Assembly (NCBI GenBank): GCA_013239625.1
Contig: MU053645.1
Span: 186,001-250,000, forward strand
Reading direction: 5' to 3'
From: Lama guanicoe
Lineage: Eukaryota
DNA length: 64,000 nt
In this document: positions 1-64,000 of the stretch, one piece after another
Numbering within the stretch: position 1 is the stretch's first letter
How the letters are laid out: each line of letters starts with the position of its first letter
Program-made: the position numbers and the translations under genes
Notes under the pieces: model-generated
Database searches by the model: none
Told to the model about the DNA's origin: nothing
What the model saw: only the letters and a program-made list of their open reading frames with translations

Positions 1-1240
1 AAAGATTCCTGGAGGGTATTAAAGGAAAATGATTCCTGGTGACTGCATTCTGGACTCCATTAGGAAACTTACCCACAAGCTCAGGGGAAATCTCAACCAC
101 AGATTTCCTGGACTGGTCCAAGGAGACACACAGTGTACTGAGTACACACTCCTCCTCCAACTCTTCTCTGCAGCTGTCTCCCTGTGGTGGCCATGAGAGC
201 GAGATTTGGAAGAAGATAGGGAATATGTGTAGAAAGCAGGCCACGTTTTGTGGGCAAGGGGAAAAGTCCAAAACTGAGCTGTAGTGCCTCCTTCAAGAAA
301 ATAAAAGAGAGGCTATCAGCAGCTGGACTGATGCACTGTAGGATCAAGAGAAGCCATACAAGCTGAAGAATTCTGCCACAAGAGGGAACAGGAAACATGG
401 AGCAGTTGTATCCATACAAGGTCTGAGAGAGCCTCAGAATTTACAGTAGAACTGATGAAAGGTATTTCTACACTGAATGTAGGTAATAAAGATTGGAGGT
501 GGTGACTGTTATTTCAACTGTGAAAACAGCAAAAAAAACTTCAAGTGTCATGGAAAATCAAGGGAACATGACATCACAAAAAGATCACAATAATTTTCCA
601 GTTACCAAACACAAAGATGTGGAGATCTATGACTTACACAATAAAGAATTCAAAAGAACTGTTTTAAGAAAACTCAGTGAGCTACCAAAAAAACACAGAA
701 AGACAATTTAATGAAATCAAGAAAATGATACACAATCAAAATGAGAAATTTAACAAAGAGATAGAAATCATTAAAAAAGAGAACCAAGCATACAGTCTGG
801 AGCTAAAGAATTCAATGAATAAAGTGAAAAAAATGCAATAAAGTACATAAACAGCAAAATAGATCAAAGAGAAGAAAGAATCAATGAAATCAGTGAGACA
901 GAGGACAGGAACAATATAGAGTGGGAAAAAACCCTGTGTGGTCTACGTGAGACTTTCAATAAAACCAATATCCAAATCATTGGAGTTCCAGAAGGCAAAG
1001 AGAGAGGGAAGGGGTCAAAAGCTTATTAAATAAATAATGGCTGAGAACTTCCCACAACTAGGGAGAGATTAAGACAATTCATGAAACTAACAGATCACTC
1101 CATTATTTTAATCCAAAGCAATCTTCTCCAAGACACATGATAATAGAACTGCAAAAAATCAAATACAAAAGGAGAATTTAAAAGGCAGCAAGTGAAAAGA
1201 ACATTTGAATCTACAAAAGAAACTTCATTAGGCTATCAAT
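1..1240 (+). mobile_element. Old L1 (L1M-type) 5' region / decayed ORF1
   Basis: MENQGNMTSQKDHNNFPVTKHKDVEIYDLHNKEFKRTVLRKLSEL resembles an L1 ORF1p N-terminus; A-rich; ggctgagaacttccca motif; frameshifted. Confidence 0.8.
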
Positions 1241-1244
1241 GGAT

Positions 1245-3052
1245 GATTTATTTATTTATTTATATTTTTATTGAATTATAGTCAATTTATAATATTATGT
1301 CAATTTCTGGTGTACAGCACAATTCTTCAGTCATACATGAATATACATATATTGATTTTCATATTGTTTTTCACCATGAGCTACTATAAGATATTGAATA
1401 TATTTCCCTGTGCTATACAGTATAAACTTGTTTATCTATTTTATATATATCCATCAGTATCTGCAAATCTCAAACTCCCAGTCTATCCCTTCCCACTCAC
1501 CTCCCCCTTTGGCAACCACAAGTCTGTATTCTATGTCTGTGAGTCTGTTTCTGTTTTATATATATGTTCATTTGTCTTCTTCTTTTTTTTTTTGATTCCA
1601 CCTATGAGTGATATCATATGGTATTTTTCTTTCTCATTCTGGCCTGCTTCACTTAGAATGACATTCTCCAGGGACATCCATAATGCTGCAAATGGCATTA
1701 TGTTGTCATTTTTATGGCTGAGTAGTATTCCATTGTATAAATATACCACTTCTTCTTTATCTAGTCATCTGTTCATGGACATTTAGGTTGTTTCCATGTC
1801 TTGGCTATTGTAAATAGCGCTGTTACGAACATTAGGGTGCATGTATCTTTTTGAATTAAGGTTCCCTCTGAATATATGCCCAGGAGTGGGATTGCTGTAT
1901 CATATGGTAAGTTTATTTTTAGTCTTTTGAGGAATCTCCATACTGTTTTTCATAACCGCTGCACCAAACTACATTCCCACCAACAGTGTAGGATGGTTCC
2001 ATTTTCTCCACACCCTCTCCAGCATTTATCATTTGTGGACTATGGAATGATGGCCATTCTGACTGGTGTGAGGTGATACCTCATTGTAGCTTTGATTTGC
2101 ATTTCTCTGATAATTAGCAATACTGAGAATTTTTTTATTTGCCTATTGGCCATTCATATGTCTTCATTGGAGGATTGCTTGTTTAGGTTTTCTGCCCATT
2201 TTTTGGATTGAGTAATTTTTTTTCCTTATTAAGTTGCATAAGCTGTTTATATATTCTGGCAATTAAGCCCTTATCAGTCTCATCTTTTGTAAATAGTTTC
2301 TCCCATTCCATAAGTTGTCTTTTTGTTTTGCTTATAGCTTCCTTTGCTGTGCAAAAGCTTATACATTTAATTAGGTCCCATTTGTTTATTTTTGTTTTTA
2401 TTTCTATTGTCTGGGTAGATTACACTAGGAGAATATTGCTAAGATTTATGTCAGATAGTGTTTTGCCTATGTTTTCTTCTGAGAGATTTATAGTGTCTTG
2501 TCTTATATTTAAGTATTTAGCCATTTTGAGTTTATTTTTGTGTATGGTGTGAGGGAGTATTCTAACTTCAGTGATTTACATGCAGCTGTCCATTCAACAC
2601 CATTTGCTGAAGAGATTGTCTTTACTCTATTGTATGTTCTTGCCTCCTTTGTCAAAGATTAATTGACCAAAAGTCTGTGAGTTCATTTCTCAGCTCTCTA
2701 TTCTGTTCCATTAATCCATATGCCTGTTTCTGTACCAATACCATGCTGTTTTGATTACTGTAGCTCTATAATATTGTCTGAATTCTGGGAGGGTTATTCC
2801 TCCAGCTTCATTCTTTTTCTTCAGTATTGCTTTGGCAATTCTGGGTCTTTTGTGATTCCATATAAATTTTAGGATTATTTATTCTAGTTCTATGAAAAAT
2901 GTCCTGGATAATTTGATAGGGATTACATTAAATCTGTAGACATCTTTGGGTACTCTGGCTATTTTAACAATATTAACTCTTCCAATCCAAGGACATGGGA
3001 TATTTTTCCATTTCTTTAAGTCATCTTTAATTTCCTTAGTCAATATTTTGTA
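1245..3052 (-). mobile_element. Younger lineage-specific L1, 5'-truncated (ORF2 C-terminus + 3'UTR + A-tail)
   Basis: (TTTA)n tail at ~1245-1270; minus ORF IMPFAALWMSLENVILSE is typical of the L1 ORF2 end. Confidence 0.9.
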
Positions 3053-3860
3053 GTACGGTCAATTGATTTTCAACATGGGAAATAAGACAATTCAATTGGG
3101 AAAAAATAAGTTCAACAAATAGTTCTAGGACAACTGGATATCCGCATAAAAAAATTAAAATGAGTTGGAATCCTGTCTCACATTATACACAAAAATTTAT
3201 TCAAAATGGATCAAAGACCTAAATATAAGAGCTAAAACTATCAAACTCTTAAAAGAAAACATAAGGATACCACATATGAGTGATATCATATGGTACTTTT
3301 CTTATCCTTCTGGCTTATTTCACTTAGAATTATGATCTTCAAATCCATCCAAGTTGCTGCAAATGGCATTATTATATTCTTTTTTATGGCTGAGTAGTAT
3401 TCCATTGTATAAATATACCACAGCTTCTTTATCCAGTCATCTGTTGATATATTTAAGTTGTTTATGAAAAAGAATATGGAAACAAATATATGTATGTATA
3501 TATAAGACTGAAACATTATGCTGTACAGCAGAAATTGACACACTGTAACTGACTACACTTCAATAAAAAAATTTAAAAAATGTGGAGGAAAGCTCCACGA
3601 CATTGGATTTGGCAATGATTTCTTGGCTATAAAACCAAAAGTACAGTGACTAAAGAAAAAAACGTAAATTGGAGTTCATCAAAATTGAAAACTTCTATGG
3701 TACAAATATCACAAATAAAACCAAATGATTTTCCATGGAAAGGTAGAAAATTTTGTGAATCACATATCTGTTAAATGGCTTGGATCCAGAATGTATAATG
3801 TGTTCTTAAAACACAACAACAACAGAAAGACAAGCAACCAAATTATAAATGGGCAAAAAT
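3053..3860 (+). mobile_element. Old L1 ORF2 fragment interrupted by a 5'-inverted younger L1 at ~3269-3575
   Basis: caaaatggatcaaagacctaaatataagagctaaaacta...aaagctccacgacattggatttggcaatg is continuous across the insertion. Confidence 0.8.
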
Positions 3861-3884
3861 ATGATGGCTTTCAGGCAAAAATTC

Positions 3885-4620
3885 AAAGTGAGACCAGTTA
3901 GCACAGTTGTGTGTTTTCTATAGCCACAATCAACTGAATTGATGTGGGTGTAGAGGAGATGAAGAGTTTGATTCAAGGAAATTTATAATTTTGCTAAGCT
4001 AAAGAAAGACAATGACGTTAAGGGCCCATGCAAAGGATTTCTTAGGTGATACATCACTAAATCTTAGCTGAGCAAATAAGTGGTTGAGTACTTCTTTGAG
4101 TGAGGGTGAAGGGCAGTAAAAAGATGTTAGGATCATGGAATTGTGGGTTCATATGAAGTCAACTTTTGGAGTCCAGTGATAGAAGGAGCCAGTTGGGAAA
4201 TGAAGATTTTGGTTTGAAAGTGCATCAGTTGAAACTAAGCTCATGAATGAAGCATAGTTATTGGTAATGATATGGTCTAGGGTGTATAACTGTGGGAATG
4301 GGTGACTGAGATAATGTGGTCAAGATTGATTGAATAGGAAGTCATGGATTACAGGAGGAAAGATATTGACAGAATCATCCAAGTAGATACTAATTTTATC
4401 AAGAATCAGAATTAGTGTTGGAGGAAATGACAGCCAGCCAGTGCTAAAAGTTTTAAGAAATAAGGAGAAATGATGTGGGGGTCTATATATGACTGCAACA
4501 AGGCTGGGTGATGGGTAGTATGGTGTGATAGCAAGAGATTCAAAAGTGGGGACTATTCAGAGAGAAAGATAATGATCTAGAGGAACATTACTTTGGAAGC
4601 TGCAACAGGACAGAAAGAAA
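3885..4620. mobile_element. Ancient L2 LINE internal fragment
   Basis: gtgagaccagttagcacagttgtgtgttttctatagccac and the purine-rich run that follows resemble the L2 consensus as I recall it. Confidence 0.55.
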
Positions 4621-5033
4621 AGGGTCAGGGTACTAGTGAGGGGACTGTAGAGAGGGTAATGATAAATGATTAGGAATTTCTGGACTTCCTCATCTAATAA
4701 TAATAGTGTTTCATTTTTCAAAAATTTTTATTTCTTTGATTACACTAAGTTGAATTAATTTTTTTCATATGTAAGTGGTGATAACTAATTGTGGTCTTCA
4801 TTTGTTCTAACTGAACTTACTCTCTCCAAGTTTATGGAGGGTTCCTTTTCTTTGGGTAGGCACAAAGGTTATAAAGTGAAACTGAAAGCAAAAATTGTCT
4901 CAATGTCTCATACTGGATTTTTGTTTTTTGCTTAAGTTCTTTGATACAATTCTCATAAAGGGAAGGGAAAGAGGTAATTGCATTTTATATGGGATGAGAC
5001 AGGGGTAGAAGCACAAGTGCTTAATGGGTGGGC

Positions 5034-5044
5034 GGAGAGAGAGA

Positions 5045-5075
<31 letters not shown>
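5034..5075 (+). repeat. (GA)n microsatellite, imperfect
   Basis: Directly visible. Confidence 0.9.
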
Positions 5076-7699
5076 CACGATTCACTAGGAATAGGAAAGG
5101 ATATGAGGAACTGTGGTTACTAAAATATCAGGGACTTATGCCTACCCATCACCCAGGGAGGTAGTATGACCACAGTGGATATGACCCTAGGTATCTGGGT
5201 TCCCTGCTTTGACAAAGATTTCCATGGCCACACAAGACACAGAAGTTGCACAGTCATAGCAATAGACTAGGTGAGCAATGAGTGTATTAATGCTGACTAG
5301 TGTAGACAATAGACCAGTGGGTTATCCCTATTTTTTCTATTCTCTCAGACCTTTGCAAATGTACCTAATGGATAAATGAGGAAAGTCCAAATAATTATTA
5401 AGTTTAAATTTCTTCTCTGACTGGTGGAATAAGAGTTGGAGTTCAAATAACCATTTTTTGTTTATTTGGGATTGGTTTTTGCACTTTCAGGTTTGTCAAG
5501 TAAAATTCATAAATACTTTTTATATTGTCAAATTAAGTGCCTTTCCCCCTATCATATAGGGGGGAAAGCCTATCATATAATGTTAATTTTACTTGTAGAA
5601 AGAAGATTTTTGTTTTTGTGTAGTCTAATTTACTTTGAACTTCATTATATTCATTTCTCACTATCTGGACTTGTGAGACGCAACTTCATGGTATTACGTT
5701 TGCTTTTAAATTTTTGGAAAGATTGTTCTATTTGGCATGCATTTTAATGGCTACCTATTCACTTGAAAGTCAGACACACTCTTTCATCAGCTAAAAAAGT
5801 ACCTTTAGGGAATGCCTGGTATTTGATACATGGGTTTTTGGGAACATAATTTGGAATTTTTGATCAGAAGTATATTGATAAGCTTTGATTACCCTTAAAT
5901 ATGTCTCAGGATGCTGCAACATTGAGCCGTTCATGTGAAAAAGAATCATATTTGAACCAAATGTTTATATAAAACAAGCAGTTAGATGGCTTGTTTTTGT
6001 GCTGTTTTATGTTATTAAACAACCTTTGTCATTTCTCATGATCCTTGGGTAATTACTGCTGGGACATAGCGGTCCCTTATGTGTTGATTTTAAAGGTAAA
6101 TAAAACTTTAAAAAAACCCCACTGTTTTAATTTTAATATTATTTTGACCTATCCTTTGTTTCATCTCAGGTTTGCAAGGTAAAATCATTTGAAGTTACCC
6201 AAAATAGGTCATTATCCTTTGGTCACTGGAACACAGACGGTACTTTGATGAAACAAATGGATTTGTGAGTTTTAATTTTAGGCTGCTGTAAATTAAAAAG
6301 CACAAGGGAAAATCAAAGCAAAAAAGGCTTGTTTTGCCCTTTCAACTCATATTTTAATCGAGCCCTTGCTGTATAAGCATCAAATGAGACACTTTGACAC
6401 ATTAGATGGCAACGTTATAAAAAAAAGTTAATCCCAAACCTGATTTTGTATTCAACTACAAAGTAGGCTGTGCACTAGCTTCTGAAAACATAAATCCACA
6501 TAGAATCAATTTTACTCCCTTAGGAATTATTCTTTTTAAATCAGTTGTCATGATTGTAAAAAACATAAAATGTGACATATGACAAGGTTTTCTGAAACAT
6601 GTTTGGTCTTTAATACATTAGCTGCCTATTAAAGAGTAGCCACACACAACTTGAATATCCTTAGGTGAGAGCCAAAGGGCCTATAAATAAAAAAGTGTTA
6701 TTATGTTGGAAAAAGATTATTAATAGACTTGCAGTGTTGGAGTCTGTAAACCCACTACTCCCTTTGAGAGTGATAAAGTTACTAATAGCAATTTCTACTC
6801 ATGACCTACCCTGTCTCATGCATTGGTAAAGGGTCCCCAGGATAATACCTTCTCTCAGTCTTGGGCATCATACTGCCCATTCTAATTCCAATCTGTGATG
6901 ATATTTTGTTCCTTGGCTCGTAACACTGTCCCTTAAAGTGGTTGAAGTCTATGGATCCTAAGTATCGAGATGAATGAGTCAATTTGACTGTAATGAAGCA
7001 CTTTGAATTTAGCCTGGGCAAGCTTATTATGTCCAGGTAATCCAACTCCTGAATGCCACCTAGTTGAAAAATTGGACCACACCTTGTTGGCCCTAACAGA
7101 AAAGCCTGATGAATATCTCTCCAGAGTGTTCCAAGACAATGAGATCTCCATGGGATCTTTCATCTAATTCTTTTGTGACCAGCTGAGAGAAGTGCTATTC
7201 CTCTTCTGACCCCATCTGAAGGACTCAGCTTCCTTGACAATCTTCCATGATAACTGTATCTTCCATTTTCCACCGTCACTCTGCACTAAACCCTTTCTCA
7301 AATGCTAACGAACTATAAATCTTCACTCCTCTCTCTGGATAAAGGTTCTCCTCTTTCTTACCCACTGGACTTCAGGACACTGGGAAGGGATGGGAAGGAA
7401 GTCAGCATTAAAATTTGCTTTTGTTTCACCCACACCATGCAAGTCTGTGTGTCTGTGTAGAGTCCCATATGTTTAGAGGAAAATTAATCAGTTTCTAATT
7501 CCACCACTGTTTCCATAAAGATTTTAGACAGATCAATAGACCCCTCCTTGGCCAGAATTCCTAATGGAACAACAGGCAGAAACCCAAACACCTTCCAATC
7601 AGTGCATTATTTCACACTTTCAAGAAATGAATATTCCTTGAATGAGTCCTAGTTCTGAGGTTTTAGATGAGTAACATTGCAAATAATGACATCAACCAA

Positions 7700-10600
7700 T
7701 AAATTTTTTAAAAATTTTATTTTTAGAGGTTGAACAATGGTTCATTGCAGGCTTTCTGATGAAACAATTAGCAATCTGAAAGATTATTTCAATGATTTTT
7801 AAAGTTAGAGCACAGATTGAATACAAATCAATTTAAGTAGGCATGGTTTTGAAAAGAATTGAAGATTACTTAAAAGATCCCATTGAATGCTTGTGGTATT
7901 ATTCCTAGTTTTAAGGATACTATCTCAGTGAAATGAGTCCTGGCAGAAAACACTTAGTGATTATTTTATCTAGAAACTGGTAGCATTGAAATTATTAAAA
8001 ATTATGCATTCTAATGTTTTGTGTGTGTGCTTGTGTGTACACACGTGTGATTTCTGCTTTGTCTATTTTACAGTCTCAATGATTATTCTGTCCTGTTTCC
8101 ACTGGGGCTCTGACTTTACTTCAAGCGACCTAATCACTCTGAATTTTCCTTATCAGCCCTTTTTACACATCATTTTCTAATTTTCAAATATTTCCAATAA
8201 TGCCTTTTATTTTAAACAAAGCCTTTGGTGAAAAAACTAAAGTACACTAAAATAAAACTGTACTCATTCCCAATGCGACCGACAACTTGTCAGAACTTTC
8301 ATGCTTCAAATCACAGGGCTAGAGAATTTGGCTTTTCAGGAACCCCCTCTCAATGCTTCTGTGATGGACCAGGGTTTCCAAGTGCTGCTGCTACAAGGTG
8401 AGGTGTAGTTATAATTTCTTCTATTACTGTACACTGACTATGAAATTCAATTGTCCCTTCACTTTCTGATTTCAGCTGGCAAAGGATGTAAAAATTCCAG
8501 ATAGATTAACATCTAAGTTGAAAATATTCATTACCTACAAACCACTTTAAATATTTTCAGTCCTTTCTATTTGGCTACCCAACATTTCAATCTCCCTTCT
8601 TAACATGTGCTCAGCTTCCTTTCCTCATTAGCACATTATCATTTAAAGCCCAATTGCACATTTACAATCTCTCTTGCTTGTTTACTTTGGGACATCTCCG
8701 TAGATTCAGTTTGCTATTGAGTGTGTTTACTAGAATAACAGCCACAGAGCGCAATGGGAGTTGACTTTCTAAAATAGTTTACTGTGTTACTGCATTAAAA
8801 ATACGATTTTAAGACAAAGCTTATTTTTGAACCTTAACTCTGAGTAAATATTATGAAGAAAAAAATGAATTCTTAAAAGACTCAATTCTACATGCTACTT
8901 AAATGAGAAAATTTCTGAAATTCAAACATAGCAAGCTCCATTTGCTCAGCGATGAGGCACTTGCACAAAGTTCCCCATGGCCTTTTTGGTGTACAAATTT
9001 ATAATAATGAAGACTACTTCTAAGGAAATAATTTGACATAAAAGTTTGTTTTCTCTTTAAACTACTGCATTTAAAAAGTCATTCGAGTTGTAAACACTCA
9101 AGGATAAGCCAGTTTTAAGATCACATTATTGTGTCACAGTAACAGAAATGTGAATCACATTTATTTCTTTAATTCATGGATTCAGGTTCTCCTAAATTCT
9201 CATTATTGAGCTACTACATTCTTGATATAAGTTGTTAGGAAAATCCAAATCATCATTCCTGGCACCAAGGTGTCAAGAAATAATGTGCTATCATGAAATC
9301 ACACATAGTCAGCTGCTTTTGTATTTTGGTTAACCAGGTAGCTTGAAAATTATTATCCCACTAGTACTGTCTTCCAATTTTAGAAGCAGAACTAGAGGAA
9401 TTATACTGAGGTATACTTCGTGGTAGTTCTGTTGCTTCTCTATTGCTCCAGAACTAACCATGGTATTGAGGATGGATATGCAGAAATTATGCTTTTCACC
9501 AGGTAGCAGTTACCATAGGTGACCAAATGCCACCTATCTATGGCGTCTATAACATATGGGGTGATGCACTAGCATGATTTTCACTACTATAAATTTGTAG
9601 ACGTAGGTATTTGATGAAAGTCACCTTTTTCAAAATCTTTTCATTTTTTTCTTATCTATTACATTAAGTCCTTACCTAAAGACTTCACAATTTTAGATTA
9701 ATTTCTGATTTTACAGAAATAGAAATATGAAACACACAAGTTATTAGCAGCCAAAACTCTCTGTAGTTACATTTTGTTGTTTTTGTTTAATAAGTGGAGG
9801 GAAACTTTTACATAGTTTAATCTGGGATCAGGAAAATATTTAATCCTGTCTGATGATCACACTGTTAGCCAGATAAGAATTTTGATAAATGAACCAATCT
9901 GTTTTTGGGGCTAGAATTTGACGCCTACTTTAAAGTATAAAAAAAAAAACTCACTCTACAGTACATGCATATACGAGTTCAGTCCTGTATTCAGGCTTGC
10001 AAAGTGTATTATTCGGTGGTTTTTAAAAACAGCTATTGCACATCTTTGGGGTTTCTGAGGAAAATCAAGCATCTGAGGCTTTCTTCCTTTCTTTTTATCA
10101 GAAGAAAACCAGTTTAACATGGGGTGAAAAAGAACACAATTGGTCTCTAACTGTAGGCTTAACTGTCATGGAGCAATGAGGATGATGGGTGGCCTTTTGC
10201 CCTTTATCACTGTAGCATTCTCCAGGCATGCAGGTTGTTCAGCCTTAGTCTGGTTTATTATTTCATTTCATAATGTAACCTTTGGTTCTTTATATGACTT
10301 TGCAAATTTGCATATGGTTTGTTGTTATTTTTATTTTTTTCAGTAAAAAACCCCACTTCATTCAGGGCCAGTTCTTTTGAAAGCTGCTTGGAATCTAACT
10401 CATTACAGGTTTCTTAACTCCATGTTGTAAAATCTGAATATAGATACTGTCCAAACTGTCCAAAGAGTAATGTTTGAATTCACAGTAACAAAAGTTACAA
10501 AGTTTGTGCAAAAGACATTGTACACCATTGGAGTACATAGAGCTTGCTATAGTTAATTTTATATATAAAGCTGCATTTCTCATTAAAACTATTCTGTGCT

Positions 10601-10733
10601 ACATTAAAAGTAAAGTATCTGATTTAATTTTCCCTAACAATAAAACTGAATGCTCGTTTAATCTCAGAAATTAAAAAATTCAAATTGCATATTTATGATG
10701 TTTATAAATGTTACAATAAATCACTGGAATCTT
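7700..10733 (-). other. NRK: NRK 3'UTR (~3 kb, distal end approximate)
   Basis: Repeat-poor, AU-rich stretch after the stop; minus-strand AATAAA at 9160-9165, 8206-8211 and 7716-7721. Confidence 0.6.
7716..7721 (-). terminator. Candidate distal polyadenylation signal AATAAA
   Basis: Plus strand tttatt; followed on the minus strand by a U/GU-rich ttattggttgatgtc element. Confidence 0.5.
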
Positions 10734-10829
10734 TTAAACACCATAATTGCTTTGGAGCTCTTCAAGTTTTCCAAGGGTCATAAAGTAAACCCGGCTGTGG
10801 CGATTGCGCAGGATAGAGGTAAAGAACAG
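10734..10829 (-). CDS. NRK: NRK terminal coding exon (LFFTSILRNRHSRVYFMTLGKLEELQSNYGV*)
   Basis: Pyrimidine tract + taaag acceptor; TAA stop at 10734-10736; VYFMTL motif. Confidence 0.95.
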   Translation of the reverse strand: MFFTSILRNRHSRVYFMTLGKLEELQSNYGV

Positions 10830-11481
10830 CTTTAAAAAGAGAGAAAGAGACACCATTAGTAAATATTTAATACAGTGCAACCTTATATTTGATAGATACA
10901 ACTATAACTTCAATTTACATGCATCAACCAATTAAAATATTAAGCCATACTGTTTTTCAGAACAGGGTTTCCTCAGATTAAAGAATAAGAATTTAGTATA
11001 GAGTCTAAATTATGATTAAAAAATAAACTTTTACTCTATTCTATATAACTGTACTTCATTTAGTTTAAATAAAATTAGGTTATTATACATGGCATTCATC
11101 TGTTAAAGTTCTTGATTGGTTTGGTTAACAATTCCCCTTTTCTTTAAAACAATCAACTTTTCTCAAGTTGGGTTTCCTTTTTCTTTTAAAATGTGGAAAA
11201 TATTATATTATTTAGATGTTGTTTCTTATTGTTGCTGATGTTTAAGTGGCCACTGGAATTTTCTACTTGGTGTTGTGATTTTCATTTCAGTGGAGTAGAC
11301 TGACATCAATAGATTGATATAATAAGCTAAACCAATTGGCTTAGAGAGGAATATATTGTGTAAATATGGTTTGTGTCATAAAGAAAATTAGAACAGTAGA
11401 TGAACATAGTAATAGAGGCCTCTTTGTTAGGACTAAGACGTTCAGCATCCGCAATGGATATACTTAGGAGGGTGTGTGACA

Positions 11482-11725
11482 TAATGATGATGATGATGAT
11501 GATGATAACACTAGCTACCCTTAGCATGTTTTATGTGCCAGGCAATCTGTGAAATGCTTACTATATACCCATTGTCAATAATTTTCAGAATTTTCCCCCA
11601 GTTATTACTATTCCCATTTTTGAGATGAAGAAACTAAGGCTTGGAGAGATTAATCAAACTTTCAGGTTCTTACACGTAGGTGGCAAGAGCCAGGACTGTG
11701 TCCTAGGTCTATCTGACCTCAAACA
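11482..11725 (-). mobile_element. MIR SINE with (GAT)n at its tail
   Basis: cccatttttgagatgaagaaactaaggcttggagagattaa is the reverse complement of the MIR core. Confidence 0.8.
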
Positions 11726-12512
11726 CTGATTATTGCCATTATATCTCTTTATATTGCAAACCAGTACCTTTCTTTGATGCCCAATGCAATACCCTGTTTG
11801 TTCTGATATTAATTTAAATCCTCTGCGATCTCTTCCAAATAAGAATTTTTCCTAGTCCTATTAGGATTATTTCATCACTCTGTTATTCCTCATAATACTT
11901 AGGGGGTATAATGATGTCATGCAATTCATTTTCCATTTAAACTCTCTAAATTGGTTAAAATTGATTGCATTACACAAATAATTGTCAAATCTTGATTTTA
12001 TTTTTCTTTCCTGTAAAATGGACATAATAATACCCACTCTGAAGATTAAATGTGATAGTTTCTAAAGTATTTAGTACAAACTCTACCACATAATTAGGTG
12101 TTAAGAAATATAAGTACTTTTTCCCTTCTGTTATTGGATTATGTTGAAAACTATAAAAGGCAGATTTACTCAAGTATTCTTTTTCAAAATATCATATTAA
12201 TATGAACATGAAAGAACTGTGCATCAAAGACAATAATGGAATTTGTAATAAATAAAATAAAGGCTAAGCTTTGCTTTGGATATAATTAGAATTTTTACCT
12301 TTTTGAAAATGATTTATTTTTGAAATCAAATTTCATCATTTATCAAGTCAATGTTTCCAATGCAAATTGCAAAACTGTCTTCATCAATACTATGCCAATT
12401 TGGGAAATATAGCATAAATATACTTACAGTCAGAAAGAAAAGGATATAACTTTCCTTAGTTAATTTTTATCATTTGCTTTATTTTTGTCTAACTGGGTGA
12501 TGTAAGCTATAC

Positions 12513-12652
12513 CTTGTCACCTCGGGTACACAGAAATCTCAGCTTCTTAATTGACCTGCGCTTCAGTTCACTTTCCAGAACCCTTGATTGCAAAGAGCGG
12601 ACTTCAATGGCCTTTTGGCCCCATCCTGTGGTTCGCTGAGAACACTCATAAG
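12513..12652 (-). CDS. NRK: NRK exon ~28, CNH (YECSQRTTGWGQKAIEVRSLQSRVLESELKRRSIKKLRFLCTRGDK)
   Basis: attgtag acceptor, AAG|gtatag donor, 140 nt; GWGxKAIE(V/I)RS and LxFLC motifs of GCK-IV CNH domains. Confidence 0.95.
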
Positions 12653-14339
12653 CTACAATAAAAATTTAAAAATCAGGAAAACACAAAATCTTTCTATCAG
12701 AGATAGAAAATTATAACCACAGTCAACATTTTGATCATTAAGAGGGACATTATTATGGTTCAGGTAAATACATTCTTCTTTTTTTCTCCTTCTAAGTCAT
12801 TTGGCCATTATGCTGCTCAACAGTGGTATTCAAACCAGCTATGTACTATCACCATTGTGACCAATGCTGAATAACCAGATTGCAGTAAATTTTTGTATTC
12901 ATATTCTCCAATTCCACAGAAAAGGTTAAGGATTAATTTGATCCTGTTTGTATAAAGTCAAATCTAGCCACAGCATTCTTTATTTTACAGTCTAGTTGAG
13001 GTATAATATCTTGTAAGGGTTTGCACTTGTGCTTGAGTGACATACATGGAAATCTGACTAACTCTTCAAAACTCAAAAAAGACTTGCTTAAATAATGACT
13101 TTATCAACTTTAATGTAATTCAATTAATTACCATGTTATAAACAGAACCAAAGTTAACTTGATACTGTTAAGCCTTTCTCTAGCTCAGGAAATTTTTATT
13201 GAAATTTTAACTTTTGAACCATGCTTTAAAGCAGAAAACCTAATTATTTAAATAGCCATATAGTCAGCTGGTGCTGTTAAGTATTTTCTGACATAGGTAG
13301 CAGTATGTTTTTCAACAACCATATAGAGCAAAAATTTGTAAATTTAATGCACAATCTACTTGTTGAGTCCAAGTACACAGTTCATATGGCATTACATAAT
13401 TTCCACCTTAATTCTGAAACACATTAATCTGCCACTTAACGTAGCTACTGAGCCAGCTTGCATATGAGATGGAATCCAATGATTTGGTTGGGAATGCTTA
13501 ATGATACTTGCTGTGATTGCTAAGTCTCTCTATATTTGTTTGTAAATTCAAAGTGATGATGTTATTAGTGAAAACACTTATTACATCTCAAGGAAATGTA
13601 AAATTTAGATTGGGGAAATCTGGATCTAGGTTAGTTTTAAATAACAAAGCAGTTGCTTTTAGACAGAAAATGAGAGTAATTGATTTTCTTAATATTAGTG
13701 TTATAATGAAGTCTTTAGTTTACTCTCAAAATACCCTTAATACACAGACCAAAATAATTGTGTTCTCGTAGTGCTATAAATTTATTTTAAACGGAGAGAC
13801 ATACTTTTCAAAATTTAGTGACTTAAAATAGTTTTTTGTTTTAGATCAGAAGTTGTCTTGCTAAAGGACAAGAGCTGGACCAAATGACTTTTTAAGACCT
13901 CTTTGATTCCTACAATTGTCTAGTGTCACAAATATAGGGGTTTAGTTTCCCGTTTGAATCGAATTTTCTTATTCCAATTTCTGATTAATATATTGATCAC
14001 GATCACTGTAAAGGTTAGAACAAGATTCATTATTTTCAGTTTCTTTTGTCCCAGATCTGTCAACTACATTGTAAGCATTTACCTTCTGTCATAAAATGGC
14101 TTTAAAACCTCTGTGAGTTCTTACCTGTTTGAAGAAATTGGAGGAGGTTTTCAGGACAATCCTTAACACTATGTATGCAAAAAGAAAGGATTCTGCAGAT
14201 GCAATGCAAAGTGCCATCATCTCATAATGAAAAAAATGTCCATTAAAAAGAAGTTCTTTCAAACTTAAAGCCACATGAGGATCACATTTATCCATTTTTA
14301 GAGATTTCAGAAGCTTCTGGCTTCTCTATTAACAAACTA

Positions 14340-14530
14340 CTTTTCTCTCTGTCTCTCACCCTACTTCCCTCCTTTCCTTGTTTCCTTCCGTCCTTGCTTG
14401 CTTCCTTCCTTCCTTCCTTCTCTCCTTCCTTTCTTCCTTCTCTCCCTCCTTCCTTCCTTCTCTCTTTGTCTCTCTCTACCTCTCCCTCTCCTTTCTCCTT
14501 TATTTGCTTCATTAAACTTCTCCTTCTTCC
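14340..14530 (+). repeat. Polypyrimidine (CCTT/CT)n low-complexity tract
   Basis: Directly visible; explains spurious ORFs at 14288-14775. Confidence 0.9.
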
Positions 14531-15318
14531 AGGAACATTTATCTTCCACCAAATCATTCTGCTCTAATATTTTTACTGTTCATATGCATTATTCTGTTCC
14601 CTATCTAGAATCACCTCTGCAGTTACAAAGCCTCAGAGACATATACAAGAGTCTCAGGTTATTCAGATTTCCCAGATCAGCAGTCCTCCATTGGTCAGGA
14701 AGGGGAAAAAAATGTCCTGGCCTCATGAAGATGAAAAGGCAGTTTTCTTTATATTGCCATCTGGGCAGTACCTAATAGGGATTCCAGTCAGTCATATTTA
14801 TCTCTTTTGTAAATGAAGGATGATGAAATCTTAGCAACAACCAATGTATCACATATTCAGTTTGTATTTGATTCTTCTCAGGAATATTACTTGCTAAGCA
14901 GAATACTATTGACTATATAAAATGGAAACATTTTGCTCTTCTCTTATGACTATTTGGCAGTCTCCTAAGATAAAGGTAAACCCCCAAAATCAGTGTGATG
15001 GAATGAAGCATTTTCAACATCTGTGTAAAATCTGCAAGCAAAGGGAGTTAAAATAAAATTATAGATTATTGGGGAAAGGAATTACTTTCCTACTGTAATA
15101 ATATGATTATTGAAAATAAACAACTAAAACAACCAAAATCAGTTTATTTGTAGCAGCTTTGTGAATTCATTAAACAGAAGACAAATCCACATACCACCTT
15201 ACAGGGAGTAAGTATGCAGTATCCCAAATTAACCTTATATGCCTTGAGAAAAAAGTGATACTTCAGGAAATAGAAACTTCTCTGGGATCATCTGAAAGGG
15301 GAAAGATTTTATACATAC

Positions 15319-15478
15319 CTACTGAAGATGGTATGTCTTTCCACACTTCAAGGATCTTCTTGAAGAGTTGTTCATTTGCCTCCATAGAAAGGGCTTCCGC
15401 ATTGAAGGTGAGCATCATGCCAATTCCCAAGGAATCAGGTAAAATGATGATATTCTGTGGTATAATGATTTCCAGGGG
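15319..15478 (-). CDS. NRK: NRK exon ~27, CNH (PLEIIIPQNIIILPDSLGIGMMLTFNAEALSMEANEQLFKKILEVWKDIPSSV)
   Basis: ttccag acceptor (alternative in-frame acceptor at 15454), G|gtatgt donor, 160 nt. Confidence 0.9.
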
Positions 15479-18281
15479 CTGGAATTATGTTTCATAAGGA
15501 TTTATATGTCCAACATTTTATCACTACTACTTTTAAATGAAGCAGTTTGGCTGAGCAATAAAGACCAAAAAGGAGTTCAAAGTACAGGGAGGAGAGAAAC
15601 TTCTATTTCAGTATTAAACAGCATGCTATCCAACACTTGAAAAAAGCCTTCCCTGTGTCATAAAGTTGTCATTGTTTAATATTCTCTTTTATATTTAGGA
15701 GAAGACTTTGAAAAAAAGTAGAAATATATTTCCAACACAGAGAAATTCATTGAAATTATGTATGATGATAGAAGAAACATTACTTGTTTGATTTCAGATT
15801 CATTTCAGCATATTAATGAATACTTTAGTAAGGAATATGTGAACCAAGTAACAAATACAAAATCACTGGTTATCAACAAATTCATTCATATCAGAAATTA
15901 AAAATTAACTTAAAATTAACTTAAAAATAGCTTGAGCTTAAATGTTTACAAGGGGCAGCCTTATAATATTCTTCACTGCTTGAAATGTAAGTCATCCTTC
16001 CTTCACAAAACAAATGTAGAATTTCTTATCCAATGTATATAATCTTAAAACATCTCCAATATACAAATTCAGAGATATATTAGATGACATAATATGAAAC
16101 AGAAAGAAATACTTAACAATTCCTTAATCTCATAATGCATAAAACAACATGACAGAATTTGCTTAAACTACAGATGTTGTCACATTAATTGCATTCTCCT
16201 AAGACATGAACAATTAATTCCTCTATCATGTCTCAAATTAGCAAGTTATTAGAAAAAAGGTCAGAAACTATACTTGCCAAACCCAGCGTACTCAGGCCAA
16301 GTGCTTGAGGCCATGTCTCAGCAACAACAATTCTTAAAACTAAAATGGGGATCCAAAGGTGAAAAGCAATTTTAATGCGTTCCCTGGGTACTGGCATGAG
16401 TAAGTGAATCAGAAAAGAGATGGAGGAAGAGAGGAAAAGAAATTGCAAGAAAAAAGACTGTCACAAAAAAATTTTGTTTAGAATAAAACTGGACTGCTGT
16501 AAATGCAGAAAGCCTCAGAAGTAATTCTCTTGCTTCTCAGATGATTCCTGAAGTAACAAGATATTCTTTAGCATACAGGGCTCCCTTGTTGCTTTACAGC
16601 TTCTGTAATCTAGCACTCTTGGAAAAAATATTATTTTTAGTACATTCTGTTTCAGAAGACACTATCCTCTTGCTTATATTAGAGTCCTTTCTTTTTTAAT
16701 GGGTCAAGACACTAGGGCATGTAGCTAAAAATTCTTTTTTTGAATACACTTAAGGTATCTTAATTAGGCCAGAAAATGATTAAATGATTAAAAAAAAACT
16801 CATCTTCTTTCATTCTTGCTTCCAAAATAATTAATTGATTGCTTCAAAAGAAAATAATTCTCCTTGCTTAGTAGTCAAGTGGAACACAGGATTCAAACTT
16901 CTTGAATAACTTTTAAAATATATATAAACTTGGACCAATATTGTGATGTTCAGTAATGCACTAGCTCCAAAATAAAAGCTATCTGATATGACATAAAAAA
17001 TAAGATACAGGAAGCAAAGGTAGATGCTCCAAGTGAAGAGTACTATAATATTTATATCAAAATTAACCTGAACTCATATCTAAGTGGCTTTGGCTAGGCT
17101 TGGTTCATTCAGTATTTTCTACATTATAAATGGTGATTTCTATATAATCATAGGTGACAACTGAGTGATCAGCTAATTAGATTGTTACATATGTCCAAAA
17201 TGTTTTTTAAATGTCTTCACTAATGGTCTGACTATTGATCCATTTAATTTTCAGAGATATAATTCTGAAAGCTGTGTAAAATATCATTACTACAGTGATT
17301 TAGAAGTACATAAAAGTTTTCTCCTTGATTTTGTATAATGTTAACTGCTAAAACATTAGTGGTCGACAAAATGGGGGATTAAAAAAGGGTGAAGCAAAGA
17401 TTTGTTGGTTCAGCCCTTTCTTTTAAATACAATTTTCAATAGGACAAACATCAGTTCTACCATCAAATTTGAGACACAGTGGAATTATATTATGTATGGT
17501 ATGTGTGTGGGAGGGTTATGATGTTATCACCGAGCTCTTTATATAAATGATGTGTACAGTATTTTTTACAACTATCCATATTTTAAATGTGCCATGCTTT
17601 CATATTTATAATTATTGAAGAGTTGTCATACATTAGATTTTAAAATGCTGAATCCTTTGATCATAAATTCTAAGTATAATTTATACTATAAGAGAAAACT
17701 ATATGATAATTTGCTATATATCACAGTTAAAGTACTACCATCTGGATAAAGAAGGGGGATACACATAATAATGCTGCAATACTGATGTCATAATTTTAAA
17801 AAATCTCTCAATGCATTATTAGATGTAGAGGACTAAAGCAAGGATTGCAAATTCATGTTTACTAGGGCCAGTTATTACAAATACATAAAGTTAGATGGAG
17901 AGAGAATGTACAGCATACATCCCATCTAAAAGGGAGCAGGCATGAATTGATTCCAGTTGATTATGGCCAAATAGTAATGTGGGTCTGATGTTGTCAGATC
18001 ATTGGTTTATCAACAGAAATTCAGATTTTTACATGTAAGCTGTATTTATTTAAAAAAAAATACTGTGTCAGACAAAATCTACCTGTAGAACAGACTTATC
18101 TCTCTGGGCTGAGAAACCATCAGTGATTTTTGTTTATCCATTACTACTTCTGTCCCTCTACACTTATCTTTTAGGTTTCAGTTCTAGCATAGATGTTGAT
18201 AATCATATTTTTAAACCTTTCAGAGTTTTGACAGTTGGAAATACTCAAATTCTGTTACACAATAATTTCTAGGGATCTTAC

Positions 18282-18431
18282 GTTATTTGGCAGGGTCACA
18301 TCAGACATAACCTCAGATTCTGCATCAATGATGTGATATCCATCTGCTGAGCTGAAGAAAATCTTTAGTCTTTTTTCAGAACCAATAGCCAGGTCAACTG
18401 TCACTGGCTTATGACCAAGTGTTGGAAATAC
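18282..18431 (-). CDS. NRK: NRK exon ~26, CNH (VFPTLGHKPVTVDLAIGSEKRLKIFFSSADGYHIIDAESEVMSDVTLPNN)
   Basis: ctacag acceptor, AAC|gtaaga donor, 150 nt. Confidence 0.95.
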
Positions 18432-18715
18432 CTGTAGATATAAAACCAAATACGGCCAAAAGGCCAAAAATGACACTCTGTCTAAGGTGAATTCCCCACC
18501 CTTTTGCTTAGCAGGTTTATAAAACCCAAAATGATTTTTTTAAATTATAATATATTTAGAGACCTATGTATTAGAACTTTTGTTAGGTCTGTTATTAGAA
18601 TAAGAGCAATTATATTCAGGTTCTAAATATTGAGTTTTCCTTCGAAGACCAAATCTCCAATGATCATAAGAGCCTTGTATGGCTCTGCACTGTTTGCTGT
18701 CTTTAAATTCCTTGC

Positions 18716-18859
18716 CTTGAGCTTCAGCAAATGAAGGAGCTCATCTGGTCTCTTAAACCGGTTAGCTGGATCAGCTGCCTGTATTTTTGCCAGTATTCGT
18801 ATATAGGCTTCATAGGACATGTAGTCTCCTTCGGAGTCTGCTGATTGATCAATGCATAC
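18716..18859 (-). CDS. NRK: NRK exon ~25, symmetric cassette exon with non-canonical AA acceptor and GC donor (VCIDQSADSEGDYMSYEAYIRILAKIQAADPANRFKRPDELLHLLKLK)
   Basis: 144 nt, phase 0-0, open. The peptide matches a segment I recall in human NRK between ESTAIK and VFPTL. Flanks are tttttcattccctaccaa|GTA and AAG|gcaagg. Confidence 0.75.
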
Positions 18860-19094
18860 TTGGTAGGGAATGAAAAAGGCCAGACATGTTAACCTACCAT
18901 AGACTGGATGTACTCTAGGCTCCTATGGTTCCTAGTCCAAAGAAACAAAAAGTCAAACAGGTTTCATTGCCAAGTTCAGGTCACAGTAGAGGACTGGACA
19001 TCACAGGTTTCACCATACTGTAGTCATGAGGTGGAATTCAAGAACTGGAGTGAGGACTTGGACCAGGAACTGTGTATCAGACTAGACAGACTGT

Positions 19095-19222
19095 TGGTAC
19101 TTACCTTCTTTGCTTTCCAGCTCCATACCAGGTAGCTCTGACCAATCAGCAGACACCCAAGAACAAACCCATATCCAAATACTGACAGCTGACCCAAAGC
19201 CCAATTTACGGAGATCAGATCA
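19095..19222 (-). promoter_or_regulatory. Putative editing-site complementary sequence (ECS) for the exon ~25 acceptor
   Basis: Imperfect inverted repeat of 18742-18897. Most differences are G-U compatible on the minus-strand RNA. C19131 lies opposite A18860. Confidence 0.75.
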
Positions 19223-19494
19223 GGGATGTGATCTGTATCAGGACAGACCCAGACTCTCTATATAGTAGTTTGTGCTATTTATAAAAGAACATGTTTATTA
19301 TGTAAATAGACATTGAGGGGCAGTCTTAAAAATTAGCCTGTCTTTATCTTATACATGTGATGTTTTGGCCTACAAAATATACCATGTAAACACATGTGAC
19401 CTAAGATACAAAAGTATTTCATGAATACCTTGCTGGGGTCTATCATGATATGTCATGATTGGTGCTTTGTATAAAAAAAAGTCCATGGACCAAC

Positions 19495-19648
19495 CAGTTC
19501 AAAATCTCCTCAGATGTTTGCTAAAAATATAGATTCCTAGGCCCCACTCCAGACCTACTAATTTGGCCCGGGGTTGAGTCTGAGATCTAAACTTTTAACA
19601 AATGCTCCAGATGATTATTATATACATCTCAGATTAGAAGCTACTGGA
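19495..19648. mobile_element. MER5-like hAT-Charlie MITE
   Basis: aaaatatagattcctaggccccactccagacctact...ttttaacaaatgctccagatgatt. Confidence 0.75.
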
Positions 19649-20452
19649 CTCTATGTAAAGCTGCCAGCTCATTAATCAGTCTTTACTACTATAAAACAAA
19701 TACAAAATAATCCTGTTTATGCTGATTTCTGGAGCATTATAAAAAGATAACAAAGATAAAAATAATCCCCAGTTTATGAGGTGTGATTAAAAAATCATCA
19801 GCAACTTAATTGTTTGGGACACTAAATGGTTACCTTAAGAGGGTGATCCATAGAAGTTCAGTTAAACCATAATAAAAGTGGTAATATTAATTACTCATAA
19901 TCCAAATAAGCCTAACCACCATTCTTTGCAATAGTTCTAGAGAAAAATGTGTTTAGAGATTCAGCTTGGAAGGAATATAGATCCACCCTTTCCTCCCCAT
20001 CCCCATCTATTATAGCCCTGGTAATTAGAGCATAGGCCTTCTCTTCCCTCATCCCTCTACCATTGTCACATCTTTTCTTACCTTCCCTCTGCTCTCCACC
20101 CCCCACTAAGAGAGAACAGGGATGTTCTCAGCTTCAAGTCATTGGGGTGGCACCCAAAACCTGTTTTGGGGGCTTTAGAAGAGAAGGTCTTCATGTTGAC
20201 TACAGGAATTGGGAGTGAGGAAGTGGTGGGGAGGTTCCTGTAAGGGGAAGGGTCAGGGATTTCCCTCACATTCTCCCTTGCTGTGGTGCCTGTGAATTGT
20301 CTAAAAAAGGGTTAAACGATAATTATTGACATGGTATATTCAAATTACATTAACTGTAGAAGAACTGTATATATTTCTGCTACTATATTCCAAAATACTA
20401 TTCTGTTTACAATTTCTCAAAAGAAAAAACAAAGGATAAGCAGACCACTCAC

Positions 20453-20553
20453 TTTAATAGCAGTGCTTTCGTCAAAGGACTTTGGTGCCCATGCATACAG
20501 GTGAATTGATGATTTCAAAGCAATTGCAATATACGTTGTTTCTTCATGTTGGA
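20453..20553 (-). CDS. NRK: NRK exon ~24, CNH (QHEETTYIAIALKSSIHLYAWAPKSFDESTAIK)
   Basis: ctgtag acceptor, AAA|gtgagt donor, 101 nt; YAWAPK CNH motif. Confidence 0.95.
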
Positions 20554-20739
20554 CTACAGTGATAAAACACAAAGAAGTAGCAATACCACAGAGTTAACAA
20601 GAACACTCAAGCATTTGTATTTGTCATTGAAAATATCATAAGCACAATGTAAGAGCATAGATCATATATTTTTAGAAAAGCTATTTGGCTACAATTTGAT
20701 GCCCAAAAGAAGGTGACAAAAATAGTGTAAAGTTTTATG

Positions 20740-22392
20740 GAGTATATACATTAGCCTTCAAGAACACTCTAAATTGTATACTGAAAATTACAGAACATTG
20801 CTGAAAGAAATTAAAGAAAACCTAAATAAATATAAACACTTTCTCTATTTATGGATAGGTAGACTTATCATTAAGAGGACAATACTATCCAAAGTGATCT
20901 ACAGATTCAGTGTACACAGTCTCTATTGAAATTCCAATGGTCTCTTATGCAGAAATGGAAATGCTGATCCTAAAATTCACATGGAATTGGAAGAGGCCTC
21001 AAATAGCCAAAACAATCTTGAAAATCGAAGTTGGAAAGCAAAGTTGGAAGACTTATACTTCCCAATTTTGAAACTTAACTACAACCTATAGTAATCAAAA
21101 CAGTGTTGTACTGACATAAGGATAAGCATATAGATCAATGGAACAGAATTAATATTCTACAAATAAATCTATACATCTATGGTTGGTGGTGCCAAGACCA
21201 TTCAATAGGGAAAGAATAATCTCTTCGACAAATGGTACTGGGACAACTGAATATTCACATACAAAAGAATGAGTTGTGCCTCTTACTTCATTCAATATAA
21301 AAAATTAACTCGAAATGGATCGAGGAGCTAAATGTAACAGCTAAAACTATAGAACTCTTAGAGGTAAATATAGGAATAAACCTTCATGGCACTAGATTCT
21401 TATATTTGACACCAAAAGCATAAGGAACAAAAGAAAAAGATAAATTGGGTTTCATTAAAATGAAGACTTCTATGTATTAAACAACACTATCAACACAGTG
21501 AAAAAAACAATGTATGGAATGGGAACAAATATTTGTACATCATATATCTGATAAGGGTCTAGTATCCAGAATATATGAAGAATGCTTACAACTCAACAAC
21601 AAAAAGGTAAATAACCCAAGGAAGATATACAAATGGCCAATAAACACTTGAAAAGTTGCTCAACAACATTATCCATCAGGGAAATGCAAATCAAACTAGA
21701 ATGAGAAGCCACTTTACACCCACTTGGATGGCTAGAATCAAAAGACAAACATCTACAAGTGTTGACAAGGATAAAGAAAAAAATGGAATCTTCATACTTA
21801 TGGCAATGTAAAATAGTGCAGCTACTTTTAATAACAGTCTGGCAGTACTATCCAAGAGAAAAGAAATCATGCATTCCCATGTACAAAAACATGTATGAAA
21901 ATGTTCATAGCAGCATTATTCCTAATAACCAAAAAGTGGAAAAAGTGCAAATGTATAAAAAATGTATAAAAAATTCAATAAACAAAAGGTGATATATCTA
22001 TACAATGCAAATCTACTCAGCAATAAACAGGAAATACTGATACATGTTGTACAGGTCAGAGCATGGATGAATCTTGAAAACATTATGTCAAGTGATAGAA
22101 GCTTGCCACAAAAGACTATATACTGTATGATTCCATTGGAATCATGGAGAAAAGACAAATCTATAGCAAAGATAGTAGATCAGCGGTTACTTAGAGCTGT
22201 GAGGGGAATGAGGTAAGAGGAATGAAATGTGGAGTGACTGCTAATGGCTGTGAGGTCTCTTTTTGCAATGATGAAAATTAGATCATGGTGATGGTTACAC
22301 AACTCAATAAACATACCAAAATCACTGAATTGTATAGTTTAAACAGGTATATTTTATGGTATGTAAATCATTTGAACAGAATTTTTTAATTA
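20740..22392 (+). mobile_element. L1M (L1MB/MC-like) ORF2 3' part and 3'UTR
   Basis: aaatagccaaaacaatcttgaaaa; gcatggatgaatcttgaaaacattatg; gatcatggtgatggttacacaactc; A-rich end. Confidence 0.88.
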
Positions 22393-23440
22393 AAAAAGAG
22401 AAAAATGTACAGAAAGTATATACTTGCTCTTGGATAGACCTTCTGACTCTTATGGAATATGTTATCCTACTGCTAGATTTATACTTTGTGCTAAACCCTT
22501 CTTCCTTGGCAGGAACATTGTTTCTGTCTTCTCTAGCCAGACTTCATCTGAGACCAATATATATAAGAATTTCCCCCTCCTCTCCCCTCTTTCGCTCTCA
22601 CTCTTGCTCTCTTCTCTGTCTCTCTGAGTCTAGTTTGTGCTTTCTTTTTATTTTGAACTGTTCAGAAGTAGGTCAATGAAGCATGATTAATAAACTTCCA
22701 ACAAGCAAAGGAATTCTCTGTTAAGCAAATACTTCCAATAATTTTAATATATGGCAGTAATTGGTGTCTGTCCATTATTATGTGGATCTTGGAAGGTTAT
22801 GAAAATACCATGCAAATATGATTATGTTGCTGTCCTCCTATATGAAGATGCTACTGTTTCACCTGTCAGTAGGACAAGTGTTTTTGGTTATTATTATAGC
22901 TGAGATGGGTTGGAATGGCGTCAGCCAAGAAACCTAAACTAGTCCATCTGCTTACCAAAAGCACAGATTTGAAAGATAAGTACTTTTGTAAACTCTCTCT
23001 TACTGAACTAAAAAGTTGACAAGTTAGCAAGAGGTAGGTCTGCTACATAAACTTTGGATTAACATCTTGGAATATCTTTCACCTCTGGCTACCAAATTTA
23101 TATAATATGATTTGGAGGAAAGTAGTGATACACAAAACTGGAAGAAAGTATCATATTTATTTAATGCCTAACTTGTCTGGGTACTTATTTCTACCTTTAA
23201 TGATGTATGTGTACATACATACACACATATGGAAACCTATTCTGGGAAAGCCTTTTTGTATGCAGAACAGAAATGATCTGTTGAGACAGAAATATACTGC
23301 TGGAACAATTATATAATATAATTCCACATATCTCTTACCTATGCCATTAGTTCTGTCTGGTGGGCAATTAGTAAAGAGAAAAGAAGAAAACCAAGGTTGA
23401 GAGTAGAGGGAATTTGCCTCAGAAATAGAATAGAATGGGA

Positions 23441-23530
23441 TAACATTACTCCCAGTTGTTGACAGATGAGTGCAGAACTGTGTATCAGAAACTAACACAT
23501 TGTAAATTAACTATATTTCAATTAAAAAAA
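23441..23530 (+). mobile_element. Very short L1 3'-end insertion with target-site duplication
   Basis: cagaaactaacacattgtaaattaactatatttcaattaaaaaaa matches the L1 tails at 3530-3570 and 58059-58118. Confidence 0.7.
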
Positions 23531-23545
23531 TAAAATGGGACTTAC

Positions 23546-23704
23546 GAACACTGAAGTGTTCACAGCCTGTCAACTTATCAATAGCTTTGCAGGCTTCCTC
23601 TGTCTTTAGCATTTCCTCTTGTCTTCTTTTACTTTCTGGGTCATCGTTCAAAATCTTGTTCCTCAGCCAGGTCAGATGATATACCCGAAGTCTGTTCTTA
23701 TGGC
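23546..23704 (-). CDS. NRK: NRK exon ~23, CNH (HKNRLRVYHLTWLRNKILNDDPESK...GCEHFSV)
   Basis: ctatcag acceptor, C|gtaagt donor, 159 nt. Confidence 0.95.
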
Positions 23705-25624
23705 CTGATAGATAAGAAAAAATGCAGTGTTTCAATTCAGTCAATTTTTTATATATTAGAAGAACAAAAGAGGTAAAGATATTTTGCCTGCTTAATCAAA
23801 TGTTTTCATTAAAGTAAAAGCATTTTTTAAAAATGACACTGCAGCAGAGTCTTCCCTTGAGAGTTTGGAAATGTGATTGCAAAGTTTCTCTTAGTCTCTC
23901 ACTTCTAAGAGATAGCAGAAGTGTCTACCAGCTGCCTATGTGGAAGGGAATGTAAAATACTTCTTTGGGACAGGTTAAGACTGCCACTGTATGGGCAACA
24001 GAATTACTATCCACTCATTTATAGCTTGGCTTTTATCTAAGTCATGACTTTTCTGGGATTCAGAGACCCAGAAGCTGTCTCTGGTAGAGTGTATATATGA
24101 AAAGGATGTCAAATGTATTGATTGTTAGGCATTCAGGGCCAGGGAGATGGGTCTCTGTACTCTTTCATTCCTGCATATTTACAAAATAATTGAACAGTTT
24201 TATTATTTTTTCTCAACCTAATTTATCTCTAATGTTAACTTTCTAATTGTAAATCCCATCAAATTCTTACAATTCCTTCAGGAAAAACAAGCCATTAAAA
24301 TAGCACATTTCTTTTCATTAAAGATAGTGACTTTATACTCATTTTTAGGGTTTATGATTACAAGATTAGTAGGCCCAACAGTAAGATTCTTATTTCTGTA
24401 ATTAATCTTAAATATGTTTTACATGACATTTTTTGAAGCAGTGTTAGAATTCAAGCATCTATATCTATTGCTATTCTATTCCTCAATGGTAAAATAAATT
24501 TGAGCTCTAAACTATTAGGTATATGTCTGCTCTGATGTTCTCAGTACTATTTAATGCAAAATAATCCACATTTAAGAGAAACTTAAACATTAAAAGGAGT
24601 ACGTTTGGGTTAGAGAAAGCTGGATAAAAAGTAAAGAAATCTGTTATCCAGATGTACAGCCTATAAACCACCCAGATGCTTTCAAAAACTAAATGTTGCT
24701 TCTATGTGCCTCAAGCAATTTTAATGAATGACTATGACACACAATCAAAAAAATTATGAAACTTTAGTATATCTATAGAGATTTTTCTCCTCTAAACAAA
24801 ACTTAAAGCAAAGTTAATCATATTTAGGACTATACATAATCATTAATTAACGTGCAACATGGGCTGTTAGGTATAGACAGGAAGTGTATAAACACATGCA
24901 AATAACTGTGATTAACATCATTTTATTCTACAGTCAAACCACTTAAAATTTTTTTCCCTAATCTTTCAACAGTCATTTTTTTACCTACAGTCAGCATTAA
25001 TGTTAGTGCTTTCCTGATACCAAGTACTGTTTATTAATGACAATAATTATTAACATCCATTTACTTCCTCTCTCATATTCAAAGGTACAGGCTCTGACTA
25101 AGAAGTTCAACTACTATCTGGGAATAATGAGGAGGTCTTAGCGGATCCATTATTCTTACCAACCCTATCTGTAGGCTCTTATGATAAGGTTACGCCAGAG
25201 ACGACAGAGTCTCATTTTTACCCAGTTATTGTCCTCTTTGTTCTTTGTTGCTTCTGACACATAGTTAAAAAAGGTGTATGGTGGAGGTTAGTGTGGTCGT
25301 GTGTGCATGGGTGTGTGAAGCTGTGAGTTGTGAAGTTGTAAGCGGTTACTCAGAAAAGACCTGAAAGGGTGCAAATGACATGGTTTTTCTTATCTCTGAC
25401 CTAGGACAGGTGCATTACAATCAAATATCCAGACACCAAAGGACAGTCAGAAGTTTAAACCGTAAATAGATAAGAAAATAAAAGTAGGAAAGCTTGGTGT
25501 CCCAATTAAAAGTTAAATTTAAAGTGTTTTCCTCTGAACACTTTCACCTGAAAAAGTCTTTAGCCTAGTTTGCAACCTAATTAATCTGCATAATTACTCA
25601 GCTAATTTTAGTTCTTAAACAAAC

Positions 25625-25768
25625 CAGAGATGGTAATCAGCAAATTGAGTGGCTCTACAACTTGAATCTGACGGAATGGTCTTCGCTTTATAAGTTTAGT
25701 AATGTCTGCCTTTCCGCTTCTGTCCATCAGATACAGATTAGATCGCGTTCCCAACAGCAAATTCACTC
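25625..25768 (-). CDS. NRK: NRK exon ~22, CNH (VNLLLGTRSNLYLMDRSGKADITKLIKRRPFRQIQVVEPLNLLITIS)
   Basis: aaacag acceptor, G|gtttgt donor, 144 nt. Confidence 0.94.
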
Positions 25769-26417
25769 CTGTTTGTATATAAAAAGAAAAGTGTTATGTT
25801 AGCTCAGATTACATTTTTATAATTTAATTTATATTAGTATTTTTGCTACTCCAGTGTGCTGATCTATATAAAGGTAAAGTTTATCATTTTAGGCTAGTGT
25901 TAACTTCATTTTGTGTAAAAATGAACTCTCTACCAACAGAACAAGTTGATTTTCATTAAAATATAGAAGATAATACCCTCTGGCAAAAATCTACTGGCTG
26001 GTGTCTAGAGTGACATCACAAAAATAGAATTTTATGTATATCTCAGCACCTTTTAGTAATGTTCCAAACTTTATAAAAATCAATCAACTCTTTTGAAAGT
26101 TACCATTAAATATTAAAGATACTTAGCACATGTAAAGACTCCAATTCAGTTGGCCTCTCATTCCTAACTATAACTAAAGGTTTTAAAGCTTTTAAAATAA
26201 TTATATGTAAATTGTTTTAAACTGAGTGATTCTGTGTTCATTCATATATTAAAAAACTTACATTGCTAAATGCCTATAAAATTAGTACCTACTTTCATAC
26301 ATCTAAATTCCTATACTGTTATTTGTCTGCTGGCTCTATTCATTCAAACATAAGCACTGTTTAAAGCCTGAATGAGAAGACTAAAATAGAAGATTGAACT
26401 AAAGTTAGAATTCACTT

Positions 26418-28193
26418 CAGATGGGGGTCAGGATCAAGAAGGTGTAGTAGGAAGACCCTGAACACATCTTTTTCTATGGGCACACCAATATCACCACTAT
26501 TTACAGAGCAACTATCTATGAGAATGACCTGAAGACTAGCAGAAAAGATTTTCCACAAATAAAGATATAAAGAAGGAGCCACAAGATGGGAAGGAATGGC
26601 AGAGATGTGTTATAGTAAGGACCCACACCCCAAGGTCAATGACTCACAAACAAGAGGGATATCATAATCACAGAGGTCCTCTTCAAGGAGCAAGGGGTCC
26701 AAGCCCCGCATTGGGTTCCCCAGCCTAGGGGTCTGACATTGGGAAGATGAGCTCCCAGAACATCTGACTTTGAAAGTCAAGTGGGGCTTATATCCAGAAA
26801 AGCCAGAGGGCCATAGGAAAAAGAAACTCCACTCTTAAAGGGCATGTACACAATCTCACATGCTCCAACTTCTAGGGCAGACGGAGTAGTTTGAAAGGTC
26901 CCTGGGTCAGACCCACTTGATCTTGGAGAATCCCCCTGGAGAGGCAGAAGGCAGCTGGGACACCCCCAGGGTACTGAGACACTGGGAGCAACCATTTTGG
27001 GGATTTTGTTCTACCACGCTGACATCAGTCCTGACAAGCACCATTTTTGAATCCTCCCCCTTGCCTATTAGCACTGGAAGCTTACCTCATCCACTTACAG
27101 GGCCCCAACAATTGCATACCACCAGACTGCACAGCCATTTGCATAGGAAGACTGCCCTGCCCACAAGTGAACCCACAGCAGCTGTGAATTGCCAGGCTGC
27201 ATAGTCAGTCATGTGAGGAGTCTACACTACCCAGAAGCAAGCTGGCAGCAGTTGTGTGGCACTGAGCTACATAGCCAGCCATGCAGGGAGTAGCAGGCCC
27301 ATAACAATCACATAAGGCAGAGCCTTATAGCCAGCCAGGATAGGGAACAGCCCAACCTACCAACGCACACACAGTATTTGGTCCTAATACAACAGAAACA
27401 CACAGCTCACATAGGAGACACCCCTGGAGCATCTAGTTCTGGTGGCCAGAGGGGAGTATGCTGCTGGACCCCACAAAACATCTCCTACATAAGGCTACTT
27501 CTCCAAGATGGGAAGATACAACAGACCTACCTAAAACATAGAAGTGAAAACAGAGAATTATGCAAAATGAGGAGACTAAGGAGTATGTTTCAAATGAAAG
27601 TACAAGATAAAATATCAGAAAAAGAAATAAATAAAATGAGATAAGCAATCTACCTGATAAAGAGTTCAAGATAATAATTTTTAAAGATGTTCACAAACTG
27701 AGAAGAATGGATGAACAGAAAATTTCAACAGAGCTAGAAAATATGAAAAAGAACCAATCAGAGATAAAGAAACAACAGAAATAAAAATTAAAGGAATTAC
27801 AAGTAGATTACATAATACAAAAGAATGGATCAGTGATCTGGAAGACAGAGTAGCGAAAATCACCCAAGATGAACAGAAAAAAAGAAGAAAGAGTGTAAAA
27901 AAAATGAGGATAGTTTAAGGACCTCTGGGACAATATCAAGCATACTAACATCCATGTAATAGGGGTCCCATAAAGGGAAGAGAGAGAGAGAAAGGGGCAG
28001 AGAACTTATTTGAAGATGTAATAGCTGAAAATTTCCCTAACCTGGGGAAAGAGACAGATACCAGGTCCAAGAAGTAGATAGTTATTTGAGTTATAATAGT
28101 GATCATTTCATAAAGTATTTAAATGTCCAATCATTATGCTGCACACCTGAATCTAACATAATATTGTACATCAACTATGTTTCAATTTAAAAA
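26418..28193 (+). mobile_element. Internally deleted L1: 5'UTR + partial ORF1 joined to 3'UTR/polyA
   Basis: 5' end gggggtcaggatcaagaaggtg; decayed ORF1 (MRRLRSMFQMKVQDKISEKE); tail ttatgctgcacacctgaatctaacataatattgtacatcaactat; flanking aattcactt repeats. Confidence 0.8.
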
Positions 28194-29328
28194 AATTCAC
28201 TTTAAAACTCTGTGGCATTTTTCCCCTTAGCCTTAGACACAGAAGGAAATTAGCAAACTAATGTAAGAGAAAGCACTTTACTGTCTTCAATCTACTTGGA
28301 CAACATTTATTCTCCAAGCGTATAAGGATAAAAGCCGTGTCTTGGTCTTCATTTTCCCACCCTGTCCTTTACCAGTTCTCTAAGTAACACCCAGTGACAG
28401 GTATAGGAACTGCATCTTCTTCCCACAAGGGAATCAGAGAGGGAAGGAAAAGTATAATAAATTTTGACTATAATCTTTAGTTTTTCAAATTATAAAACTA
28501 CAAGTTATTAAAATGAGTTACTGGATATTAAGTTCATCTCTGGGTAGTTGCCTGTCTGAAATGATAATGAAATAAACTTGCTTTCTGGTTATCTGACACA
28601 TTATATTAGTAGAACTTTGAGGCATGCTTTTTTCCTAAGTTGTTTAATCCACCTAACTACAATGTTTGCTACACGGATCTACATTTAATTTAAAATTCTG
28701 TCCTCTGTTTAACCATACATTAAGCAAAATCTATGAAATTGCAGGTTGGAGGTTGGCATTTACTCTGGATTTTTCCCTTCCTTGCATTAATTTATTCTGC
28801 TTCATTTATGATTAAGACTAGCTTGAAGTAAAATATTGTCTCAGCATTACCAATGTGGTTATAATTCTTCTGGAAAGAAAAAGTCTATCAAATTTAAGAT
28901 ATTATAGAATGAACTTTCTCTACAAATCCACAAGATTTTTTAAAAACAAGAATCTAAAGAAATCATTCTTGTAATATCTCATTAGGTATTACATGCTGCA
29001 CACTACCCTAAATCTCTGAATTAAAAACAGTAAGCTTGAATTTTCAAATAATCATAACCTAGTCCAATTTTATCTTTTAGCCAAGTTAATTCAGTTTATA
29101 AAGAAAAACAGAATAAAAAGGGGAGGGAGCAATACAAACATCAAACTGTATTGAGTGAAAATAAATCAGCAAATATATAAATAAATAAATAAATAAGCAA
29201 ATTAACTACTCTCTATACATATTGGGAATGGTTTGTCAATAGCAAACACATGTTTTACATCTATGATTTTTCACAGGTTTGCTATATAGATAAAAATACA
29301 TTCTTTAGAAAACAACTCAGAAACTCAC

Positions 29329-29484
29329 CCCACAAAGAACCACAGCAGATCTCAGAAGTGAATTCCTTTTCATACATGTGGATTAGTGGTTTTTTACATG
29401 CAGGAGAGACATATAGTGGGTTAACATTGACCTCAGAGGGTCGCTTAGATGACTTCTCAGATACTTCCACTAATCCAGCATATA
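29329..29484 (-). CDS. NRK: NRK exon ~21, start of CNH domain (YAGLVEV...SEVNVNPLYVSPACKKPLIHMYEKEFTSEICCGSLW)
   Basis: ttcacag acceptor, G|gtgagt donor, 156 nt; VNVNP and FTSEICC motifs as in GCK-IV kinases. Confidence 0.95.
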
Positions 29485-29951
29485 CTGTGAAGAGAAGATA
29501 TTGAGGGAAACTACTAGTGTATATACCATATGTGCTTGAGTATTTTCACAAATGAGTCCAAGCCTAGAAAAATTCCTTTTCCTTTATCGTATTTTATTTT
29601 TTACTGGTTATCATTTCTATAACTCCTAAACCATCAGGTAACACAAATCAAGATGGTGAAAAATACATTTCTGAAAATGAATGTCTTCCAAGTTACTGTA
29701 AGTAGATTGCAAATGAAATCTAAATGAGGGACTCAATTTCTCAACTGTAGTTCGAATTTAGGTGCCATAAAGATTTAGTGAAGAGTAGATTAAATCCAGT
29801 TTAGTGAAGAGTAGATACATATTCAGTTGAATTTATGTCAACTGCATATCAGAATAATTTCATTCTTTTCTGATCATGAACTAGTGGTCAAAGACTGTAT
29901 TTAATATGTGAACAGACTGCCGCACTTGGAGATTATATTAAACACACTTAC

Positions 29952-30138
29952 AGATGGCACTGGCAAAGTCAGTATTTGCAGCCCTCTCAGAACCATTGGA
30001 AGGAGATGAGTGGCTGGCAGAAAAACCTGATTCTGTTGATACTTCTGATATGTCCATACTGTCATTCTCATCATCAGGCGCTACAAGTGCAGCATCTGAG
30101 GCAATGGCATTTGAGGCCTCACTTCTACCACATGGCTC
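29952..30138 (-). CDS. NRK: NRK exon ~20 (EPCGRSEASNAIASDAAL...NTDFASAI)
   Basis: ctttcag acceptor, T|gtaagt donor, 187 nt. Confidence 0.93.
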
Positions 30139-30429
30139 CTGAAAGAAGATCAAAAATTGATTTTCAATTCATTAGGAAATTAACAGTGAGAGAAACATAA
30201 TATCCCTACAAGTCATCAGAAAAAGATAATGCAAAATTTGTAACATCTATAATTCCTCATCTTTATAAAATCCACACTTAACCAGAACTCACCAATGCCA
30301 TCAGAAGACAAAGAACTAGTCTATATTGACAAAGAACTAGTCTATATTGAGACAATTGATGTCAGAGTAGAAATTCAAGGAGTGTGAAATCCTTAGCTGT
30401 ACCATTTGAGGATCTAAAATTTATGGGAT

Positions 30430-30630
30430 TTTTACTATGCAACAGGTACTCTGCTAGGCACCTTATTTACATATTGTTGTGAAGACTCACAACAATCCAA
30501 AAAGTAATTCTGATTATCTCCATTTTACTTACAAGGAAACTAAAGCTTAGTGAAGTTAAATAAGTTATTCAAGGTCATGGGGGGGGGGATCAGTTTGAAG
30601 CCAAAGTCTGTTTGATTCCAAAGCTTATAT
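30430..30630 (-). mobile_element. MIR SINE
   Basis: ctccattttacttacaaggaaactaaagcttagtgaagttaaataagttattcaaggtca. Confidence 0.75.
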
Positions 30631-31319
30631 TCATCCATGCTGTGCCAGCTACTTGAAAAAATAAAAAGCATCAGTGTGGGGGATTCAGTTCCATTTTGTC
30701 AAATGACCAAGCTAATGATGGAAAATCAATCAACATATTCAAGAGTGTGAACATGCCTCAGTGAAAATTCAGCCAGCTTTCATTAACTTACAGAGAAACT
30801 CAAGGATAAAAGCCACAAAATTTGACAGTTTATGTGGGATGCCATACCCTGTGGAAAAACATACCAACTGTTTTTGGTAAGTCTGTCTATTGATAAATAT
30901 TTCTTTGTATCTCAACAGTGATTCTTGGCATTGAGACAGTTGTGCTGCCCTGTCAAAGACTTGTTTTTTATGACCTTTCCTTCCACAAAATTGTTGTATG
31001 GTAAACATGTCCTTTTAAAATTAAAATGAAAGGAAGATCCATTTACTCTGTAAATGTCAAAAACAATCTTGAGATAACTGGAGATACCCAGGGGTGCTAT
31101 GAAAACTATGCTGGGACATCTTGCTTTAATGTCTCTAATTAAGATAAGTAGTTAGGTAGGTGGATGGAAAGATAGAGATGAGAAAGAGAGAGAGACACAC
31201 ACACACACACAGAGGCAGAGACAAAGACACATACTTTCCCACTGATACTCCTTTCCCATTGGAAACCATCTAGGAGTTTCCTTCCTCTCCATTTTCTTTG
31301 TTTCCTTCCTTTATTGATT

Positions 31320-31750
31320 TCTTCCATAATAATTGTGTGCCTATCATAGACTAATCCCTAGACTGGATGCTAGGATTGGGTGAGTGTGTAAATAAAAGTA
31401 ATTAAAGATGGATTAAACATAGTTCCTGCCTCTTTTAAGAGTTCATAATCTATTGTGACAGAAGAGCAAGTAAACAAATTGCTAAATGACTATGTCATAC
31501 GTACTAAAATAAAATGATGGGAAAAATATTTACAATCACAGATAAAGGGGTGTATAAATCTCCCCTGGAAAGTCAAAGATGATATATAAGTTGGATCATG
31601 AAATATAACTAGTTCACCAAGCAGAGAAGAGGTGAGGGGGAAGACTTATAGACAGGGAGAACAGCTTGCACAAGGTCGCTAATTCATGAAAGCGTGGCAT
31701 CTTTTATGCTAGCTTGTATGATAGGATAATAGGCTGGGAAAGTAAATTGG
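31320..31750 (-). mobile_element. L2 3' fragment, degraded
   Basis: catagttcctgcctcttttaagagttcataatcta; gacagggagaacagcttgcacaagg. Confidence 0.55.
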
Positions 31751-31994
31751 CATGATCTTTCCTCTGTCTGGAATCTCACCTGTGTTTTTAGATATCCAAA
31801 TACTCCCCATTTGTCAAGAATTAGTTCATATACCACATGCTCCAGGAAATAGTCTCTGTGATAATTCCTATTGATCTAGCATCTGTGAAGCTACTTGAGT
31901 GTTTAAAACCTATCTATAAAATCAGTAAATGTTTTGTGAATGACGAAATCATTGTCTAAACACAGTACACTACTTCTGTTTAAATTGTATGTGT

Positions 31995-32560
31995 TAATGG
32001 TTCCTCAAAAGTTAAAATAGAATCTAGTATTTCTGCTCCTAGGTATATATCTCAAATAATTGAAAACAGGGACTCCAATGACAGATACTCATACAACAAT
32101 GTTTACAGCAGCATTCTTCATGGTAGCCAAAAGGTGAGAATCAAACAAGTGTCCAACAACAGACGAATGGATAAACAAAATATGATATATTCTGACTATG
32201 ATATGACTATGGAATGCTATTCAAGCCTTGAAAAGGAAGGAAATTTTGATACATGCTACCATGGATGAACCTTGAAAACATTATGCTAAGTGAAATAAGC
32301 CAGACCAAAAAAGACAAATATTGTGTGATTCTGCTTATATAATGTGCCTAGACAGAAAGTAGCATAGATGTTATTGGGAACTGGGGGGAGGGACAATGGG
32401 GAGTTAATTGTTTAATTGTTTGAGATGATGAAAAATTTCCAGAAACAAATATTAGTAACAGTTGTACAACATTGTGAATGTATGGATTAATTTCACTGAA
32501 TTGTACACTTAAAGTGGTTAAAATGAAAAAAATTATGTTACGCATATTTTATCACAACAA
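31995..32560 (+). mobile_element. L1M 3' end
   Basis: catggatgaaccttgaaaacattatgctaagtgaaataagccagac; cactgaattgtacacttaaagtggttaaaatg. Confidence 0.88.
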
Positions 32561-32683
32561 AAACTTCCCAGAAAAAATGTATGTGTTAACAGACAATATT
32601 TTATGATCTGAGTAATAAAGGCAAACAAAGAAAATATATTTGTCTCTGGAAGAAAATAGAAGCCATTCAAATTAGAAGAAATA

Positions 32684-32702
32684 CACACACACACACACAC
32701 AC
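32684..32702 (+). repeat. (CA)n microsatellite
   Basis: Directly visible. Confidence 0.85.
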
Positions 32703-32843
32703 ATACAGCTATAATTTAAGATGTTTAAGACTTTGTGATGAAAGTTTAAAATATATTTGGAATGGCTGGAAACATGGCATATCACATGAAGAAACACATT
32801 CACAAGGAGAGGAATTCATTTTCGTTTTCAACTGGTGCATTAC

Positions 32844-33180
32844 CTCTAGTTGATGTTCAAAGTCCTGGGATGCTGGTCTTTCTAATACTGGATCATCCAT
32901 CTCTGAGCAATTTTCTCCTCCACTGAGTTCAAGGGCTTCACTCTCTTCATTGGTTCCACTGACTCTCTCACCTTCATTACTCTCCTTGCCTCTTCTTCCA
33001 CTGCCTGTATTGGCTCTGTGTCCTTCATGGTCTCCAATGGCTGCACTGTCCCCACTGGCTGCATTTCCTCCATGGCTTCTATTAGCTCTCTGGCTTCTAT
33101 AGCGGCTGAAACTTCCTTCTCCCCTATCACTTCCAGCTTTACCATCTTGCTTGCAGCTTCCATCACTGCCATAGCTTGGC
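32844..33180 (-). CDS. NRK: NRK exon ~19 (PSYGSDGSCKQDGKAGSDRG...VLERPASQDFEHQLE)
   Basis: ttatcag acceptor, GAG|gtaatg donor, 337 nt; the frame is set by the neighbouring exons and differs from ORF-track 32882-33190. Confidence 0.92.
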
Positions 33181-34706
33181 CTGATAACAAGATCTAATTA
33201 ATGATAGAAAGCTACCCAGCAAAAATACATTTGAAAGTTAGCAAATGAAACAAAATTAGGATGTCTTATACATATGTACCATTTCCGGGCATGTTTTTGC
33301 TCTATGTGAACACTACTGGTATGATACAGACACAAAAAATGTCCCTATGTCCTATCAATCTTAAATACTGAATTAACATCATAGCCACCATCAACTCCCT
33401 GGCTGCATTTGGATGGCAGATGGAAGAGAACTTGCATCCTTCATTAGGAACATGTGTTAGGAATATATATTTTTTTTCTTAAATAATAGACTACTTCATG
33501 CATTAGCAACTTCACAGCCACATGATTAAGCCCATATTTTTGGCTAAACACATATTTGAATAATTCTTCTTGTGATATAAATTATGTTAATTTAAACATG
33601 TGCCTTCATTGTCTGATATGTGTATTATCTACTTTGCGACAGATTCCCATTGATTGTATTACTACTACCACCAGAAAGTTCAGTAATATAGATCTCATTA
33701 AATTAAGATAGTCATTTAATTACTTGCTAAGAACACCAAGCTTAGCAAAATGCCTCAGTGATCTTTTGCATAAGAGACAACATAAACATGTGCCTATGAC
33801 AATTCAAAGAGCAAATTTACTTGACAAGGGAATTCCTGGTAGTTTTTTTAGTTGACAAAAAAGAAAAGTGTTGAATGATCTGTAGTTTGTTCTGACATGT
33901 ATATCTCCAGTAACATTTAAAGAATAACAAAACAAAATATAGATTTCAATATTATAAAGCAAACAATTCTCCCACTGTTATTTATTTTTCTAAAAATATA
34001 AAAATGTACTATATTAATGAATCATCCTTGAGAGCAGTTTAAATGCAAACCATAAACATATGTAAATAAGAACATAGTGGCTGTTTGTAGAGTAGAAGCA
34101 AGTAACTATATATACAGCAAGCAGCTGGTGGTAGGCCAAAAACACTACTTCACTAAATATTATCACTTTGGGCAGCTACTCTATAAGAAGATAAAATTGA
34201 ATGAGTACTGAATTTAGTTACAGTAGTTTTCAGAATCCCAAGAATAATGCTATGTTAGTAAGCTGCAGTCTAAAACTATCAAACGAGCGTCAAGTTTGCA
34301 ATTCATTTTTCTCAGCAGATTTAGAGATTTTGTTCACAAACACCAGAACTTCATCTTACAGTTATTAAGTAGCACACTATTTAATTTGTCACCTCATTTA
34401 TCACATTCATTGTGGCTGTACAGGGTAGAATGATTCAGTAGCTTTAATTTTAACGGAAACACCCAGACAATTCCAGTTATAAAGAACCTAATAAATACTT
34501 CAGTGCTAATATAGTATTACAAGAAATGCAAGGTTAAGTGATTTGCATTAGAATAATTTAAAATCTATTATTGAAAATCAACAATTTATCAATGTACAAT
34601 GGAATTCATTCACCCTCTTGGTAATAAATTTTAAAAGTAAACCAGCAATGCAAATAGTTCTGAATTTATAAAACATGGATAGTGCAAGTAATCCAGAAAA
34701 ACCAAC

Positions 34707-35071
34707 CTTGGCCAACTAGGAACACCATCACGATTATTGTCTTTGTCATCAACATCCTCATCCTCATCACCACCATCATGGTCTTCACCAATATCATTAG
34801 CCTGATCAATCTGAATATCCAAGTCATCACTGCCATTGTCATGGTCATAGGTATCTTCATAAGCATCATTAGAATCATCATCATCACCATCAGTATCAGC
34901 ACCAGCATCATAGAGTTCAACATAATCACCATCCTCTTCAGGTGGCTGAATGACAGGTGCAGGAGTTAACCAATCATTCCGGAAGATTTCAGAGAGTGCA
35001 TTATAGCCTACCCATTCATTTGTCAAGTAAACGGGGGGTGATATTTTTCCTACTTTAAATCCATCTGGAAC
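34707..35071 (-). CDS. NRK: NRK exon ~18, Asp-rich (VPDGFKVGKISPPVYLTNEW...DGDDDDSNDAYED...GVPSWP)
   Basis: acacag acceptor, AG|gttggt donor, 365 nt; within ORF 34631-35083. Confidence 0.94.
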
Positions 35072-36084
35072 CTGTGTGCACAAGAAAGGTTAATATAGTC
35101 TTTAGTAGCCTTTCATTTTCTTCTAGATTGGAAAGTTTCCAAGCTGACAATATTTTAAAATATATTTTTGATTAAAATGAAGATGTTCACTCACTAGATA
35201 GAGCCAACATTTTTGTGAGGATGAGATGCCAAAACCGAAACCTCAGGCTGTGATCATTAATGGCCTTTCTGGATCACACAGGGCAAAATTCACTCACTTT
35301 ATTTTTAATTAGCCCTATTTGTCTGCTGAGAAATAGGCATTTGGTTTTGGTGCTGGATAGGGGAGTGATGATTTGATACTCTATGAAAGACAGTCCCTTT
35401 TTCCTTTTGTTTCATCTTCTGATGTTGCAATTAACACATAACTTTTAAATTGATATGTTAATTTCCCAGCTGTAGTTTTATATAACATAGGTTGTCTTAA
35501 AGTAATGTAAACACTTCTAAGAAGTAAATTACTATAAATCCATCTTTAAGTATGGTATATGTCATATAAGCAACCTTTGGGCAATTTGAAAGAGATGTGT
35601 GTGTGTGGTAGGGTAGAGGTAATTATAAAAGTAAAACAAAATGATCTGAAAGTGCACTATAAAAATGAAAGTCATTTTTGTTTATGAAATTAGAAGGCAT
35701 TTTATTTTTCACTAAATGTTTTATATTTATGCACTGCCTCATTATCCAAGAAATATTAGACAAAAATTGAGCATCTAACCTCTACTCCTTGAGATTAGCT
35801 TCTACACATAGCCTTTTATCACTCCTCTCTTGAATAATTTCTGACACAAGAATGTGAAAATAAAACATTTTATGATCAATTGAATGTTTTTCCATTTTTA
35901 AATTTAATTTCTAGATTTAATATTCTGCATACTCACATAGCAATGGAAATTTATATTTGAAAGATTAATTAAAATCTGAACACTAATGTTTCCCTCGAGT
36001 GAAGATTAAAATGTATAAGTCAAAAGAAATTGAAAATTAAAAAGAAAAGATACAACTATGTTAAGAGTTAAGATGAAAACCTAC

Positions 36085-36182
36085 ATGGACGTCAACAAGC
36101 AACTTCTGATCAATAGTAGAATAAGGCGGTGATGACTGGGACCTCCTCCTGGTCACAGGACTCTCTTCCTCAGAAGAGGATT
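36085..36182 (-). CDS. NRK: NRK exon ~17 (SSSEEESPVTRRRSQSSPPYSTIDQKLLVDVH)
   Basis: ccacag acceptor, CAT|gtaggt donor, 98 nt. Confidence 0.93.
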
Positions 36183-36744
36183 CTGTGGAATGCCAAAAAG
36201 ACATTAGTAACAGTGGTGATTACAGCTACTGACTTCATTTTTATAGTGTACCAGTTCAATTCTTTGATATTTTTCTTGTAGCTTCTATTCTAGGAGATAT
36301 CATCAGATAAATTCTTATGGGGCCAGGGCTCTATATTATTTTCAGAGGTAGTGACAAGCTCAAGGTTTGTTCTGTCTGTAGACCTACACAGTTTTTCTGT
36401 TTTTAATATTAAGTGTATACTTGTTAAATATTTCTATCTGGGTAAAAAAGGTGCACAGTAAGACTGGTATACAGACAGTTTTATTTAAAAAACATGTATC
36501 AAGAATAGGAAGGGCTGGGTGGTATCTCTGGCCTCCCATACTAACCAGTAGAAAAAGAGCCCAACAGCTCTTAGAAGATGATAGATTAGACAAAACTCTC
36601 AAGAGGAGAGTTAACTCTGCAATCGTAATCTCCCAATTTCTACTCAGTGATGTATCCTCAAGTATTTCAATGCAGTCAAGAAGTGAACAACTGAAAAGCG
36701 ACAAATCTTTGCCCTTTTTTATAAAGCTGGGAACCTTTCTATAC

Positions 36745-36955
36745 AGGTACTCTGCAATAGAAATTTCTGCAGTAATAGAAATGTTCCATATCTGCACTGT
36801 CCAATACAGTAGCCACGAGCTACACATGGCTATTGAACATTAGAAATATGGTCAGTGTGCCAGAGGGATTGGCTTTTAAATTTTATTTCATTTTCATTTT
36901 AGTTTTAATTTTAATAGTCACATTTTGCTGGTTGCATCACAATGCACAGCTCAGT
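36745..36955. mobile_element. MER3-like hAT-Charlie MITE
   Basis: gaaatgttccatatctgcactgtccaatacagtagccacgagctacacatggctattgaaca. Confidence 0.8.
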
Positions 36956-38549
36956 TCTATAGTGTAAATACGTCCATTTAAAATGCAAACTTATCTGGAG
37001 AAGTCTGGATTTTTGATATTAAGATTTGTGATATAGTAAACAACATCTCTGGTTAAAACAGAGTGAGAATATTTAGGTTCAAAGATCAGTAGATCAGGGT
37101 GAGCATACTTAGAAAAAGTTTCATTAAGCGAACACTCAGGTCCCTGTTTATTGTTCTTGAGTGCTTGGATTTTAAAGATAAATAGTACTATCCCTCTTTT
37201 ATTTGTATCCTTGAGATATATGTGTATAGCCAAAGTATTGACACAACAACTCCAAAAAGCATGTATTTGAAAATACTGCTATCTTTTGAGAATATTATAC
37301 TGGAACACACCCAACAATTTGTGTCTGCATCTTCTGACACTCTTGTACTCTTGTAGTTTATTATCTTTCTGTAGGAAACCATTTTCTCTTAAGTCTTTTG
37401 GTATGTTATTAGGCTAAGAAGTTTGGGAGAATGTTTGAGATTTTCAGGCAAATTTGTAGCAAGGAGTTTTGATTTCCTGCATGATGAAGTATGCAATCCC
37501 ACGAGAACTTCAAATCATCTATGTGGCGTATACAACAAAAAAAATAGTATATACAACAAATGTAGCATATACAACAAAAAACAGGATGGCTCTGGGAAAA
37601 AAAATCCCTAAAGTTTCTCTTCATATAGACTTATTTATCACAAGATAATATTTCTGCATGAGGGGACACTATTATTTAAAAGAATTCTGCCATTATCTGA
37701 GTCTCCTAAGAAGAAGAGTGGGATTTTAAAATTTAGGTCTTCAAATATCTGATTTTCATACAGTACACATTTATATCCGTTTAATTATTAACATTTTAAT
37801 AAAATCTATATACTAATTTTTGCAAATGACTTGGGGCATTTGCCCTTGTTTAACTTACTTGGATTGCTAATGCCAGACTTTATGTCCCAAGGCACAAATT
37901 TTGATTTTATTTATACTAATATTTCACAAATCTACTCATTTAACTCTCTCAAAAGCACATCATAAAACACTTGTTTGAAATCCCTGTTTGTGAAGTTATT
38001 TTCTATGATTTTACTGATTAATTTTTCATGTATGTTGAGTAAAAACATCAATTTGTAAAATTTAGGGATATTTATGAGATACTGTATATATCTTACTTTG
38101 GGGAGGTGAAATAACAAACTGATAAATAAAACACATGCCCACAACTACTCCATCTAATATCTCAATATTCTAAAGATTGCCTACAAATTTTAGCCTGCTG
38201 GAACGGCCTCTCTTAAGTTCTTTTACCATATTTTTTTTCCCTTTACCATATTTTTCACACATGGTATAGAAACTAAAGTTGACACCGCCTCCCCCCCCAC
38301 TGCCTCCTAGACATATTCTTAATGACTACCCAACTGAAAGAAGAAACTTCAGAAGAATTACTTTCCATTTCTCAAAGGTCATTACAGACCACCCAATTGC
38401 CAAATCCAATAGCCTCTTGCTCTTAATCCTACTTGGCCTCCCTTACACTATTGATTCATTCCTTCTTGAAATTCTTTCTTGACTTCTACAATATAAACAA
38501 TTAAACATTAACTCTGTTTTGACTGTTTAAACTTTGTGCTTTGAATCAC

Positions 38550-38644
38550 CTGATGCTGCTGGGCAATTTTGAGGATTTTGCGAACTCCTTTGTCTGATGT
38601 CAATGGGCTTCTGAGCTTGTTCCAAAAGAGACGGCTGAGGAACA
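38550..38644 (-). CDS. NRK: NRK exon ~16 (VPQPSLLEQAQKPIDIRQRSSQNPQNCPAAS)
   Basis: ttcattag acceptor, G|gtgatt donor, 95 nt. Confidence 0.92.
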
Positions 38645-40308
38645 CTAATGAAAAGACAGAAAAGCATGTGCCATGGCCTAATATTCATAAAGGGAATGTA
38701 CAACTCAATATCAAGACCAAAAAAAGTTTTAAATATATGGGTATATATCAAACTGAAAAGAAGTAGAGCTTAAGTGATACTTTCCAATTTTCCGAAACCT
38801 GCTATTTTATCTATCCAGAACAGAGAAACAATTTCCAAAATACAAAAAAAAGTCTCCATATAAGTATATGTTTCCTTTACATGTCATATTTATTTCTAAC
38901 ATTCCTATAAACTTTCTTTAAGCTAATATTCAGACATTATTATTACCTGGTTAACACAGTAATAAACATAATTCTATAGTGTATGTGAGGATTTTCACAT
39001 GATCAAAAGGCTAAGTTCTTGTTACATCAAATATTCCACTATTATCATCCTGATTTCAAATGTTTGGAATTCGTGCTTTTTAATGTCCTGTTTCTGATTT
39101 TGATAGATGGCTGAATAAATAGATAGGACAGTATAGTATTAACTATTCAAATTGAGGGAATACTTAGAAAGTTTCTTTGGACCAGTGCTGCAAAACTTTA
39201 TAGTTCCTTTGGAATTTCTATATAGGAAGGACTTTGGTTATTGATTTAGGCCTGGAACAGACAAGTCTTTTCTATGACCCCAAATTTAAGGAAAGACTCA
39301 AGTTTCATTTAATTTTATAAATGTAACCATATTTAAAGTAAACATATTTGCTCTTCATAAATTCAAGAATCCTTTGCAACATGAACAACCAATTCCAGTT
39401 TAACAGCAATACTGATTTTTATATGCCCTGTGTTTAACAGTTATATTGATATTGTGTACCAGTAAATCTAAGGACATAAATACATGCTTTCTTTTTTTAA
39501 AAAATAATAAGATAGAAAATACATACTACATATTATCAACTCTATGCTATCTGACCATACTTTCCAGAATCTTGAATATAGTAAGTACTTAATAAATATT
39601 CACTGGATGACTGAGTGAATGAATATAGGCTAAGTCCTCTCCATTATGAGTTGGAGTTTGAGGGGGTACGATTTTCAAGGAATATCTACATTTAAATTTA
39701 GCTTTAAAATATAAGCCATTGTATACAAAATCTAAAATATGAAACATGATCTTTGAAAGTACTGAAGATCACCAATATTGCAGAGTTTAAAAATATAGGG
39801 ACTGGTATAAAATATTAATATAATATTGAATTTTAGATTTGATTTTTCCTATCAGTTGTTTCAGGCTTGCCCATTCTGTGGCATTAGCTTCAGAGGTCAG
39901 AAATTCTCTGTGTGTGTTTCATCTCTGTGTGTGAATATGATGTATTACATGATAAAACATGTATTTGAAGTGTCCATGATACACATGAAATTCTCTATCT
40001 TTTTATCATAAATTACTAATTGAAAGCTATCAAAGAATTTATTTTGTTTCTTTCATTAAATTGTGATTCTTACCAGCTATTATCGAACTAAATAACACTG
40101 AGATTGCCATATGTCCAAATGTAAAGATCTAGTTAATGGATTGTTGCAGTTTTAAGGTTTCAAATGTGGGCCAATGATACACTGATAACTATGTTATCAT
40201 TAATATTTTAGTTTTGACTTCACATAGAACTTACTGTCAAATAAATAAGCTTTAATTTTGTGATAGTAAGTTGTGAGCAATTTGAATATAGAAATCAGAG
40301 ATACATAC

Positions 40309-40376
40309 CTCAAAGAGAACTTGACATGATGTACACGATCCTGGTTATAAGGCACAGAAGCAGATTTCTCTTGGAC
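40309..40376 (-). CDS. NRK: NRK exon ~15 (VQEKSASVPYNQDRVHHVKFSL)
   Basis: tttcag acceptor, AG|gtatgt donor, 68 nt. Confidence 0.92.
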
Positions 40377-42399
40377 CTGAAAGACACAATGCAATACTTC
40401 GGTAGAATTCTCAACCATAAATTCTTTTGAGTTATTAATTCATGGAAAAATGTTATTCTTCACATATTTTCTTAAAAATACAACTTATAAAGCCTGATTT
40501 TCATAAATAGATCATATTTTCATGCTTATAGTATAACATTAAAACTGCTTAACCATAATTTCTGATGGTATCCTTGAATTTTAGTATAATAACAGATTCT
40601 GGAGATCATACAATCAAACACTCTCATTTTATTATTGAGGAATCTGCAGAGATGGAAAATGAATTTTCTAAGAATTTTACATCAAGCCAAAGAATATCTT
40701 TAATTAGAATGTAGGTCTCCCATTTTCTAATTTAATCTTCTTTTTATGTTTTCATATTACTTTTTATATCAAGTTCAAAATTCTCACTCAGAATTTAAAT
40801 TCAAACTTCTCACTTACTCGCCCTTTTAAGCTAATGCTAGATTTTCAAAACTTGTAACACACACAAACACAGTATTAAAATCTATGAAGAGTCTAAAGTG
40901 TTCCATCTTTAAGAAAGTATGATTTTTTGCCCTTTATAACTTGACTGTAATATTATAATCAGTGTTTCAAATGTTTTTTCAATTCTAAATAAATTTGTAT
41001 TTTATTAATTATTCAGCCATCTAATACAGCAAAAGACATGAGAAAGAACACATATAACGAGCCAGCTTCCATCAGTGGCACAGACTTACCTTCTGCAAAC
41101 ATTAGTAGATAGGCCCATAGAGTGTTGCTTTGCCTCATTTAATTTTATATCACTAGGTTTCTACTCAAAATAATTTGTAGCTACCCCCAAAATAGGTCAT
41201 TCTGGCACTCAGCAAGGCAGTCACACTAGATTCTTTAGAAAGCCAAATTCAACATTTTACAACAAAAAATTAGCATTTTCATGCTGATAAAATCATGCTA
41301 TAGTTTCTAGAAACTATACTACCCTTACTATGTGCTTTTTTCCTCTTATGCAGTGACTTATCAAGATTGTCTTTACGCTCCAACAGATAGGTAAGAAATG
41401 AAAAATGTTGTCAATCGTTCACATGTTTTGCTAATAAATGTTTCCAAATACAACCAGATGTTTGGCAGTACGCAGGATAAGCAACTGACTGACTTTTTCC
41501 ACTTTTGATTCAGATAACTGGCATCATACTGACACAGTCTAAGCCTCTTGGTTCATAAAGCTGATCTTATTTAGAATGTTTATTGAAACTAGTAAACCAG
41601 AGGTAACATTATTCAGAAGACATAAAGGCGAAAAACAAGAAAGGCTAATGCTTAATATGAATTGACTGTATTTGGTCTGAAAAATGGGGAGAAGAAAATG
41701 ATTAGTAATAAAAGCATACACTAAGGCAAATGATACATTCCAAACCAATCAGACACAACTCACTATATTTTGGGTTTAAGATACCATGCTTAAGGTAATA
41801 ATTATTATCTGAGAGTAAGAGCCAAATCATCATTTAATAAGGCAGAGAAGGAGATATATTGCTTCTTGTAATTAAATAATATAATCCAGCATATGTTCCT
41901 TCTGCCAGTGGTTAGTGTTTATAAAGCAATACTCTGTTATTCACTTGAGAGGACTGTTAGTATTGGAAGGAACATATTCAAAAAGGATGATTGTCCATGA
42001 AATACACCATAATAGACTACTGTGAAGCATGTCGAAGGAGGAAATATAGTGATCTGGGGCCCTTGTGCTGATGAAGACAATGAGACTCCTACTTCACTAT
42101 CAGTAAGGCAAGAATTTCTGAGTTCTCCACCTATCCACCTAGCCACAGTTAGTGTCCAAGAAATTTTTAGATAGCTAGATGTTCAGAATGCTGTCTATAA
42201 TGAAACTGTCTTGACTATACAGGAATTGAAACTTCCACTGGAGCCTCATCAATACCAATATGTTAAATAGCTATTAATAAACTCATGAAAACAAAAGTCA
42301 ACCTGGACACCAGGACTGACTTGATTATTCCCATAAATGTAAGAAAATAAATGACAGATTAAATGGCTCAGACCCAGCCAAACTACATTCCAGAACAGA

Positions 42400-43320
42400 G
42401 ACGATCAAGGGAAAAGGTATGTGTGATTGTGTTACAAGCTGAGCTACCACATTTTTCATGGGCAATAAATTTACTTAAAAGAATGACTGACAAGACAAAC
42501 TGATTATTCAATTTGGGTATCTGGCAGGCATTTTATTTAAAATCAATGAAGTAAGCCTGTCAATTCAAGGAAAAACAAGTGACGTTATTTGTTAGCAACA
42601 ATAAAATTGAGCTTTCAAGTGAAAATTAAAATTTTAAACTCATATCTAACACTGTGCACTTAGCTTATCAACACTTAATAAGTTGTTATGATGAAATTGA
42701 TACTGATATTTACAAATGCCACTTTTGATATTGTATAATGTGTAAACATTTGGAAAGATCTACATACACAGTGAACCAATATTTTCCAACTGACCAATGC
42801 ATGAAGATACAAAATCGTGTATGAGCTAAACATCTATTCACAGCACGCAACAGACTTACAGATTTTAATATTACTGAATATACAAAATTCCACTGATATG
42901 GTTTTAGACTCCACTACTCTATTTTTGGTGCATTAACAAAGAATATCCATAATGATTTGAAAAATTCATCAAAACTCTCCCTTTCCAATTATCTATAGGT
43001 GAGAAACCAGCTTTTTTTTTTTACTTATGTACTTCAACCTAAACAACATATGGCAGCAGACTGAATGCAGAAGCAGATGAGAATCCAGCTGTTTTTCATT
43101 AATCAAGATGGAAATTAATTATTTTTCATCAGAATTTGTTTCTTATATTAACATCTAATAGTTTTATTACTTTTTAAATGAAGTAATAGATATTTAATTA
43201 TTTTGGTTTTAATTTCTGACATACATTGAATGACACAATCCAAGTAAACAAAAGATTTTTAGTCATCAATGTTTAAGAGTATAAAGAGATTCTGAGACCA
43301 GAAGGTTTAAGAACCAGTGT
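42400..43320 (+). mobile_element. Charlie1-like hAT DNA transposon, 3' part with decayed transposase
   Basis: aatgaagtaagcctgtcaattcaaggaaaaaca; gactgaatgcagaagcagatgagaatccagctg; end ctgagaccagaaggtttaagaaccagtg. Confidence 0.75.
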
Positions 43321-43366
43321 TCTAGGCACTTACTAGTGTCACAGCAACTCATATTGAGAAACTTAC

Positions 43367-43474
43367 CTCATTTTCTTTAGGATTTGGAATGTATGGTTGC
43401 AATGGTTCTATTTGGACTTCAGCCTGAATTGAATGAAATACTTCATCATTGTCTGATGATTCATCTTCTTTGTC
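43367..43474 (-). CDS. NRK: NRK exon ~14 (DKEDESSDNDEVFHSIQAEVQIEPLQPYIPNPKENE)
   Basis: tttcaaag acceptor, GAG|gtaagt donor, 108 nt. Confidence 0.94.
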
Positions 43475-43593
43475 CTTTGAAACAGAAAGAAAAATAAATA
43501 TTTTACTTATTAAAATGGAAATAAGAGCAACTCCCACCATTTTAATATTCAATTTAAAAAATAATTTTCAAATATTCAAATTGACCTAGGTCT

Positions 43594-43763
43594 GCAGTTT
43601 CTAATAGTTTTTGGTTCTGGATCCTTTTTAGAATCTGAAGGATGCTATAGATTTTCCATAAAAAAACTGCATGTAGACAGACATAAATGTCCCCACATAT
43701 ATTTTCAGGGGGACCCTTGACCACCTAGAGTTCATCCATTAGACCCATGTTAAAAACCTTTGG
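43594..43763. mobile_element. Degraded hAT-type MITE (MER class)
   Basis: ggatcctttttagaatctgaaggatgctataga...gacccatgttaaaaacctttg with imperfect terminal inverted repeats. Confidence 0.55.
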
Positions 43764-45580
43764 TCTAAAGCTTAACTTATAACCCCAAACTGTTGCATCT
43801 AGTAAATGGTTATAACTACAAAGTTTGATCCTTCTGTTCAATGGAAGATCAGTAATACAGTGGTGCAAATAGTTCTGCTTGAGTCCTAGGAGTTAAGGAA
43901 AGTTTCTGTTTTCCCATTTAAGCCAATCAGTATTATTCCTTCAATTCAAAGAGAATAATGGAAATGTGTTTTCTTTCCTTCTGGTGAGTTGAAGTAGTCA
44001 CATATGTCTTTAAACTCTAATAAATTCCCAGGTATTTCAAAAGACCTGTCACTTTGAACACAACATCAAAAATTGCCTTTTTATTTATGTTTTCCTTTAA
44101 GAGTTACACATAAAGATAGGAATGCCTGTACAAGATCCTAGGGTCATGGGATTGGTAACTATTATTCACTGATCTTTTTCTCCCATTTTAGAATGGCTTC
44201 TCACATGTATATATTTAAAACACTGAATGACAATAAGTATGTGCTATGCTACTAATACTATAAGTCCTGCAGGGATGCATAAAAGTCTTTTTCAAAAATG
44301 CAAAACCCATTAGATCCAATTGTTACTTGGACTCATTGAGAATAATTATTAGCATTTTAGATGCCCTAATGTCAGGCAAATATCACCATTCCAGACTCGT
44401 GCCACCCCTTCTCTATCCGGTTTCTTTTGTTTCTTATCTGCCAGTTTTTTGAGGGGGACTAGACATTCATTTCCCCTTTTGGGCCTTTGTTCTCTTGTTG
44501 CTTTCACCTTCTCTCACATTAAACATGTCAGGGAAATAGCATTTGCTCAATTAACTCAATGAATGCAAACCAAAATACTCCCTTATCCAGACATTTAGAC
44601 AAGGTTCATTTGTAATAACTACATTAATTATTATTAGATAAATGGATGTTGATACCAAGGTTTAATTTAGGATCCACACAGGATTCCTTTTATATAAATG
44701 GATGCTGTGAACTATTAGAAAACAACTGCTCTCCTAGTCTTTTTGACCTCTTTAATTTGCTTATGAAACCCACAAAACCTTCAGCGTCAGATTAGATTTG
44801 CCAGATTGAATCCATCAACTCTAGCCAAATTATATCCACTTAAATTAGAGAATTTTGAAAGAATAAAGTTTTATTGACTAAACGAACATAAGATGAAGAG
44901 TAACATATTGCTCCCCACATTTCAAAAGAGTGCAGAGACGAATTTGTAACTTGTATCATGTTCTATGCAGATACTTCATTGATTAATTATGTAAAATGGG
45001 TGGAAAATTAGTGAGACACGTCATACATATGGTAACCATATACAAAATGTTTTAGAAACTGCTTTTCCTTCTCATTTTAACATTAACTTAAACATCTTGA
45101 AGTACAAAAATTATTGTAGTTCTCTTGATAAATACAGTTCAACATTCTATGGGAAGAAAGAGCAAATAAACTTACAGGCTAGAGGAACAAAACTAAATTT
45201 GTTTTTGTGTTTCTTTTAATGAGTTATATTTGAAATTTTGATCTTTGACAGTAATTTTTAAAGATCCAAAATAGTAACTTTAAATGTGCATATGGTGTCC
45301 CTTTGTTAGTTAAGGGAATAATGGGTAGAAAATAAACTAATAAAGCTATAACTTTACAGAGATATTAAGCAATTACCTGGATCATTTTTGTTTCTCAGAT
45401 TTAGTCATAATTATCTGGAAATTTCAGGATAATTTATTTGAAGCAGAAATTATTTAGTTAATCTTCTCTGGGACACAACGAATACTTATTTCATTTGGTT
45501 TTATAAGGGGAACACATGAGTATGAACTAGCTTATTTTCTCTGCATATCTGGCACAGTTAAAACTATCAGGAACTCTTAC

Positions 45581-46736
45581 ATTTGCAACTTGTCTCAATT
45601 CTTCCTCGTGCTGATTAAAGATATCCTCCCATCTGCGTTGGTGCCTTCGCCTGCAGGCTTCTAAATCTGAAAGTTCAAACTCTTCCGGTCTCCGTGACAA
45701 CTTTGCCCGGAACCTCTTTGGTGACAGTCTTTTTGCCAATGCCTGCCTTAGACTAGAAACTTTTGATTTTTTCTTCCGTGCTTGTTCTGGTTGAGAGTAA
45801 AACATGTCTGATGACAGGTTTTCCATCAGGGTTTGCAGTGGACCAAGTGGCTTTGAACTATGTGAATTTGGTGCTCGAAGTAAGTCTCTTGACAGTCCCT
45901 CTATCAGTGCTTGAACCGAGCCAGCCGCCTGCGTGGGCCCTAGTGCCCAGGCCTGCACCTGAGGTGACCCTTCGATTGGCTCCTCTACCGGAATGAGCAC
46001 CTGAGTATCCAAATGTAGTGGCAGCAGCACGTGGTGGTTCTGAGACAGTAGGGGCAGGAACACCTGCGCGTGCACTCGTAATGACTCGGGCTCCTCTGCC
46101 TCAGTCTCCGCCTGCATAGGCTCAGCAGCCTGTTCCTGCACCTCTGGCTGTTCAGGTCCCCGGTTCTGCTCCAGCTGCTGTTCAGGTACCTGGTTCTGCC
46201 TCTGCTGTTGTTCAGGGACCTGGCCCTGCCTTTGTTGTTGGTTAGGGACCTGATCTTGGCCCTGAAATTCCTCTGGTACCTGGTCCAGATCCTGTGGCTC
46301 TTTTGATGCCTGAGGTTGGGCCTGAGCCTGCTGCTCTTTGGGAACCTGTAGAGGCCTGGGGACCTTAACCTGAGCCTGTAGTGGCATAAGCATCCAGCCT
46401 GCCCTCCGCAGTCGTGGAGGTGCCTTCATCTGCATCTGCAGGGGCCTCGATGCCTTAGCCTTAACCTGAGCCTGTAGTGGCATGAACACCCGAGCTGCCC
46501 CCTGTAGTCGCTGAGGTGCCTGGGCTTGCCCCTGCAGAGGCCTAGGTGTGCTGTCCTGAGCCTGCAGTGGCATGAACACCCTGGCTGCTCCCTGTAGATG
46601 CTGAAGTGCCTGAACCTGTGGCTCTTCTCGATCAGGTAACCACCGTGGCTGAGATGGTTCTCCATGCAGGACTCTGAGTGGTCTGCACCTACTGCTGGTA
46701 GGCAGTCTCAAAAGCTCATGGGTACAAGAAGGTCCC
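45581..46736 (-). CDS. NRK: NRK exon ~13, large Q/P-rich linker exon (GPSCTHELLRLPTSS...FNQHEEELRQVAN)
   Basis: Lies within the 412-aa ORF 45527-46765; tttttag acceptor, AAT|gtaaga donor, 1156 nt, GC-rich relative to introns. Confidence 0.96.
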
Positions 46737-47147
46737 CTAAAAATAAACATATAAATGATTGCCATACAATTAGAATTGTCAGTAAAGTGAAGTCATTCAG
46801 GGGAAGTGCTTTTATTTTAAAAGATGAACATTTTCGGTAGTAAAGATATTTTCAGGAAATCTTTCTTGAATCATTCCTGTAATGTCTGAAAGAGTCTTTG
46901 CATTACTCATATATCCAGTATCAATGGTCTGATAATCTACTTGATCATTCTATTGCCAGATTTAAGGACTCTTTGAGTAGTAATAAAAAATTTTTCCTTA
47001 ACATTTCTACTCAAATCTCTTTTGAAAATAGAGATCTGTTTTTATTTTATTAGAAAGGATAAAGTTTTTCTGAGTGAAATGCAACAGTATGGAATCAGCC
47101 ATCTTACATGAATTGCTAACATGAAATTATGTATTTGTCTAACGCAC

Positions 47148-47211
47148 CTGAATCTTCTCATGGTGTACTGCTCCTTAATAGCTTCTTCTCTTTCAAAGAT
47201 CAGAGGTATTC
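47148..47211 (-). CDS. NRK: NRK exon ~12 (IPLIFEREEAIKEQYTMRRF)
   Basis: T-tract then aaaag acceptor, AG|gtgcgt donor, 64 nt, bridges phases 1 and 2. Confidence 0.9.
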
Positions 47212-48785
47212 CTTTTTATGAAATAGAAAAAAATACATAACAATCAGCAGAGATAAATGTAATCCACCTTAGTCATTTGTACTTTTTAATGTTCAGGATG
47301 CTGAGTGAGTTGACAAGGACAAGAGGACTGTAACTCTTCAAATCACACCTAATTGGTGATGTAGAAAATATCCTATTTTCTAGGCCCACTTTGGCAGCAT
47401 GGTGCAGCTATTCCATAGAGATTAATTTCTATTGCCGCGGGAAGGAAAATTTAGCGGTCTGATTACCGCAATTCTAAACAGAAAAAATTGAGAAAGGCAA
47501 AGGGAGAAAGGGCCAAGAGAAACTAGATGGTTGGTGAGCATGGCTTATGGGTGTGTGCTCTGGATGTAAGAAGTTTATGGCTTGGGCCCACACCTATCTT
47601 TGGTTCCTTCAGTGAGAATCTTTGAAAATGAGGGACAGGATCTTTGGTTCTTTTAATGAGAAGGTAGAAAATCTAAATTCTGGGCTTTACACTTAACACA
47701 TTGAAATTTTTTGCTTCCTTCCTGTCAGCTGTGCTGTAGTGAAATATAGAAGCTTATAAACAAAAGAGTTTTCTTTTGAATTTCCTATATTAAAGAGTTT
47801 AGGACAACTATATTTACATCTTTCATGTAATCTCCATATAAATGTGACTTTTCCTGCAGGTTATATTCTGGAAATCTTGTAACTCTGAAATTAGTGAATC
47901 CTCAAGTAGATGTGGGTCTTCCTGTATCCATTTGAGACTGGCTAGCTTCTGTGGCGCTAGCCCAATAAATTCCTTCTGTGTCTCACTCCAAAATCAGACA
48001 TGTATGGTTATGTAGATGGAAGAGGCTCTGCTGCAATCAATCCTGTAGCGAATCTGAGAATGCCTGCTATTTTTTTTCAGGTTCCCCCTTTTCCCACTCC
48101 ATCACCACTCTCATCCCTGCCTATGGTGCCTCAAATTAAATGTGGAATATGAATACAACTTGTAAAGTTAGAACCTCCTAGTAGTTTCATCTGGATTTGA
48201 TGAACACCCATCTTGCAATTTTTGGCATTAATATCCAGAAGCTTACTCTGATTTGAATATATTTGTTCCTTTAATTACATCTTAGAGTTAGAGATTTATA
48301 CATAAAATCATCTTTGTATGGTGCATAGATATCACTTCAAAATTAGGAGCTAATAAATGGTTAGTTACAAATACATTTATCTCATTGGAGTGAGTTAACA
48401 CACAAGCTGGAATAGAACAGTGAAGATATTGATTTTGTTATCTTTTTCTTTATTTTATTTTTTAGTGAGGAATTTTCTTAAAATAAAACTGGCACACCAC
48501 AAAATTCTTCTTGTGGCTTTCCAAGTCTTTGAAAATATGAACACTTGCCAGTTGTAACTGGCAACCATTTATAATCTTATATATATATATATAGATGACC
48601 ATGCAAGAGACAGTGAATTAAATACACACGGCATATTATTGGAAAAACTAAATATCAAAGGCCTCAGAACTTTTACTTTCAACCTAGTTCTTAAACAAAT
48701 ATTAATTTTCCTGAAGAAATAAATGAATAAATTTTGCTCTCATTTGAATATTCATTCCAGTAAAATGCCGATTCACATAGTCTAC

Positions 48786-48961
48786 CTTTTTTCTGTCTCT
48801 TTTTAATGATTCCAGTAAGATGCTTCTTTAATGACTCAACAACATGTCCTTCATTTTTTATATTTCGAACAAATGGGTGATGAAGCATGTTTGCAGAAGT
48901 AGGACGAAATAGGAAATTTTTTATCATACACTTTTCCATGAAATTATGGAACTTGCGGGAC
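48786..48961 (-). CDS. NRK: NRK exon ~11, end of kinase domain (SRKFHNFMEKCMIKNFLFRPTSANMLHHPFVRNIK...IIKKRQKK)
   Basis: ttttag acceptor, G|gtagac donor, 176 nt. Confidence 0.94.
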
Positions 48962-50018
48962 CTAAAAGAAATGAGTCAAATAGATAAAAGAGCATTCTCA
49001 GGCCTGCCACACCTCCTCCCACCTCCACCCACATGCCATTCTGATCGTATTTTTGAAGAGAGTTGCCTCTAGCTGTAATTGTCTTTTCAATTGCCAAATA
49101 TGCTGCAGCTTGACAGTATACATTACACCACAATGCCATTTAAACCTTAGAAGAGGTCAGAGTCAATGGCAACTTCTACCCAAATAATAGTAGAAACTTC
49201 AGTGAGTTCAGAAGTATGTACACAGTAAAACATCAAGTGGTGGAAGGCAATTAAGTGGATACTGTGATTCATGTAGACCATGAGACCAGATTGGTCAGAT
49301 CACAGTAGTCATACTTTGAAGCCTGAGTGTTTCACTTGACTATACACACTTTGGGCTATAAAAGTGTAATGATCCAAAAAAGGGTGTTAACAACACCAGG
49401 ACTAACTAATCTTATAAAATGGCCCATGAAAACAGATGTGACCAGGGAGTCTGAATATGTAGGAAGATTTTAATTTAATCACAAGGAAGAATGTCAGCTA
49501 TCAAACCATAGTCACCACTTCTACAAGGGCAAACAATAACAAAAATAAGAAGAGCTTCAGGTACTAGACAACAAAGCTTCAGCAAGAAAGTTTCCCTAGT
49601 TGGGCTGTAGCACTCTGAGAGAACAAATCCTCTTCTCTAAGTCTGTGGATGTTTACTTTAACAGGTCAAATGACCGAGCTATATATCACAACCACTGACT
49701 GCCCACCTAGGCTCAGTGAAGAACTTTACAAATGGGTTTCCATTGGTCCATCCCATTACTGGAGATATAACTGAATATGCCATTAATGCCAAGGTAGCAA
49801 TGTCATCATAATATACTATGGAGGGTATTATTTCTAGTTGGCTAGCCAGCTCTTAAAGAACACTATTCATTTAAGACCCCCTTACTTAAGGTATTGGTTT
49901 TTAGGAATTATCATCCAACAAGGGTGTTGAAGCAGGATTGACCAAATGAATTAAAACTTCTTTGCTAAATAAAAATGTCAAGTTAATGTATTTAAGAGAT
50001 TAAGTCGTTCATCTTTAC

Positions 50019-50097
50019 CATCCGCTGGATTTGACTTTGGGAGCAGATTCTCGCAAAATAACAAAGAGGGCTTCCAAAGGCTGAAGGTTACACAGGG
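50019..50097 (-). CDS. NRK: NRK exon ~10 (LCNLQPLEALFVILRESAPKVKSSG)
   Basis: tttgcag acceptor, TG|gtaaag donor, 79 nt, phase fits both neighbours. Confidence 0.94.
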
Positions 50098-50579
50098 CTG
50101 CAAAGGAAAATGGGTAAGTTCAGAATGAGTAATAAGGGTAAGTACAGAACATACTCCTTTTTCTAGAGGGGATTCTCATATCAGTATTCTTTCACAAATC
50201 ATGTTGAATTAATAGACACAAAAGAGTGGAGTTAGAGGAAAAGCTGCTTTTTTAACACAAACAGTCCTTTATATAAGATCATAAAGCTTAACTATTGCCA
50301 GGTGTGACAAATAATAATAAATTACACTAGATAAATTATTTGAAATGTGTGATTGATGATTTGAATCTTGAGAAGAAAACTACACAAATGGAAAGAAGCA
50401 CCATTCTGTGTTTTTGCATTGCAGATATCTATAGTTGTAAAACTGGAACATGTAATTATAGGATGAAAAAGTCGACCAGAGTAGTAACTAAGCACAACAA
50501 TATATAAACAATGTTTAGTAGTCTAAAAAGATGAAAATAATCTCTTTTAGAAACTGACAGTCCTAGGAAAGAGGTAGAT

Positions 50580-50812
50580 ATAGTGCAACTGTCAAAAACA
50601 CACTCTCGAGAGTAAGATCACCTGGGTTCAAATCCTAATTCTGCCTTTGTGACCTGGGAAAATTACTTAGCCTTTCTGTGCCTCAGTTTCTTCATCTAAA
50701 AACAGGCAATATATCAAGAATTCCTTCAAAGAGTTGTTGTGAGAATTAAATGGCAACCTACATATAAAAGTGTCTGGCACAGAATAGGCACTTAATAAAT
50801 ATTAGCTATTGA
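50580..50812 (+). mobile_element. MIR SINE, near full length
   Basis: cctgggttcaaatcct...gtgacctgggaaaattactta...tctgtgcctcagtttcttcatct...tctggcacagaataggcacttaataaatattagctatt. Confidence 0.9.
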
Positions 50813-52910
50813 TAATATTATAAGAAAGAATTTAACTATTTGGCACCTCAATTCTATGCCAAATTATTAGACTTTCATTCTCTTTTTCAGACACACAGCC
50901 ATACAAAGATAACTCTATTCCAATATGTGCTATATAAATGCATTACCTCATTGGTTTGAGAATTCTGGGGTTTTCTCTAAGTGTTTAAATATGTGTCTCA
51001 CTTCACTTATTTCCTCTAGTGTTTTGATTAAAGAACACTGGCGGTGCTAAAACTCCCCAAAGGAGAGCCATAGTGTAAATTTCATCTAACATTAAAAGCG
51101 TGTCATTCATGTGAGGACAATTTGATATTAATGACCTTTTAGAGTCATCCTTCCCCTCCCAAAATACATCTGCGGGAAAACTACGATGCCAAACTGGCCT
51201 CTCATGGTAGTAGGAACTCCCCAGGGGAATTTCATTAGTGTGAAATAAAGGCAATTGTTCAGAGGTCAAGCTTTTGATTCAATTACATGGGTATAAATTA
51301 GTAGAAGGTGCAGGTATATTATTGAGGGCAGAATTAACCCCAAGCTTAAAACATCAGGATCATATTTGACTCTCTTCATTCCTTTACTGTGTCTAATCAG
51401 TCACCAGATTCTGTCCTTTAAACATATTGTAAGTGAATTTGTACAATATTAAGTGGTTGTCATTTATTAACATATAAGCATCTCAGTCAACTAACAACCT
51501 CTTCAGGGTCAAGAGTCAGGGTGTAGACTAGGCAAGTTTTCATTAAAGGAAAGAAGTCCACAAAGGAATGAAGCATAGGGTGAGTATAAGAACTATGTGA
51601 AATAGCAATTGTGGAGGTTTCCTATATGGCCTGATTTTAGAAATGCAAGTTAATGTCCCCTTCCCATATCTCCTAATACTGCCTAAATTTTCACCATTAG
51701 AGTCTTATTTAAGATGGTAAATCTCCTTTAAAAACGACATCTCTTGGTGGGTTGGAGACATTAAATTGGGCATAGTTTGAGTTGTTTTAAATAATGTGGT
51801 TTACAATACACTCAGGTAAAGATTGACCTAGGATGTAAGGGAAGGACACTACAAGGAACAGAAGCAGGATTATAAACAAGCATGGCTGATAATATTAAAA
51901 ATAAAACCTACAATGCCAAGGAGAAGGCCAACATAGGGAAAGATACAGTTCAGATTAAGGTAAAGTGGCTGGTGTAGATCCTTGATGAGGAAGGAGAGTT
52001 AAACTGTCAATCCTATCCTGCTTCTCCACCAGGCAATAATTCACCTTTCTATAAAGAATAGAGAAATTAAGAACCACACATATTCAATATTAATTGATAT
52101 TCTGATGTTTGAATAACTACTAGCAATGTTCTGGCCTTGGTTTAAAGGTCTGCACATTAAGTTTGAATTCCTATCCAGAACCCAAGGACTTAAGAAAGTC
52201 CTGATGTGAAATGGTCCAGATCTTCTCTCCTCTGAGAGCCTATACAGCACCCTTTCAGTGAGAAGTTATTCTCCTTCTCTTTTTACTTCCTTGGGAGAGA
52301 CACCTTAAAGACAGAAGGGATTTTGTTATCTGGATCTCAGAGGCAATTATCCTGTAACTGTCACTTTGGAAGGCCATCCCCTCTGAGGTAATAATTATCA
52401 CAACCTGGAGGATTTCTGCAGTTAAACTGATGACAATCATTCCCACCCAAAGTTAATACTCCAGGCAATAAAAGAGGCTGGTGAAAGACAAATGTTTTAG
52501 CAGTATGGCTATTTCAAATTTCTCATGACCAAAGGTACACCACCCCAGTGACTATTTATCCATACATGCTGGCCCTATTTTCTCTTTTGAGTTAAGAATC
52601 TCCTGGTCCTCAGTTGCCTTTTTCAAAAAAGTTGCCATTTATGTACTGTGTGAAAAACTCTGTACTTCCTCTGTGAGTTTGCTCACTATCACTTTTTTTC
52701 TCACATAATTTAATGTTTTAGAATGAAAATGTGAAACAAAGAAAGGTGAATCAAGAAGTACAAATCTGCAAAATGTAGAAAGCTGTTTTTTTAAAAAAGA
52801 CATGATGAGGAACATTCAGAAACAATAGAAAGAATATACTACTTGATGTAGTCATGCATTCTAATCAAATACATGCATTAATACTCATGAAATACAATAT
52901 TGTATATTTA

Positions 52911-52995
52911 AAGAGAGAAAGAGAGGAGGACGGGAGGGAAGAAGAGGAGGAAGAAGAAGAAGACGAAGACAAAGACGAAGAAGAAGAAGAAAAAA
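52911..52995 (+). repeat. Polypurine (GAA/GAG/GAC)n tract
   Basis: Directly visible; produces a poly-E pseudo-ORF. Confidence 0.85.
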
Positions 52996-54212
52996 CTGCT
53001 CATTATAACATAATTTTAGCATGTTTCACAAAGAGAAATAATCATGAGATGATGAGGAATAATACATGTGGAGTAAACAATTTCTCCATCATTAAAAGAA
53101 ATTCATCCAAGATAGGTACTTTGTAGTTTTTCTGACATAAAAGAGAGACAGCAGTGACTTGATTCTCATATCTGTCCCAGCTTTAATGCAAGCCTCTTCT
53201 GTGATATTCCAAGGGACACCAGGAATTCTTAACAGTTATGTTACCGTTGTTTCTGCTCTTTGAGATTACTGCCATTGGCCTTAAAATATAGTACTAAGAT
53301 AGTTCGAGCTTATAAATCTTGGTGGGTAGATATTGTGCAGACAAAGCATGCAGGAACATGGGAACCTACAAGATCTGCTTGGAGAGAGAGAAGCAAAGCA
53401 ATTTCAACTCTTGTGCCCCAACACACACACACACTCCAGGCATTTCTATTACTTCTCATCCAACAATACTAGGAATGTGTTTATCATTTATATCCTTGGA
53501 TTTAGGAATTGAGGACAGCAAATATGCTCTGCTTATAGGGTCATACATTACATGGTTTTCAATCATTTGTACCCAAGTTTACATTCCATTTTTACTTTCC
53601 TACCAGAATGCAGTATCCTGAGAGAACAGGATGCTGACAGGTCATTTAAATCATGGAAAGGAGCGGGAAACAAGAGAAAATGGAGCCTTCTGAGCAATTA
53701 GAGACAATGGAGTGGCTGAAAGGAGCAAGGAAGGTACCAGTGATAAACTGAACTGAATTCAAAGGGGGAAACACAGCTAATTTCTCAACATTGTTGAGGA
53801 TTGACTCAATTTCAATAAACAACTGGAGGATTTTCTCAACTGTCACAGTCTGAAGTAGCAGCAGTGTATAACTGTAAGTGTTCTAGAACCTAAATATTCC
53901 ACCAATCAATATGTACTAGAATGCCTTTAGATTCTGTTTGGTCAGGAATGTCAGGACCAAATATTATGGAGGCTAAATTGAAATAACACTCAACCAGCCT
54001 AAAGTAACATATCTTAAGAGAGAAAAATACAAACTCTTATCATAAACATACATGGCCATTTTGACTAGAGCATTTAATCACAAAAGGCCACAATTTATAG
54101 TTTGGCACATAGTGTGGCACCTGTTTGGCCAGTACAAGCTGACTAGTATAAGCGGAAGATTTGTATAGCATGTTTCCCTTATTCTTAATAAGTATCAAAT
54201 ATTTTTACTCAC

Positions 54213-54267
54213 GAGGAGCCCCTTCAGCCATTTCAATAGCAGTGATTCCCACGGACCACACATCACT
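54213..54267 (-). CDS. NRK: NRK exon ~9 (SDVWSVGITAIEMAEGAP)
   Basis: tttgcag acceptor, C|gtgagt donor, 55 nt. Confidence 0.95.
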
Positions 54268-54584
54268 CTGCAAAGGAAACGATGACCCAAAAAAATGTCA
54301 CTTAAAAATAGGAAACTGATAGTATTTAGAATCTCAAAGCAATCTTTGGCTGAGGGGAGGTGTCAATGCCAGAGCCATTTTATGTGTTTTCTATAAGGAA
54401 GATTCATTATAGACGGATGTTATAGGAAGAGGTTATCTGACCTTGTGACCAGCCAGTGCTGCACTACACAACAAGTCGATGTGGGATGGGATTCAGTGTA
54501 AGGAAAATTCATTTTGGATGTATTGCTATTGTTACATTAACTGAAATACCAAAAGGAATTTGCTGTAAAGAAGTCCTATCACAT

Positions 54585-54860
54585 AGACCTAGTAGCTGTG
54601 CGATCTTAGGTAAGTGATTTAACTCTCTGTACCTCAATTTCACTCTATGTAAAGTAGAGATAATAATGGTATCCATGTTATAGAACTGGTATAAGTATTA
54701 AATAAAATTATATATACATATATGTGTATATATACATATATACACATATACATACATATATATACGTATATATAATTTTATTTAATATTTATACATATAT
54801 ATGTATATATATATACATATGTACTTTCAGTAGTTTCTTGAATATAGTAAATTGAGGACA
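54585..54860 (+). mobile_element. MIR SINE interrupted by a (TA/TACA)n microsatellite at ~54708-54820
   Basis: tagctgtgcgatcttaggtaagtgatttaactctctgtacctcaatttc. Confidence 0.75.
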
Positions 54861-55961
54861 GAATTATTATAATTCTAGTAAATTATATTCTAGGATGCTC
54901 TAGGAAATGACCCTCACTACTATTAACTGTACTCTGTTTTTAGAATATGGAAAGGTCACAGAACTAGAGGTACACTATTTAGCTTAATAACTCAAACAGA
55001 TTAACTGAATTCTTAGAACACCTGTTTATAAATATGTTAGCTTCAAAGTGTTGTTGTGATGGTTTACGTTTAAGCTTTTTTTTCAGTTACATGGGATTAA
55101 AAGTTAAAAATATATAATTAACATGGTTGAAAGTCCTTGGAAGACTGCCCAAAGTGTACAGCTATAATGCATTATTTTTACAGCAAGCCACTTAAAGCAT
55201 ATTATACTTCCACTGTCTCCATAGCTTCTAATAGCATTGAACTATAATAAGCTCTCAACAGATCTGCTTACAGATCAAGCAGAGGGCATTTAAGGGAAAG
55301 GGAAAAGAGATGAAACTTGAATTAATAAACTTCAAGTATTGAGTCCTAGGTTCCACACAACGAAACCACAATGAATTGTTTGGATGACTTATGATGTGGA
55401 GAGTGAGTGTGGTTTTTCCAGTCTATAGCAAATGGAGAGTTTTTTTTCCACATCAGCTTTTTGAAATGTGTACATAGATGTATATTGTCCAAATTGCAGC
55501 TTCAGTGGAAACTTTAATAAATAGCATGAATTGTTACTTAATTTGTCTATTCCACTGATTTTCTGTGGTTTGGAGGTGAACCATGCCAAGGACTTTCTCC
55601 ATTACCCTGGGTAATCAAATTATTATTATTTTTTTCTTTCTGGAGCTAAGTTACTGTGGGACTAATAATTGGCTTTACATTTATTCATTTTTAAGTTTAC
55701 AAAGCACTCTACCCCTGGAAGTTAAATTTCCATATAAAGCCACATAATACAATATTTTTACCAAGAAGTTGCAAGCAGTATGAACTAGACATTCTTCCTC
55801 AAATACAGATAACTCCCAAGGTCTACTTTTTCTACATTCTTAGAAAATATTATTTTATGCATATAATTAAACCACACATAGGAATAGTAGCCAGTATTTC
55901 CTATTGGAGTCTATGTGAAAGAAGGAGCTGCCTGCTTTCTATTCTTTTATTTCATAATTTA

Positions 55962-56171
<210 letters not shown>

Positions 56172-58058
56172 TCAAAATAATTAATCAGTAACAAAAAGCT
56201 CAATAAGTCATTGCTTTAACTTGGAAAGCCAATACAAAAGCCACAATGGATAACAGATTTTCATTCCAGCTCAGCAAACTTTACCATGAAGTCTACTCCA
56301 GGAATACTGGGAAATAGGCTTTTGCTGGTATTTATGTTGGAAAGAGACTCAGCAGTGCTATTATAAATCTACAGTAGGTTTGGCTGAATGTTTACCATGA
56401 ATATTAAAAATAAAGTTCCATCAGTACACTCCGAACCTCTGAAGTGATAACATATGTAGTGTTTGGACCTGCCACCAACCTGAAGGAAGACCAGAACTAT
56501 AAGCAACATCTAAGAAATCTAAAACTTATTGGTACTTTATTAGGAAGCCTCACTCATGACATTTGAAAGCCCTATCAAACTGATAAAAAAATGAGTTTTA
56601 TGCTAAAATTTAGTTTAAGTTCTTGTACAGATCTTCTGAATCAGATGCAAATATTTACTGTGGTATCCATATCTTAGCTTAGACTACAAAAATTCAGTCT
56701 TCTATTCATCTGTGGGATATATTATATGAAAATATTTAGCATGGTATCCTCAGAAACAGAAAGAAAAAAGGCTAAAGTAGACCAGGGTTATTTAGTCCAG
56801 AAAAAATAAGACAGGGATGAAAAATGAAGTAGATTTTCTAATTTAGAATGGTTTCCAGGAATCTAGAGGATGGCTAACAACATTGACTGAAAAGTAGTTT
56901 AAAAATCTAAGGAGTAGAAAAGAAAAATTTAAAAAGTTAAGAGTTTAAGATAGTGTTTAAGGAAAGATCTAACAACAATAGTGATTAAGGAAGAACAACA
57001 ACAATAAAATCTCCATAATATATGAAAATAATCATTGGGTATTTTACAATCTCATTATCTAGATTTTCTCTTTTTGGAGACTAGGTTACATCAGAGCTCA
57101 GCATTCTCACTATATTTGAGGGCCCATTTTAAGGGCCAAGAAATACCTATGAAGGCTGTAAACTGTTATATGACATTCAAAGAAAAAAATAAAAGAAGAA
57201 AAGACTAGAAGAAAGAGTGATAAATGGAAGAAAAGGAAAAAAAGAAAAGCTAAAATTAAAAGTAGACATGAGACCTCAACAGTGGCATCATTTAACCTTT
57301 TCTTTAATGAACTAGGGACCAGAATATGAGGATTACTGATCAATTGCGATTGGAATACAACCATTTTTGGTCTGCTTCCTTTCTGTCACTCCCTTTCCTT
57401 TCTGTCATTCCCTTTGACTGTCATTGGCTTTAACTTCTGCAAACTTCTCCTTATAATATATTGTTTAAAAAAATGAAGCGATCTAAGAAATCTAAAACCA
57501 AATGTATGAGAATTACATGCACAATAAACCTGATTAAATTCTAATCCAGTGCTAAAAGGTCTCTCCTACAGAGTCAAGTACATGATCTTTAGTGCATGGG
57601 CTTTGTGACAGATTTTTCAATGGCTTTTGACTTACAATTTCTCTTCAGTGTTGTAAATGGTAATGTTGACCACCAACTGGACCCAAATATACAGGAGTGC
57701 TGTGACATGTGAACACAGAGTGTAGCCTTGTGATAGTCTATCTATCCTGCACATTTGAATGTGAGATTCAAGTGACCCTCATGTATTTTAACACAGTGTC
57801 TTAAAATAAAATTTTTAGCTTTATAGCTTTTATACACAAAAGACATAATACATTTTCTTGCCGTTACTTTTCACTTATTTCAAGAACAATTATTACCTTA
57901 TGCTTCTTCCACAAATATTCAGTGAAAAGCAACCTCAGTGAATGGACAAAGTCTCTACTTTGGTTGTATTTATTTAGCAGGAAAATGGGAATGATCTTAA
58001 GGTCATGCTAGAGACATGGTAGGCAAGAATTGATGTAATTAAAAAATAATACAAAACT

Positions 58059-58118
58059 ATTATGCTGTACACCAGAAATTGATACAACATTGTAAACTGA
58101 CTATACTTCAATAAAAAA
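58059..58118 (+). mobile_element. 60-nt L1 3'-terminal fragment with degenerate TSD
   Basis: attatgctgtacaccagaaattgatacaacattgtaaactgactatacttcaataaaaaa; flanks aatacaaaacta / aatacagaatta. Confidence 0.8.
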
Positions 58119-58892
58119 TACAGAATTAGATACTAGTGATTTATGTTCTATATCAATGAGGTCATCTGCCATTATATAGTACTGACGTTATTCGTATGGT
58201 ATTATTTAAAAATCAACCAACAATATTTATTTAAAACATTAAAGATGCAACATATTGTTCCTTGTGTGCCTGTGAGACAATAAGTGTAGTTATTTTTCAA
58301 TAACTTATGCCATTCTGTACCCTGAACACTAGAATAGAAAGCCAGGGACTTTCTAGTCTTTTGACTTCTAATTCTGAATTTGATTTGGATATTACTGGAG
58401 CATCATTTCTAACTGGTATCAGTTCTTTAAATATTTGAGGGAAAATTCCAATGAAGCAATTTGTGCTTAAGTAAATTAAAATTTCTTAGGTTATTTGATA
58501 TTCTTTGGAAGCTATGGCTTTGTGATGTGGAAGAATTATCTCTTTGTTTAATCCCTGTCCATGGCGCAGAAACTTGCACACGGTAAATACTAAATTCAAC
58601 TGCTGAAATAAATATAATAGCTAAACCTAACAGAGGGTAAAGCAATGACCAAAATGTAAAGCTCCCATTATAATTTGAAAGTTGTTTTTATCTATATGAT
58701 TTCAGAGAAGCAGTTAGGTGTGTCTTTCTCTTGTCCCACACCTCCCAACCCAAGCAAAATTTCAAATTCTAACTTGTTCGGCAGTCAGGGAAAATACAGC
58801 CTAAATAAATAGAGAAGATTGTTAGTGACATGATAGAAAACACAGTAATCTTAAAGGAGTTTTCTCCATTAAGAAATTTTAGGCCTCACTTA

Positions 58893-59042
<150 letters not shown>

Positions 59043-59589
59043 TCAGTATATATTTTTCTCTTTTTCTGGTACTGTTCTTAGTATTTTTTGAAAAACTTTT
59101 AGTAAGAAAAATGGCCCAGAATTGCATTTTTCAGACAAAATTCTTTCTTTAGGCTAGAATTACTACAACCAGTTCCCAGAAATACTACTTTTGGCTATAA
59201 GGAAAGGAAAATAAATCAGGACACCCATGAAAGAAAAAGAACACCAAAAATTAATATTTGTATACATTGGGCCGTTTACCTTCCTTTGTAGCCTCCATTT
59301 TTCCAACTAACCATAAGAGTAAAGACCTGGACATCTTAAATATCATAGCTCAGTCATTGCTTTACTCTATTCCTCATCCAACCATTTGTTTAGTCCAAAA
59401 TATTTTCTAGTCAACCTTGTAGGCTGAGAATTTGGGGGAATATGGAAATTCATTTTAAAGTATTTGCAATTTGTATTGACTTACCATGCTGTCTCCAGAC
59501 CATTCACCACTAAAACTAACCCGTGACCTGGCTTCCCCTGCCCTGGCTTCAGTGAGATTGCTCCAGATCTAACTGGGGATTAATAATAG

Positions 59590-59830
59590 AAGTAACAGCA
59601 AAAACAGCTAATATTTATTGAGTCATTATTCTTTGCCAAGCACTATGCTAAGTGATTTACATGAAGTAAATTATTGAATCTTCATAGCAACCCTTTGAGG
59701 AATGTGCTAATATCACCCTAAATTACAGATGAGGAAAATGAGATCTTGAGAAATTAAGTAATTGTCTCAAGGACACACAGAAAATACACAATGAACCAGA
59801 ATTTAAACTCAGTCCAGAGTTTGTACTCAA
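59590..59830 (-). mobile_element. MIR SINE
   Basis: aatatttattgag...tgccaagcactatgctaagtg...ttacagatgaggaaaatgag. Confidence 0.85.
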
Positions 59831-60421
59831 TTATTTACATGATTACCATAAGTGAATCCAATTAAGATGGGAGGAAAGATATTCTAGTTTTTTTTATCAG
59901 TGGTGCTGTTCAGTTCTGCTAATATTCTTCTTGGGTGACCTTAAACACTTAAGACACAAAGAAAAATTTGAGTTTGGTAGAGCAAGAAAACTGTCACTTT
60001 CATCCAATTTGGTGTTCAAAATAAAGAATGTTTTGAAAGCAAGACATTATTCAAAGAGGCTATCTTTCTGCGAAACAGTTGCAGATGGTTTGAGGCCATT
60101 CAGCAAAACACTGACTTCTGTCTCAATTTACCTTAATCTCTAATGACAGTGATTATGTCCACAACCCATTGAACACCATAGTCTGACTTTGACAGAGCTA
60201 TTACAGGCCATGATTTGGAAGGACCTGGCTACCCATCTGGTAACCATCTGGTGATCTACCTTAACATTTAAGGACATTATCTGAAAATCTGCTGTCTCTA
60301 AAGCCTTTTGGTCTTTTTCAATATTCTGATCCAGAGGTTATATTTAGAATTCTTAAACCGTTCTATATGAGCAGGTATAAGACACATTGTATATATTACT
60401 CCTGGGTTTTTTTCAAGGTCA

Positions 60422-60676
<255 letters not shown>

Positions 60677-60719
60677 TCAATTGTCTGGTCCAAGACTAGT
60701 GGAATTAGAAAGAATTGGG

Positions 60720-60980
60720 AAAAGTCCAAAGATTTATGGAGGGAGAGAAGGCAGATACCACACCAGGGGTTTTTAACCAGGAGGTGGGATTTGAGATAAG
60801 TCTTGAAGGATAGGTAGTATTTGGATATGCTGAGAAGGAAGAACATTGTTTATTGAAAACGGAATGAGAACATGCCTTTCGAAAGGAAGCTTGTGCAGGG
60901 GACAAGCCTGAGTGATGACTGGAGTAGAACAAAATAGACAGTTGAGGGAACAGTTTACAGTATGGAGGATCTCAAAACAA
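60720..60980 (-). mobile_element. L2 fragment
   Basis: ggaggtgggatttgagataagtcttgaaggataggtag. Confidence 0.55.
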
Positions 60981-62219
60981 GTTACACTTAAACATTAAGA
61001 CTAGATTTGTTTTTTATTGTTATTTTGCTTTTATTTTCAAATTCTAGAATATTTTCCCCCAAGATACTGGCAAACTACAACTCTAAGGGAGAAACTGTCA
61101 ATTACTGTAGGGCATTTTTTTGCCAAATGACTTTACTGCTAAGGAAAGTCTATTTTAAGGCTAATATTCTGACAGTGTCTCATTCAGATTTTACTTTATT
61201 AATAAGTGCAATTTTTCAGAGTATTTATTTTTGCCACTAATGAATCAGGTGCCCAACTAGTAAATTTCCTTCTATATATTAGCTAACTAGAAGACTGAAC
61301 AATGTGAAGGAGAAAGTAACTATTATAATCAACTTGGTAAACTTTTCTTTAAGCACAGGTTTATGCATTAAAGTGCCCATGTCAATACTGTTTTGTCACT
61401 GAACAAGACATGCCTTCTTTTTTTAAACTGTAGGTAAGTTAATTATTGCCATAAATGAAGAGAAGCAAAAGGATAAAAATCCAATCATGAATATTCAAAA
61501 AGCCTACCTTATTTCCCTTTGGAGTACTAAGATCTTCTTTTCTGAAAATGACTTCCTTAGTTTATATTTGTTCACAACTGATATATTACATGTCTTTTAC
61601 CTGAGTGCACTTTCCCCTCAAGAAAAGAAACAAGTCTAACAAAACCAACAATACAGATAAACCACAAAAGTTTCCTAACAAAACCAACAATACAGATAAA
61701 CCATTAAAGGTTAATTTTCGTGTTAACTATAATGGGCATAATATGTACACTGTGGTAATGGAAGAAAAGGAGCTCATTTTGAGCCATGACAAACCTGAAT
61801 TAAAGCCATTCACTAACATGAACATTGAAAAATCTTGCTAGTATTACCTGAGTCAGAAGAGCTCTACTGTGAAAGGAACACAAGGCATTCTCATTTTCCC
61901 AGGTTTGTAAGCACAGTGCCTGGGACATACACTTTATAAATGGTAATTACTCATTTACTTCCTACTTGTTCTGATTTACATGGGCAAGAAAGTGTGAATG
62001 GTCCATGAAATTTCTTACCTCCATAAATAATTTTTGCACACACTGCCTATTCATCTTTCAGATCTCAGTGTAAGGAAAAGTTTCTCCAGGAAGAGTTTCT
62101 CATTCTCCAACTTGATTTAGATTCCTTTGTTATTTGCCCACACAGAAGCATGTTATTTCCTTTCTGGTCATGAATACATCTATTTGTGTGATTATTTGAT
62201 TGACATACATCTTTGCAGA

Positions 62220-62342
62220 TAGACTGTAAGCTTCTATGACCCAGAGACATGTCAATTCAGCTTATTATTGTACCCCCAGCATCTAGCAGAAGACCTGGCA
62301 ACTGCATGGGTTTTGAATGAATATATGTTGAATGACTGAAGG
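62220..62342 (+). mobile_element. L2 3' end
   Basis: agactgtaagcttctatga...tgtacccccagcatctagca...atatgttgaatgactgaa. Confidence 0.7.
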
Positions 62343-62577
62343 AACTGAGCACTAATAAACATATCTAATGAGGAAATTGACATAATGTCAAGAGGAAAAA
62401 TCTTGTAAGTAAAATATATATTAAAAGACAAATGTTGTATGCCGAAAAAAATAACAGTGGCCATTAAAGTTGTGCAGCGATATTTAATAGAATCTGAATT
62501 CAGATTGTTGGAGAATAGAGGATTTAGTTAACTGGACATTTGGCAGAAAATAGGGTAAAACTGAAAATCTCTAAATT

Positions 62578-62768
62578 TGAGGGCTCTCAAAGTGTGGTAT
62601 CCAGACAAGCAGCATCAACATCACCTGTAAACTTGTTAAAAAGTGCAAATTTGTAGATTCACTCCCCAGACCAACTGGATCAATAACTCTGTGTGTGGGG
62701 CCCAGCAATCTGTGTTTTATCAGGATCTCCACAAGATTTTGATGCATGCTAAAGTTTGAGAACTACTG
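62578..62768. mobile_element. MER5A hAT-Charlie MITE
   Basis: ctctcaaagtgtggt...cagcatcaacatcacctg...gggcccagcaatctgtgtttta...tgctaaagtttgagaactactg. Confidence 0.88.
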
Positions 62769-63652
62769 TTTCAATTCAATCCCTTGTTGAAAACCTTTCT
62801 GTAATGTCCACTGCCCTGTTTCCTAAAGTCCACATATAAAATGTAACAGACCCTTTCCTTGACTCTTGAAAATACTGAAAAGTCTCCGTCATTATTTTTA
62901 AAAAATGCTACTCTTGACTTGGATTGGAAATCAAAATGTAAGCAAGTGTACACCAACCCCAGTTTGTGTTCAAAATACTCCTTTTTAAATAAAGGTATCC
63001 TTGACCAAAGCTCATTTTCTTGTGATTTGATTATGTCTCCTACACTGGGAGGCAGCAACAATTCTGGTGACTGTAGTGTGGGTTTCAGTTAGCCTCTAAA
63101 ATTTGTATCTCACTGATTTGCAATTCATGAAACTATAGGCACAAAGACTAATAAAAGGACAAATCAACTAACTATTTAGAAATAAGTTTCTAGGAATTAT
63201 TTTTAAACATAAGTACATATACTTAGCAAACATTTAAAATGCACTCATATGCTCATCCTAAATGATAATTAGAATCGATATTTATCCAGTCATTATTACC
63301 AAGTCCATCAGGTAGTCTCCTTAGCAATACCTTTAATATACAAGCAAATGTAGTAATTACATAAAGTTAAAAGCAGCAAAACTCTATTTAAAAAGAAATA
63401 TATTAGATATTTCCACTGTTGATTTGAGTCTTCTCCCATCCTACCCATAAGTCACTTACCAGGCACTTAAGTTATTTCCCCCTGTTTTATCATTCTCATT
63501 TCCAGGAATCAGAGCATACTATTTTTATTTGAACAATTGAATGCTTAAGTTTTCCTGTAGCTGCACAAAAGTGACACCTCAGTTTATGAAAGTGTATATC
63601 CTCAAGTGAAACTCTGTCTTACAGAATAAGATCAAGGTAACTAAATACACAC

Positions 63653-63778
63653 CCAAAGTTGGTGCCTCTGACCAGGGGGGCTCAGCTTGAAAAATGCACC
63701 ATAGAAGGAAACAATGTTTTTGTGGAAAGAGTACTTCTTTAAAAGGTTGAGTTCAGTCCTGAGATCCTCTTCTTCATC
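63653..63778 (-). CDS. NRK: NRK exon ~5, kinase domain (DEEEDLRTELNLLKKYSFHKNIVSFYGAFFKLSPPGQRHQLW)
   Basis: ctacag acceptor, TGG|gtgtgt donor, 126 nt, phase 0-0; not in the ORF track, translated by hand. Confidence 0.93.
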
Positions 63779-63849
63779 CTGTAGAATAAGAATAGAGAGC
63801 AAAGTTCCTAAGCTATGCCACTCAATGTCTATGGGACATTTCTAATAGA

Positions 63850-64000
63850 AAATCTTTACCCCTATTTTCAATTGGGTTGTCTTTTATTATTTAATCATAA
63901 GATATATTTATATAGTCTATATATAAGTACTTTATAAGGTATATGATTTGCAAATATTTTCTTCCATTCTGTGGGTTGTCACTTCATTTTCTTGATAGTG
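63850..64000 (-). mobile_element. L1 ORF2 fragment running off the window edge
   Basis: atatgatttgcaaatatttttcttccattctgtgggttgtc. Confidence 0.75.

Follow-up and report, generated by a model that had tools for sequence, protein, structure and literature searches.

How is an exon joined in frame into its transcript when the intron ahead of it ends in AA? This question is raised by the NRK (Nik-related kinase) gene of Lama guanicoe. The minus strand of the window, by which we mean the whole 64,000-nucleotide stretch of DNA that was analyzed, carries most of this eutherian gene, and all coordinates given below are those of the window. NRK, encoded on the X chromosome, is a kinase that keeps placental growth in check. 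AA acceptors are very poor for splicing, and to our knowledge very few exons have a splice site that depends on editing, the usual examples being ADAR2's own transcript and primate Alu exons. An earlier note on this DNA had proposed that ADAR editing, guided by a fold-back of the upstream intron, creates the missing acceptor of one NRK exon.

NRK exon 25 and its acceptor

Three full-length NRK proteins were compared with the window by tblastn, which placed 25 exon blocks from 63778 down to 10737 on the minus strand. Over nine CNH-domain exons the closest annotated NRK was P0003, labelled Camelus ferus, with a mean identity of 0.998. The exons and introns that surround the AA acceptor are as follows, a slash marking each splice boundary.

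20453-20553, minus strand: NRK exon 24, 101 nt, ending ...GCT ATT AAA before the donor gtgagt; its peptide QHEETTY...STAIK matches NRK proteins
18860-20452, minus strand: intron 24, 1593 nt, genomic GT...AA; the human counterpart is GT-AA and 1830 nt long
18716-18859, minus strand: NRK exon 25, 144 nt, 48 aa, phase 0-0; the predicted duplex spans 123 of these nt (18737-18859)
18714-18715, minus strand: GC donor of intron 25, AAG/gcaagg; the human GC-AG junction appears in Fig. S4 of Parada et al. 2014
18282-18431, minus strand: NRK exon 26, 150 nt, acceptor ctacag/G

Exon 25 is the fifth exon counted from the NRK 3' end in the tblastn exon map. Its translation, VCIDQSADSEGDYMSYEAYIRILAKIQAADPANRFKRPDELLHLLKLK (VCIDQ...LLKLK), is 48 aa long and free of stops, and with A18861 and A18860 directly ahead of it the in-frame 144-nt exon behind a genomic AA was found as the earlier note had described it. 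Joining of exon 24 to exon 26 likewise keeps the reading frame. The human protein is 96% identical over the exon 25 peptide and has 48 aa between STAIK and VFPTL; orthology with human NRK exon 25 is shown by the agreement of gene position, peptide and flanking intron types (GT-AA, GC-AG). The segment 18716-18859 is the eutherian-specific NRK 'exon 25', an identity absent from the available text of Parada et al. 2014 (PMC4176328). In the available text of Lestari et al. 2022 (PMC8857918), exons 4, 12 and 25 of eutherian NRK have no counterpart outside eutherians, the CNH domain is assigned to exons 21-29, and the authors found no match when the inserted exon sequences were compared with a transposable-element library. 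A 2023 preprint (bioRxiv 10.1101/2023.12.27.573405) describes a flexible two-helix insert in the CNH domain: in its model exon 25 yields a pair of alpha-helices, which chicken NRK lacks, and these sit on the side of the beta-propeller that lies across from the membrane-binding basic clusters. The place of the insert in the fold rests on this preprint, since a PDB sequence search with a 253-aa NRK fragment gave 0 matches. The preprint of the Placenta 2021 paper on an NRK 'new exon' deals with exon 4, not exon 25.

On the transcript strand the acceptor reads ...CCTTTTTCATTCCCTACCAA/GTATGC, the final two intron bases being A18861 and A18860 and the first exon base G18859. The signals around it are listed below.

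18860-18861, minus strand: genomic AA at the in-frame acceptor; A18860, the proposed editing site, has A as its 5' neighbour and G as its 3' neighbour
18888-18892, minus strand: candidate branch point UUAAC with branch A18889, 29 nt before A18860, picked by eye and unscored
18862-18879, minus strand: polypyrimidine tract CCTTTTTCATTCCCTACC, pyrimidines at 16 of 18 positions, inside the predicted duplex
18859-18860, minus strand: AG present in the genome 1 nt downstream of the in-frame site; no other AG comes sooner after the candidate branch point

The acceptor is preceded by a candidate branch point and polypyrimidine tract, as judged by eye, with no earlier AG in the way: the list of transcript-strand AGs has none between 18894 and 18860. 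Splicing at AG 18860-18859 would yield a 143-nt exon, whose shifted frame reads ...MSSFIC and then meets a stop within exon 25. As follows from the sequence, editing of A18860 would convert CAAG/U to CAI/GU, placing a CAG-like acceptor in frame before G and at the same time destroying the out-of-frame AG. Removal of a frame-shifting AG by editing would be an addition to what is given by Parada et al. 2014 (PMC4176328).

The human NRK event

The earlier note had presented the event as possibly undescribed for NRK, which proved not to be the case, because the GT-AA intron, the cassette exon and the GC-AG intron match a published human example. In the available text of Parada et al. 2014 (Nucleic Acids Res 42:10564, PMC4176328), the first entry in the table of non-canonical splice sites subject to editing is human NRK, given as 'GT-AA > GT-AG'. 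The human GT-AA intron (chrX:105188033-105189863 in hg19, 1830 nt) is supported there by 5 cDNAs, 1 EST and 69 reads, and reads are given for ovary, testes and kidney; it is annotated in GENCODE v17, its junction was confirmed with RT-PCR as well as Sanger sequencing, and a GC-AG intron comes next. At the human AA, A>G mismatches were observed in poly(A)-minus HUVEC RNA-seq. Junction reads in Fig. S4 number 69 for GT-AA, 42 for the next GC-AG and 180 for the skipping GT-AG junction, and RT-PCR clones are shown. The case is restated in a 2024 review (PMC11019749). As in the window, the human gene as described in this part of the paper combines a GT-AA intron, an in-frame cassette exon, a GC-AG intron and in-frame skipping; unlike the present analysis, the paper concerns another species and gives no double-stranded partner for the site. 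Thus the observation in the earlier note is confirmed, and its interpretation, that inclusion of a 48-aa insert in the CNH domain is gated by editing, is supported by the human event (within the available text of PMC4176328) and by identical architecture, and was already known for the human orthologue.

The human exon is given as 42 nt in the available text of PMC4176328 as against 144 nt in this window; this is probably a slip, since 42 is the read count beside the GC-AG junction in Fig. S4. In human the A>G signal falls at intron position -1; should the last base of exon 24 there be G, spliced reads overhanging by 1 nt could imitate it. Exon 24 of the window ends in A, so that there is no alignment ambiguity at -1, and since no overhang G is possible L. 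guanicoe would offer a cleaner test of editing than human. A literature search covering neither supplements nor most subscription journals found no NRK-editing paper beyond Parada et al. 2014 and the review; editing-site catalogues may list the site. The literature found on NRK editing held no experiment on loss of the signal without ADAR1 or ADAR2. Papers on NRK evolution do not mention editing or alternative splicing of exon 25, the sole match to 'splic' in PMC8857918 being a reference title, with none in 10.1101/2023.12.27.573405.

Exon 25 in annotated NRK proteins

All 59 NRK proteins in which exon 25 was found match the window over it at 92-100% identity. The mean was 0.972, a value biased upward because the proteins were selected by this exon, and the other eight CNH exons gave 0.866 to 0.982. 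As judged from these protein sequences, exon 25 is as conserved as its neighbours, and is real and under constraint. The junction into exon 25 took five forms in the gene models.

21 of 59 models: exact K-V-C junction (...AIK/VC[IV]DQ)
34 of 59 models: K-V-[I/M]-C, one extra residue (31 V-I, 3 V-M)
2 of 59 models: exon 23 straight to L-C
1 of 59 models: reading in from the upstream intron
1 of 59 models: starting at an internal AG

In the window, a donor 4 nt downstream (GTGA/gt) combined with AG 18860-18859 gives AAA GTG ATA TGC, or K-V-I-C, and L-C results when exon 23 is spliced to this AG. The extra residue in 34 models looks like a workaround by predictors restricted to canonical splice sites. 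Because such models use an AG made up of intron base -1 and exon base +1, the protein strings of 36 of the 59 imply an A at -1 in the genomes concerned. These include elephants, dugong, aardvark, golden mole, tenrec, lemurs, gibbon, tarsier, owl monkey and rodents, as well as bears, cats, hyena, seal, pangolin, bats, rhinoceros, shrew, colugo and cetaceans. An assembly error or private mutation at the AA was considered and is unlikely, because human is also GT-AA and 36 of 59 models imply A at -1. That the genomic AA stands at a junction used in mRNA is indicated by the mRNA of other species, with K/VC in 21 of 59 proteins together with human cDNA and RT-PCR. At the far end of the exon, LLKLK/VFPTL was present in 36 of 59 proteins, the others differing in the residues of the next exon, and 4 of 59 models extended beyond LLKLK into intron-like residues (ARNLKT..., ASYLKT...), which would fit a non-GT donor in those species too. 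As a practical point, most automatic NRK gene models are wrong at the exon 25 junction.

An inverted copy of exon 25 in intron 24

The upstream intron contains a partner for the acceptor and the exon:

19114-19258, minus strand: putative editing-complementary arm, in intron 24, a degenerate inverted copy of the acceptor plus exon 25

An inverted-repeat search paired 18829-18851 with 19139-19161 (87%), 18788-18810 with 19165-19187 (78%) and 18767-18786 with 19177-19196 (85%). Gapped local alignment of the acceptor-plus-exon arm with the plus strand of the partner (19105-19265) gave a score of 61 over the spans 18876-18740 and 19114-19223, with 84 of 106 columns identical (79%). Shuffled partners (n=300) scored 19.2 on average (sd 3.2, max 35), and other windows of the 64 kb, taken on both strands (n=1572), reached at most 33. 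When the other 24 NRK exons were put through the same test with 1.5 kb of flank on each side, the mean score was 29.4 (sd 4.1) and the maximum 41 as compared with 61, and hence none of the 25 NRK exons mapped here but exon 25 has a partner of this kind. The match between exon 25 and the arm is far beyond chance. Within 100 nt of the acceptor, the sole A:C in the alignment that faces an exon-side A is at position -1.

The arm was compared with its own 2.05-Gb assembly and is single copy: for both 19100-19260 and 18700-19300 the 1 match was the region itself, in a search that may overlook old diverged copies. An origin from a dispersed repeat or transposon was rejected as far as this own-genome search reaches, the sole match being the locus itself. 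The claim of a dedicated, non-repeat ECS thus holds structurally, the fold-back being single copy in the 2.05-Gb assembly. The exon 25 peptide likewise had no second copy in its own genome. The translated complementary arm (59 aa) returned no candidate relative from the protein collection, and a metagenome scan with the exon 25 peptide matched 596 pattern stretches, none of them a relative. A microRNA or known RNA family was also rejected, Rfam giving no more than a mir-144 match at chance level (18.8 bits, gathering threshold 60), which lay outside the fold-back. The available text of Parada et al. 2014 (PMC4176328) nowhere uses double-stranded, dsRNA, hairpin or complementary; a complementary arm that would guide the editing is not described there and seems to be undescribed.

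Predicted RNA fold

RNA from the minus strand of 18700-19260 folded at -190.1 kcal/mol (z -4.40), with equal or better energies in 0 of 100 shuffles, while the plus strand of the same interval folded at -173.7 kcal/mol (z -2.67), which leaves the fold of the transcribed strand more stable by 16.4 kcal/mol. This was the comparison, of reverse complement with plus strand and shuffles, by which the earlier note had said its hairpin could be checked. In the predicted minimum-energy fold an outer imperfect duplex of 96 pairs joins 18737-18876 with 19114-19258. Further elements of the fold are:

19057-19070, minus strand: 5' arm of the inner stem, 14 pairs with 18928-18941 in the minimum-energy fold (P 0.979 for 18935-19063)
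18928-18941, minus strand: 3' arm of the inner stem, pairing with 19057-19070
19131, minus strand: C, in transcript sense, facing acceptor A18860 in a 1x1 loop between flanking pairs

A18860 was predicted to be unpaired (P 0.996), its flanking pairs A18861-U19130 and G18859-C19132 having P 0.976 and 0.987, and the pairs around the mismatch (18865-18857) had predicted P of 0.94-1.0. A 17-bp helix, 18852-18836 with 19138-19154, starts 8 nt from A18860. With G as a stand-in at 18860 the minimum free energy went from -190.1 to -196.7 kcal/mol. ADARs locally prefer an A opposite C, with U or A as the 5' neighbour and G as the 3' neighbour. This is the context found here, with A18860 opposite C19131, A18861 on its 5' side and G18859 on its 3' side, and the predicted fold supplies a stable, imperfect duplex of tens of base pairs that holds the target adenosine, as an ADAR substrate does. 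Every paired block quoted in the earlier note was recovered in the sequence, the repeat search or the fold, including the inner stem and the acceptor A opposite C19131 with a 3' G.

The same note had argued for selection on RNA structure from substitutions that are mostly G-U wobbles on the transcribed strand alone, a claim that proved weaker than stated. G.U pairs number 14 in the minus-strand fold and 5 in the plus-strand fold; the transitions in the alignment, taken on the minus strand, comprise 10 G.U and 3 A.C (binomial p 0.09), and the bias is suggestive only.

As a separate observation, most of the exon falls within the duplex span 18876-18737, as do the polypyrimidine tract and the acceptor, and their burial alone should hinder splicing.

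Discussion

We consider it likely that exon 25 of this window is a non-human orthologue of the human NRK cassette exon with an editing-made 3' splice site, in which the complementary arm forms a hairpin, ADAR edits the acceptor and the exon is included, unedited transcripts skipping it. Because coordinates fall in the direction of transcription, the complementary arm 19114-19258 would be transcribed ahead of the acceptor and exon 25. As these (18876-18737) emerge in turn, the arms would pair into an imperfect duplex of about 96 bp, which would expose A18860 in a lone A:C mismatch followed by a 3' G. Deamination by ADAR would then turn CAAG/U into CAI/GU; a strong in-frame CAG-like acceptor would be gained and the frame-shifting AG 18860-18859 lost. 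The 144-nt exon would be included, adding the 48-aa two-helix insert to the CNH beta-propeller of NRK, and without editing exon 24 would be joined to exon 26 in frame. We infer the editing in L. guanicoe itself, ADAR as the enzyme responsible, the order of these events and the fate of unedited RNA; the sequence, the predicted duplex, the A:C mismatch and the single-copy status are observed, and use of the GT-AA junction, the A>G signal and exon skipping were reported in human by others (available text of PMC4176328). The duplex probably lowers inclusion of exon 25 as well, because the polypyrimidine tract and the acceptor are buried in it, which fits the excess of skipping in human.

The same sequence can be read in other ways. 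That the AA acceptor is spliced directly, the hairpin being irrelevant or only tuning access to the site, we regard as improbable. GT-AA and AT-AG sites lacking editing evidence do exist in the available text of PMC4176328, and the human A>G at -1 might be a junction-overhang artefact; direct splicing does not account for an A:C mismatch exactly at -1 within a long duplex that is unique to exon 25 among the NRK exons of the window. It would also require a very poor acceptor to be used against a competing AG one base downstream. No more weight can be given to the idea that the fold-back is chiefly a splice-site mask which sets the rate of exon 25 skipping, with editing as a by-product or secondary tuning, and we hold it to be improbable to the same degree. 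The duplex 18876-18737 does cover the tract, the acceptor and 123 nt of the exon, and in Fig. S4 of PMC4176328, as available, human skipping reads (GT-AG, 180) exceed those for GT-AA (69) and GC-AG (42). Masking explains neither splicing at AA nor the single A:C at the acceptor, and it is compatible with the editing reading rather than exclusive of it.

Inclusion without editing through a canonical GT-AG pair, the donor 4 nt downstream (GTGA/gt) being joined to AG 18860-18859 to give K-V-I-C, appears very unlikely. The pair is present in the window and its equivalent is used by 34 of 59 gene models, but the exact GT-AA junction is backed by human cDNAs, RT-PCR and Sanger sequencing in the available text of PMC4176328 and by K-V-C in 21 of 59 models, and the shifted donor GTGA/GTGGTC is by eye much weaker than AAA/GTGAGT. 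We attach the least probability, a very slight one, to the inverted copy being a neutral relic of an old local inverted duplication with no present role. Its arms are only 79% identical and gapped, and the G.U bias is non-significant (10 v 3, p 0.09), as a relic might have it; yet human editing needs double-stranded RNA around the site, position -1 is the only place, up to 100 nt from the acceptor, where an exon-side A faces C, and the transcribed strand folds better.

With respect to the origin of the arm, its sequence fits an inverted duplication of an AG-bearing acceptor-plus-exon unit, the exon side later changing from G to A. The partner arm has taccaGgta where the exon side has taccaAgta, and the plus-strand translation of the arm, ...SSDQSADTQEQTHIQILTADPKPNLRR, is a recognisable decayed copy of CIDQSADSEGD...YIRILAKIQAADPANRFKR. 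By our own estimate, one arm left to decay neutrally since the eutherian ancestor might retain about this 79% identity. The hairpin could be compensating for the G-to-A change through editing. Taken together, one may tentatively propose that exon 25 and its arm arose from a single inverted duplication in the eutherian stem, that ADAR recruited by the hairpin allowed the G-to-A change to be tolerated, and that inclusion has depended on editing for some 100 million years; this joint history is possible, though on balance we doubt it. If true, exon 25 would be gated by editing throughout eutherians with no repeat involved, and the choice of placental NRK isoform would be linked to ADAR activity. 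What the present analysis adds to the known human event is modest: a complementary arm, recognition of the exon as exon 25, an AG that would shift the frame, and a signature of the junction in gene models.

Several editing systems resemble the one proposed here. In ADARB1 (ADAR2), whose self-editing at site -1 was reportedly described by Rueter, Dawson and Emeson in 1999, an intronic AA is likewise said to become AI by site-selective editing within an intron-borne duplex, creating a 3' splice site. Its new acceptor reportedly adds 47 nt and shifts the frame, serving negative autoregulation, whereas in NRK the acceptor would decide over a whole in-frame exon, whose own inverted copy forms the partner arm. 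In the GRIA2 Q/R and R/G transcripts a dedicated sequence in the intron is complementary to the exon and pairs with it, and the intron must stay in place until editing has occurred. The exon-intron editing hairpin is common to GRIA2 and NRK; in GRIA2, however, a codon is changed and the partner lies in the downstream intron, while in NRK a splice-site base would be targeted and the partner is upstream. NARF exon 8, an Alu exonisation by editing (Lev-Maor et al. 2007; described in PMC11019749), is similar in that recognition of the exon needs editing of intronic double-stranded RNA. Its duplex is formed by inverted Alu repeats and is primate-specific, in contrast to NRK, where the fold-back is single copy, the inserted exons have no transposable-element match in the available text of PMC8857918, and the exon is found across eutherians.

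Splice Sites of Exon 25 and Their Annotation

In the sequence of the window both splice sites of exon 25, the in-frame NRK exon, depart from GT-AG, with an AA acceptor on one side and a GC donor on the other, the latter being located as follows.

18714-18715, minus strand: GC donor of exon 25 (AAG|gcaagg)

A GC-AG intron is likewise present in human NRK, as presented in Fig. S4 of Parada et al. 2014 (PMC4176328). The public NRK gene models were compared at the exact exon 24/exon 25 junction in the protein, K|VC, using the 59 annotated proteins which carry the exon 25 peptide (P0002-P0060). This junction was absent from 38 of the 59, and the forms observed in its place are listed below.

Departures from K|VC at the exon 24/25 junction in NRK gene models
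Extra I or M at the junction: 34/59
Exon 24 dropped: 2/59
Reading in from the intron at the junction: 1/59
Start at an internal AG: 1/59

These departures most likely reflect annotation forced onto canonical splice sites. At the other end of the exon, four of the 59 annotated proteins read through the GC donor into intron-like residues.

With respect to exon length, the main text of Parada et al. (PMC4176328) and a later review (PMC11019749) give the NRK cassette exon as 42 nt. The actual length of this exon is 144 nt (48 aa). The GC-AG junction read count printed in Fig. S4 of Parada et al. (PMC4176328) is also 42.

Complementary Arm and Predicted Fold

The complementary arm, a degenerate inverted copy of the acceptor and exon 25 within intron 24, retains an open frame of 59 codons (19086-19265, plus strand), the translation of which is still similar to exon 25 (SSDQSAD..., HIQILTADPKPNLRR). 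No relatives of this translated arm were found in the protein collection. In the predicted fold, a small 6-bp local hairpin (18877-18895, minus strand) holds the candidate branch point UUAAC and sits where the outer duplex, formed by the arm and the exon side, meets the inner part.

Other Features of the Window

A weak mir-144-like Rfam match (19365-19463, minus strand), which scored 18.8 bits where the gathering threshold is 60 (E 0.29), was judged to be due to chance. Open frames were observed on both strands at about 700-3600, 20700-22300, and 27300-28200 (e.g., WIGRLIIK..., YNGILLS...). These resemble LINE-1 ORF2 fragments and are presumably ordinary interspersed repeats, situated within NRK introns and 3' of the coding region. 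In the intron flanked by the exons at 15317-15478 and 12498-12656, a long CT-rich tract of low complexity (14247-14775) yields open frames on both strands, with SFLPS... and KEGRKE... repeats.

Follow-up and report, generated by a model that had tools for sequence, protein, structure and literature searches.

The closest described counterpart of the exon considered here lies in human NRK. In the text and extracted figure text of Parada et al. 2014 (PMC4176328), a GT-AA intron of that gene is converted to GT-AI, with an A>G mismatch found consistently at that AA in nascent, poly(A)-minus RNA and with inclusion of the exon depending on editing. The extracted text of Figure S4 gives the NRK junctions as GT-AG (180 reads, exon skipping), GT-AA (69), and GC-AG (42), validated by RT-PCR, and holds no NRK junction beyond these three. 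The same study, in its text as excerpted, also found GT-AA sites without any sign of editing. The passages of a 2024 review that concern NRK (PMC11019749) restate the case, including a 42-nucleotide exon length. Control of isoform choice by editing is, on the text of PMC4176328, already known for human NRK.

Related systems differ in instructive ways. In ADARB1 (ADAR2), editing turns an intronic AA into AI, which serves as a terminal AG (Rueter 1999, via passages of the review PMC4761006); the edited ADARB1 form is frameshifted (+47 nt) and lowers ADAR2, whereas in NRK the edited form keeps the reading frame and gains a conserved peptide. The NARF Alu exon (Lev-Maor 2007, via passages of PMC4761006 and PMC11019749) resembles NRK in that fold-back editing creates a 3' splice site and turns on a cassette exon, but it derives from primate Alu pairs, whereas NRK exon 25 is eutherian-wide, and a transposable-element origin of the eutherian NRK inserts was not found according to the excerpted text of PMC8857918. 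Edits that destroy an acceptor by turning AG into IG (Hsiao et al. 2018, PMC5991522, main text) are also alike, in that the acceptor is weakened and splicing can move to another 3' site; the AGs in that study are used when unedited, however, whereas the NRK AG discussed below is a candidate acceptor only. The name NRK is absent from the main text of that paper, and no match occurs in the 11 of its 24 supplement files that were searched.

NRK is a placental kinase gene that restrains the growth of the placenta. Its exon 25 is eutherian-specific and followed by four exons (Lestari 2022, PMC8857918, in excerpt), and a preprint, likewise in excerpt, models it as a pair of helices on that face of CNH which lies opposite to the surface binding the membrane (10.1101/2023.12.27.573405). 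In the text seen of these two sources RNA editing of exon 25 goes unmentioned, the word appearing only in acknowledgements or author contributions.

Layout of the NRK locus in a camelid genome

We analysed a 64,000-nucleotide stretch of Lama guanicoe DNA (the window), the minus strand of which holds most of the NRK gene: the alpaca NRK protein aligns to it in 25 pieces running from 63778 to 10737, many of them at 95-100% identity, and is nearer to the window than the whale, horse, or human NRK proteins. Exon boundaries were set by comparison with camelid NRK proteins. Because four exons follow the cassette, and human NRK has 29 exons of which exon 25 is the eutherian-specific one (PMC8857918, in excerpt), the cassette is taken to be NRK exon 25. 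The features that matter for its splicing are as follows.

20453..20553, minus strand: NRK exon 24, the upstream constitutive exon, with phase-0 donor AAA|GTGAGT; numbered back from the 29-exon human gene
19115..19223, minus strand: intronic editing-complementary arm (ECS) of a predicted fold, in which C19131 faces A18860
18888..18892, minus strand: TTAAC, presumably the branch point (branch A 18889), matched by sequence to the yUnAy consensus
18862..18880, minus strand: polypyrimidine tract, mostly base-paired in the predicted hairpin (mean unpaired probability 0.2 over 18880-18865)
18860..18861, minus strand: AA acceptor, with A18860 predicted to undergo A-to-I editing and so to yield CAI|GU; human counterpart GT-AA>GT-AI
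18859..18860, minus strand: genomic AG one base downstream of the AA acceptor (exon start 18858), lost on editing
18716..18859, minus strand: NRK exon 25 cassette, 144 nt, an in-frame 48-aa insert inside the CNH domain
18724..18726, minus strand: TGA, encountered only in the shifted frame (start 18858)
18710..18715, minus strand: GC donor of exon 25, AAG|GCAAGG; the human counterpart is the GC-AG junction
18282..18431, minus strand: NRK exon 26, the downstream constitutive exon

The CNH domain spans residues 1218-1547 with the exon 25 insert and 1218-1499 without it. A search of the animal's own genome for a second copy or retrocopy of exon 25 gave one match, exon 25 itself; Pfam gave 0 families for the 48-aa peptide and 0 for the 44-aa peptide of the shifted frame described below, and Rfam gave 0 matches within 18300-20600.

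The camelid exon can be identified as the orthologue of the one described by Parada and colleagues from its AA acceptor, its GC donor, and the occurrence of the insert in human proteins. Both have an AA acceptor upstream and a GC-AG intron downstream in the same gene, both have skipping and inclusion as alternatives (in camelids, by protein models), and the 48-aa insert is 96% identical; the upstream intron is 1830 nt in human and 1593 nt here, and the text and extracted figure text of PMC4176328 describe neither a hairpin nor a poison form for human NRK. That text also speaks of a "42 nucleotide exon", against the 144 nt found here and implied by the proteins; the shorter length is probably a slip for the GC-AG read count in Figure S4.

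Reading frames at the AA acceptor and at the neighbouring AG

On the minus strand the acceptor reads C18862 A18861 A18860 | G18859 T18858. An exon starting at 18859 is 144 nt long and adds 48 aa in frame, whereas one starting at 18858 is 143 nt long and encodes a 44-residue peptide followed by the TGA at 18726-18724, so that the in-frame and the poison junction lie a single G apart. Editing of A18860 both makes CAI|GU and converts the AG at 18860-18859 to IG. The sequence-only reading had given these exon ends, the 143-nt exon, its stop codon, and the double effect of the edit, and all of them are borne out. Its statement that this AG is the only one nearby needs narrowing: no second AG separates the likely branch point from the exon, but further AGs, all lower-scoring, lie at 18895-18933 and 18842-18839.

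A stop codon located more than 50-55 nt before the last exon junction exposes a transcript to nonsense-mediated decay (NMD). The shifted-frame TGA precedes the four downstream junctions by 8, 158, 318, and 458 nt, and thus stands 458 nt before the last of them. This geometry is nevertheless not beyond chance. An AG one base downstream is inherent in any AA|G acceptor, so that the decoy AG needs no special explanation; a G follows the acceptor in 12 of 22 NRK exons, and a one-base acceptor shift yields an NMD-eligible stop at 10 of the 11 internal NRK exons tested.

A predicted hairpin around the acceptor

For the segment 18700-19300 the folding energy is -192.8 kcal/mol (z = -3.8), a stability reached by 0 of 20 shuffles. 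Just two of 90 tiles, each 600 nt long, fold better, both far richer in G+C. In the predicted structure the intronic arm 19115-19223 pairs with 18875-18740, covering the acceptor and most of exon 25. The energy of this duplex is -118 kcal/mol, whereas 978 windows of the same strand give -37 on average (sd 9), the best window off the arm reaching -70. The hairpin is beyond chance. Within the predicted fold A18860 is unpaired opposite C19131 while its neighbours are paired, forming an A:C mismatch, a context that ADAR favours when a G follows on the 3' side. The locus has a genomic AA at the in-frame acceptor, a pyrimidine tract, and (by match to the yUnAy consensus) a presumed branch point, along with a predicted long duplex to an intronic arm that puts the target A in an A:C mismatch, all as expected of a 3' splice site created by editing.

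When editing is modelled as a change to G, the stem is stabilised, the acceptor is left unexposed, and the pyrimidine tract is still paired. The structure would then hide both sites alike, and masking alone cannot explain a choice of the edited site over the AG. Hairpin masking as the cause of the AG being ignored is not supported, given that the stem gains stability in the modelled edit. Further stem edits or helicases are candidates, on this modelling, for giving the spliceosome access to the buried acceptor.

Strength of the competing splice sites

We scored acceptors against a matrix built from 22 of NRK's own acceptors, with leave-one-out scores; the matrix is small and rough. On that scale the edited site scores 7.1 bits, the unedited AG 4.4 bits, and the raw AA 1.1 bits. 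The unedited AG, which is the first AG past the likely branch point, outranks 8 of the 22 real NRK acceptors and falls in the top 9% of 3357 gene-body AGs. Rival acceptors upstream (AGs 18931 and 18893) and downstream (18840 and 18837) were set aside, with scores of -1.8 to 2.3.

Intron 24 contains a donor-like site, AAG|GTAAGT at 19099-19107 (minus strand), which at 11.6 bits is the highest-scoring of the intron and exceeds all 22 real donors. Placed just within the complementary arm, the site could form pairs with the region of the branch point, and it may be a decoy U1 site or a product of chance. A reading of the arm as a hidden exon, with this perfect donor and a stop-free 153-nt frame from 19257, was rejected: its acceptor scores -2.4, its peptide occurs in no fetched protein, and the single close library match departs at the donor. 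At the other end of the cassette, some whale and desman models prolong exon 25 by 9 codons beyond the GC donor (18689-18715, minus strand), probably as a workaround for a non-GT donor.

Junction usage in NRK protein models

We fetched 181 NRK proteins, all of them annotation models, with up to 15 members listed per cluster. Exons 24 and 25 are joined at the AA in 59 of them and at a junction three bases longer in 66; another 37 skip the exon, 2 enter the poison frame, 3 show other arrangements, and 14 are without an anchor. Camelid models include both skipping and AA-joined inclusion forms.

Of the two poison-frame models, that of donkey terminates in exactly the predicted shifted-frame peptide and that of tamarin enters the same frame; both are singletons in their own clusters. 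Where their peptides differ from the window, both differing positions are silent third positions of the coding frame, too few to count. Of the 8 matches in a search for short proteins, one is the tamarin model, 4 skip the exon, and 3 read through into the intron, which adds 0 new poison-frame models.

Signs of conservation across placental mammals

Among placental NRK proteins, 59 clusters carry the 48-aa insert, with identities of 92-100%. Its mean identity is 98.6% across 53 models (leaving out 6 with odd junctions), compared with 98.5% and 96.0% for the flanking exons. Models with the three-base-longer junction include elephant, aardvark, tenrec, rodents, primates, bats, and carnivores, and as such models need an AG at that spot, an A at the editing position is implied in those species. 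Judged indirectly, from these models, the editable A seems to be old and kept across placental mammals. By the same token the decoy AG, which the 66 models need, is probably widely kept; it consists of the editable A and the exon's first G and cannot be separated from them.

For the stem we used amino-acid changes among the models: 1 of 11 distinct single-base changes breaks a pair in the camelid fold, where 52% would be expected (P = 0.004), and restriction to changes seen in three or more models gives 1 of 6 (P = 0.09). This test, from which one mis-spliced model was dropped, uses the camelid arm only, the arms of other species being unseen, and it hinges on the correct one of two competing registers around 18788-18814, where several of the sites lie. 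One library sequence is 93% identical to the arm's translation, which hints at conservation of the intronic arm. A pattern search of metagenome contigs for orthologous DNA gave 596 matches, of which 0 were confirmed.

Weighing the splicing outcomes

Considering the above evidence jointly, we regard it as likely that exon 25 is a two-way cassette gated by editing, which is either skipped or, once edited, included in frame with 48 additional residues, with leakage through the neighbouring AG at most. The arm at 19115-19223 would fold onto the acceptor and most of exon 25, and ADAR would deaminate A18860 in the A:C mismatch, changing CAA|GU into the consensus CAI|GU, a step shown in human and presumed here. 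Edited transcripts would include exon 25 through the repaired acceptor and the weak GC donor, extending the CNH domain by 48 aa, and unedited transcripts would mostly skip it, giving a compact CNH. The weak AAG|U site, standing beside a weak GC donor, would lose to skipping until editing supplies CAI|GU. The AG one base on would be a by-product of the G after the edited A, with a low-level leak at most, and editing would set the isoform ratio rather than NRK dose.

The sequence-only reading had gone further, proposing a third outcome, unedited inclusion with a premature stop, and through it a coupling of ADAR activity to both the dose and the isoform of NRK. Skipping and edited in-frame inclusion stand, being published in human and found among the camelid models, and by analogy with human the link between editing and isoform appears well founded; the poison inclusion is feasible but unsupported, as is dose control, with no such junction in the extracted human figure and 2 of 181 models in that frame. 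The fuller version of this proposal, in which unedited pre-mRNA is divided between skipping and an NMD-bound AG used often enough to matter, while editing removes the decoy and creates the in-frame site so that ADAR sets dose and isoform together, strikes us as unlikely. The AG is a plausible weak acceptor by score, the position of the stop relative to the last junction suits NMD, the donkey and tamarin models enter the right frame, and AG-destroying, splicing-shifting edits are an established class (PMC5991522, main text). Yet the AG and the stop both arise automatically, gene predictors that demand an AG would produce such models without RNA, and the two models remain singletons to which the short proteins add none. 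A literature search covering titles, abstract starts, and passages, with subscription papers outside its scope, found no report of a poison NRK form and no tie between exon 25 and editing.

The human reads point the same way. In the extracted text of Figure S4 (PMC4176328) the poison junction is absent, and the GC-AG junction, which would be common to both inclusion routes, shows no surplus over the AA junction (42 vs 69). In the pipeline described in that paper's text, three distinct reads in two sources suffice for a canonical junction, and a neighbouring figure, for another gene, shows a 12-read minor canonical junction alongside junctions of 1846 and 2210 reads. This suggests that the poison junction makes up about 1% or less of human steady-state junctions. 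The human data in PMC4176328, as excerpted, are from steady-state RNA, where NMD would conceal part of a poison form. As a rough figure, a few percent to about 10% of splicing could take this route if NMD removes most of the product.

By sequence, the genomic AG also offers two putative in-frame routes that the earlier reading overlooked, through a TG donor and through another donor that lies four bases inside intron 24. GT begins both intron 24 and exon 25, which makes their junction ambiguous in sequence. Inclusion might proceed without editing, either with the AA used unchanged or with a TG donor, shifted by one base, joined to the genomic AG; owing to the shared GT these routes would give the same mRNA as the edited one. 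GT-AA sites free of signs of editing, as reported in the excerpted text of PMC4176328, lend this idea some substance, but that same text reports the consistent A>G at the NRK AA in human nascent RNA, the raw AA has the low score given above, and A18860 sits, by prediction, exactly in the A:C mismatch of a long stem. We hold inclusion without editing to be very unlikely. The remaining route would join the unedited AG to the donor at GTGA|GT, giving an in-frame 49-aa insert, so that use of the AG would not be poison at all. The 66 of 181 models with the longer junction have exactly this form, and the window translates to it (AIKVICIDQ). However, the +4 donor scores -1.1, beneath all 22 real NRK donors; dromedary and alpaca each have both junction versions on record, in different entries, which points to a workaround by gene predictors; and the junction is missing from the extracted text of the human Figure S4 (PMC4176328). 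The extra residue at the exon 24/25 junction in these records is probably an artefact, and we give the 49-aa route scarcely any credence.

Implications of a probable editing-gated exon

What the window adds to the published human case is a probable structural basis, in the anatomy of the hairpin, which we have not found in print. Nor did we find in print the link by which NRK's eutherian-specific exon 25 appears to be the same as the exon that requires editing, or the indirect indications that placental mammals have retained both the editable A and the stem. If both are kept across placentals, as the protein models suggest, this would be an old, non-Alu, editing-gated coding exon. Were the three-way switch true, turning on one adenosine that has stayed editable from the placental ancestor onward, ADAR activity, and hence the interferon state of the placenta, would set both the amount of NRK and the presence of the eutherian insert in its CNH domain; the poison route would then amount to dose control with a polarity opposite to ADAR2 autoregulation, which the evidence does not favour.

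Other observations on NRK

Exon 27 has two acceptors 24 nt apart at 15454-15478 (minus strand), and protein models differ correspondingly by 8 residues. NRK has long exons of low complexity at 45581-46736 and 32844-35071 (minus strand): one is rich in Gln/Pro and about 1.15 kb long, and two are acidic or rich in Gly, with frames open in several phases. In a comparison of the human NRK records P0052 and P0064 there are 5 residue differences from the reference, three of them changes to glycine that would fit A>G; exon 25 is far from all 5 positions, and cloning errors may account for them.
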